Below, piece by piece: positions 1 to 32,000 of a stretch of DNA of 32,000 nucleotides (positions are counted from its first letter, which is position 1; the number at the start of each line of letters is the position of its first letter). The notes under the pieces were generated by a model. That model made no database searches, was not told where the DNA came from, and was given only the letters and a program-made list of their open reading frames with translations. The DNA is taken from contig JAFGBS010000004.1 of assembly GCA_016933055.1 (NCBI GenBank), positions 390,001-422,000 on the forward strand. Direction: 5' to 3'. The DNA is from Promethearchaeota archaeon (GTDB taxonomy: Archaea; Asgardarchaeota; Lokiarchaeia; Sigyniarchaeales; Promethearchaeaceae). The translations under genes and the position numbers were made by a program.

Positions 1-869
1 TTTGCTAGCCAGAATTTGTAGATCAAAAACATAAGAATCAGGACGACAGCCGCGCAGAGGATCAAAGTGTTGAATTGGGCAGAACCGGTTTTAATAAACT
101 CATCCAATAACTCAGGGTCACTTAACACCTCAATGATAGGACGATCTTCGGAATTCATTTTCGACCCAATGAATGTGAAGAATAAACTCCGGGGAATGGA
201 TCCGATCAAGGTAGTGAGGTAGTAGTCGCGTCTTTTGATCCCAAGAAACCCGGCTGCAAAAGAGATATGATCGAAGGGGATTGCTGGAATTGCACGGCTG
301 ATAAGTAGGGTGGGATTGCCATATTTATACATATAATAGTCAACGACATATAAGTCGTCTCCAATAAATTTCTCTGCGACCGGTTTGCCTCCCCGAATAC
401 CGATTTCATAACATAAAGCAGCGGTGAGTAACAACCCTGCTATTGCCATTCCAGTGCCGATCCACAGCCCCCACAGTAACCCGCAAGCAAGTAGCATGAG
501 TTCCGAAGGGAGGGGGGCTATAACTCCTTGAAGTGCCATGAAAATAAAAAAAAGGACGATTCCCCATCCCCCGAGCGTTACAATCGGCCGGATAAAATAT
601 TTCAGAACCAATCCGAACATCCAGCTAGAATCCTGCACGAGTTTGATAGTTAAAACTACAGTAAGTAAGATGATAAAAACTATTAACCCAAACCAGAACC
701 ATGTCTTTAGATCAAGACCTGTAAATGCCTTTTTGAACCGAATTTTAATCGGGATTTTTACTTTAGCGACTCTAGGTTTCGCATATTCATCGATGTGTGC
801 ATCCATTTCTGACTCTTCATCGGTATAGGCAGTAGGCTGATTATCTTGTTTCTCCGAGTCAGAAATCAT
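1..869 (-). CDS. VTT-domain (TVP38/TMEM64, DedA superfamily) membrane protein, 3' end runs off the window
   Basis: Not in the ORF track because it has no stop in the window. Translated by hand from ATG at 869: MISDSEKQDNQ...FMALQGVIAPPPSELMLLACGLLWG...LLISRAIPAIPFDHISFAAGFLGI...TLIGSIPRSLFF, open to position 1. P-P-SE and R-x-x-P-x-x-PFD motifs are typical of VTT/DedA proteins. Confidence 0.85.
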   Translation of the reverse strand, partial: MISDSEKQDNQPTAYTDEESEMDAHIDEYAKPRVAKVKIPIKIRFKKAFTGLDLKTWFWFGLIVFIILLTVVLTIKLVQDSSWMFGLVLKYFIRPIVTLGGWGIVLFFIFMALQGVIAPLPSELMLLACGLLWGLWIGTGMAIAGLLLTAALCYEIGIRGGKPVAEKFIGDDLYVVDYYMYKYGNPTLLISRAIPAIPFDHISFAAGFLGIKRRDYYLTTLIGSIPRSLFFTFIGSKMNSEDRPIIEVLSDPELLDEFIKTGSAQFNTLILCAAVVLILMFLIYKFWLA

Positions 870-1302
870 CTTTCTATATATACAACAAAAGCGAAATTTA
901 TGAATCTTTTGTGCAGGCAGTCGATATTTAACCATTTTTTTATGTAATCAACATATAATCGGGTATTTCCGAATAATATCTTAGCCCATTTACTTAACAC
1001 CACCATAAAACAACGTGATACATATAAATCGGAATCAAACTGTGATTTTACATTAGGATGGATAGGTAACACGATTGCTAACACATCTTGATTCGTTTAA
1101 ATACCCCGAGCAAATGTTAATAGTAGAAGTCCTCGGTATGGGAACGTAATCCAATTGGAAGATCCAAAGCCGAATACGTAGTATGATCTACATTCATCAA
1201 TTCACGGATAGCCAAATTGACAGAAGTTCGTACGAGATGCCTCATGATCACTTAAGGTAATATTTTTGGGTATCACGGGATGAATTTTGACACAATAATT
1301 GA

Positions 1303-1652
1303 ATGTCCAATAATCCTAAAAACGAGTCCAACCACAATGGTGAAGTATACATTCAAGATATAGTAGAAGTTTGTAATTCTATTATGGAATATACGAAGGG
1401 ATACGATTTAAAGAAATTTTAGGATGATAAGAGGACGGTAGATGCAGTGATTCGCAATCTTGAAATTATAGGAGAGGCAGCAAAGAAGATTCCTCAAGGT
1501 ATTCGTGAGAAAAATATCTTTTTAAATTGTAGGAGTAGGTAGGTATGCGAGATAAGTTAATTCATGAATATTTTGGAGTGAATCTAGAAATAATATGGAT
1601 GACTATTGAAAAAGAAATTCCAAAATTAATGAAAAATCTTCAGCATCAATAA
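1303..1652 (+). pseudogene. HepT-like (DUF86, HEPN) ribonuclease toxin pseudogene
   Basis: Reads MSNNPK...YIQDIVEVCNSIMEYTKGYDLKKF*DDKRTVDAVIRNLEIIGEAAKKIP..., then after a 1-nt frameshift near 1535-1543 GMRDKLIHEYFGVNLEIIWMTIEKEIPKL*. In-frame TAG at 1420-1422. HEPN Rx4H motif (RDKLIH) is retained. Confidence 0.85.
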
Positions 1653-1808
1653 TTAGGTATTTAAATAGCAGATTTCTTTCGCTGTTTTTCCGCTGATAGT
1701 GAGACCCATTGAAAACATTAACCCATAGCTATTTTGGTGAATTCAACTAACTATACTTAACTCACGGGGATGTGAACGCCCCGCACGAAACAAAAAAAGT
1801 GAAAAACT

Positions 1809-2789
1809 ATGGAAGCTGCAAAAACCTCTGCTCTGGAGGAGTTCCAACATGTCGATGTGAGTCCCGTAAGAAATGTTGCACAGGATGTCTTAACGGAAGT
1901 CTCCCGAGTAATCGTGGGCTACGGGGATATCTTACAAAACATGTTTATATCGTTGCTCGTGAATGGGCACATATATTTAGAGGGAGTTCCTGGACTTGCG
2001 AAGTCAGTAATGGCAAAAACATTCGCCAAAACCCTTGGTTGCACATTCAAACGTATCCAATTTACCCCAGACCTCCTGCCATCTGACATTACCGGATCCA
2101 TGATCTACGACCAGAAAGTTGCTGACTTCGTCGTGCGCAGAGGACCGATATTTGCTAATTTTGTACTTGCAGATGAAATCAACCGGTGCGCTCCTAAGAC
2201 ACAAGCTGCGATGTTGGAGGCAATGGCAGAAAAACAGACTACGATCGAGGGGATAACATATCCAATGATGGTGCCTTTTATCTGTGTGGCAACGGCAAAC
2301 CCGATCGAACAAGAGGGAACATACCCGCTTCCTGAAGCACAATTAGACCGATTCCTATTCAAGCTCTGGTTAGATTACCCAGATCCTGAGAACGAAGTCG
2401 AGATTCTGCGTAGACAGCAAGAGGGTTCCATGCCCGAAGTAGAAGCAATCACTGACCCTGAAGAACTCGTCGAAATGCAGCAGATCGTAAACCAAGTTTA
2501 CATTGATGAAGTTATTCTTAACTACATCCGAGATCTCGTGCAGAAGACTCGAAGCGATCCACAAATTTTGATGGGTGCAGGTCCTCGAGCATCACTCGTT
2601 TTGATGAAATGCTCTAAAGCTAGAGCGGCGATTCTGGGTAGAAGTTATGTAACACCAGATGATATTCGTGATCTACTCATCCCAACTCTTAATCACAGAC
2701 TATTGATTCGCCCTGAAGCGGAATTAGAGGGAGTAGACGTAGTTTCTATAATTACCAAAATCTTAGAAGAAGTACCTACGCCTCTTTAG
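1809..2789 (+). CDS. moxR: MoxR-family AAA+ ATPase
   Basis: Walker A variant GVPGLAKS, RIQFTPDLLPSDITG, Walker B LADEINRCAPKTQAAMLEAM, and NPIEQEGTYPLPEAQLDRF. Confidence 0.95.
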   Translation: MEAAKTSALEEFQHVDVSPVRNVAQDVLTEVSRVIVGYGDILQNMFISLLVNGHIYLEGVPGLAKSVMAKTFAKTLGCTFKRIQFTPDLLPSDITGSMIYDQKVADFVVRRGPIFANFVLADEINRCAPKTQAAMLEAMAEKQTTIEGITYPMMVPFICVATANPIEQEGTYPLPEAQLDRFLFKLWLDYPDPENEVEILRRQQEGSMPEVEAITDPEELVEMQQIVNQVYIDEVILNYIRDLVQKTRSDPQILMGAGPRASLVLMKCSKARAAILGRSYVTPDDIRDLLIPTLNHRLLIRPEAELEGVDVVSIITKILEEVPTPL

Positions 2790-2814
2790 ACAACTTTGGT
2801 CAAAATTATCACCC

Positions 2815-2821
2815 TTTTTTT
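2815..2821 (+). terminator. oligo-T archaeal-type terminator after moxR
   Basis: T7 run 25 nt after the stop codon, within a T-rich tract. Confidence 0.45.
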
Positions 2822-3071
2822 AATTACATATCAATTATTTCTTATTTTCATCAAATCAATTTATATTTAAATAGGCTACCTCCCTTTCTTTCTATTTCGA
2901 TCTTTCTAATCAATCCTTCTTTGACAACTCTTTCTGATGTAATTACTATATTTTTTTTGTGTTTTTATCTTGGTCTAATATAACGTAAAAATAGTTCCTA
3001 TCCCGAGGAAGGGGAGAACGTTTAAATTCTCATGTCCCAAAAAGTCTCCATCAGTTAACAGAGGTGAAATA

Positions 3072-4679
3072 ATGACCAAAAAACGGTCTATGCGAGCAAC
3101 ATCCGTGTTATTGTGTCTGTTTTTGTCGATAGCGTGGATTAATTTCTCGCATGCGAGCACGCTTAATATTGAGTATGAAATCGGATTAGGTTCTTATCTA
3201 GGGGGTGGGGGGAATGATGTAGCCTATTCTATAGCAGTAGATGCGGAGGGATATATTTATATTGCAGGAAGAACTCAATCAACCGATTTCCCTACACTTA
3301 ATACCCTCAACAGCACACTGGGGGGAGAATCAGATTATTTTATCACCAAATTGGATGCACATGGGCAATTGGTATATAGTACCTATCTCGGGGGGAGTCT
3401 TAGTGAGGGGGGTTTAGTAGATCCGGACATATCCATTGCTTTGGATGGAGAAGGATGCTGTTATATTGCCGGAACAACTGTATCAGAGGATTTTCCCGTC
3501 CTAAATGCGATTCAATCGACGAATGCAGGAACCTCAGGGGCATTTGATGCGGTTATTGTGAAACTCAATCCTGATGGGAGCATGAACTATAGTACGTATT
3601 TGGGAGGTTCAGATGATGATTTTTCTGCAGCTATTGCTGTGGATGCCGAAGGGATGTGTTATATAACGGGCTCCACCGTCTCTTCTGATTTTCCCCTTAA
3701 AAATGCCTATGATACCACACTGGATGGTAGCGATGTATTTGTCACGATTTTGAACCCAGATGGCTCATTGTATTATTCCACGTATATCGGTGGAGAGTAC
3801 TATGATTTAGCCCATGCCATTGCCATTGATTCTGAAGGAGATTTTTATATCACGGGGGAAGCTAGTGAGGGATTTCCTATGGTGAATGCGTTTAATGCGA
3901 CCTTTGGGGGTTATATGGATGCGTTCCTGACTAAATTCGATTTAAGTAAAAACGAGATTTCTTATAGCACGTACATTGGGGGCAATGAAGAGGATTGGGG
4001 AATGGCGATTGCAGTAGATTCCAATGGGGGAGCATATATAACGGGATTGACTATTTCTCACTATGGGTTTCCTATAACACCCAATGCAATTGATACTTCC
4101 TATGATGATACGTATTATGATGAATGGATGTATTTTGATGGATTCCTCACGATATTAGACCCATTAGGGAATTTAAGTTACAGTACTTATCTCGGTGGGT
4201 CGAAAGGTGACGTGGGCAGGGGGATCGTGACTGATACCGAAGGGAATTGCTATGTAGCTGGATACACGAACTCTCCTAATTTTCCGCTACAAAACGCATT
4301 GGACGATTCTCTGCAAGGGACGGATGGATTTATTATGATCTTCAACTCGTTGGGCGATCTGTGTTACAGTTCACTGCTGGGTGGAGGATATATTGATTAT
4401 TGTTATGATCTTGTATTGGATGCAGAGGGATGTTTGTATCTTGTGGGGGATACGACATCCACCAATTTACCGGTAGTCGGAGGATTTGATTTGACATTGA
4501 ATAATCATGGAACGGTCAGTTCTGTTACAGACGGCTACATGTTGAAATTAAAACCACCGGATAAAAGTAAGATTCCCGGCTTTCGTTTGGGTGTCTTTAT
4601 TCCTGTTATTTTGGTCGGTGTGGTGGGCAGTTATCTATTCAAATTTCGAAAGGAATTGAAAATATCCAAGAAGAAATAA
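3072..4679 (+). CDS. SBBP-repeat (seven-bladed beta-propeller) surface protein with signal peptide and Loki-CTERM-like anchor
   Basis: Repeated YSTYLGG-x-x-x-D...IAVD-x-x-G-x-x-YI-x-G-x-T-x-S-x-DFP units. Hydrophobic N-terminus. C-terminal IPGF + hydrophobic helix + KFRKELKISKKK. Confidence 0.9.
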   Translation: MTKKRSMRATSVLLCLFLSIAWINFSHASTLNIEYEIGLGSYLGGGGNDVAYSIAVDAEGYIYIAGRTQSTDFPTLNTLNSTLGGESDYFITKLDAHGQLVYSTYLGGSLSEGGLVDPDISIALDGEGCCYIAGTTVSEDFPVLNAIQSTNAGTSGAFDAVIVKLNPDGSMNYSTYLGGSDDDFSAAIAVDAEGMCYITGSTVSSDFPLKNAYDTTLDGSDVFVTILNPDGSLYYSTYIGGEYYDLAHAIAIDSEGDFYITGEASEGFPMVNAFNATFGGYMDAFLTKFDLSKNEISYSTYIGGNEEDWGMAIAVDSNGGAYITGLTISHYGFPITPNAIDTSYDDTYYDEWMYFDGFLTILDPLGNLSYSTYLGGSKGDVGRGIVTDTEGNCYVAGYTNSPNFPLQNALDDSLQGTDGFIMIFNSLGDLCYSSLLGGGYIDYCYDLVLDAEGCLYLVGDTTSTNLPVVGGFDLTLNNHGTVSSVTDGYMLKLKPPDKSKIPGFRLGVFIPVILVGVVGSYLFKFRKELKISKKK

Positions 4680-4840
4680 ATCTCCTGTCAAATTAACCCT
4701 CCTATCTTTTTTTCTTTCCTTTTTAATGGAATATATATCCTTAAAACCGTGTGGAATCCTACCGAATAAGGATACATTCGTGGGAAAAAGTACACGAGAA
4801 TCCGATGTGTTAGAAATTACGTATCCACACCGAATTTAAT

Positions 4841-5080
4841 ATGAAAAACGAAATCATAAAAATTGAATACCAACATAATCGACCAGACTACTCCTCACCT
4901 CAAGGAATCGCTCTTTTTTTAAAGGGTTATTCTACGATGGAAATGGGATTAGTGCAATTTAAAATTAAAAAAAATCCTGATTTAGTGAGAGTAGTTGAAG
5001 AAAAAGTAAAAATAATTCGACCTTATATCGTACTGTGCGCAATTAAAGACATTGATATGGATGATAAGCAATCGATCTAA
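4841..5080 (+). pseudogene. possible degraded C-terminal part of a DUF1801/YdhG-like protein
   Basis: PQGIALFLKGYSTMEMGLVQFKIKKNPDLVRVVEEKVK loosely resembles the P-x-GI...Y.T.KG..QF...K..P..L...IV pattern. The N-terminal half is not recoverable. Confidence 0.25.
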
Positions 5081-5234
5081 AAAATAGAACATGTGTATTG
5101 TTCAAATCCATACTATATTTATTCCGGTTATTACCAGAATTTCAATAAAATGTAATTAGATTGATAAATTAAATAGTAATGTAGATACCAAATGGGCTCT
5201 ATAAATTTTTAAAAATTGAAAACTCGATTATCTT

Positions 5235-5858
5235 ATGAATAATACTGTATTTATCCCTACAATTTCGGATCTATATCAATTAAGTATTAAGGATTATAAA
5301 TTGGGGTGTAATATATTAGGGGAAGCATTTCGTGATGATCCTATCTGGTCGAAAATAATGGAAGAGCAACCAGATAAATTCAATACAGTCTTTGGAGTTC
5401 CTTTAAAATATTGTTTACGTTTCGGTAAAGTTTTTGCCCCATCAAGAGATCTAGAAGGACTCGCAGCGTGGATAGGAAGTCCATACACGAATATGAGTAT
5501 CTGGAGATTAATTATTAGCGGTGCATTTATTCCATCTTTTCAATTAGGAGTAAATATCGGACAGAAAATCTTCCAAGTGTTCAGTGTTATAGAAAAAGAT
5601 CGAAAAGAGTTTATGAAAGAAGCATATGTGTACTTATATGTAATTGGGGTCCATCCTAGTAAACAAGGTCAAGGAATCGGCACAAAATTAATTCGATCAA
5701 TGCTAGAGATATTACCAAAACACATCCCTATATATTTAGAAACCGAAACACAAGATAATGTAAAATTCTATGAGAAATTGGGTTTCGAAATTCTAAATGA
5801 AATCAAAGTACCACTCTTTGATTTACCTATGTGGGAAATGATATCTAATAGAGAATAA
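5235..5858 (+). CDS. GNAT family N-acetyltransferase
   Basis: Acetyl-CoA motif A YLYVIGVHPSKQGQGIGTKLI, and IYLET...NVKFYEKLGFE. Confidence 0.92.
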   Translation: MNNTVFIPTISDLYQLSIKDYKLGCNILGEAFRDDPIWSKIMEEQPDKFNTVFGVPLKYCLRFGKVFAPSRDLEGLAAWIGSPYTNMSIWRLIISGAFIPSFQLGVNIGQKIFQVFSVIEKDRKEFMKEAYVYLYVIGVHPSKQGQGIGTKLIRSMLEILPKHIPIYLETETQDNVKFYEKLGFEILNEIKVPLFDLPMWEMISNRE

Positions 5859-6375
5859 ATCTTATAATTTCCAATTCTTTGCTTGAATAATTGTTTGAAT
5901 ATATAATGTCTGAATTATTCCTGAATTCTTCTTCTTTTTTTATTTAATGGATGGGCTGGGTCATTTCCTGTATCTTTTTTATTTTACTGCAATAAAAGCT
6001 GAGATCATCATCATTCTTAAAAAAGCAGAGACTATAATCATACCTCCTATATTCTAACTTCTTATTATGCGATGATAACACTCTGTACAAACAATTTTGG
6101 ATATTTCATTGTAATTTATTTATGGTTATTTCAAAATATAAGAAATTTAAATTTGATGAATTCGTGGAAAAGACAATTACTTCTCAGTTGGAATAATCAA
6201 TTCCTTTTACAGCAGAAAAAGACATTGGGGTAAAAATTGTCTTCGTGTGAAAATTCCTCGAACATTGAAAAAAAGTTATTGAATTTCTTGTCCCATTTTC
6301 AGTTCGATTTTCTTCTGTTACTCCGCACCTTAACGATCATCTAAAACACTTTAACAAGATATTAAATATAAAAAA

Positions 6376-7674
6376 TTAAATTGGGCATATTCCGAAGATC
6401 AAATCCTTATAAATCCCCATTCCGAAGCGCTCCCCCGTAAAATATGCACATGTTGAAGAACTAAAGAGGGATTCACCACTTCTTCCTACGATAGGTTGAT
6501 CTCCAAGAATTGCACATAATTCATTTTGAGTTAAAATCCCATCACTTCGATTTGAGTCTACCATATATTCCACATAGATTTGACGATTCCACGAATAATC
6601 AAGATCTAAAAGATATTGCTGCCATGTTTCAATTGTGTAGGTATTCGTAAAGACAACTTCATCTGAAGTGTTAAAAATATATTGGCTGGGTATATGTTGG
6701 GAGGCAAAGAAGTCAGTGGAATTTCCAAACATCATGGAATACCCATATGAAGAAACTGGACTTGCATAAATTATATTATACATTTCTTCCAGGGTTGCAG
6801 AAGTCTCTAACGCTAATTTTGTGATACTGGATAACGGCATCATGGGATCTGCAGGTTGGTTAATTGAGACTAAACTAGAAAATAAAGAGAACCCATTCTC
6901 ATTCTTTCCACAGATTAGTGACAAACAAGCACCTCCACGAAGTGAAAAAGTTTCTTGTTTTCCGGTCAAATTCGCGTGAACCCATACCATTGTTGGTTTA
7001 AACGCATCAGAAAAATCCCAATTCTGCCCAATGGTGACTGAACCATCTGTATTGTTGGATCCAATTACTGTACAACCCCTCGGTTCAAAAAAACCATAGG
7101 TTGCTTCCGTAAAAACATGTTGAGCTAATGCATCTGTATAGGAGATATGAAATCCGGTCTTTTGGGACGCACCATCCGCAAGTCCTCGTAATTCTTCTAA
7201 ATGGTCTTCGGGTATATACTGTTCATATGTTGCTGCAACTTTCTTGAATTTTGGATAACTAAATCCATAAAAAAATCCTGTTCCTACAAGATAAAGCTTC
7301 ATATAGTAGATTTTCCATGCAATTTCTTGTCCAACAAGATATCCCATATCATAGGGATTATCGGATTCGACATATAAATATGGCATGGTATTGTCCTCAC
7401 GCCATTCTGCATAACCAGTAATATCAAAACGTATATAGGATAAACGATTACTAGCCATCCATAACCCTTCACCTATTATCCCCGATAACAATACAATCAA
7501 CACAATGGCTCCAAATTTTTTCCATTTCGGATGTTTCGCATTGGGGAATTTAAAATTTTTACATAAACCACGAGTAATTTGTTTGCGTTTGCATACCAAT
7601 TCTCTAAATAAAACAATTCCAGTAGCGATGAATGCTACAAACACAATAAACACAATAACTGCAATCCATAACAT
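6376..7674 (-). CDS. membrane-anchored C45 family (Ntn-hydrolase, acyl-CoA:6-APA acyltransferase-like) peptidase
   Basis: Two N-terminal hydrophobic helices. PYDMGYLVG and EELRGLADGA segments. Nucleophile context RG-CT-VIG followed by GQNWDF. Confidence 0.85.
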   Translation of the reverse strand: MLWIAVIVFIVFVAFIATGIVLFRELVCKRKQITRGLCKNFKFPNAKHPKWKKFGAIVLIVLLSGIIGEGLWMASNRLSYIRFDITGYAEWREDNTMPYLYVESDNPYDMGYLVGQEIAWKIYYMKLYLVGTGFFYGFSYPKFKKVAATYEQYIPEDHLEELRGLADGASQKTGFHISYTDALAQHVFTEATYGFFEPRGCTVIGSNNTDGSVTIGQNWDFSDAFKPTMVWVHANLTGKQETFSLRGGACLSLICGKNENGFSLFSSLVSINQPADPMMPLSSITKLALETSATLEEMYNIIYASPVSSYGYSMMFGNSTDFFASQHIPSQYIFNTSDEVVFTNTYTIETWQQYLLDLDYSWNRQIYVEYMVDSNRSDGILTQNELCAILGDQPIVGRSGESLFSSSTCAYFTGERFGMGIYKDLIFGICPI

Positions 7675-7756
7675 AATACCAAATTCTCAATGTTATCTTA
7701 AAAACATACTCTAAAGAAATTCTATAGAATACCATAAATAAAAAAGAAAAAAGTGT

Positions 7757-8665
7757 TTAAAGTTGTTTTCGACGTGGAATAATAAATGCTGGTATATATA
7801 ACACTGCATGGATAAAACTCAAGAAGTGTTTGATAGAACGGATTAAAAATGTCCAATCTGAGGAGAACATGCTAAATACCAGTGCAACAATAAGTAGTAG
7901 CAAAATTGTTGTCGAAAGGATTAGTTGCAATAAAATATACCCAAGTATTTTTCGATATTCTTGTACCTTCGTCATCATTTTCACAATATACACAATATCC
8001 ACGATGATTAGAACTAGAATCACTACAACAAACACATATGAGGCTCCTATTACGTAAAAAGTGATATCAGAACTCCAATATTCCTCTACAAATACACCTA
8101 CAACCCCAAATAAAAAGGCCAGATACATTATTATCTCAAGGAATACCACAAATTGTTCATTACGTTTAATATTATCCATCAAAAAGACTTCAATGGTAAA
8201 TATGATGAACATAGAATAAGCTAATGCTTCAAATGGAATGTAAAATTGCCCTAATACATAGATTATTCCCCTCAAACTGGATTCTGAGACGGTATAAAAA
8301 CTTTCCAATAAACGAGTAATTCCTAGGAATACTGCGGTAAAGAATATCATATTTGCCATATATTTATCTGTTCGTTTTTTTCTGCCCTTGTTTAACCCTA
8401 TAACCACACCGAAATAGGTTAATCCGGCAATTGCAGAACTTATTGCACTAATTATCATCCATATGGCTCGAAAATCCATATCATAAATTTGATAATCAAG
8501 CCTCCAAAATGTAAAGGGACGTATGATTTCTAGTGAATTGTGCACAGTAATTACGTCGTTGTATACTAATATGTCTAATGCAACAACCGCAATAACTGCA
8601 ATTATCGTTATAGTCCACACAAATGTGAGTACTAACTTCAGTTTAATTTTAGCCATGTTGTGCAT
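7757..8665 (-). CDS. polytopic membrane protein (about 8 TM: one N-terminal helix plus a 7-helix block), function unknown
   Basis: 302-aa ORF with eight long hydrophobic segments. No recognisable family motif. Confidence 0.8.
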   Translation of the reverse strand: MHNMAKIKLKLVLTFVWTITIIAVIAVVALDILVYNDVITVHNSLEIIRPFTFWRLDYQIYDMDFRAIWMIISAISSAIAGLTYFGVVIGLNKGRKKRTDKYMANMIFFTAVFLGITRLLESFYTVSESSLRGIIYVLGQFYIPFEALAYSMFIIFTIEVFLMDNIKRNEQFVVFLEIIMYLAFLFGVVGVFVEEYWSSDITFYVIGASYVFVVVILVLIIVDIVYIVKMMTKVQEYRKILGYILLQLILSTTILLLLIVALVFSMFSSDWTFLIRSIKHFLSFIHAVLYIPAFIIPRRKQL

Positions 8666-8938
8666 GTTAATTTCTATGTTCTTTAATAGTTTATCTTAGA
8701 TTCATACCGAAAATTTCTATTACGATTTCCACATGAAAACAGAATTTAAAGTATCAACAACTATTCTGTTGAATATATCGTAATTGGCAACCCTTTACCG
8801 TAAAACTATCGTAATATAGAGTCAAATCCATAAACCAGAATCAAATTGTGAATTTACATTAATTTAATGCCCGTACACATGAAGAATAGTTCGGTCCTTG
8901 GTGCAGGAACGTGAACTGATGAATATTATATTTCAAGC

Positions 8939-8978
8939 GCCGAATGCGAAGCTGGAGGCAATGTCATGCGTAGCATGA
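8939..8978. repeat. two adjacent GNA-triloop mini-hairpins (REP-like)
   Basis: GCC-GA-ATGC-GAA-GCTG-GA-GGC (8939-8959) and TCATGC-GTA-GCATGA (8964-8978). The 13-mer ATGCGTAGCATGA recurs at 10970-10982. Confidence 0.5.
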
Positions 8979-9023
8979 TACATCCGCCAAATCATTAATA
9001 GATTCAATCATATTTACTTCATA

Positions 9024-9411
9024 ATGACTGAAATACTGCTAGATAAAGAGAAAACACTTGAATGGCTCGATTTAAGCTTTATTTCTTACGCGATGCTATC
9101 GCTAAAATACTGAAGCGATGGAATGAGAATTCTACCCAGAAATTTTTAGAAAAAGCTAAAAAAGGTACTTATAGTCAAGCCGAAAATGATGCAATTGAAC
9201 TGCATCAATTAATTGCGAATGAACAAGATTAGCTTGAATTAATTAAGAAAATTGAGGAACAATAGCTATGAGCTAATGGGATAAACTGGATCTTGCTCAC
9301 TCTCTTATTCAAAAACAATTGATGGACCAGATTATACAAATAAAGTGTGAAGATTATCGTCTACTCGATCGTATTTGTGTGTTATACTCTATTTTTCTCA
9401 ATCTAACCTAA
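9024..9411 (+). pseudogene. decayed two-gene module, probably a small toxin-antitoxin-like pair
   Basis: MTEILLDKEKTLE, then a 1-nt frameshift to ARFKLYFLRDAIAKILKRWNENSTQKFLEKAKKGTYSQAENDAIELHQLIANEQD*LELIKKIEEQ* (TAG at 9230). Two nt later, ATG 9268 starts MS*WDKLDLAHSLIQKQLMDQIIQIKCEDYRLL... From memory this resembles Lokiarchaeal small-helical-protein + DUF6516/TumE-like pairs; not verified. Confidence 0.4.
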
Positions 9412-9551
9412 TTCCACGGCTAAGTTTGTGGAAAATAGAAACGTTGCTTTAGCGTAGACGTTTCTTATACCCACCTATCGCAAGAGACAGGCTATGAATT
9501 CACTCGGAACATGTTGATTAGTGACTATGTGGCAGGTACCTTTTTTTCCAC

Positions 9552-10550
9552 TCACTTAATGGTCATTAACATTTTATCTTCACCTAATACAACGGGACCA
9601 GAAAATATTTTTTTAACGCCTTTAAGATACTTCCTTTTTATCATCCAGTTGAGTATAGGAGGTGTAACATGAACTAGTACTAATTTTTTCGCACCAGCTT
9701 CATGTGTGAGGGTTGCTGCTTGGATGGGACTCATGTGATAGTTCTGGATATCTGTTGTTATTTTAGCAAATCTGAAAAATCCTAAATTTGCATTTGCTAC
9801 TGATAATAACCCAGCAGCTTCATGTAATATGGCATTACTAATGATTAGATCTGCGTTCTTGCATAATTTGTGCATCCACGGATGATAATTCGTGTCTCCC
9901 AGAATTACAATGTGTTTCCCATGAATATATATACGGTAGCTAACGGCTGGTTTGACAGGACCATGATCAGCTTCCCATGCATGAATATTGAAGGTTTCAT
10001 CAGTGTAGACTCTGACAGATTCCGAAGGAAGTTCTGGTGTACCTTTCAGAGGCAGGGAAATTGGTTTGGGAATTAACTGGGATGCTTCTATAGGCATAAT
10101 TTCTTCGCCATGATGAAGGATACGGTATCTAAAATCGTGTGAATACGCTTTTGAATAGCCATCTACAATGTCTTGGACTCCTTCTGGTCCATAAATTTCC
10201 AATGGAATGGTTCTACCTTGCACCCATGAACCAAATGCAGTTTCTCCCAAATCAGCGATGTGATCAGAATGAAAATGGGTAAGAAAAATAGCCTTTAAAT
10301 TTGCCCGAGGTAATTTCATTAAATCTGCATTTCGCCAAACTCCTGATCCACAGTCAAATAGCATAAACTTATCATCACTAATGATACCTATACCTGTAGC
10401 ACCGATCCGTTTGGAGTTATTCATAGGACCACCAGTGCCAAGAAGAGCAATGTGTATGGCTGAAGACGGAGAATTTTCAATTTGGGAATTTGAGCTCTTT
10501 TTAATACGATTTTTGATGAAATTCAAAAGTTTGTAATTTCGATTTCCCAT
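9552..10550 (-). CDS. MBL-fold metallo-hydrolase (RNase Z/ElaC/AtsA-like)
   Basis: LLGTGGP, FMLFDCGSG, THFHSDH (HxHxDH), DHGPVKPAVSYR, GDT, and LVLVH motifs. Confidence 0.92.
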   Translation of the reverse strand: MGNRNYKLLNFIKNRIKKSSNSQIENSPSSAIHIALLGTGGPMNNSKRIGATGIGIISDDKFMLFDCGSGVWRNADLMKLPRANLKAIFLTHFHSDHIADLGETAFGSWVQGRTIPLEIYGPEGVQDIVDGYSKAYSHDFRYRILHHGEEIMPIEASQLIPKPISLPLKGTPELPSESVRVYTDETFNIHAWEADHGPVKPAVSYRIYIHGKHIVILGDTNYHPWMHKLCKNADLIISNAILHEAAGLLSVANANLGFFRFAKITTDIQNYHMSPIQAATLTHEAGAKKLVLVHVTPPILNWMIKRKYLKGVKKIFSGPVVLGEDKMLMTIK

Positions 10551-10687
10551 AAATACTATTTGTGAGTAAGTCGTTAAATTTCCAACCTTTTTAAGCGGTT
10601 TCTATCATGGCAATTTTTGTCAAAACTAATGCTATCTGCCATTAAACCTTATATATGTATAATAGAGAAAATGAAAAATAGGATTTT

Positions 10688-11118
10688 ATTAATCAATATC
10701 TATCTGAGTTCTTAAGGCTCCGTTGGTAACGCAATCCATGTGTGTTTAACGTATTTTAGCGTAAAACGTCAAACCCGTTATCTAAAGCAAATTCAGTGGG
10801 TTTAGGTGTTCCGTTTTCCAAAAGTGCAATAATTTGCAGATAGGATACGAAAGCAGATACATTCCTACGAGATACAGCGTAATACCTCTTTTTTCCTTCC
10901 GTGAGAGATATTAATAAACGTAATTCAGAAGTGCGGGTAGGTGGTGGGAATAAAGGAGCCCAAAGGCGAATGCGTAGCATGAGCCTACTAGATAGTATGC
11001 AGAACCCGATAGGTATTGGAGGGGTTAACCCGAACCCTTTGGACCGAAGTACGTACTAGTAGTATCGATTCACCCGAACCAAAAATTTTTGGATTAGGTA
11101 GGATAGATATTGATTAAT
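10688..11118. mobile_element. MITE-like non-autonomous element, about 420-430 bp, with perfect terminal inverted repeats
   Basis: ATTAATCAATATCTATC (10688-10704) and its exact reverse complement GATAGATATTGATTAAT (11102-11118). The outer palindromic TTAA/ATTAAT can be read as a target-site duplication, leaving 11-12 bp TIRs. No intact transposase inside. Confidence 0.55.
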
Positions 11119-11425
11119 CAATTTCGTACACATTACCCTAATCCGTACGAACTACGCTAAAAGCCTAGCCATGGGATAATTGGGATAGGTTCTTTTGGCG
11201 TAGGGGTGCCTAATACCCATGAAATTTATCTATGGTTATCCCAACGAAAACCCTATTTGGGTAACGATTTACCGTAGAAATAGGATAAAGTGAGAAACAT
11301 GCCATAGAGGGAGCCCAATTCAGCATGTAGAATTTGGGATAATTCACGAATTTTAAAAAAAAATACTTACCAATTTTAAGCGTGTTTGTTTTAAAACGTG
11401 AATAATTATCATATCAAGATCTTAG

Positions 11426-11600
11426 ATGTTGTTTAGTCGATATTTTATTCAAGAACCCCATAATGAGGATGTGCTGCAATATGCACCGGGATCTTGGGAA
11501 CCTAAGCACTACAAGACAAATTAGAAGAACTTAAACACCAATGTATTGATATACCATTAATCATTGGGGGAAAGAAATACATACAGAGACTAAAATTAAT
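11426..11600 (+). pseudogene. 5' relic of L-glutamate gamma-semialdehyde (P5C) dehydrogenase
   Basis: MLFSRYFIQEPHNEDVLQYAPGSWEP, then a frameshift to LQDKLEELKHQCIDIPLIIGGK. This matches the P-x-NEPVL-x-YAPGS-x-ER...L..LK...IDIPLIIGGKE N-terminus of PruA/ALDH4. The rest of the gene is absent. Confidence 0.7.
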
Positions 11601-11942
11601 TTCGCAACAAAAAGAGTGCTTGAAATTTTATTTCTAAAAAAACGCTCCTATCCACTATCTTATTATTAAATTCTTGAACCTTCGGAATTGTGGATCCAGA
11701 GATAATTTTTCTTGTACTACGTTCATGGGAAAACGGAATATTTTAACAATCTTATAGGTTAGTGGTCTGTCAATTTTCGAGTAATTAACTTAAGTTTCGC
11801 CATTTATCTTGACATTCGGATTAAATGTGTTGTTTAAATACCTCTTTAGAAAAAGGAAATACCCTTCGGGTGTCAAAAAAGAATTTGAATACCCATTCTA
11901 GTAAAATGAATATCCTTATTAATCATACGGATATACAATATC

Positions 11943-12194
11943 ATGATGTCGCACCCCACTATTTCCATTGTTAACCGTAAGGGTATGGTTACTATCCCCT
12001 CCAATCTTCGAAAAAAGTATAATCTACAAGAGGGATCAGAAGTGGCCTTTCTAGATATCATGGGGAATTTAGTTCTTGTTCCAATTTTATCAATTGAGGA
12101 AATACGGAAGCAGATGCCGCCTGCAAAGGAGATGTTGAAATCCTACGAAGAATCCCGCAAACAGGAGATACAATTGGAAAATAAACGCCTGTGA
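11943..12194 (+). CDS. AbrB/MazE/SpoVT-family antitoxin (VapB-type)
   Basis: VNRKGMVTIPSNLRKKYNLQEGSEVAF swapped-hairpin motif. Its stop overlaps the next gene (GTGA). Confidence 0.9.
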   Translation: MMSHPTISIVNRKGMVTIPSNLRKKYNLQEGSEVAFLDIMGNLVLVPILSIEEIRKQMPPAKEMLKSYEESRKQEIQLENKRL

Positions 12195-12625
12195 AAGCCA
12201 TGAAAAAGAAGATTTGCATAGATACTGGGATAATGACCCAATATATTTCTTCAAGTCCTCCGGAACCGATTGTTAATATAATAAACCGAGTGATCAAGAG
12301 AGAAATTGAATGCTATATTCTTAAATCCGTGCTTATTGAGGTGTATTATCAAATATGTAAATGGAAAGGCATTGAATTTGCTCGTAATGCATTAACTTCT
12401 TTCCAAAAAACCGTACCTTTTGTCCCCGTAGAATTAGATGATGGGTTAATCCAAACTGCCGGGATACTAAAGTGTCAGCATCGAACTACATTATCCTATA
12501 TTGATTGTATGAGTATATCTTATTGTATAAATAACAAAATGGAATTTCACACTACCGAGAAAACCTTGAAAGGAATACAAGACGACACTTTGAACAAACT
12601 AAAAGTGAAAAAATATCGATTTTGA
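12191..12625 (+). CDS. PIN-domain (VapC-like) ribonuclease toxin
   Basis: ICIDTG (first Asp), VLIEVYYQI (Glu), LSYIDC (Asp), TTEK (Glu where T-x-D is usual). Translationally coupled to the AbrB gene; ATG at 12200 is an alternative start. Confidence 0.88.
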   Translation: MKAMKKKICIDTGIMTQYISSSPPEPIVNIINRVIKREIECYILKSVLIEVYYQICKWKGIEFARNALTSFQKTVPFVPVELDDGLIQTAGILKCQHRTTLSYIDCMSISYCINNKMEFHTTEKTLKGIQDDTLNKLKVKKYRF

Positions 12626-12875
12626 TGCACTGGATGGTAATTTTCAGAGTAATCAAATCAAGTTTCATCATTAAGATATAATCGCTATTCAACCTCCGCG
12701 GTGGGTAACCGATACGAATCAATCTCTCATGGGATGAATTTTCTAATTATATCGATCGATACATACACATTACGACACATAATTATTCTTTTCATTTTAA
12801 CTCAAGGGAAGTCTCATCCTTCCAGAAACCCAAGACGAAAACCTCTACCACACCTTATCCACGAATGCGGAAGTA

Positions 12876-13103
12876 TTGCGTATCTATCATATGATTAAAA
12901 TGACTGAAGCGCAAGGTCTTAATGTCCTTTATGAGTATTTGGAGCAAATGATGAATGATGCAAAGAAAACTGATGCATCTAAAACACTGAAGAATTTAGC
13001 TTCGGATCACGAGAAAAATGTGGAAGAAGTGCGTATCTTGGGGATTCTGGGTATAGTGGATAGGTTGTTTTACTCTTTCTCTATTCCAATGGATACTCTT
13101 TAA
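12876..13103 (+). pseudogene. possible ferritin-like/rubrerythrin fragment
   Basis: MIKMTEAQG...YEYLEQMMNDAKKTDASKTLKNLASDHEKNVEEVR is a helix pair resembling A..ME..G..FY......A.....K..F..LA.DE..H. Metal ligands are partly lost. Confidence 0.25.
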
Positions 13104-13192
13104 GGCAGCATAAAAAGCCTTTGACATAATATCCTCTGACTAATTATTTTAGAAAAAAGAATTTTGTGAGTCTTTCAAGTACCATTAGATTT

Positions 13193-14026
13193 CTAGTCCT
13201 TCACGATGTGCCATCCGCATGTGTGGCAAAACGTGGCATCCGGAAGTAATTTTGTTCCGCATTTGATACAGAATCGTCCTGATTGGCTTTCATAAGGTGA
13301 GTATGTAGGGTCCTCTTCTGGAGGAGGATAATATTGAGGGGAGCCTTCTACCACCGGTTCGGTAATTCTCGAAATTAATGGTATTTTTTTGATGTTCGCA
13401 CCTGTTATGAAATATCCGATAACGGAGATGACTGTTTTTGCTAATCCCAAAATTAGAATAACAACTAGCATTACATCAATAGCAAACACAAAGACTGAAA
13501 GTATATCAAATGCTACAAATGCTATTCCGATTCCTGCTCCTATCGCAAGGAGCGTAGTTCCGTTCCGAATCTTTGCTTCGATTGGGGGACGGAGGGTTGC
13601 GCCATATTTTCCCAATCTAATCCACGCGATGATTTCAAAAATATACACGATAAGATACAATATATCGTAGATAATCAAGCAATTCAACCAATTATGTGCA
13701 TCCCACACAACTATATATGCAATATAATAGAAGACATTTGCAATTAAGGTGAGTATAAAAAACCCAATTAACATGGAATAATATCCACTGAACGTATTGA
13801 GATTTAGAATCGTTTTGATCTTCTGATTATTAATTACCAGCACAATCAGTAGAATTACAGTTGTCACATCTAACAGTACTTGCAGAAAAAATCCTTCAAA
13901 TCCTAAGAGTCCTAAAATAAATCCCAAGGCAAAACTTGCAATAGGCAATATTCCCAAGATAATTAACAAGTTTCCGAATTGCTCAAATCTTGGGGGATCT
14001 GGGTATGGTTGATACGTCATCTTCAT
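13193..14026 (-). CDS. multi-pass membrane protein with C-terminal zinc ribbon
   Basis: About six hydrophobic helices, a Pro-rich linker, then FCIKCGTKLLPDATFCHTCG (CxxC-x10-CxxC). Confidence 0.88.
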   Translation of the reverse strand: MKMTYQPYPDPPRFEQFGNLLIILGILPIASFALGFILGLLGFEGFFLQVLLDVTTVILLIVLVINNQKIKTILNLNTFSGYYSMLIGFFILTLIANVFYYIAYIVVWDAHNWLNCLIIYDILYLIVYIFEIIAWIRLGKYGATLRPPIEAKIRNGTTLLAIGAGIGIAFVAFDILSVFVFAIDVMLVVILILGLAKTVISVIGYFITGANIKKIPLISRITEPVVEGSPQYYPPPEEDPTYSPYESQSGRFCIKCGTKLLPDATFCHTCGWHIVKD

Positions 14027-14420
14027 CCCTCACTAGTCTATTGGATACTCGTTGAGGGACTATAAAAAAATTTCGATAAGTTAGATTATCCCAGTGAAAG
14101 AATTAATTAAATGCTCTTTTCTATAGTAACTTTTTTTTTGATTTGTAATTACCTGCATTAAATTTTTGAGTAATCTCTGCTTTCACTGCTGCTCCATCCC
14201 CTGTCATGGAATCCAAATTTTTTCTGGATTTTTGCCATTTTGGGAAAGGAGACGCTGGTTGAGTGCCATTAAATCAATGGATCGTCTCCGATCGCATCTC
14301 CTTGCGTTCGTATCTTATTTGTGGTGTAGTGAGTGTTTCCGTAGTTTTAGTAATATTGTTTAGAAAAAATACTCCAGAATTAACGAGATTGGCAAAATTT
14401 GGACTAAATAAATAATATTT

Positions 14421-15710
14421 TTATAGATTTTCGCTACTGGCGGGTGGAGTTTTTTCACTCGGAGGTTGGGTTGTATGAATCTCATCAAATTTAAAGATAG
14501 GAGTCGATAAACCTAGGATTATGAAAGAAATTATGGAAAGTATTGGTGTCAAGATAAATTGGAACCAAATCCCCGTAAATTCTGCAAGTGCTCCCCAAAT
14601 AATTAAACCTAATGGCATAATTGATTTAATAAGGGTAAATAAACTGGAAAATATCCGACCTTGATATTCTCGCGGAATAACGATTTGTAAAATAGTGATC
14701 AATTGCGTGTCGATAAAAGTTATACACAATCCCAGAACAAACCCCACTACATAAATCGCCCAAAAATTCCAAGAAACCGTATTTGGAATTGCTGCGAGTG
14801 CTAAAAGCACGAATGAGTTTATAAATGCCCAGATAACCACCCCTTTCATTTTTGGCTGTTTTTTAATTAGCATCAAGATTAGTCCCCCGATAAAAAACCC
14901 TACTTGAACAGAAGCCATCAAAAAACCAAATTCTCGTTCAAGTCCACCGTGATAATTTTGTAATAATAAAGGTAAAAGGCTAAACAAGGGAACCACAAAG
15001 AAATTGGCTAATCCAAATAGGATAAAAGGTGGTATTAATTTTGTTTCATGCATATATCGGACAGAAATTTTGAAATCCTCAAGAAAATGAAGTTTTCCGG
15101 TGCCTTGTGTTGCTACCCTTGGAATTTTCACGATTAACAATACAATCAGAGTCGGTACACACGTAATTACATCAAACCAATAAATCTGGTTAATCGGCAT
15201 AATTTGTATGAGGAATGCTCCGGCTATTGGGGTAACAATTGAGAGAAGTGCCATAAAAACCCGATCGAAAGCATTTATTTTTTGAATAAACTTCTTGGGC
15301 ACCATTAAAGAGTTTAGACTAACTGCAACCGGCATCTGGAACCCTTGACATATTCCTCTAATTCCCATAAGAACTAAAATCTGCCAAATTTCGAAAATTC
15401 CGAAAAAGAAAAGCATTATCAGCACAAAAGTAGCAAATGCTTGAACCGCATCAGAAATGAAAAGAATTTTGTTCTTGGATCGCCGATCTGCAATCACCCC
15501 AGCAAAGGGGGATACAAGTATCATCGGCACCATATTCGATATGGTTGATAAAGATAGAATCAGAGAACTTCCTGTTTCGATTGTCAGAAACCATGTCACA
15601 CTAAAGGATACGAGTTGAGAACCAATTAAAGAAATGTACTGAGTAGCCCATAACCATAAAAATTGCTTAAAAGTCTTTCTTGGGATGGACACTTCATTTA
15701 AGTTTTCCAT
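14421..15710 (-). CDS. MFS transporter (DHA3/macrolide-efflux-like)
   Basis: WATQYISLIGSQL, motif A SPFAGVIADRRSKNKIL, VIPREYQGRIFS, 12 TM. The ORF track starts at TTG 15782; ATG 15710 (MENLNEV) is the more plausible start. Confidence 0.93.
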   Translation of the reverse strand: MENLNEVSIPRKTFKQFLWLWATQYISLIGSQLVSFSVTWFLTIETGSSLILSLSTISNMVPMILVSPFAGVIADRRSKNKILFISDAVQAFATFVLIMLFFFGIFEIWQILVLMGIRGICQGFQMPVAVSLNSLMVPKKFIQKINAFDRVFMALLSIVTPIAGAFLIQIMPINQIYWFDVITCVPTLIVLLIVKIPRVATQGTGKLHFLEDFKISVRYMHETKLIPPFILFGLANFFVVPLFSLLPLLLQNYHGGLEREFGFLMASVQVGFFIGGLILMLIKKQPKMKGVVIWAFINSFVLLALAAIPNTVSWNFWAIYVVGFVLGLCITFIDTQLITILQIVIPREYQGRIFSSLFTLIKSIMPLGLIIWGALAEFTGIWFQFILTPILSIISFIILGLSTPIFKFDEIHTTQPPSEKTPPASSENL

Positions 15711-15764
15711 ATGTATACCAAGAATTCCCGAATAAATATCCTTCGATATGTTATGCAGTGGAGA

Positions 15765-16070
15765 TGTTGCTAGCGAATGCAAAATCCAAAGTACAAAATG
15801 CTACCTTCTTTCAAGCTAAAGCAGAATTATTATCCTTCGATTCAGAGTACTTCGATTACCTTTATTGTTCTTTCGCGTTTCATCATTTTACCAATGATGC
15901 TTAGGTACTCCAGAAGATGTATCGGGTATTAATGCCACTCGGGGATTGCTAAAAAACATTACCACAAGTTCTGAATTTCTGGATGGCCGGTATATCAATC
16001 AATTCTTTCCCGAATCCAAAAAAATTGACATTGATAGATGTGGAAAGCTACTTAGATTTTATAATCATTA
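15765..16070 (+). pseudogene. class I SAM-dependent methyltransferase relic
   Basis: ATFFQAKAELLSFDSEYFDYLYCSFAFHHFTNDA*VLQKMYRVLMPLG, then a frameshift to LLKNITTSSEFLDGRYINQFFPESKKIDIDR. Matches the DAE.LPF.D..FD......FHH......L.EM.RVLKPGG pattern. TAG at 15902-15904; the SAM-binding N-terminus is missing. Confidence 0.75.
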
Positions 16071-16186
16071 GATCGGTTGGATTAGCCTTCACTCATGCGA
16101 ATTTTTTTTCCGAGTGTCTGTTTATACAGCCATTGTTTCACCATTCTTAAATAGATATATATGTATGCATAGTGGTTTGCGATAAT

Positions 16187-17803
16187 ATGGATGCATTCCG
16201 GTATTCTTTATATATATCTGTAGGATTCGGGCTGTTGGTCTTTATTTGCTGCTTATTAAGTTCAAAAAAAAGGGCTGATTACGAGGATTATAGAAGGGAA
16301 AAATGGAACAAATATGTTTCTTTTCAAGACCCCGAGCTAAGAAAATCCTTGGAACACGATATCATTGTATCAACAGATGAAGAATTTGAGGCATTTTTGG
16401 TTTCTTTGCGTTCTTCGGTCAAGTATAGACGGGATAAAAACGGTTTACGCATTAGAAAAAACATATGCATGTTTATCAACAATATCTGGATGAATTCGTA
16501 TTCGGAAAAAGGTAGAAAAATTTACAAACGATTGAAAAAACTAGAAGAAATTGTCCCATTACTCAAACGAGTTTATTTTGGGCCTAAATACACCCCCATT
16601 ATTTATCGAGAACGAAAATATGAGAAATCCTATCAAAGGCGGAAGTTTAATTTCCCGCTCCAACCGGATTCCACGGCTCCAAAACTCGATACAATAATTG
16701 ATGTAGCATATCACCTTCAAACCTCAATTCGCTTGATTCTTGCCATTATTTATACTCAATCGCATTCACGCGATCGTAATTATGTTAAAATCACTCAAAT
16801 CGACAAGGCTTTGCATCAAAAGGGGAACTCTTACCTTAGGGTGGTTGGTTCTCCTATAGCTAGACATGTGGATATTGATCAATCATTCATCTTAAAGGAC
16901 AAGAGGGGAAAGGTCCCTAAAAACGCAAAAACAACCGATCCACAAGATGCTTATTTAGAATATAAAGAACTGGATAGTAATTTTTATACACGGAAAACGT
17001 TAGTAAAACCTAATGGCAGAAAACGATTAATAGCCGTTCCCAATGAGAAATTGCGATCCTTCCAGCGAATTATCCTCAAGACTATTCTTGAAAAGGCAGC
17101 CCTTCCTGATGTGTGTACGGGTTTTACAAAGACTCGTTCTACCGTGACCAATGCAGAATTTCATGTGGGTGCGCAAACTCTAGTAAAAGTTGATTTGCAT
17201 AATTTTTTCAATAACTTGTCTCTTGACCATGTATTTGAGGTATTCCGAGGATTTGGATATAATCGTCCTGTTTCGGGGATTTTGGCAAATTTATGCACGG
17301 ATTATTACAGAAGTCGTCGGTATTTACCTCAAGGAGCATCTACAAGTCCCATGATTGCGAATCTGTACGCATTGCATTTAGATAGACGTCTAGAAGGACT
17401 TGCGAACAAGTATGATTTGATCTACTCTCGATATGCAGATGATCTCACCTTTTCTTCTAAGGATCCCAAGATTCGTGTAAGAACCTTTATCCAAGCGGTA
17501 TACAAAATCATAAAAAGTGAAAAATTATACCCGAATTATCAAAAAACCAAAGTATATCGCAAGCAGCATAAAAAATCTGTTACGGGTATCACAGTAAATG
17601 AGAAAGTGAACATTGATCGAAAGTGGGTAAACGCATTTCGGGGTGAACTCTATCGCTATTCAAAATTCGGTGTGCCGGAAGAAGATAGGTTTAGAATCGT
17701 GCATCAAATGCACGGAAAATTTGCCTTTCTGAAAATGGTTAATCCTGAAGTTGCAAAGAAATATGAGACACAAATATCCAAATTCATTGCTGAAAATTCA
17801 TGA
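16187..17803 (+). CDS. retron-type reverse transcriptase with N-terminal transmembrane helix and long basic N-terminal extension
   Basis: KPNGRKRLIAVP, region X NAEFH (17150-17164), VKVDLHNFF, LPQGASTSPMIAN, YSRYADDLTFS (YADD at 17432), region Y VTGITVN (17579). No maturase or HNH domain. The ORF opens at GTG 16172; ATG 16187 follows an ATATATAT box at 16155-16162. Confidence 0.93.
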   Translation: MDAFRYSLYISVGFGLLVFICCLLSSKKRADYEDYRREKWNKYVSFQDPELRKSLEHDIIVSTDEEFEAFLVSLRSSVKYRRDKNGLRIRKNICMFINNIWMNSYSEKGRKIYKRLKKLEEIVPLLKRVYFGPKYTPIIYRERKYEKSYQRRKFNFPLQPDSTAPKLDTIIDVAYHLQTSIRLILAIIYTQSHSRDRNYVKITQIDKALHQKGNSYLRVVGSPIARHVDIDQSFILKDKRGKVPKNAKTTDPQDAYLEYKELDSNFYTRKTLVKPNGRKRLIAVPNEKLRSFQRIILKTILEKAALPDVCTGFTKTRSTVTNAEFHVGAQTLVKVDLHNFFNNLSLDHVFEVFRGFGYNRPVSGILANLCTDYYRSRRYLPQGASTSPMIANLYALHLDRRLEGLANKYDLIYSRYADDLTFSSKDPKIRVRTFIQAVYKIIKSEKLYPNYQKTKVYRKQHKKSVTGITVNEKVNIDRKWVNAFRGELYRYSKFGVPEEDRFRIVHQMHGKFAFLKMVNPEVAKKYETQISKFIAENS

Positions 17804-17822
17804 AACAAAAAAGAAAAAAGAA
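17804..17822 (-). terminator. double oligo-U terminator for the minus-strand ncRNA
   Basis: The minus strand reads TTCTTTTTTCTTTTTTGTT (two T6 runs) directly after the 3' inverted repeat. The plus strand after the RT stop is A-rich, so this tract can only act as an oligo-U terminator on a minus-strand transcript. Confidence 0.55.
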
Positions 17823-17957
17823 GTCCCTGCCAACAGATTTATGTTTTACCCTTGGTAAAATTCAACGAAAGACGCTTATTTCGTTGAATATTGTTGATAA
17901 TGTACATGTTCGTAGTCCACCACGATGGTTCATCGCAGCTCATTAGACGCCAGGGAC
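17823..17957 (-). ncRNA. candidate retron msr-msd ncRNA, convergent with the RT gene
   Basis: Minus strand: GTCCCTG-G-C...G-G-CAGGGAC, a 7-bp terminal inverted repeat closed by a G.G mismatch (putative branching G at 17950). The 5' half has small hairpins (UGCGAUG-AAC-CAUCGUG, whose G.U pairs form only on this strand). The 3' half has two perfect hairpins (17860-17889 with 11 bp; 17844-17860 with 7 bp). A U-tract follows immediately. Confidence 0.62.
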
Positions 17958-18513
17958 ATAATATTCATACTTTCTATACTTTTATGCATAATTATTATTC
18001 TATTATTAAATAATCCTCAAAAGAAGCGATTCTCTTCTTTCAATATCTTAAGCTTTAGGACTCCTGCGTCTTATAGGTTTTAACCAGTGAAATATGGATT
18101 TTAGTTTAACTGGAACATCCGACATCGAACCGCAACCTTAGAGGTCTTTATAATCAATTGCGCGATTTTGCAAATCGTCTTTCTTTAACGAAAATATCCC
18201 AAATAATTTGCGTGCACCAATTGTGTTCCCAGCAATATTCCTGTCTTCATAAATATTCAGAAAGTGATTTTTAAGCAGTTAAGGCATAAAATGAGAATAT
18301 CACAATACCAGGGAGAAACTGAATAAACTATGCCCAGAAATTTGCCATAGCTATTCCCAGATTTCCTGAATATATACCATTCGATATAAGGTTTATAAAT
18401 TATCTGGTTACCCGCAATCTATTCGACTATTTACCTATGCACAATATTTCAACCACGGAAGAAAAAGAAAATAGAGAGAATTGGGATGGACAGGTATACT
18501 TTCTTCCTCTCGA

Positions 18514-19815
18514 TTAGGTCTTAATCAGCTTCTTTCCCTTCAAGAGGTAAGGCGTGAATTTAATCAAAGAAGGACATACATACGAACACAATCCACAATC
18601 GATACAAACCTCGACGTGCAATTTTTTCAACAAAGTTACGTTTTCTTTTTTGGTTGCTTCCATGATCAATTGCGGATAAATATCAACCGGACACACGATA
18701 TTGCAATAATTGCACCGAATACATGGAATCTCATCTGCGTAGGGTTTTGATCGGTCTTTAGAAAACCCGGTAATGGCGGTCGTCCCTTTTTCTATCGGAA
18801 TATTTAAACTTTCGAGAGATGGTCCCATAAAAATGGAACCCATAATGGTTTTTTCAAATATCGTGGGAGATATGTTCAAAAAGTTGAAGATATGTTCAAT
18901 TGGCGTACCGATTCGTACCCATAAGTTTTCTCCACCTGTTTGTTCGGAATAAAAGGTAATTCCGCGTGATACTAACGGCAGTCCTTCATAAACCGCTTCA
19001 TAAACCGCGTAAACTGTTGCAATATTGTGCACTACTATACCAATCTCTGGAGGATAATGCCCTTGCGGAACTTCGTAACCCAATATCTCCTTGATGAGTA
19101 ATTTTTCGCTTCCAATAGAATAGTTGGGACGCATCCGAACTACTCGAATGCCATGTTCTTGCAATATTGCATCTAAATGAGGGGTCATTCCCTCTTTAGT
19201 CCGGGTAGCAACTATTATATCATGCACGTTTAAGATTTTGGCCATTACTTGGATACCCTTAAGTACTTCATCAGGTTTTTCCACCATTAATCGATAATCA
19301 GATGAGGTGTTAGGATCGCTTTCTTTGGCATTAATTATCAGATTAGTAATACGGTTAGGGGTTCCTAACTTAAGATGAGTGGGGTAGGTTGCCCCTCCTA
19401 ACCCTACGATGCCTGCTTTTTTCACACGATTAAGGAGATCTTCCTTGGATGCAGTCTCGGGATTCAATTTTTCGAATACTTGATTGGTTTTTGCATCTTC
19501 GGTTTGGATTTTTATGATTTGCTCTACCTTATTTGAAAACGGATTCTTTTGGGTGGTGATATCTATAACTTTCCCGTTTACGGGACTATGAACGGCTGCA
19601 TAAACTTTTTGATTTTCTTCTAAATCTCCGAGTATTTGACCAAATTTAACTGAATCGCCTATTTGAACTTGAGGTTGTGTTGGAACCCCCAAATGTTGTT
19701 TTAAATACACACTCATAATTTCTGCGGGGGGAACGATCTTGACGGGTTTTTCTGCAACGCTTTCTTTTATCCCCAGTGTAATCTCAAATCTTCCTTTTTC
19801 TTTGAAACTTTTCAT
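18514..19815 (-). CDS. rnfC: RnfC/RsxC-like electron transport subunit (divergent)
   Basis: LKQHLGVPTQPQVQIGDSV, VHSPVNGKV, AGIVGLGGATYPTHLK, two ferredoxin motifs CIRCNYCNIVCP and CIDCGLCSYVCPS. NAKESDP replaces the usual NGAECEP. Confidence 0.9.
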   Translation of the reverse strand: MKSFKEKGRFEITLGIKESVAEKPVKIVPPAEIMSVYLKQHLGVPTQPQVQIGDSVKFGQILGDLEENQKVYAAVHSPVNGKVIDITTQKNPFSNKVEQIIKIQTEDAKTNQVFEKLNPETASKEDLLNRVKKAGIVGLGGATYPTHLKLGTPNRITNLIINAKESDPNTSSDYRLMVEKPDEVLKGIQVMAKILNVHDIIVATRTKEGMTPHLDAILQEHGIRVVRMRPNYSIGSEKLLIKEILGYEVPQGHYPPEIGIVVHNIATVYAVYEAVYEGLPLVSRGITFYSEQTGGENLWVRIGTPIEHIFNFLNISPTIFEKTIMGSIFMGPSLESLNIPIEKGTTAITGFSKDRSKPYADEIPCIRCNYCNIVCPVDIYPQLIMEATKKENVTLLKKLHVEVCIDCGLCSYVCPSLIKFTPYLLKGKKLIKT

Positions 19816-20861
19816 CTTAGGCTCCTCCTTTGTTTCTTCGATTTGAACCCGTACGGTTTCCGAAATCCGATTTTGTCCAAGAAAGGTGTCGCTAAATTTA
19901 ATAATACGAGTGCGAAAATGGATCCTCCCAGCACATTCAAAAGTTGCAAGAAAAACGTGATCACTGCTAGGGCAACTCCAAAAATTATTTGAGATATTTC
20001 CGGGAGGGGCGTCGATTGAGGTTCTGTCGCCATAAAGAATACCATGAAGATAAAACTCCCCGTGAATACGTGAAAACTAATCCGTAACAGTATATCATCT
20101 CTTACAATTAACCCAAACACTACGGCTAAGCCGATCATGGTCAATAGTGCACTACCCACTATACGCCATTTATATCGTAACCACACAACAGCGATGGATC
20201 CTACAATTAATACTAAAATCCCGCAGGCACCTCCGATCCATCCATGAGTTTGCCAAAATAAAAGGCTGGCGGTAGCGGATAAGTCCCGACCAAAAATTGT
20301 TACTCGTTGAAAGATCCACATAGATGCTTCGAATCCTTCAGCGGTCCAAAGATTAAGATCTAAGTGATGCGGGTGAAATAGCTGTCCAATTGAAAGAGAT
20401 TCCTCCCAAAATAGCATGATTGACAATAACCCTAACAGTACTGTTTTCGCTCCCGCGGCAGGATTAATGTATTTTCGGATAAACAACCAGTTTTGTCCAA
20501 ATTTGAAAACAAGAACTGTGACCAAAGCTACTGCGGCGGTGATATAAAAGGGACCGGCAATAGGCATTGCTAACCCTACAATCATTCCTGCAACCAGTGT
20601 TGACGTGTAAGAATCATACGATACGGGTTTTTTTTTCCATTTTTGAAAGGATATTATTAAGGTGTGAATGACGAAAACCGTACCTAAGGCTGTAAGAATA
20701 TGAATTAACGCATTTATCCCCATGATTATACTGGAGCCGATCGCTATGATACTCAGCATGAGAAAGGTTTTTAGCATTAGTTCATCCTTGGAAAATCCCA
20801 TGTGAATATGGGGAGGTCGAATTCCTTCAAATTGCATGGGTGATCTCTCTTCTACGGTCAT
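19812..20861 (-). CDS. rnfD: RnfD/NqrB-family membrane subunit (divergent)
   Basis: PPHIH N-terminus, YINPAA, GWIGG, VFFMATEPQSTP, ALVLLNLATPFLDK, about 9-10 TM. ATGA overlap with rnfC. Confidence 0.88.
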   Translation of the reverse strand: MTVEERSPMQFEGIRPPHIHMGFSKDELMLKTFLMLSIIAIGSSIIMGINALIHILTALGTVFVIHTLIISFQKWKKKPVSYDSYTSTLVAGMIVGLAMPIAGPFYITAAVALVTVLVFKFGQNWLFIRKYINPAAGAKTVLLGLLSIMLFWEESLSIGQLFHPHHLDLNLWTAEGFEASMWIFQRVTIFGRDLSATASLLFWQTHGWIGGACGILVLIVGSIAVVWLRYKWRIVGSALLTMIGLAVVFGLIVRDDILLRISFHVFTGSFIFMVFFMATEPQSTPLPEISQIIFGVALAVITFFLQLLNVLGGSIFALVLLNLATPFLDKIGFRKPYGFKSKKQRRSLR

Positions 20862-20881
20862 ATGTATTGTATTGAGGGCTG

Positions 20882-20901
20882 TATAATTAAATATAATTAA
20901 A
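20882..20901 (-). promoter_or_regulatory. tandem TATA-like boxes upstream of rnfD
   Basis: Perfect 10-bp tandem repeat, TTTAATTATA x2 on the minus strand, 21-40 nt upstream of the rnfD ATG at 20861. Confidence 0.5.
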
Positions 20902-21486
20902 TCCCCGTAGGTGATATTCTAATTATGACATTTTATAGATCCCCTACGGATGACGTTAAAAAAAGGGAACAATAAATCCATTTACGCTTAGATTGAATAG
21001 TTTGAACTGATTGAATGTTTTGAGTATATTGGAGTATACAGGTATCTCCGCTAGTATATACTATAATTTTGGAATAATCCCGGTTATTTCTCCCAATGTG
21101 AAAGGCTGAACCGAGATCCAGACTTTAATAGTAATCGGATCTCATTGGAAGATTAGATTGTTTGGAGGATCCGTTACTCCCTCCCTACAGATATCCGAGG
21201 AACAGGGAAAATATTCTCCCTTAATCACATTGGTTTTTAAAAGAATAGGTTCCTTGATTTCTGAGACAATATGATCAGTTTAAACGCTAAATTAATCGAA
21301 TCGCGGGAATTTCCCCCTTTCCTTTCCAATCCGATCGAACTGCTGTATAAAGAAATCTGGTTGAGTTTCTCCGGGAATTCCGTATTTTGCTAAGGTTTTA
21401 TTATTTTATATTGGGGCAATAATAACGAGATGATATTGGAATTTCGCATTCTTATGCAAAACAATATTTTCTTCTTGTTATGATAT

Positions 21487-22116
21487 ATGTATATGAAGCG
21501 TAAACAAAGGATCTGGTCAATTATCGGAATTTTCCTCCTATGCATCATTCTCGGATTTGGAGGATTTATTTTATACAAACTTGCCCCAGCTCACTGGAAT
21601 TCCGAACAAGTAGAATTTATTTTACCTATTGCAGAAGATGATCTTCAATATGTTTATCAAATTAATGGATGGGGTATCAAGCTAGGGGGAGGTTTTCATA
21701 ATGGTATCGATTTTGATGTTAATAAAAGTGTAGAAATCATAGCATGGTGCGATTTGCGCATAAATAGTATTCACATTTTTTATAATGATGTAAATGGTCG
21801 TTGGCAAACTAACGTACTCTGTTCATATAACTGGAAATACCGATTTGATGTCGCATTTGAGAATTGGGCATTTAACGAAACAGCAGCTCAACTACAAAAA
21901 AATGCACTTAATGTAAAACCGGGACAAATCATATCTCAAGGAGAATCATTTGGAACGTTATTAGCATTTATCAATGTAACTCATCTGCATTTTGGATTAG
22001 AAGAAAGTGGTGAAAGCGTCTGTCCATTCAATTATATGACAAGTTTAGCACAATCACAATTCACAACATTGTACTCTCTGTACGGTAATGAGGGTGAGGA
22101 TATATGTTCCGTATAA
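21487..22116 (+). CDS. membrane-anchored M23 family metallopeptidase
   Basis: N-terminal TM, HxxxD (HNGID), VKPGQIISQGE, HxH (HLHF), and VCPFNY C-terminal motif. Confidence 0.85.
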   Translation: MYMKRKQRIWSIIGIFLLCIILGFGGFILYKLAPAHWNSEQVEFILPIAEDDLQYVYQINGWGIKLGGGFHNGIDFDVNKSVEIIAWCDLRINSIHIFYNDVNGRWQTNVLCSYNWKYRFDVAFENWAFNETAAQLQKNALNVKPGQIISQGESFGTLLAFINVTHLHFGLEESGESVCPFNYMTSLAQSQFTTLYSLYGNEGEDICSV

Positions 22117-22335
22117 GAAATTGAACTGTAATTACGACCATATTATGTAGTGACTATTAAATTTAGAAATGATTTAGTAACAGTTATCGATGACTAGATG
22201 AAAAATTGATTCCATCCTACTTTTTTTTCCGCAACCTACATTCAGATCTTGAAACTAACATTACCACTTATTCGAATTTTATAATTACCTGCCTAAAATA
22301 TCTCTATTTATCATATTTCCTCACCTTATGGCATG

Positions 22336-22377
22336 CAATTAATATAGTGAGAGCTTTCAAGGTCGCATGAACTGGAT
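22336..22377. repeat. intergenic 42-nt near-copy of a segment of the BspA gene (22742-22783)
   Basis: 39/42 identity in direct orientation, aligned by eye. Confidence 0.8.
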
Positions 22378-22425
22378 TACATGAATTCAGTATTTTATTG
22401 TAGAAAAAAAAGATGGAAATAATAT

Positions 22426-24525
22426 CTAATGGTTCATTTTCAACTTCCTATATGCAATGTAGATACCTAAACCGATTATACATACAATAATTGGAATATT
22501 ATACCCAGGGACCCTATTCGGGGATGCAGGAGTTTTTATCTCGAAAAAGTCGCTGTAAGCATAGATTAACGGGTCTAACATGTTGATTATTTTAATTCGA
22601 TATTGAGTAGAATCACTCAAGCCCGATGGTACAAACCAGTAAAACTCGCCGTCATTCAAGGTGCTTGAAACAATTTCCATCACAAAAGCCTCTCCTATAT
22701 ATAATTCGAGTTTCACATTAGAAATATTTCCTGTAGAAGTCCAATTAATATAATGAGAGCTTTCAAGGTTCCATGAACTGGATGAGGATGGATTAAGTAT
22801 GTTCAAGGTCTTCGAAATTACCACATTAACTTCTATACATGGCGATAGTGTATTGCCATTGTTATTTGAGGCTTTCACTATGAAATAATACGCACTATCA
22901 GAGTATCCATTCAATGGCAAAGATAAATCGGTAGTATCTTCTAAAAGAAGAGTGAGACTCCCGTTTATTTCTGAAATATGCCCGGAATGTTGATATACTG
23001 TATAAGTATTTACCCATGTGGAACTCGTCCATGAAAGGGTAAAAGATCCGTCTGTATCAGGAGAATCGGCATTGCTTGTTAGATCGAAAGGGCCGGGTAC
23101 GGGTAGAGGACCACCATCCGTAATTATCCAGCTATATGTATCAATAATGTGCTGACGGGAAGTCTCTGCAACATTGCTATAAAAAGAATTTCCTCCATCG
23201 AATTCTACTCCGGAAATCAAAGTTAACTGAGACCACCCTATCAATAAGTTATCATAATTATTAGGAGAAAGAAATGCGCTCTTGAACATATAGTTCATAG
23301 ACGTGACGCTGGATACATCCCAATTCCCGATGGGTTGATTGAAGGATGATGCTGCATAGAACATCGCGGATGTACTTATTACACTAGACACATCCCAATT
23401 CCCAATGGGTTGATTGAAGGACGATGCACTAAAGAACATCCCATACATAGTCACGACGCTGGATACATTCCAATTCCCGATGGGTTGATTGAAGGATGAT
23501 GCAGCATAGAACATATAGTTCATAGACGTGACGCTGGATACATTCCAATTCCCGATGGGTTGATTGAAGGATGATGCACCATAGAACAAATAGCTCATAC
23601 TCATCACACTGGATACATCCCAATTCCCAATGGGTCGATTAAAGGAAGATGCACCTTCAAACATACGCAGCATACTCGTTACACTGGATACATTCCAATC
23701 TCCAATGGGTTGGTTGAAGGACGATGCATATTGAAACATATAGTTCATAGTTGTTACACTGGATACGTTCCAATTCCCGATGGGTTGGTTGAAAGACGAT
23801 GCATCATCGAACACCCCATACATATCCGTTACGCTGCATACATCCCAATTTCCGATGGGTTGATTGAAAGATGATGCACCACTAAACATCGATTGCATAC
23901 TTATTATACTGGACACATCCCATCCATTCATATCCCCACTACTACCGAGATCATAACAGTTTCTAAATGCCCACGATAAGCTAGTTGTACCAGTCAAATC
24001 TAGATTGTCACTTGCCGTTAAAACTAAATTGGAACAGCCGTAAAAATAACTACCTGAATTTCCTAATCGTAAACTGCCCCATTGTTGAATTTCAATGAGT
24101 TTTAATCGATCTCCTCCGTTAGCGAACCGCCAACCGATTATCATACCCGTAATATTTACAGTATATACTCCCGAGGATAAATAGGTGTGGGTTACTTCGG
24201 TTTGGTTCCATGATATGATTATATCGCTATCCCCATCGCCCCATTCTACCAAAAAATTGTAAATGCCACTCGATTGCAGAGGTAAGTGCACTTGGTTGCT
24301 GCTACTGGAACCCGTGCTGGTCTTGGTGGTATCCCACACCGATATAAAGTCATTCGGACCTCCGGTATCTGGTAAGGTAAAATCTACATGGTCTGAGTTT
24401 GGTTGATACGACGGCCTCCTTAGAATGGAGAATGCCGACACAGAGAGAATCAACGCTATACACCACACTATTCCAACAAGCATCCCAATTTTTTTATTTT
24501 CTTTGCCTTTTTTCATTTTTAACAT
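22426..24525 (-). CDS. BspA-type/DUF285 leucine-rich-repeat surface protein with PKD-like and Ig/FnIII-like domains and Loki-CTERM-like anchor
   Basis: N-terminal hydrophobic helix, VEWGDG...HTY (PKD-like), 25-aa W(D/N)[17 protein letters not shown] repeats, C-terminal VPGY + TM + RKLK. Confidence 0.92.
23275..23922 (-). repeat. 75-bp coding tandem repeat (8 full copies plus 1 partial) in the BspA gene
   Basis: Recurrent CCAATTCCC(G/A)ATGGGTTG(A/G)TTGAAGGA on the plus strand at 75-nt period. Confidence 0.95.
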
Positions 24526-24872
24526 CCATTTTTTCTATAATGCTGTAATCCACAGCCAATTTGTCTTAATTTTCTCGTATAACTTAATAAATCTTCATCC
24601 ATCCAAACGCTAGAAGAACAAAATGAAGGTTATTGATAAAGATGGGATGAAATTTCGACAAAAACATATCATTTTTTAAATTAGCGACCAACAATGGAAT
24701 GAAATCTGATTCATCTTAATAGTCTATTTTACGGGGTATGATCCATAATTTCCTCTGTTTTTTTTTAGGATTCTTATTTAATGGATTAAGGTTCCAAGTT
24801 TATTTCACCATATCATATTCTCACAATATTTTTATTTTCCAAGTTTTTCGAATGACTATATACCATGTAGAA

Positions 24873-25283
24873 TTATAAAGAATCACAACTAAAATCATTC
24901 TTATTTTCCGTTTCACCGCTTTCTTTGCAATAATCGCAAATGATTTCGATCAACCAATCAAAAACTGTGGGACCAAGACCATTTTGTGCCTTCTCTAAAT
25001 CCTCTTTAATGTGGGCAATATTATTGGGATCACATGTTTCCAAACGCTCAGATAATTGTCGGACAGTCTCCTCATAACCAAGTCGCTGTTGTGAGACCGC
25101 TATATTTTTCCAAATAATATGATACCCTTGCGCTGGTAGAATATCTGAATGGAATAGTTCGTCAAATGCATCCAAATTGCGTCCCCACCATGATGGAAGG
25201 GAGAATACTGTAGAAATATGGTCATAGAATTCTTCTAATGTACTAAATTTGCTACCATCGATGATGAAAATCGGGATACCCAT
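24873..25283 (-). CDS. barstar-family ribonuclease inhibitor (orphan immunity protein)
   Basis: FIIDGSKFSTLEEFYDHIS...WWGRNLDAFDELF barstar signature, and LGYEETVRQL...GPTVFDWLIEII. Confidence 0.9.
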   Translation of the reverse strand: MGIPIFIIDGSKFSTLEEFYDHISTVFSLPSWWGRNLDAFDELFHSDILPAQGYHIIWKNIAVSQQRLGYEETVRQLSERLETCDPNNIAHIKEDLEKAQNGLGPTVFDWLIEIICDYCKESGETENKNDFSCDSL

Positions 25284-25384
25284 ATCCTATTGGAAGGAAT
25301 TCCGAATTAATATTCTAAATTATTTTTATCCTTATGATGGTAGAAAAAAGAAACTAAACAGTTTGGAGTAGATGAATCCGATAT

Positions 25385-25695
25385 TCACACATTCTTTCTA
25401 GAAATCCATAATAATACTCCGATCATGCAAATGCTAGCCATTAAAACCAGAAGATAGAAAATCATGGAATGACGGAGCCTTCAGGGTTATCAACTATTAC
25501 ATGTTCGCAAATTGATAACGGAGAGGTATATCCCCCGTTATTTGCTATGATTACATAAGAATTGTCTTCATTGGATTGTCCACTATCTTCATTGTTAGAT
25601 ACCGTCACCTGGTAGGCCTCTACGATATGACCTACAATCCAATCGACGCATCCAATCCCCGCTATATTGGGATTTGGGGTGAATATGAACGCTAT
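25385..25695 (-). pseudogene. C-terminal relic of a Loki-CTERM-like surface protein
   Basis: Reads ...SYVIIANNGGYTSPLSICEHVIVDNPEGSVIP*FSIFWF, then a frameshift to MASICMIGVLLWISRKNV*. TGA at 25464-25462 sits where GGA would give IPGF. The preceding strand resembles [21 protein letters not shown] in the neighbouring BspA protein. Confidence 0.65.
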
Positions 25696-25707
25696 AAGTT
25701 AATTATT

Positions 25708-26127
25708 CTAATTATCTGCCTTTTTTCTAACGGTCGCACGAACAATTTTTTCCTTGATGACGTGCTTGAGAAGCATTTCGAGAATATCGGTCTCGGGAGA
25801 ACGTAGACTCTTCCCATAGGAATCCACATTGATCCAAAATTCTCCTGCATTCTGGGCATGCTTCTGAATGGAGAGGGTGGTTTTCGAGCCGTTAAAACTG
25901 TGCACGGTAGACCAGCGATCGGAAGTGCCCTCCAATACCTTGCGGAACAGGATAAGTTCTCCCAAATTGAGCTTGACGTATTTACCCTCTTTAAGGGTCG
26001 GTTTTTCCCATGCTCCGTCCTGTTTCTTTCGCAAGAAGGTGAGGTAGGCATACTCTTCATCCCACGTGCCGGAATCGAAGATCATGCCGACTTTCTGCCC
26101 GAAAAACGACCGTTGATGGCGCTGCAT
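25708..26127 (-). CDS. conserved hypothetical protein, copy 1
   Basis: The ORF track starts at GTG 26148; ATG 26127 (MQRHQRSFFGQK) follows a GGAGG Shine-Dalgarno. 123/139 aa identical to copy 2. Confidence 0.85.
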   Translation of the reverse strand: MQRHQRSFFGQKVGMIFDSGTWDEEYAYLTFLRKKQDGAWEKPTLKEGKYVKLNLGELILFRKVLEGTSDRWSTVHSFNGSKTTLSIQKHAQNAGEFWINVDSYGKSLRSPETDILEMLLKHVIKEKIVRATVRKKADN

Positions 26128-26367
26128 TAGTCCCGACTCTCCTCCCACTTGTCTATTTCGTTCCTCTTTGTTGGGATATTTAGGGGGTTCATGATATACT
26201 TTCTCTCTTTAGGCGGGTATTTAAAATGAGAGAGTATTATCGAAGAATCTATTTAAAGGCAAAAATTGTGAAGTGAACCCATTCTTCGCAACAACTCAAA
26301 AGGATTGCTTTAATTTCTTATTTATTAATTCTAAAGTTTCATTTGTGAGATGTCTAACTATATCAAC
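25708..26367. repeat. direct repeat copy 1 (660 bp; copy 2 at 29504-30170)
   Basis: Colinear alignment across the CDS, the leader, the TATA box and ~150 bp further upstream. Copy 2 carries a 7-nt tandem duplication (TCTTCGC, 30079-30092). Confidence 0.93.
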
Positions 26368-26431
26368 TTAATGTATTCCCATTCTCCACATTATCATTTT
26401 TTATAGTAACAAATGAATTCGACTCAGTTCA

Positions 26432-27133
26432 TCATTTTCTAAAATGTAACGCGTAAAATAGTACAGATAGAACATCCATTAAGTTATATATGCCGATTGG
26501 TTCAATCTGTTTGTCTTTACCCTTGGAATCACCTTTAAATTTAGCATAATATTCAGAATATTTCCCTTTCTCCGTTAACTCACGCAGTATAAAACCTGCT
26601 GTACTCATGAATTGCTCTAAACGCCTTACTGAATAAAAATCATCTTGAATATCTATAATAGTAGAGGGTATGTTGTAGGGAATATTGAAATCGCTTGAAA
26701 TTTTTTTTATGATCGGGATATCAAAAGACTGGTTAAAGACAATAACTACATCACAATCAGCTATGTATTGGGAGCTTAAGTTTAAGAGTTCAGGTGCTAG
26801 ATCTCTTTTTCGTAACATATTAAACGCTTGAAACACGGTTAATTTTTTATAATCCTGAGATTGGGGTCGTAAATCCAACACAGCTAATCCCATGATATTC
26901 ATGTATCCTTCTTTTGCTCTAGAAATGATGTCGGTAGTTTCAATATCTAAACATACAATTTTTTTATTGCAGAATTCATTTCCAAGTTTCAAATTTTCAG
27001 AAACGCACTCATGGATATAGCAAATCACCCGTAAGATTTCACTGGTCCATTCGGTATTCCAGGCTGATTTAGGAGGGTATTCATAATAGGACGAAACAGC
27101 GTTATGTTCAAATTTTAATGAAGAAGTTGACAA
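26432..27133 (-). CDS. RNase H-like DEDDy 3'-5' exonuclease (RNase_H_2/YprB-like), 5' part disrupted
   Basis: Exo I IVCLDIETT, Exo II VFNQSFDIPII, Exo III IYNLMDV. The frame stays open 31 codons upstream of the TTG with no start codon. Confidence 0.8.
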   Translation of the reverse strand: MSTSSLKFEHNAVSSYYEYPPKSAWNTEWTSEILRVICYIHECVSENLKLGNEFCNKKIVCLDIETTDIISRAKEGYMNIMGLAVLDLRPQSQDYKKLTVFQAFNMLRKRDLAPELLNLSSQYIADCDVVIVFNQSFDIPIIKKISSDFNIPYNIPSTIIDIQDDFYSVRRLEQFMSTAGFILRELTEKGKYSEYYAKFKGDSKGKDKQIEPIGIYNLMDVLSVLFYALHFRK

Positions 27134-27464
27134 ATCGCATACTATTGAACGAGTAATAAAATTATCCGGAAACCCATCTGGGATTGCCCAAGTAGGTTTG
27201 GGAATTTCTTTAGATTTCTTGAATTAATTTTTCTTTAATTAATTTTCTATGATCTATCTTCTCTTTTTTTCGTCTTTTATACTTCTTTCTTGAGTCGAAT
27301 CTAAAATTCGCGCTATTTTTAATGCTTGCTCTAAGGAAACTTGAGAGCGTTCTTCATCTCGCAATTTCAAAGACAATTCTGAAATCGCAATAGATACGTG
27401 ATAATTTTGAGTACGATTCCCTATCTTTAATGCTTGTACAGCAGTGGTTTGTGTTTCATCTCGT

Positions 27465-29108
27465 TCAAACAGTCTTTTTATCGTGCTTATGTTCTCTCTT
27501 TTTTCTTCGACCGACTGAACTGATAAGAATCGAAATTGACAATAACGCAGTGCACCCGATGATTACATACCAAAATGGTGGAAGTCCCGTAGTATCATCT
27601 TCTGAAGTTCTATGGAACAAATCCTCCATTGCTTGAACAAATGCAAGTTTAAAATACGGGGGTATGGAACTTGCTGCATCAGTTTTACAAAATGATTGAC
27701 CTGCGGGTTTGATATTCACTCCTGAGTATGCGAGTGAGGATTGTACATAATTCACAATCGGATTCGATATATATTTGTGGCTAGAGGCTAGAGATACGCT
27801 GTACAGAGTAGAACTGATTCGAGGATAACTATGCCAGTGATTGGCTTCAGCAATGGTATGAGTATGCATTGGTACTTTATAGTAACGGTGCACATGCTCT
27901 TCATTTCCTCCTATCGTGCCTATTAATGAATCATTAGCGGTAGCGAGAACGAATCTATTAAAGATTGATGTATTCGATGTACCTTTGTATTGGGAAGTAA
28001 ATTCCGGTATTTCATGCACACCATCAGCCCACCAGAAAATTGAATTATTAGGTAAATAGGAAGTTGACTCATTTGTCGTAATAAATGACATCCGGAAGTA
28101 GGGAGGATTAGTTTCAGTATCATAGGTCACACAATTCAAATCTCCCGATTCCATTATAGTTATACCACTAGTTGTTGGATTTGTATAATCTATCTGGGTC
28201 AAAATACCGAGTGTTGATACGTCTGAACCCGGTACAATATCCTCACTAATTCGTGAGACGCCCAACTCATGATGATGGGGATCTACATCTACCTCATGAT
28301 CATGCAAAGGTAAATCGGAATAAGAATGGTTATGTAAGGCATTTCCTCCCAATAATTGGATTTGATCCTGCTTATTGGTGGAATAAATGAACCTATTCGT
28401 AAGATTTGAAGAAAATAATGAACCATTGCATAAAATCCATCCATTAGGAATTGTATCATACGATTCAACCCAGCCAAGAATTGAATGTGCTGGCAAAACT
28501 GCCTCTCCATCATCTGGCGCAATTTTCATAATGTAGGCTAATCTTATATACATGGGTAATGAACTGGATTCATCGGAAACACAATCTTCGACTCCTGCTG
28601 GATATAGATAGAAATCAATTTTGGAAGAGGAGGTTTCCGTCGCCATCGAGTAATCATAGGAGCGATCAATACCAGTTACCACATTAGATTCTGCTCTGGG
28701 TCCCGCAGTTCCATCTTTTTCGTACAGCCAATGTCTATGTCCTGGATCGTTTTTCACGTGGTTGTGATACGGTAATTCGTCATACGGATGAGAATGATTT
28801 ATGGATCCACCCGTTTCTCCGGGATTTTCAAATTCCCCTACGCTCATAATAAATTTGTCTGTTAAGTTGGGTGTACCATTTGCACCATCACAGAGTGCCC
28901 ACCCTTCGGGGATTGAACTGAGATTTCCATTCCATAGCACAATTATTCCGGTCAAATCAGAAGGTAAAAAATTTCCATTGGAATTGGAAATAGAAAGCGT
29001 TTCTAACTTAAAATTATTGGAATCGGAAACATAATGACCCAGAACAGGAAGGAAACATAGTAAAAGGATAAGTGCCGTAAATTTTACGGAGCATTTTATT
29101 TTTTTCAT
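27465..29108 (-). CDS. secreted, C-terminally TM-anchored protein with three tandem phage tail-collar/tail-fibre-like units
   Basis: Signal peptide. Unit 1 GIIVLWNG...IPEGWALCDGANGTPNLTDKF...GETGG...PMYIRLAYIMK is a classic tail-collar pattern, repeated in diverged form twice. C-terminal TM + RRKKR. Confidence 0.85.
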   Translation of the reverse strand: MKKIKCSVKFTALILLLCFLPVLGHYVSDSNNFKLETLSISNSNGNFLPSDLTGIIVLWNGNLSSIPEGWALCDGANGTPNLTDKFIMSVGEFENPGETGGSINHSHPYDELPYHNHVKNDPGHRHWLYEKDGTAGPRAESNVVTGIDRSYDYSMATETSSSKIDFYLYPAGVEDCVSDESSSLPMYIRLAYIMKIAPDDGEAVLPAHSILGWVESYDTIPNGWILCNGSLFSSNLTNRFIYSTNKQDQIQLLGGNALHNHSYSDLPLHDHEVDVDPHHHELGVSRISEDIVPGSDVSTLGILTQIDYTNPTTSGITIMESGDLNCVTYDTETNPPYFRMSFITTNESTSYLPNNSIFWWADGVHEIPEFTSQYKGTSNTSIFNRFVLATANDSLIGTIGGNEEHVHRYYKVPMHTHTIAEANHWHSYPRISSTLYSVSLASSHKYISNPIVNYVQSSLAYSGVNIKPAGQSFCKTDAASSIPPYFKLAFVQAMEDLFHRTSEDDTTGLPPFWYVIIGCTALLSISILISSVGRRKKREHKHDKKTV

Positions 29109-29503
29109 CTTTGAAAAACCTATTGAGCTTTGATTAACTTAAAACTATGCACATTTTATTCACAAGGTTTAATAATAGATTACAGAGGGATGGTTCTCAA
29201 AAAGAGCGGGTAGAGAGATTGAAATGAAGCTCAAATAATTCACCTTTGCTTTTAGAAATCTAACTTTTAGCTATGAGCATCTTGCGAGTGAACTACCTCA
29301 ATTCCAATCGTATCATGCATGATAATATCAAGTCATTGTTTTTCTTAGTTCCTACTAACAATCTAACTTAGTAAAGCTAAATCTTTTTCGTAGAAATACT
29401 AGGTAAATTTGGCGTTCTATTATTTTATATAGAATAATTATAATAGATTTCACGAATAACCTCCCTCTAACTTCTTTGATACGAACTACCGAAACGTGAA
29501 TTT

Positions 29504-29923
29504 TCAACTATCGATAACTTTTCTCACCGTTGCCCGTACGATTTTTTCCTTGATAATATGCTTGAGAAGCATTTCGAGAATATCCGTCTCGGGAGAACGT
29601 AGATTCTTTCCATAGGTATCCACGTTGATCCAAATCTCTCCCGAGTTTTGGGCATGTTTTTGAATAGAAATGGTGGTTTTTGTGCCATTAAAACTGTGAA
29701 CGGTGGACCACCGCTCTGAGGTGCCATCCAATACTTTGCGAAACAGGATCAGCTCGCCTAAATTGAGTTTAACGTATTTTCCTTCTTTAAGAGTCGGTTT
29801 TTCCCACGTTCCATCGTTTTTCTTTCGCAAGAAGGTGAGGTAGGCATAGTCTTCATCCCACTTACCGGAATCGAAGATCATACCGACTTTTTGCCCAAAA
29901 AAAGAGCGTTGATGGCGCTGCAT
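29504..29923 (-). CDS. conserved hypothetical protein, copy 2
   Basis: The ORF track starts at TTG 29944; ATG 29923 follows GGAGG. Intact paralogue of 25708-26127. Confidence 0.85.
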   Translation of the reverse strand: MQRHQRSFFGQKVGMIFDSGKWDEDYAYLTFLRKKNDGTWEKPTLKEGKYVKLNLGELILFRKVLDGTSERWSTVHSFNGTKTTISIQKHAQNSGEIWINVDTYGKNLRSPETDILEMLLKHIIKEKIVRATVRKVIDS

Positions 29924-30170
29924 TAGTCTCGAGTTTCCTCCCAATAGACTATGTCGTTCTTCTTTGTGTGGGTAGTTAGGGGGTTCATGATAGGTTTTCT
30001 TTTTTTAGGTAGGTATTTAAAATCAGAGAGTGTTTTCGGTGAATTTATTTAAAGGCAAAAATTAGGAAGCAAACCCATTCTTCGCTCTTCGCAGCAACTG
30101 AAAAAGATTGTTTTAATTCCATATTTATTAATTCTATAGTTTTATTTGTGAGATATCTGACTTTGTCAAC
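29504..30170. repeat. direct repeat copy 2 (667 bp)
   Basis: See copy 1. Offset is 3796 bp at the gene end and 3803 bp at the far end. Confidence 0.93.
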
Positions 30171-30562
30171 ATCTGTCGAGTGATATAAATCTTTTTTCAT
30201 CAATTTTACCTCGCTCAACACATGGTGAATAACTAACAGTATAGTTCGAATAGGTAACGACATAGTTTTAAATGGTTCGTGCGGGTAGGTGACACGGATA
30301 AAGGCTTGTATTCATAGAATCAAAAATGGAATCAATACTGTACTATTACCTCATACATGTTGATTAACAAAATAAAAAACAAAATAAATTTGGATTTACA
30401 CGAATATAGATTGTCTTATATTTTTCCGACGAGTAGTTTGGGAAGTTCGTTTCTGTGGTAAAGAACCTCGTTTTAGAGGTGTTTTTCGTCGTTTCTCAAA
30501 CGAATGGTTAGTTGCGAACAACATACAAAATGAAAAAAAAGTTCGTTTTGAAACTAAAAAAA

Positions 30563-31552
30563 TTAGTGGATGATCTTTTTCATCGTGCGTTGTCGACTAA
30601 TAGATACAGCAATTACGACAAACACCATTCCGACTGCAAATACAACACCAAAGGTCCAGTTGGGCACAGATAACGTAATCTGAGGTGTGGGATCTCCCGA
30701 AGTATTGGTCGGCGGTTCGACGGGATCCTCTTCGGGACCATCTCCAATTACATTGCCCTTAGTGAGCAAAAACATGAGATTTACCGTCTCAATCGTACTC
30801 GATATGTCTACGGTGATTCGATATTCGGCTTTAAAAGACACCCCAAAGGTTGCAGAAGTTGATTCGGTCCCATAGACATTGTTCAATTCCACGTTTCGTA
30901 TGAGATTATAAGCACGATTATATTTATCGTAGAGAATTACCGTTACAAATGCTTCTTGTGCCTCTCCGAATAGTTTCTCCAAGATTGTTTCATTCCCGGG
31001 AATCGAATTCGTTCGGCAGGCGACCACGCTGTATTCGGTGTCATCTTCCAAATGAAACCAATATTCTCGCATTTTCGTGTCGTAATATCCACTCACATCA
31101 TATACAATGAAATTTCTCGAATAGGATGACCCCCGATCGTAAATTGCAATGCGCATATTGACATTCTCAGTTACATTGCCCATAACAGTGAGTATGAAAT
31201 TACCCGAGATTGAACATCCGAAAATCGAGGTAACGCTTAAAGTGCTGCTATCTAACTCTCCCGCACCTAAAACGAAGTGATCCGAGAATCCATCACCATC
31301 TCCATCAGGGCCCCTCAAAGAGAGCACCAGGTCCATTTCTACATTGGGGGAATGCAATTCACACAAAAATTCATACTTCTGGTTTTTCTCCAGCGTTAAA
31401 TTAAAGGAATGGAAGGTAATCGGGGGCTCGAATAAGAAGATATGATCGATAAACTGGCCATCGGATGCAGATACTGTCCTAATATTAGTTGAAATACCTG
31501 ATAATGGCAAACACCATAGGAATATAATAAAATAGGAATGCAATTTTTTCAT
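30563..31552 (-). CDS. secreted single-pass membrane protein with two beta-rich (PPC-like) modules
   Basis: Signal peptide, two similar beta-rich segments (FNLTLEKNQKYEF / YWFHLEDDTEYSV), DGDGDG acidic motif, Pro/Thr linker, C-terminal TM + RQR. Confidence 0.8.
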   Translation of the reverse strand: MKKLHSYFIIFLWCLPLSGISTNIRTVSASDGQFIDHIFLFEPPITFHSFNLTLEKNQKYEFLCELHSPNVEMDLVLSLRGPDGDGDGFSDHFVLGAGELDSSTLSVTSIFGCSISGNFILTVMGNVTENVNMRIAIYDRGSSYSRNFIVYDVSGYYDTKMREYWFHLEDDTEYSVVACRTNSIPGNETILEKLFGEAQEAFVTVILYDKYNRAYNLIRNVELNNVYGTESTSATFGVSFKAEYRITVDISSTIETVNLMFLLTKGNVIGDGPEEDPVEPPTNTSGDPTPQITLSVPNWTFGVVFAVGMVFVVIAVSISRQRTMKKIIH

Positions 31553-31555
31553 GGG

Positions 31556-32000
31556 TTAAACCTCCGAAAGTCGGGTTACGAGATACATGCAAAATCCGAA
31601 TAATGCAATTGGAATGATTCCGAATAACAAAAAGAGCTTCCATCCTTGCGGAAATAGGATAATTTGGGATAGAAAAATTCCGCCTAAGACTATCATCAAC
31701 ATTCCCGTAAGCAATAGGTAGAATCGTAACGATCTTCGTCGAATGAGTTCGGCTTCCGGAAGTATCGGTAGACTTACATCGAATGCCCCCATTAGAGATT
31801 TTTTCATTTCCTCCAGTTCCAACGTTCGTTCAATCAATTTCGTGATATTAGTGTTTTCGTGTTGAATTTGCGCCGCTTCATCGTTGAATTTCGATTCTAT
31901 GTATTCTTTGAGAATAGGAGAAACGGATCGGGGAATAGAAACGGTGGCCGTTCTAAAAGGGTTTAATTTTCTACGTAGCGTGTTGCTTTTTTGGAATTCA
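31556..32000 (-). CDS. membrane protein with two C-terminal TM helices, 5' end outside the window
   Basis: The frame of the 93-aa ORF is open to the window edge (EFQKSNTLRRKLNPFRTATVSIP...). Its stop lies 3 nt before the next ATG at 31552. Confidence 0.8.
   Translation of the reverse strand, partial: EFQKSNTLRRKLNPFRTATVSIPRSVSPILKEYIESKFNDEAAQIQHENTNITKLIERTLELEEMKKSLMGAFDVSLPILPEAELIRRRSLRFYLLLTGMLMIVLGGIFLSQIILFPQGWKLFLLFGIIPIALFGFCMYLVTRLSEV

Follow-up and report, generated by a model that had tools for sequence, protein, structure and literature searches.

Introduction

Retrons have so far been studied almost only in bacteria, and surveys record a few retron-type reverse transcriptases (RTs) in archaea, where they make up 4% of archaeal RTs (PMC8632793). 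The type XIII retrons, which correspond to RT clade 10, comprise Mx162, Mx65, Ne144, and Sa163 (Mestre et al. 2020, PMC7736814). Our search of the literature found no paper on an archaeal retron RNA, on an Asgard retron, or on a retron template RNA encoded by a separate gene on the opposite strand.

Here we describe a locus within 32,000 nucleotides of Promethearchaeota DNA (hereafter the window). The original prediction, made from the letters alone, had proposed an Asgard-archaeal retron; the source genome does belong to this group and shares its GTDB family with Promethearchaeum syntrophicum MK-D1. We consider it likely that the locus is a Promethearchaeota module made of a retron-type RT and a template RNA—a divergent sister lineage of the bacterial type XIII (Mx162-like) retrons, with its parts rearranged. 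Judged by sequence, the module resembles a bacterial antiviral system in what may be a new archaeal form; it would make msDNA, and may have a role in defence.

The Reverse Transcriptase

The RT gene lies on the plus strand and runs from an ATG at 16187, or an in-frame GTG at 16172, to 17803 (543 aa from the GTG); its reading frame is intact and matches Pfam RVT_1 at 2.6e-26. The best PADLOC model is RT_XIII (1.2e-84, 283 bits), and 24 more retron RT models match at 1e-75 to 1e-39, with non-retron models far weaker (group II intron RT, 2e-16; Drt2, 4e-10). The NCBIfam model retron_St85_RT gives 198 bits, under its cut-off of 235. Structure comparison points the same way: the top 18 Foldseek matches are all solved retron RT chains (Ec86, Eco2, and Ec78 among these solved relatives), led by the Ec86 RT at 1e-18 and 32% identity, with DRT2/DRT9-type RTs at 1e-7 to 1e-8. 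All 14 best phmmer matches in the PDB are solved retron RTs as well, the Ec86 RT at 5e-39. Models and Foldseek thus place the enzyme with retron RTs and not with those of group II introns, DGRs, or DRTs, a placement that the original prediction had named as its first check; its suspicion of an Mx162-like type agrees with the best-scoring retron type, XIII, which includes Mx162.

The fingers, palm, and thumb occupy 16976..17797 on the plus strand, where PADLOC and PDB matches cover residues 269-540. Read directly from the sequence, NAEFH (region X) lies at 17150-17164, YADD at 17432-17443, and VTG (region Y) at 17579-17587, as had been claimed, and all three fall in invariant or near-invariant family columns; N327, A328, H331, Y421-D424, T471, and G472 (NAxxH, YADD, VTG) are invariant in an alignment of 20 members. 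By these marks the window RT is an intact retron-clade enzyme.

In the tree, a long stem (0.83) leads to a single clade of 22 Asgard RTs (SH-aLRT 100); among its neighbours are bacterial RTs with the PADLOC types XIII, RT_other, or RT_outgroup. The Asgard RTs score 283-315 bits against RT_XIII, far under the 464-527 bits of two bacterial RTs typed XIII. Such a distance from characterised retrons would also suit a different mechanism, in which RT and RNA cooperate by non-retron cDNA synthesis—protein-primed, 3'-end-primed, or repetitive as in DRT2/DRT9—and no 2'-5' branched msDNA is made. Against this, retron models and structures outscore DRT2, DRT9, and AbiK by many orders of magnitude, and NAxxH and VTG, motifs specific to retrons, do not vary within the Asgard family; the RNA, discussed below, bears on the same question.

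The N-Terminal Membrane Module

The RT carries an N-terminal transmembrane (TM) helix at residues 13-31 (16208..16264, plus strand), with a Kyte-Doolittle 19-residue mean of 2.24; the corresponding mean is 2.0-3.6 in 18 of 18 full-length family members. AF2 models a helix over residues 3-49, with pLDDT 86-90 at residues 11-30. An acidic tail precedes the TM helix and a basic flank follows it, so the N-terminus is predicted to lie outside and the RT domain in the cytoplasm.

A family-specific helical domain follows at residues ~54-145 (16331..16606, plus strand; AF2 pLDDT 70-93). It has no known fold, and searches of the PDB, VIA-wide, and AFDB clusters gave no significant match. When 1.84 billion representative proteins were searched with a profile, only 11 matched at E <= 1e-10: those of full length belong to the Asgard RT family, and the short ones appear to be its fragments. 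For the N-terminal module as a whole, no fold or family emerged from Foldseek (PDB, AFDB clusters, VIA-wide), an ESM Atlas features search, Pfam, or PADLOC, the lone weak PADLOC match being HEC-01B at 3.6e-4 in one member only. The module could be an effector; a lone TM helix is a thin basis for that role.

The pre-RT helix that had been likened to long-N-terminus Mx162-like RTs is present as a helix-turn-helix-like segment (APKLDTIID...AIIY; 16676..16753, plus strand) with near-invariant P170, D177, A179, N187, and L190. The likeness holds weakly: in hhalign, residues 134-209 align to the pre-RT region of type XIII RTs with a probability of 55% and E 1e-4. A poorly conserved linker (residues 199-268; 16766-16975, plus strand; pLDDT <50) then leads into the RT domain.

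The RNA Element

The structured 135-nt element of the original prediction lies where it had been placed and has retron-like geometry. We describe it as an msr-msd-like non-coding RNA gene on the minus strand (17823..17957, read from 17957 to 17823), which lies 20 nt past the RT stop and is the only copy in its genome found by our covariance model R1 (106.6 bits, E 4e-24). Its overall plan is that of two msr hairpins, one to several msd hairpins, and a covarying terminal stem.

The terminal stem joins a1 (GUCCCUG, 17951..17957, minus strand) to a2 (17823-17829, minus strand). Among close relatives a1 is invariant, and in distant copies the two arms covary (CCUUG/CAAGG, GCCCUG/CAGGGC, GCUUUG/CAAAGC). 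Directly 3' of a1 stands an unpaired G (17950, minus strand), facing another at 17830; both (G12 and G132 in the alignment) are invariant across 15 aligned copies, and the G after a1 is unpaired in all 23 copies seen, including distant ones and those at loci L008 and L114. In Ec86, the branching G is also found directly after a1. We take 17950 as the candidate branching (priming) G.

The msr-like conserved part (17908..17949, minus strand) consists of a mini hairpin (17940-17947), a 9-bp hairpin (17919-17939), and a conserved, single-stranded GGACUACGAAC (17908-17918). All nine pairs of the 9-bp hairpin are kept in the 15 sequences of alignment A2, and they include G.U pairs that would be C.A if read on the plus strand. 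The msd-like variable part (17830..17907, minus strand) forms two hairpins (plus-strand coordinates 17860-17889 and 17844-17860); msd-like hairpins are present in every copy, with a sequence that differs between copies. This part is the putative template, and its predicted DNA product is the plus-strand sequence starting at 17830.

The gene also appears to have its own boundaries. An archaeal terminator-like oligo-U tract (17804..17822, minus strand) directly follows a2; T-rich runs stand after a2 in nearly all copies, such as the T10 run of L094. A TATA-like box, ATAAAAG (17979..17985, minus strand), stands some 25 nt upstream of the first stem base. This box is weak in the window—weaker than in the Promethearchaeum group, where AAAAATTTAAATT is conserved at the same distance upstream of the RNA, with similar boxes in L095—and it may serve as a BRE/TATA promoter. 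Scans for sigma-70 promoters and intrinsic terminators stayed at chance level; such scans are unsuited to an archaeon.

Of 19 distinct related RT loci examined, 18 have such an RNA element beside the RT. The covariance model accounts for 21 copies, each on the strand opposite to the RT, with matches beside related RTs at E 1e-38 to 3e-4; two further copies (L008, L114) were found by motif search and by eye. The model missed genuine copies with long or GC-rich msd parts (L008; the L113/L114 search). At the remaining locus, L009, no element was found by covariance model, motif search, or arm-pair scan, with 671 nt of DNA upstream of the RT covered. A metagenome scan added one useful locus, its element identical to that of L006. 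The original prediction had proposed to ask whether the element is syntenic in Asgard homologues: it is, and it covaries and is read opposite to the RT. The RNA sub-types track the RT sub-clades.

Pairing in the alignment is strongly maintained, with 96% of cells paired and compensatory changes in 12 of 22 pairs; 0 of 500 shuffles reach the observed covariation score, and slid controls are 42-46% paired. When canonical pairs are counted by strand, 295/295 are found on minus vs 254/295 on plus, and the functional strand, as far as base pairing can tell, is minus. No Rfam family matches the element at gathering score, and matches elsewhere in 15800-18500 are at chance level (E >1); a tRNA scan of the window returned none. 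Two small ORFs within the element (34 and 48 aa) were rejected as coding because the copies vary by compensatory base changes and indels. In the MK-D1 locus, one RNA-library contig (X4, from a relative ~92% identical) begins within the second RNA gene and extends into downstream genes; its strand and ends are not given.

Some loci, including that of Promethearchaeum syntrophicum MK-D1, carry two RNA genes in tandem that differ mainly in the msd part (45-67% identical, vs 86-95% in the msr part). These second copies and other displaced elements bear on a further explanation, under which the element acts chiefly at the RT gene's 3' end, as a cis-antisense regulator or a two-way terminator, and is not a template. 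The element does begin close behind the RT stop, and in the window it folds well on both strands (z = -3.7; 0 of 200 shuffles as good on either); moreover, the RT mRNA may read into it, as no strong terminator stands before it on the plus strand. Yet the selection on pairing is strand-specific and spans three separate helices, and second tandem copies, each equipped with a TATA box of its own, lie 230-340 nt farther out from the RT. In L094 a distance of 1.3 kb separates RT and element, and in L114 the element is upstream of the RT in divergent orientation. A regulator or terminator would also give no reason for the msr/msd pattern of conservation, and we regard this explanation as very improbable.

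The RNA likewise bears on non-retron cDNA synthesis. That it is a separate gene on the other strand recalls the ncRNAs of some UG/DRT systems; its layout is that of a full retron RNA, down to the invariant G that follows the a1/a2 stem on its inner side, and argues against such synthesis. Taken with the RT evidence, a non-retron mechanism appears quite unlikely. We keep to a retron-type module, with a qualification as to class: the one-cassette arrangement has the ncRNA upstream on the same strand as the RT, and here the RNA strand is opposite to the RT at every locus. As msr-msd and RT are not on one transcript, this is a variant retron and not a canonical member.

Genomic Context and Distribution

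Pfam bears out the flanks first described from the letters: an MFS gene (MFS_3, 5e-32), a methyltransferase relic in the form of a 74-aa fragment (Methyltransf_11, 3e-6), and RnfC-like and RnfD-like genes. Neighbours across loci are housekeeping-like (MFS, Rnf-like, ABC transporter, PmbA/TldD), with no defence island. The expectation that no effector gene adjoins the RT also stands, in that no neighbour family is common to different RT sub-clades and no ORF within ~10 kb either side in the window has a PADLOC match. A winged-helix/SWIM (cluster 114) or HEAT/ARM partner was found neither within ~10 kb either side nor recurring at related loci.

The locus is syntenic within RT sub-clades, an arrangement as compatible with a domesticated function as with defence. 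The module is patchily distributed: the RNA was found in 8 of the 14 genomes in the GTDB family, and two complete genomes are without it. A phylum-wide protein search found the family in 4 of 301 genomes, a count whose absences are soft because the search missed some genus-level relatives of MK-D1. An empty-site comparison via the RnfC-like neighbour found no orthologue of that gene in four related genomes.

These observations bear on a third alternative, that of a true retron RT and msDNA module either domesticated for a non-defence membrane role or dependent on an effector elsewhere in the genome. The within-clade synteny, housekeeping neighbours, and want of PADLOC genes nearby all suit it, and type XIII retrons are moderately correlated with host 16S, with the suggestion that some retrons may be domesticated (Mestre et al., PMC7736814). 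The patchy presence, the diversification of tandem copies in the msd part, and the different gene contexts of the module in the window and in a same-genus relative speak against it; they fit an accessory, conflict-driven element. We hold this alternative to be possible, if somewhat unlikely.

Proposed Mechanism and Significance

For the retron-type module that we favour, we propose the following mechanism. The RNA would be transcribed separately from the BRE/TATA promoter ~25 nt upstream and end at the oligo-U tract after a2; its folding would bring a1 and a2 together as a pair, and the membrane-held, cytoplasmic RT domain would bind the conserved msr hairpins. Priming by the RT would proceed from the 2'-OH of the invariant G (17950), and copying of the variable msd hairpins would yield a short single-stranded DNA that carries the plus-strand sequence beginning at 17830. 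By analogy with bacterial retrons, the module probably acts in virus sensing or abortive infection. The weakest step of the proposal is the output, whose source might be either the membrane-anchored N-terminal module or a partner with its gene elsewhere.

A bolder version, which we offer tentatively and think rather unlikely, is a complete immune system of two parts. One membrane-anchored RT would work with a whole set of RNA genes, and their msd parts would diversify into distinct sensors or decoys—something that an uncoupled template RNA gene would permit—and the N-terminal membrane module would deliver the response. Were this two-part reading true, the module would count as a retron lacking any separate effector and as the first functional one from archaea, in the lineage closest to eukaryotes.

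Should the module make msDNA, co-transcription of template and RT would not be essential to a retron, and a membrane-anchored RT would join the known retron forms. Rules used by defence finders that need a known effector would probably miss the Asgard family, and a separately encoded, naturally multiplexed template could interest users of retron genome editing. The prediction is directly testable because Promethearchaeum syntrophicum MK-D1, which is in culture, carries the family.

Comparison with Known Systems

UG/DRT RTs with their own ncRNA (DRT2, DRT9) share with this locus a two-part design in which an RT and a structured ncRNA lie side by side; however, their RTs are much weaker matches to the Asgard RT and their ncRNA architecture is different. 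Ec86 (type II-A; PDB 7v9u, 7v9x) is the best match to the window RT among solved structures, in structure and in sequence. In contrast to the Asgard module, Ec86 has an msr-msd-RT operon and a separate nucleoside deoxyribosyltransferase-like effector, and its RT, of ~320 aa, is without a membrane anchor.

Two further groups offer possible analogies for the output. The effector of Ec48 (type IV) spans the membrane, but it is a separate 2-TM protein. In single-gene retrons (I-C Ec67/Eco2, XI, XII) the effector is fused to the RT, and RT and RNA form the whole system; those fusions are C-terminal enzymatic domains (Toprim, protease, TIR), whereas the Asgard RT has only an N-terminal single TM helix and a helical domain.

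Type XIII retrons resemble the Asgard family in the long N-terminal extension before the RT domain, the weakly alignable pre-RT helix, NAxxH, and VTG, as well as in an ncRNA with terminal inverted repeats, msr hairpins, and msd stem-loops. The Asgard RNA covariance model has no significant match at 74 more distant loci, nearly all of them bacterial retron loci. The differences from type XIII are several: the Asgard RTs are a clade of their own with lower RT_XIII scores; the type XIII partner, a winged-helix/SWIM protein usually accompanied by a HEAT/ARM protein, was not found near the Asgard loci; in bacterial relatives a conserved non-coding block precedes the RT on its own strand, whereas the Asgard RNA lies on the opposite strand with what appears to be its own promoter; and the N-terminal TM helix is specific to the Asgard family.

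The reverse transcriptase and its relatives

The reverse transcriptase (RT) gene is a single open frame of 543 aa on the plus strand (window 16172/16187-17803). The original prediction called it retron-type, and profile scores and matches to solved structures all favor that assignment. Its PADLOC matches are dominated by retron RT models—RT_XIII is the best (1.2e-84, 283 bits), followed by III-A, II-A, and 22 more, all covering residues about 260-540—and Pfam places RVT_1 at residues 279-475. The NCBIfam model retron_St85_RT scores the protein at 198 bits, below that model's cut-off of 235; a group II intron RT model reaches only 2e-16, and Drt2 4e-10. Among solved structures, Ec86 RT is the top sequence match (5e-39), and the best 14 are all retron RTs. 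An AF2 model of the protein (pLDDT 79, pTM 0.74) has retron RT chains as its first 18 structural matches (Ec86, Eco2/Ec67, Eco7, Ec78, Ec83, and Eco8); group II intron, DGR, DRT9, DRT2, and AbiK RTs rank after these. The NAEFH, YADD, and VTG motifs lie where they had been placed, and all three are invariant across the family.

About 21 full-length relatives, 35-51% identical, turned up in 5.8 billion clustered proteins, and every named one is labelled Promethearchaeota or Lokiarchaeota; the Promethearchaeum syntrophicum MK-D1 chromosome encodes one of them. Bacterial retron RTs rank below the Asgard relatives, with the match confined to the RT half. The phylogenetic placement proposed with the original prediction was carried out: in a tree of 121 sequences, the 22 Asgard RTs group together as one clade (SH-aLRT 100) whose stem is long (0.83) and which adjoins bacterial clades typed by PADLOC as XIII (464-527 bits) or RT_other/RT_outgroup. 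Mx162, Mx65, Ne144, and Sa163 belong to the type XIII clade (PMC7736814). One family member (P0002, locus L087) has an extra C-terminal tail at residues 530-586 with two CxxC pairs, zinc-ribbon-like, that is absent from the window RT.

Residues 1-268 are conserved inside the family. A hydrophobic N-terminal helix is found in 18 of 18 full-length members (Kyte-Doolittle 2.0-3.6); it has an acidic tail before it and a basic flank after it, so an extracellular N-terminus and a cytoplasmic RT are predicted. Close to the cytoplasmic end of this TM helix (window 16208-16264), most members of the family alignment keep a cysteine, with the consensus F-x7-C, often CxC or CC. The helix is followed by a helical domain with no fold match in PDB, AFDB clusters, or VIA-wide, then by a pre-RT helix weakly alignable to the corresponding region of type XIII RTs, and then by a disordered variable linker. 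With a profile of this N-terminal half, just 11 of 1.84 billion representative proteins score E <= 1e-10—the full-length ones are RT family members, and the short ones look like RT fragments. The profile had no match in 295 genomes sampled from the phylum's other families, a search of limited sensitivity.

A covarying RNA on the opposite strand

The 135-nt element at window 17823-17957, which starts 20 nt after the RT stop, beats shuffles in folding on either strand, and the same element is found 3' of the RT stop in related loci. When sought beside homologous Asgard RTs it recurs: a covariance model trained on 15 copies finds 21 copies in 16 loci, all 21 on the strand opposite the RT, with exactly one in the window genome. 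Wobble pairs settle the functional strand as minus; in three helices 295 of 295 cells are canonical on that strand, and the plus strand turns 41 of them into C.A. In a wider alignment 96% of cells are paired and 12 of 22 pairs change on both sides; the observed covariation score is reached by 0 of 500 shuffles, and pairing falls to 42-46% once the partners are slid.

In minus-strand reading order, the RNA opens with the 5' arm of a terminal stem, UCCCUG/CAGGGA, which covaries in distant members (CCUUG/CAAGG, GCCCUG/CAGGGC, GCUUUG/CAAAGC). Directly after this arm stands an unpaired, invariant G that faces another invariant G, followed by two conserved hairpins (one short, one 9-bp) and, 3' of them, single-stranded sequence that is also conserved. 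The hairpins that then lead to the 3' arm, one to several in number, keep their structure and not their sequence. This order is the msr-msd layout described by Mestre et al. (PMC7736814); folding, covariation, and layout agree with the predicted structured element of retron-ncRNA geometry.

On the minus strand upstream of the RNA, members of the Promethearchaeum group have AAAAATTTAAATT in common, and it ends about 26 nt before the stem; locus L095 carries similar boxes, and at this distance the window has ATAAAAG, a weaker box. Beyond the 3' arm lie T-rich runs. Judged by their sequence, the boxes would be an archaeal BRE/TATA promoter and the T-rich runs an oligo-T terminator, which suggests that the RNA is separately transcribed.

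Distribution and variants of the RNA

Within the window's GTDB family the RNA was found in 8 of 14 genomes and 4 of 7 genera, and two complete genomes lack it. In five loci the RNA gene is doubled in tandem, and each copy has a TATA-like box to itself: L003 of MK-D1 (7559-7704 and 7814-7957), L002 (7659-7787 and 7889-8017), L007 (1109-1255 and 1452-1597), L091 (2582-2727 and 2837-2980), and L095 (7336-7491 and 7564-7719). The msr parts of tandem copies are 86-95% identical, the msd parts only 45-67%. In the window, the corresponding site of the second copy (17958-18513) is about 550 nt separating the RNA gene from the RnfC-like gene; it has no convincing ORF and no detectable second RNA.

The RNA of L094 is 1.3 kb away from its RT; between them are two small ORFs, on the minus strand like the RNA (7492-8109, 205 aa; 8288-8545, 85 aa); these have no Pfam or PADLOC match and might be lineage-specific partners. 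The covariance model missed the copy in L008, whose msd part is long, and the available DNA of L009 has no detectable RNA. Beside the most distant RT found (P0124, from a GC-rich organism), the RNA was also missed by the model (L114:2724-2892, same region in L113); it lies upstream and divergent, where other loci have it downstream and convergent, and so is again on the opposite strand. At L112:1501-1649 (genome G304, contig C220) an orphan fragment matches the Promethearchaeum-type RNA in its msd half alone: the msr part is missing, the 3' arm is degenerate, and there is no RT in the vicinity. It may be what is left of a decayed copy, or a product that was retro-inserted.

Gene neighborhood

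Around 18 RT loci, every ORF up to 5 kb away was clustered into families. Neighbor families recur inside syntenic sub-clades and never between different ones: the Promethearchaeum group has a pair of ABC transporter genes in common, and another group a cupin and PmbA/TldD. There is also no PADLOC match within about 10 kb either side of the window RT, in line with the proposed lack of a separate effector gene. The flanks are those originally described: an MFS transporter, a methyltransferase fragment, and RnfC/RnfD-like genes. The fragment, a 74-aa ORF just upstream of the RT (15680-15904), aligns with just the central part of SAM methyltransferase domains (Methyltransf_11, 3e-6) and hints at past rearrangement at the site. 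Other window genes encode a PIN-domain protein (12191-12625), a 699-aa DUF285-repeat protein (22426-24525), and a Barstar-like protein (24873-25283), none of which accompanies the RT at other loci.

Comparison with bacterial retrons

Across the family, a covarying opposite-strand RNA of retron geometry accompanies a retron-clade RT that is predicted to be membrane-anchored. We infer that the RT would prime from the invariant G and use the msd part as template for single-stranded DNA, and that the module may act in virus defense. The literature searched gave no description of such a module.

In the bacterial type XIII relatives examined, a conserved non-coding block precedes the RT on the RT's own strand, whereas the Asgard RNA is on the opposite strand; its covariance model had no match in the bacterial loci searched. 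The archaeal retron variant first proposed stands as to its retron-clade RT, its retron-geometry RNA, and its unusual opposite-strand layout; it breaks the one-transcript rule. Because of this, and because it has no known effector, we file the module as a variant form of retron, nearest to type XIII yet outside that type.

Follow-up and report, generated by a model that had tools for sequence, protein, structure and literature searches.

Retrons account for about 4% of archaeal reverse transcriptases (RTs) (PMC8632793), and several described types resemble the Asgard locus considered here. The closest is type XIII (clade 10: Mx162, Mx65, Sa163, Ne144; PMC7736814), to which it is linked by its best PADLOC model, an RT core that seems to group among type XIII-like RTs, the final ~60 residues of an N-terminal extension and a vertical-looking inheritance. 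However, the Asgard retron has a membrane helix and a private domain in place of the rest of that extension, it lacks the SWIM, WGR or HEAT/ARM partner and its host is an archaeon, while its RNA lies on the opposite strand with a promoter-like site of its own and is often duplicated or unlinked. Type IV retrons (Eco6/Ec48) are also membrane-linked, but their membrane protein is a separate 2-TM gene accompanying a clade 3 RT, whereas the Asgard protein carries one helix within the RT. Single-gene retrons (I-C with Toprim, VII-A1 with DUF3800, XI with a protease and XII with TIR) likewise consist of one protein with an extra RT domain plus an ncRNA; these fusions are C-terminal known enzymes, while the Asgard one is N-terminal, predicted to be membrane-bound and has no fold assigned. 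Stand-alone retrons (the Ec107-like clade 2 branch and clade 11) also combine msr-msd and RT with no effector gene, but they belong to a different RT clade and no membrane anchor is reported for them in the literature searched. Finally, the msDNA-like repeats of Nannocystis exedens (Lampson and Rice 1997; Lampson et al. 2002; as cited in PMC6868368) are partial msDNA copies located away from the RT; they have been interpreted as retrotransposed DNA, which makes them a precedent for msDNA capture. The Asgard copies differ in that they are archaeal, occur in six genomes, can be compared with empty sites, show ends at the predicted 5' base of the msDNA and include one within a tRNA intron.

The locus was studied in a 32,000-nucleotide stretch of a Promethearchaeota contig (the window). 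The Asgard system works like a retron: its RT and its RNA carry the expected features, but the single-transcript layout and the type XIII partners are absent. New here are the limits of the RT's domains, the msDNA copies captured elsewhere and a tRNA intron derived from the msd.

The anchored reverse transcriptase and its N-terminal region

The RT gene (16187-17803, + strand) encodes 538 aa, appears closest to type XIII (clade 10) RTs and is the only RT gene in the genome. Its product matches Pfam RVT_1 over residues 274-470, its best PADLOC model is RT_XIII (E 1e-84) and its nearest solved structure is the Ec86 RT. The core (16973-17800, +), recognised by invariant alignment columns, evolves at a dN/dS of 0.08-0.10 and contains all three motifs that define a retron RT in intact form: region X (NAxxH, here NAEFH, residues 322-326, 17150-17164), YADD (residues 416-419, 17432-17443) and region Y (VTG, residues 465-467, 17579-17587), all on the + strand. 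Together with the conserved helix, the positive residues after it and the real msr-msd RNA, all described below, these motifs support a membrane-tethered retron RT with its catalytic part in the cytoplasm, as proposed in the sequence-only reading of this DNA.

Twenty-one close homologues were found, mostly near full length, and the named ones come from Promethearchaeota or Lokiarchaeota; QEE17281.1 of the cultured Promethearchaeum syntrophicum MK-D1 is a member of the same anchored family. In a quick tree with weak deep forks, built without a reference set of all retron clades, this family came out as a single clade with an SH-aLRT of 100, placed amid type XIII-like RTs. Across 400 surveyed genomes of the phylum, the full architecture was confined to the host's own family (nine of its 14 genomes), and synteny of the locus holds inside the genera of that family; the retron was missing from the other five genomes, two of which are single-contig. 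Retron RTs lacking the anchor also occur in other Asgard genomes (L097-L117), many with an ordinary type XIII extension; in some of them the N-terminal fusion is very long, giving open frames of 755-1098 aa.

A single N-terminal hydrophobic helix at residues 6-26 (16202-16264, +), followed by KKR, has a best 19-residue Kyte-Doolittle (KD) mean of 2.24, and no other such segment is present in the RT. Such a helix had been read as a signal-anchor holding the RT in the cytoplasm, and the comparison with relatives supports that prediction: in 26 of the 29 family proteins a membrane helix (KD 2.0-3.6) lies within the first 40 residues and is followed by basic residues, usually with a Cys close to its C-terminal end, while none of 99 other retron-RT hits has one or even reaches KD 1.6. 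Two of the three exceptions have the helix upstream, in frame ahead of a miscalled start (P0019) or ahead of a frameshift (P0021); the third (P0012) is on a 1.5-kb contig. Homologues begin 3-17 residues ahead of the helix, so the true start does not lie downstream of it. The positive-inside rule suggests an N-out, C-in topology, and membrane anchoring of the RT can be predicted from its sequence with high confidence; no report of a membrane-anchored retron RT was found in the literature searched. Hydrophobicity of the helix is conserved but its sequence poorly so (aa identity 0.32-0.55), which suits a generic signal-anchor.

Residues 28-128 (16268-16570, +) form a helical domain specific to the family, without a known family or fold. 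The very basic stretch that had been noted after the helix is borne out for this domain (25 K/R versus 16 D/E). A profile search of 1.84 billion representatives returned 12 matches, namely family members or their fragments and one weak partial match. No match was found between residues 28-128 and the type XIII (Mx162-like) extension or between residues 1-263 and NCBIfam, no stand-alone version was present among proteins of 90-289 aa, and no catalytic signature was seen in the domain. A Pfam NEPRO_N match (E 0.054) was weak and was rejected as noise. Foldseek, VIA and atlas searches with a model of residues 28-165 gave generic helical or HEAT-like rows only, with a highest Z of 7.7 for a generic helical match in VIA and TM scores that were marginal or under 0.5; they neither assign a fold nor point to a new one. 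The domain is under purifying selection (dN/dS 0.29 versus 0.10 for the core), and its conserved residues are basic, aromatic, Pro or Gly (K94, N103, R115, P124, R128, G132 and Y140).

The following segment, residues 129-199 (YFGP...P.l.tIiDvA; 16571-16783, +), is by hhalign an ordinary type XIII-like pre-RT segment. While the first ~130 residues of the RT do not match the Mx162-like extension, residues 129-197 align with its last ~60 residues (hhalign 85%, E 6.4e-6). The ~260 aa of sequence that had seemed unexplained thus shrink to ~128 (the anchor and the 28-128 domain): an extra domain stands for residues 28-128, but not for 129-197. Residues 200-262 (16784-16972, +) make up a variable, probably disordered loop before the fingers hairpin, as judged from pLDDT and the alignment; it is nearly missing in several homologues, pLDDT is below 50 over residues 213-261, and the distance between the flanking motifs varies from 40 to 126 aa across the family (99 in the window's RT). 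The ~65-aa insert described in the sequence-only reading exists, but as a variable loop and not as a domain. The HSRDRNY ahead of it is not conserved as a motif: near-invariance is limited to Q191 and Y199. Two family members (P0016 and P0129) have a second, long insertion within the fingers hairpin.

The msr-msd RNA and the surroundings of the locus

Flank comparison revealed a conserved element 3' of the RT gene, and no conserved element upstream. Its fold and covariation identify it as an msr-msd non-coding RNA (17823-17957, - strand) convergent with the RT. Read along the minus strand, it consists of the a2 arm (17951-17957), the predicted branch G (17950), the conserved msr hairpin (17920-17938), the msd hairpins, the facing G (17830) and the a1 arm (17823-17829), directly followed by a T-rich tract (17806-17822, -), which is a likely terminator given archaeal oligo-T termination. 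As in the Ec86 layout, we take reverse transcription to start at the base adjoining the facing G; the predicted msDNA is then 71 nt long, with two hairpins (17831-17901, +). The features expected of a retron RNA are all present: paired a1 and a2 arms, an unpaired invariant G after a2 facing a G, and msr and msd hairpins. The fold has a z-score of -4.3, and in an alignment of 14 copies 99% of cells are paired and six pairs show two-sided changes; the covariation score was reached by none of 500 shuffles and by no slid register, a control that is inflated by related sequences. Rfam gave no match, and searches with the ncRNA model around 30 further RT loci, type XIII-like or Asgard, produced nothing confident.

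A linked ncRNA was found in 17 of 18 loci, 15 times downstream (one a partial hit) and twice upstream of the RT; it is on the opposite strand in every one of them, so the usual layout of msr-msd and ret on one strand and one transcript does not apply. The eighteenth genome (G143) has two unlinked ncRNA copies. These are complete msr-msd RNAs on contigs other than that of the RT (L131:1503-1706 and L135:111-320), with near-identical promoters and msr and different msd. In four loci, including that of MK-D1, the ncRNA is duplicated with different msd hairpins. A TATA-like box lies ~27-34 nt upstream of the ncRNA in 19 of 22 copies (shuffle mean 7.0; 0/2000 shuffles reach 19); the window's own copy has no match by the pattern used, and a sigma-70 promoter scan stayed at chance level. 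The box, together with the opposite-strand and unlinked copies, suggests that the ncRNA is probably its own transcription unit. An MK-D1-like RNA run, available as contigs and so uninformative on strand and level, covered the RT gene in part and did not cover the ncRNA; it was given no weight.

None of the neighbouring genes is conserved family-wide across the 18 loci, and the ten neighbouring proteins tested gave no PADLOC defence match. Linked SWIM/wHTH and WGR or HEAT/ARM genes, the type XIII partners, are not a feature of the family; in one locus a 72-aa WGR gene occurs at a distance of 600 nt, and the host genome (91% complete) has no WGR match. The surroundings are of a housekeeping kind and the loci are not in defence islands.

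Several other features of the window were observed. RnfC-like and RnfD-like genes adjoin the retron (18514-20861, -). On its other side, a broken frame at 15700-15950 (+) with an internal stop resembles, judged by eye, the remnant of a class I methyltransferase (FDYLYCSFAFHHF); it overlaps the start of an MFS gene, and a 42-aa piece of it has no Pfam match. A 50-nt direct repeat (78% identical; 15700-15749 and 18338-18387) flanks the retron, possibly as a decayed insertion boundary or by chance. Farther away are an 83-aa ORF overlapping a PIN-domain gene (11943-12625, +), likely a VapBC-type toxin-antitoxin pair, and two minus-strand genes, one of the RNase_H_2 family (26432-27133) and one whose 547-aa product includes a phage tail collar domain (27465-29108).

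The absence of a partner gene bears on whether the effector could be part of the RT itself. According to this explanation, the locus would be a one-protein abortive-infection retron in which the RT-msDNA complex keeps a fused membrane effector (the helix and residues 28-128) inactive until a virus disturbs the msDNA and frees it. Most retrons are tripartite, whereas none of these 18 loci has a partner gene and nothing else in the window's locus could serve as effector; fused effectors are known from types I-C, VII-A1, XI and XII, and Eco6/Ec48 uses a 2-TM effector (PMC7736814, PMC8632793). The purifying selection on the 28-128 domain fits as well, and duplicated RNAs with different msd hairpins would widen the range of sensing. 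However, there is one helix only, of variable sequence, the domain matches no effector family or fold, the known fusions are C-terminal and the loci lie outside defence islands; we regard a fused effector as possible but less likely than not, a close second to the tether-plus-adaptor reading given below.

Copies of the msd away from the retron

The predicted msDNA of the window has an identical copy elsewhere in the host genome (C28:9332-9402, corresponding to L123:3333-3403), which matches 17831-17901 at 71 of 71 positions, starting from the predicted first RT base. It replaces ~42 nt (~14 codons) of an ICMT/PEMT-family gene whose orthologue in a genome of the same genus (G131) is intact and without the msd copy; the host's gene is decayed, with other frameshifts besides the copy. 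The two junctions together form a 14-bp inverted repeat. A JGI scan for the C28 flank gave no match, and a genome-wide msd search of the host found nothing besides C28.

In total, msd-only copies were found in six genomes (G000, G139, MK-D1, G140, G141 and G143). The G139 copy (L159:1467-1550; 82 nt, ~80% identical) lies just upstream of an aIF-1A-like gene, at a site that is empty in three congeners, and the closed MK-D1 genome contains a 62-nt copy (85% identical). At least four copies are present in G143 (L225-L228), and several of the further copies in G139 and G143 are at gene ends or between genes. The msr hairpin is never included. The end of four copies falls precisely on the predicted first RT base, and four begin at RNA positions 56-59. 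With the MK-D1 msd as query, matches were obtained solely in the four genomes of the genus that has this RNA type and in none of 147 others; in five other family genomes an msd query gave nothing below E 0.08. G131 and G138 gave short AT-rich msd matches of 20-25 nt, which we do not regard as captures.

Copies restricted to the msd and ending at the predicted base point to an active RT whose msDNA was captured into the chromosome, and the locus is very probably a true retron that makes msDNA, as far as genome sequences can tell. Alternatively, the dispersed copies could stem from duplication at the DNA level or from chimeric assembly, and the N-terminus could be neutral baggage carried by an otherwise ordinary type XIII RT. 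The C28 copy is indeed 100% identical and known from the assembly alone, and hairpin DNA is recombinogenic, but this explanation is hard to reconcile with copies that never include the msr hairpin, four of which share the same predicted end, with diverged copies (80-90%), one of them in the closed MK-D1 genome, and with an N-terminus conserved family-wide at a dN/dS of 0.29. We consider it very improbable.

One copy is found in a tRNA gene. The tRNA-Phe(GAA) of G140 and G141 contains a 54-nt insertion near position 32/33 (L153; L154:1470-1597). MK-D1, G139 and four further genomes of the family lack this insertion. Its first 45 nt match the G140 msd at 37 positions, a score that none of 2000 shuffles attained. 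The insertion is lineage-specific and has, by eye, the bulge-helix-bulge-like boundaries of a putative archaeal BHB intron (a 4-bp helix with 3-nt bulges). Of the first msd hairpin it includes no more than the loop and 3' arm, while the second hairpin is complete, internal mismatch included, which makes transfer from msd to intron the simpler direction. This is one case and not a general mechanism; ARAGORN reported eight introns in the host genome, none with an msd match. Across family members (L178-L188), tRNA-Phe(GAA) introns are located in the D-arm, at 32/33, in the anticodon loop or in the T-loop, and the gene has no intron in MK-D1, G135 and G138.

Chromosomal capture might also be part of the retron's function. 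In that case the retron would be domesticated for a non-defence role, its msDNA acting as a decoy for DNA-binding proteins or as patch DNA at membrane-associated breaks or forks. Domestication has been suggested for vertically inherited retrons by Mestre et al. (PMC7736814), and the restriction to one family, the presence in nine of 14 genomes, the synteny inside genera and the several captured copies in G143 agree with it. On the other hand, the retron is missing from the remaining five family genomes, including the two single-contig ones, the host genome has just one captured copy, and capture can disrupt genes, as a by-product would. Domestication seems unlikely and ranks third among the readings.

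Proposed role and significance

Our preferred, still tentative, reading is that of an active effector-less retron of one Asgard family, with an RT of type XIII-like origin, a generic tether plus adaptor and an unlinked output. The RT would be held in the membrane by its signal-anchor, all residues beyond 27 being cytoplasmic; it would prime on the branch G and copy the msd into a hairpin msDNA of ~70-150 nt. The helix would serve as a generic tether, and the basic 28-128 domain as an adaptor for the RNA/msDNA or for an unlinked host partner. Compared with a fused toxin, a tether with an adaptor domain may have a slight edge, since there is just one helix, of variable sequence, and conservation falls on basic or structural residues; for residues 28-128 themselves an adaptor is marginally the more probable role. 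The RT-msDNA complex may then act as a membrane-proximal sensor, most likely antiviral, whose output protein is encoded elsewhere; that the output runs through a partner in trans is a guess, and the housekeeping surroundings and the synteny within genera, which do not point to defence, count against an antiviral sensor. As a by-product, breaks in the chromosome would occasionally take up msDNA, which would account for the msd-only copies in genes, in intergenic DNA and in a tRNA intron.

The captured msd copies are genomic evidence for an active archaeal retron and predict both ends of its msDNA, the 5' end beside the facing G and the 3' end close to ncRNA position 57, and the presence of the system in the cultured MK-D1 (QEE17281.1) makes it experimentally accessible. 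The full proposal, a membrane-bound archaeal retron whose msDNA was repeatedly written into the host chromosome and supplied the sequence of at least one new tRNA intron, stands at roughly even chances. If it is true, the N-terminal module would represent a new class of membrane effector or tether, and retron msDNA would be both a traceable donor for intron gain in Asgard tRNA genes and a natural editor of genomes in the archaea closest to eukaryotes.

Follow-up and report, generated by a model that had tools for sequence, protein, structure and literature searches.

In the 32,000-nucleotide stretch of Promethearchaeota archaeon DNA analysed here (the window), the gene P0001 occupies positions 27465..29108 of the minus strand, and its open reading frame and translation give a 547-aa type-I membrane surface protein. 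The signal peptide, consisting of a basic n-region and then a hydrophobic core, covers aa 1-24 (29037..29108, minus strand), as judged from hydropathy windows over aa 4-30, with the cleavage site being inferred. Three tandem units follow, and a transmembrane (TM) helix detected by hydropathy at aa about 511-533 (27510..27578, minus strand) lies only ~10 residues past unit 3. Direct sequence reading and the positive-inside rule identify aa 534-547 (27468..27509, minus strand) as a basic cytoplasmic tail. The first-pass annotation had described the ORF at 27465-29108 in this same order of signal peptide, three units, TM anchor and basic tail, and the open frame, the length of 547 aa and the hydropathy all agree with it. 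The closest database relative of P0001 is annotated 'tail fiber protein [Promethearchaeota archaeon]'. A virion tail fibre would be expected in a morphogenesis module and without export or anchor signals, whereas P0001 carries both kinds of signal, with its signal peptide at one end and its TM helix and basic tail at the other.

Neighbouring genes are chromosomal, encoding Rnf subunits, an MFS transporter, a DUF285 surface protein and further surface proteins, and no capsid, terminase, tail or other viral hallmark genes were detected in the window; on this absence a provirus at the P0001 locus was rejected. A diversity-generating retroelement was also considered and rejected: a reverse transcriptase is located ~10 kb off, but no template/variable-repeat pair involves the gene. 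A direct duplication of ~0.65 kb flanks the P0001 gene together with its RNase-H-like neighbour. The same genome encodes a paralogue, P0265, in which the signal peptide is followed by three units, then four Ig-like repeats, and finally a TM helix with a basic tail; other archaeal homologues are laid out in the same way. Among the Asgard genomes searched, the fused module was found in only 2 of 151. A search of this genome returned unit 1 at C6:418521-418952, equivalent to 28521-28952 of the window, and recovered units 2 and 3 likewise. As a separate observation, a weak match with an internal stop was seen on contig C28 (L007).

Three units and their homology to phage fibre tips

Self-alignment, a unit hidden Markov model (HMM) and PHROG families together delimit unit 1 at aa 44-200 (28509..28979, minus strand), unit 2 at aa 201-349 (28062..28508, minus strand) and unit 3, the most diverged, at aa 350-500 (27609..28061, minus strand). 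Unit 1 comprises a collar-like start, a GG turn, three HxH motifs, a variable tip loop and a P.Y closing strand. The unit HMM recognized three full-length units at 44-200, 201-350 and 348-500, with E values of 1e-69 to 1e-77 that reflect a self-match; the boundaries first proposed (48-196, 205-345 and 352-493) lie within a few residues of these. When aa 44-200, 201-349 and 350-500 were aligned with one another, 24 columns were invariant; all six His fall within them, as do the GG turn, the collar-like start (LP..I..W..IP) and the P.Y closing strand. The last three elements had already been noted for each unit in the first-pass annotation. Across the clade of P0001 the GW.LC.G collar motif is replaced in unit 3. 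The tip loops of units 1 and 2 vary only moderately more than the scaffold, and those of unit 3 no more than it, which counts against diversified loops. Linkers within P0001 measure 8 and 2 residues.

The histidine clusters comprise H105/107, H115/117 and H124/126 in unit 1 (28731..28796, minus strand), H259/261, H269/271 and H278/280 in unit 2 (28269..28334, minus strand), and H405/407, H415/417 and H424/426 in unit 3 (27831..27896, minus strand). The motif starts given by the first-pass annotation (105/115/124, 259/269/278 and 405/415/424) proved exact, with +10/+9 spacing in all units. Together with a tenth HxH motif within the cytoplasmic tail, P0001 contains 10 such motifs, whereas none of 20,000 shuffles of the P0001 sequence had more than 7. 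The His columns were invariant or nearly so in an alignment of 36 units, and also in per-position alignments.

Whole P0001 matched the PHROG tail-fibre families 8469, 5795 and 1800 with E values of 1.2e-28, 2.6e-25 and 9.8e-19, respectively, and single units gave E values down to 3.5e-15. All three units separately matched phrog_5795 and phrog_8469, and units 1 and 2 matched phrog_1800. The matched region is the C-terminal end of the phage proteins; for phrog_1800 it spans 382-545 of 545. The Pfam model of the Phage Tail Collar domain (PF07484) was matched by whole P0001 in two stretches at 35.1 bits (E 1.3e-08), above its gathering cut-off of 24 bits, with the matches reaching only the first ~22-26 of 57 model positions; as single units, unit 1 (20.6 bits) and unit 2 (18.4 bits) fell below the cut-off and unit 3 had no match. 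Against the Protein Data Bank (PDB), positions 3-146 of the unit profile aligned to residues 65-214 of the 215-aa fibre of phage Pa223 (9nxk), and 6ov6, 9qgo and 8kec were also matched. Entries 9nxk, 6ov6 and 9qgo are each deposited as three chains, and Pa223 fibres are trimers of identical subunits. A relationship of each unit to tail-collar proteins and fibre tips had been suspected, and profile comparison extended it over the whole unit length. Judged by these profiles, each unit is homologous along its full length to the C-terminal tip domain of homotrimeric phage tail fibres. The family of P0001 comprises at least ~100 clusters at 50% identity and is without a dedicated Pfam or NCBIfam model (no NCBIfam model matched P0001); its members carry only the labels 'tail fiber protein', 'microcystin-dependent protein' or 'hypothetical'.

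Unit number among homologues

A search of 1.84 billion proteins revealed three collar starts in 106 of the 156 best-scoring proteins. Apparent counts of four and five units resolved to three or six at lenient thresholds, and proteins with six and nine units are organized as 2x3 and 3x3, with either spacers of ~140-280 aa between trios or six units contiguous. Linkers within a trio are mostly 2-8 residues long. For genes encoding two units, a third unit adjoins in four of the five examined; sets are split as 1+2 in L008 and L009, as 2+1 in L015 and as a frameshifted 2+1 in L014. A point against the triplet rule is that in a few two-unit proteins (P0224, P0019 and P0055) a third unit was not identified. 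The Methanosarcinales virus vir515 encodes three consecutive single-unit paralogues with 47-50% identity. Apart from these few, homologues carry three units, multiples of three arranged in trios, or sets of 1+2, 2+1 or 1+1+1 over adjacent genes, which bears out the earlier expectation of a triplet copy number. In a tree of units, 169 of 213 units had as their nearest neighbour the unit at the corresponding position in a different protein. P0001, with three full units, short linkers and position-specific orthology, belongs to these uncatalogued fused triple fibre-tip modules.

The protein had also been called a domesticated fibre. This description holds for the signal peptide and membrane anchor and fails for the fusion itself, as phages carry fused forms of three, six and nine units. 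Fusion of the units is not a cellular invention.

Predicted assembly and competing explanations

AlphaFold2 (AF2), supplied with P0001 and 72 three-unit homologues, produced a 464-residue model with pLDDT 88.9 and pTM 0.82; the lone sequence gave pLDDT 29, and only the alignment-based model was used. The global confidence of this monomer prediction accords with the first-pass view that the units are not beads on a string. Units of the model aligned to single chains of 6ov6, 9nxk, 1ocy, 5iv5, 2xgf and 8kec over 107-143 residues with low structural Z-scores of 2.8-4.3. A Foldseek search of the model against the PDB returned nothing significant (all E values 0.03 or worse, with 6ov6 the best relevant match at E 0.1), a result in line with the extended shape of single chains taken out of interdigitated trimers. 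The low Z-scores and the Foldseek outcome nevertheless count against the pseudo-trimer reading. A viral cluster of 309 aa in the ESM Atlas matched model residues 16-444 with a TM score of 0.77.

Prediction with each of units 1, 2 and 3 supplied as its own chain, together with 3 Zn, gave an ipSAE of 0.66, compared with 0.17 for the best control. Of 80 solved complexes 58 attain that mark, as do 2 of 110 mismatched pairs, counts that are only a rough guide here because our own alignments were used and ligand was included. Three runs shared at least 92% of contacts, with partner pLDDT of at least 76. The three-chain model contains ~600 confident inter-unit contacts, including contacts between equivalent residues of different units: F86, F240 and F386 touch one another in the contact list, as do I56, L211 and I357, and such mutual contact marks an axis. 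The C-terminal strand of unit 2 (P335, Y337, R339) contacts F386-L388 of unit 3, and that of unit 3 (P483-L488) contacts F86-M88 of unit 1, so that the ring is closed and C-terminal strands are exchanged cyclically. His-bearing segments of all three units are within the interface: the confident inter-unit interface includes 6/6 His of the cluster in units 1 and 3, and 5/6 His of unit 2 are among the listed interface residues. The His geometry and Zn positions are read from interface residue lists only. The earlier proposal that three units intertwine in one chain is thus matched by a separate-chain fold that forms a closed cyclic three-unit assembly. Both predictors can turn between-chain co-variation into between-unit contacts, and the three-chain result may reflect memory of solved homotrimeric fibres (the chains being, in effect, halves of one gene, with likeness to T4 gp12/gp37); because of this, the models alone cannot separate a pseudo-trimer formed in cis from stacked homotrimers formed in trans.

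In the trans arrangement, three 547-aa chains would run in parallel with like unit beside like, producing three stacked trimeric knobs with nine metal sites. Although all solved relatives are homotrimers and the predictors could mis-assign trans contacts to cis, a homotrimeric fibre would provide no reason for three, six or nine units in trios or for completion of a set by adjacent one- or two-unit genes. Because each unit of the model has its N- and C-terminal strands at one end, linkers that are mostly 2-8 residues long would be too short to bridge a stacked knob. The units have also diverged according to position, with the collar motif lost from unit 3 alone, and this fits fixed, non-equivalent places in one assembly. 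We regard the homotrimeric fibre as quite unlikely on these grounds. Independent folding of the units as monomeric lectin-like domains, in an array that multiplies binding sites, seems highly improbable. In its favour, surface proteins often contain domains in tandem, and the gene next door encodes a DUF285 repeat protein; nevertheless, the pTM of 0.82 applies to the whole 464-residue model, the ~600 confident inter-unit contacts include some between equivalent residues, the homologous phage domains are interdigitated trimers, and a copy number that would be free in such an array is locked to three.

The same structure might instead serve a defensive or virus-related role, as a decoy or blocker of virion proteins, as a tip mimic that occupies receptors (superinfection exclusion), or as the leftover of an integrated virus. 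Such a role would be in keeping with the probable viral origin of the module, which has its nearest phage-collection relative in a tailed virus of archaea, with its very patchy presence in Asgard genomes (2/151) and with the ~0.65-kb direct duplication round the gene and its RNase-H-like neighbour. It nonetheless appears unlikely: the window is without detected viral hallmark genes, no tested point specifically favours defence, and the two paralogues and many archaeal homologues combine a signal peptide, a trio, an optional Ig-like stalk and a TM helix, as in cellular adhesins.

Overall, these data are best explained by a cell-surface single-chain fibre-tip pseudo-trimer, a reading to which we assign a probability of roughly 0.7. 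Viewed by itself, the modelled ectodomain is probably one compact knob in which three diverged fibre-tip copies pack round a pseudo-threefold axis as the chains of phage fibres do. The gene product would be secreted and anchored by its C-terminus in the membrane on the surface of the Lokiarchaeon. The C-terminal strand of each unit would join the sheet of the next, with unit 3 closing the ring onto unit 1, and the nine HxH motifs would be arrayed on the axis, at the place where Fe or Zn is coordinated by six His in phage homotrimers; by this analogy, up to three metal sites per chain are expected. The two ends of the module would be at its base, ~10 residues from the membrane helix, so that three non-identical variable loops would face outwards, and because one chain would supply all three subunits, the loops could become different from one another and so make up an asymmetric binding face.

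Tailed viruses are the probable source of the module. Its most likely role, on roughly even odds, is to recognize or adhere to a glycan or protein at the surface of another cell, be it a partner, prey or neighbour. A broader scenario, tentative and with the odds against it, is that fusion freed the subunits from symmetry and allowed the loops to evolve separately into an asymmetric face, that Asgard archaea captured this viral device as an anchored organ for recognizing partner cells, and that the stages give a full series from oligomer to single chain; the stages that would be extant in nature are homotrimeric tips, sets of three paralogous genes, 1+2 gene pairs, single fused genes, and giants of 2x3 or 3x3 units. 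Asgard archaeal biology depends on physical contact with partner microbes, and a virus-derived surface knob in an Asgard archaeon would be a concrete, testable candidate for cell-cell recognition. A natural one-chain tip would also illustrate the conversion of an interdigitated, metal-stapled trimer into a monomer, and may become a scaffold for engineered asymmetric receptor binders that need no trimerisation chaperone.

Comparison with known systems

Phage fibre tips are textbook obligate homotrimers with interdigitated chains. In T4 gp12, HxH motifs on the threefold axis hold Zn, and in T4 gp37 such motifs on the threefold axis hold Fe (PMC11705849). Like gp37 (2xgf) and gp12 (1ocy, 5iv5), P0001 has a collar domain and then repeated, conserved HxH motifs, three per unit; in contrast to P0001, the T4 proteins are homotrimers with much longer needles. 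No direct match to T4 gp37 or gp12 entries was listed in the profile and sequence search against the PDB. Structural scores for one P0001 unit were weak, at Z 3.0 over 139 residues (rmsd 4.3) for 2xgf, Z 3.2 over 107 residues (rmsd 5.1) for 1ocy and Z 3.3 over 110 residues (rmsd 5.0) for 5iv5_O. Model unit 1 aligned to single chains of 6ov6, T4 gp12 and T4 gp37.

The Pa223 fibre (9nxk; Pseudomonas phage, Bruynoghevirus) shares the collar start, an HTH motif and a closing IPP...FI strand with P0001, and model unit 2 aligned to one of its chains with Z 4.2 over 122 residues (rmsd 8.0); unlike P0001, it is a virion homotrimer whose chains carry one unit each, contains fewer HxH motifs and lacks both signal peptide and membrane anchor. 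Among PDB entries, the C24 protein of Bizionia argentinensis (6ov6) was the best match by both profile (E 6.6e-12) and structure (Z 4.3 over 123 residues, rmsd 4.2). Unlike the Pa223 fibre, C24 is a cellular protein; it has the same collar start and closing strand as P0001 and differs in having one unit per chain (in an entry with three chains) and an HxH core that was unaligned. The JGI name MdpB, or 'microcystin-dependent protein', of bacterial tail-collar proteins is attached to several homologues, including the three-unit P0011 and P0139, whereas it denotes single-unit proteins of unknown function. A literature search of partial coverage, which took in Asgard tail collars, returned no description of fused single-chain fibre tips.

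The 'tail protein' genes of vir515 (BK063672.1, phrog_5795), whose products were the best match to P0001 in the phage collection, provide three genes with one C-terminal unit each and together a set of three, but on three different chains, which are 230-235 aa long and have an additional N-terminal part of 80 aa each. The 'baseplate structural protein' of Podoviridae sp. ctg2L5 (P0017, MN582060.1), known from its annotation, with no structural description found, is encoded by a gene that adjoins a tail adaptor gene. It carries three full units in a 426-aa chain with 7-residue linkers, as P0001 carries three in one chain; it differs from P0001, to which it is ~21% identical, in being without a signal peptide or TM helix and in presumably being a virion component.

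Layout of the protein and nature of its repeated unit

The target gene (27465-29108, minus strand) is an uninterrupted ORF that encodes P0001, a surface protein of 547 aa. The layout proposed in the first-pass annotation was borne out: a basic and hydrophobic, signal-peptide-like N-terminus is followed by unit 1 (aa 44-200), unit 2 (aa 201-349), and unit 3 (aa 350-500), a single hydrophobic helix at the C-terminal end (aa about 511-533), and a tail rich in Lys and Arg. The 24 columns that are invariant among the three aligned units include the parts earlier ascribed to each of them, namely the collar-like start LP..I..W..IP, a GG turn, six His, and a P.Y closing strand, and the His-x-His (HxH) motifs start exactly where they had been placed (105/115/124, 259/269/278, and 405/415/424). 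P0001 has 10 HxH motifs; among 20,000 shuffled versions of it, the maximum was 7. In the clade of P0001, the GW.LC.G collar motif is gone from unit 3 only. The ectodomain carries eleven N-x-S/T sequons, several of them at conserved scaffold positions (e.g., NLT behind the collar motif and NHS at the first HxH), which could be archaeal N-glycosylation sites or merely motif residues.

In a comparison of the kind suggested earlier, PHROG tail-fibre families 8469, 5795, and 1800 were matched by the units individually, with the matches falling at the C-terminus of the phage members. Whole P0001 passed the threshold of Pfam Phage Tail Collar (35.1 bits), with a match spanning just the first third of this short model. 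By using a unit profile (A2) derived from 36 units of 12 three-unit homologues, we found matches to four solved proteins: the C24 protein of Bizionia argentinensis (6ov6), a tail fibre (9qgo), the Pseudomonas phage Pa223 tail fibre (9nxk), and a cyanophage long fibre (8kec). The first three are PDB entries each deposited with three chains. The Pa223 fibre was matched over the whole unit, with profile positions 3-146 corresponding to residues 65-214 of 215, so that a single unit corresponds to a complete tip domain, which is formed by three chains in phages.

Predicted fold and assembly

Residues 40-503 (464 residues) were modelled by AF2 with an alignment (A3) of 72 three-unit homologues, which gave a mean pLDDT of 88.9 and a pTM of 0.82; the P0001 sequence alone gave a pLDDT of 29. 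A pTM this high over 464 residues means that the positions of the three units relative to one another are predicted with confidence, which flexibly linked beads would not be expected to give. Low confidence was limited to one loop at the equivalent place in each unit (aa about 130-149, 280-299, and 430-449), and these loops coincide with the unconserved columns of the unit alignment. In an exhaustive structural comparison, single units of the model aligned to single chains of 6ov6, 9nxk, T4 gp12 (1ocy, 5iv5), T4 gp37 (2xgf), and 8kec, with Z of 2.8-4.3 over 107-143 residues; such low values are expected, since the solved chains are extended once removed from their interdigitated trimers. Foldseek with the model returned no significant match, and a cluster of 309-aa proteins in the ESM Atlas, most of them viral, matched model residues 16-444 (TM 0.77 as stated in the match row).

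When units 1, 2, and 3 were folded as three separate chains together with three Zn ions, the ipSAE was 0.66, compared with 0.17 for the best control, with at least 92% contact agreement across three runs and a partner pLDDT of at least 76. The ipSAE mark of this test is attained in 58 of 80 solved complexes and in 2 of 110 mismatched pairs; these rates apply only roughly here, because own alignments were used and a ligand was included. Because this pass may reflect a likeness to solved homotrimeric fibres, and because the three chains are pieces of one gene, it shows likeness rather than binding.

According to the contact list, F86, F240, and F386, the invariant Phe residues of the three units, are in mutual contact, as are I56, L211, and I357 at equivalent places in the N-terminal strands; a rotation axis produces just such contacts between equivalent residues. 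Unit 2 places its C-terminal strand (P335, Y337, R339) on F386-L388 of unit 3, and unit 3 places its own (P483-L488) on F86-M88 of unit 1, which closes the ring. Of the 18 His in nine HxH motifs, 17 were within the confident interface. The monomer prediction proposed in the first-pass annotation as a check was globally confident, and the contacts of the three-chain model mark an axis.

Unit number in homologues and the rival assemblies

Both predictors could confuse a pseudo-trimer, in which the three units of one chain surround one axis, with a homotrimer of three-unit chains; what separates the two is evidence that does not rest on the models, a rule of three. The unit profile matched 25,410 proteins (E <=0.001) among 1.84 billion representative proteins, and three collar starts were found in 106 of 156 proteins counted, i.e., the best 150 of the 25,410 plus the earlier close homologues. 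Seeming counts of four or five units became three or six under lenient thresholds. Two proteins of phage contigs consist of separated trios: P0122 (1531 aa; L012:4731-9326) has 3 + 3 units with ~280 aa between the trios, and P0125 (2022 aa; L011:6001-12069) has 3 + 3 + 3 units with ~140 aa between them. P0226 likewise has 3 + 3 units, and P0148 and P0158 have six contiguous units each. Linkers inside a trio are mostly 2-8 residues.

Five two-unit genes were checked for an adjacent third unit; P0019 and P0055 are further two-unit proteins. On two phage-like contigs, a one-unit gene directly precedes the two-unit gene (L008:1592-2964 and L009:899-2342); at L015:573-3796, a one-unit gene comes after a collagen-bearing two-unit gene; and on an Asgard-like contig (L014:2995-4612), the third unit comes next in another frame, through either a frameshift or a sequencing error. 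A third unit was not found for the fifth gene, P0224. The earlier expectation of exactly three units held in a wider form, as threes, multiples of three, and split trios, with P0224 as a candidate exception. In the annotated phage collection, P0001 is best matched by Methanosarcinales virus vir515 (BK063672.1), which has three consecutive, abutting 'tail protein' genes (L013:2746-4849; 234, 235, and 230 aa) that share 47-50% mutual identity and encode one C-terminal fibre-tip unit apiece; these are a candidate heterotrimeric fibre and may represent a forerunner of the fused version.

For 169 of the 213 units in a tree built from 71 three-unit proteins, the nearest neighbour was the same position of another protein, and for 22 it was another unit of the same protein, indicating that the trio is inherited whole and that its positions are non-equivalent. 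Stacked homotrimers of three-unit chains, which structure prediction could mistake for the pseudo-trimer, offer no reason for trio-based unit numbers, split trios, or position-specific units, and neither do independent domains. These data favour the pseudo-trimer.

Genomic setting, distribution, and putative role

To judge from how its closest database proteins are named, the organism is a Lokiarchaeon (Promethearchaeota). The window is ordinary chromosome, in which RnfC and RnfD, an MFS transporter, a MoxR ATPase, and GNAT and metallo-beta-lactamase-fold proteins are encoded and no capsid, terminase, or tail genes were detected. A reverse transcriptase of 543 aa (RVT_1, 93 bits) lies at 16172-17803 on the plus strand, and no DGR-type template/variable repeat was found in the 15.5-32 kb part of the window. 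On the minus strand, 3 kb from the target gene, a DUF285 (BspA-like) surface protein of 699 aa (22426-24525) is a second candidate adhesin; it has a signal/anchor segment, about seven repeats whose coding DNA repeats with a 75-nt period, a Kre9/KNH-like Ig domain, and a TM helix at the C-terminus. The same strand encodes a barstar-like protein of 136 aa (24873-25283; Pfam Barstar, 52.5 bits), for which the ORFs listed nearby include no obvious barnase-like partner, and an unannotated surface protein of 329 aa (30563-31552) with a signal peptide, a Pro/Thr-rich stalk, a C-terminal TM helix, and no Pfam match. A direct duplication of ~0.65 kb (25708-26367 and 29504-30170; 83-86% identity, 3.8 kb apart) flanks both the target gene and the neighbouring RNase-H-superfamily gene (26432-27133); either copy contains a conserved upstream stretch and encodes a 146-aa protein without a Pfam match (25708-26148 and 29504-29944).

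A second three-unit protein of this genome, P0265 (898 aa), is encoded 380 kb away (L017:1520-4216, plus strand = G000:C6:8519-11215) and consists of a signal peptide, the trio, four Ig-like (Big_13-type) repeats, a TM helix, and a basic tail. Other archaeal homologues have the same two layouts, with the trio either directly on an anchor or on a stalk. Distribution is very patchy: 2 of 151 Asgard genomes searched had a match at E <=1e-8, all as trios in one open frame (two in this genome and one in G065, another Asgard genome), a pattern that fits horizontal acquisition. Also in this genome, L007 (G000:C28:122816-123091; E 6.7e-10) weakly matches part of a unit, in its C-terminal half; it has an internal TAA, is located between annotated-looking ORFs, and may be a gene remnant. 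Among phages, the fused form P0017 is encoded next to a podovirus tail adaptor gene, and the giants with 6 and 9 units are located in phage-like contigs. Because fused forms also occur in phages, fusion is not a cellular invention.

Since the model places both ends of the module at its base, this base would be turned towards the membrane or stalk, with the three variable loops pointing outwards. We infer that P0001 is a putative receptor-binding knob for adhesion to, or recognition of, the surface of another cell; a virus-related decoy or blocker, likewise raised earlier, is the weaker alternative. Among the closest orthologues, the tip loops of units 1 and 2 are somewhat more variable than the scaffold, a weak signal, and that of unit 3 is no more variable than the scaffold.

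The family link itself is already known at the domain level, as P0001 is labelled 'tail fiber protein' in one database. Within the partial coverage of the full-text literature, we found no account of a tip domain fused into a one-chain pseudo-trimer or of a fused fibre-tip domain on Asgard cell surfaces. T4 gp12 holds Zn in a manner like that of gp37. In T4 gp37, seven Fe ions are held between paired His of HxH motifs (PMC11705849).
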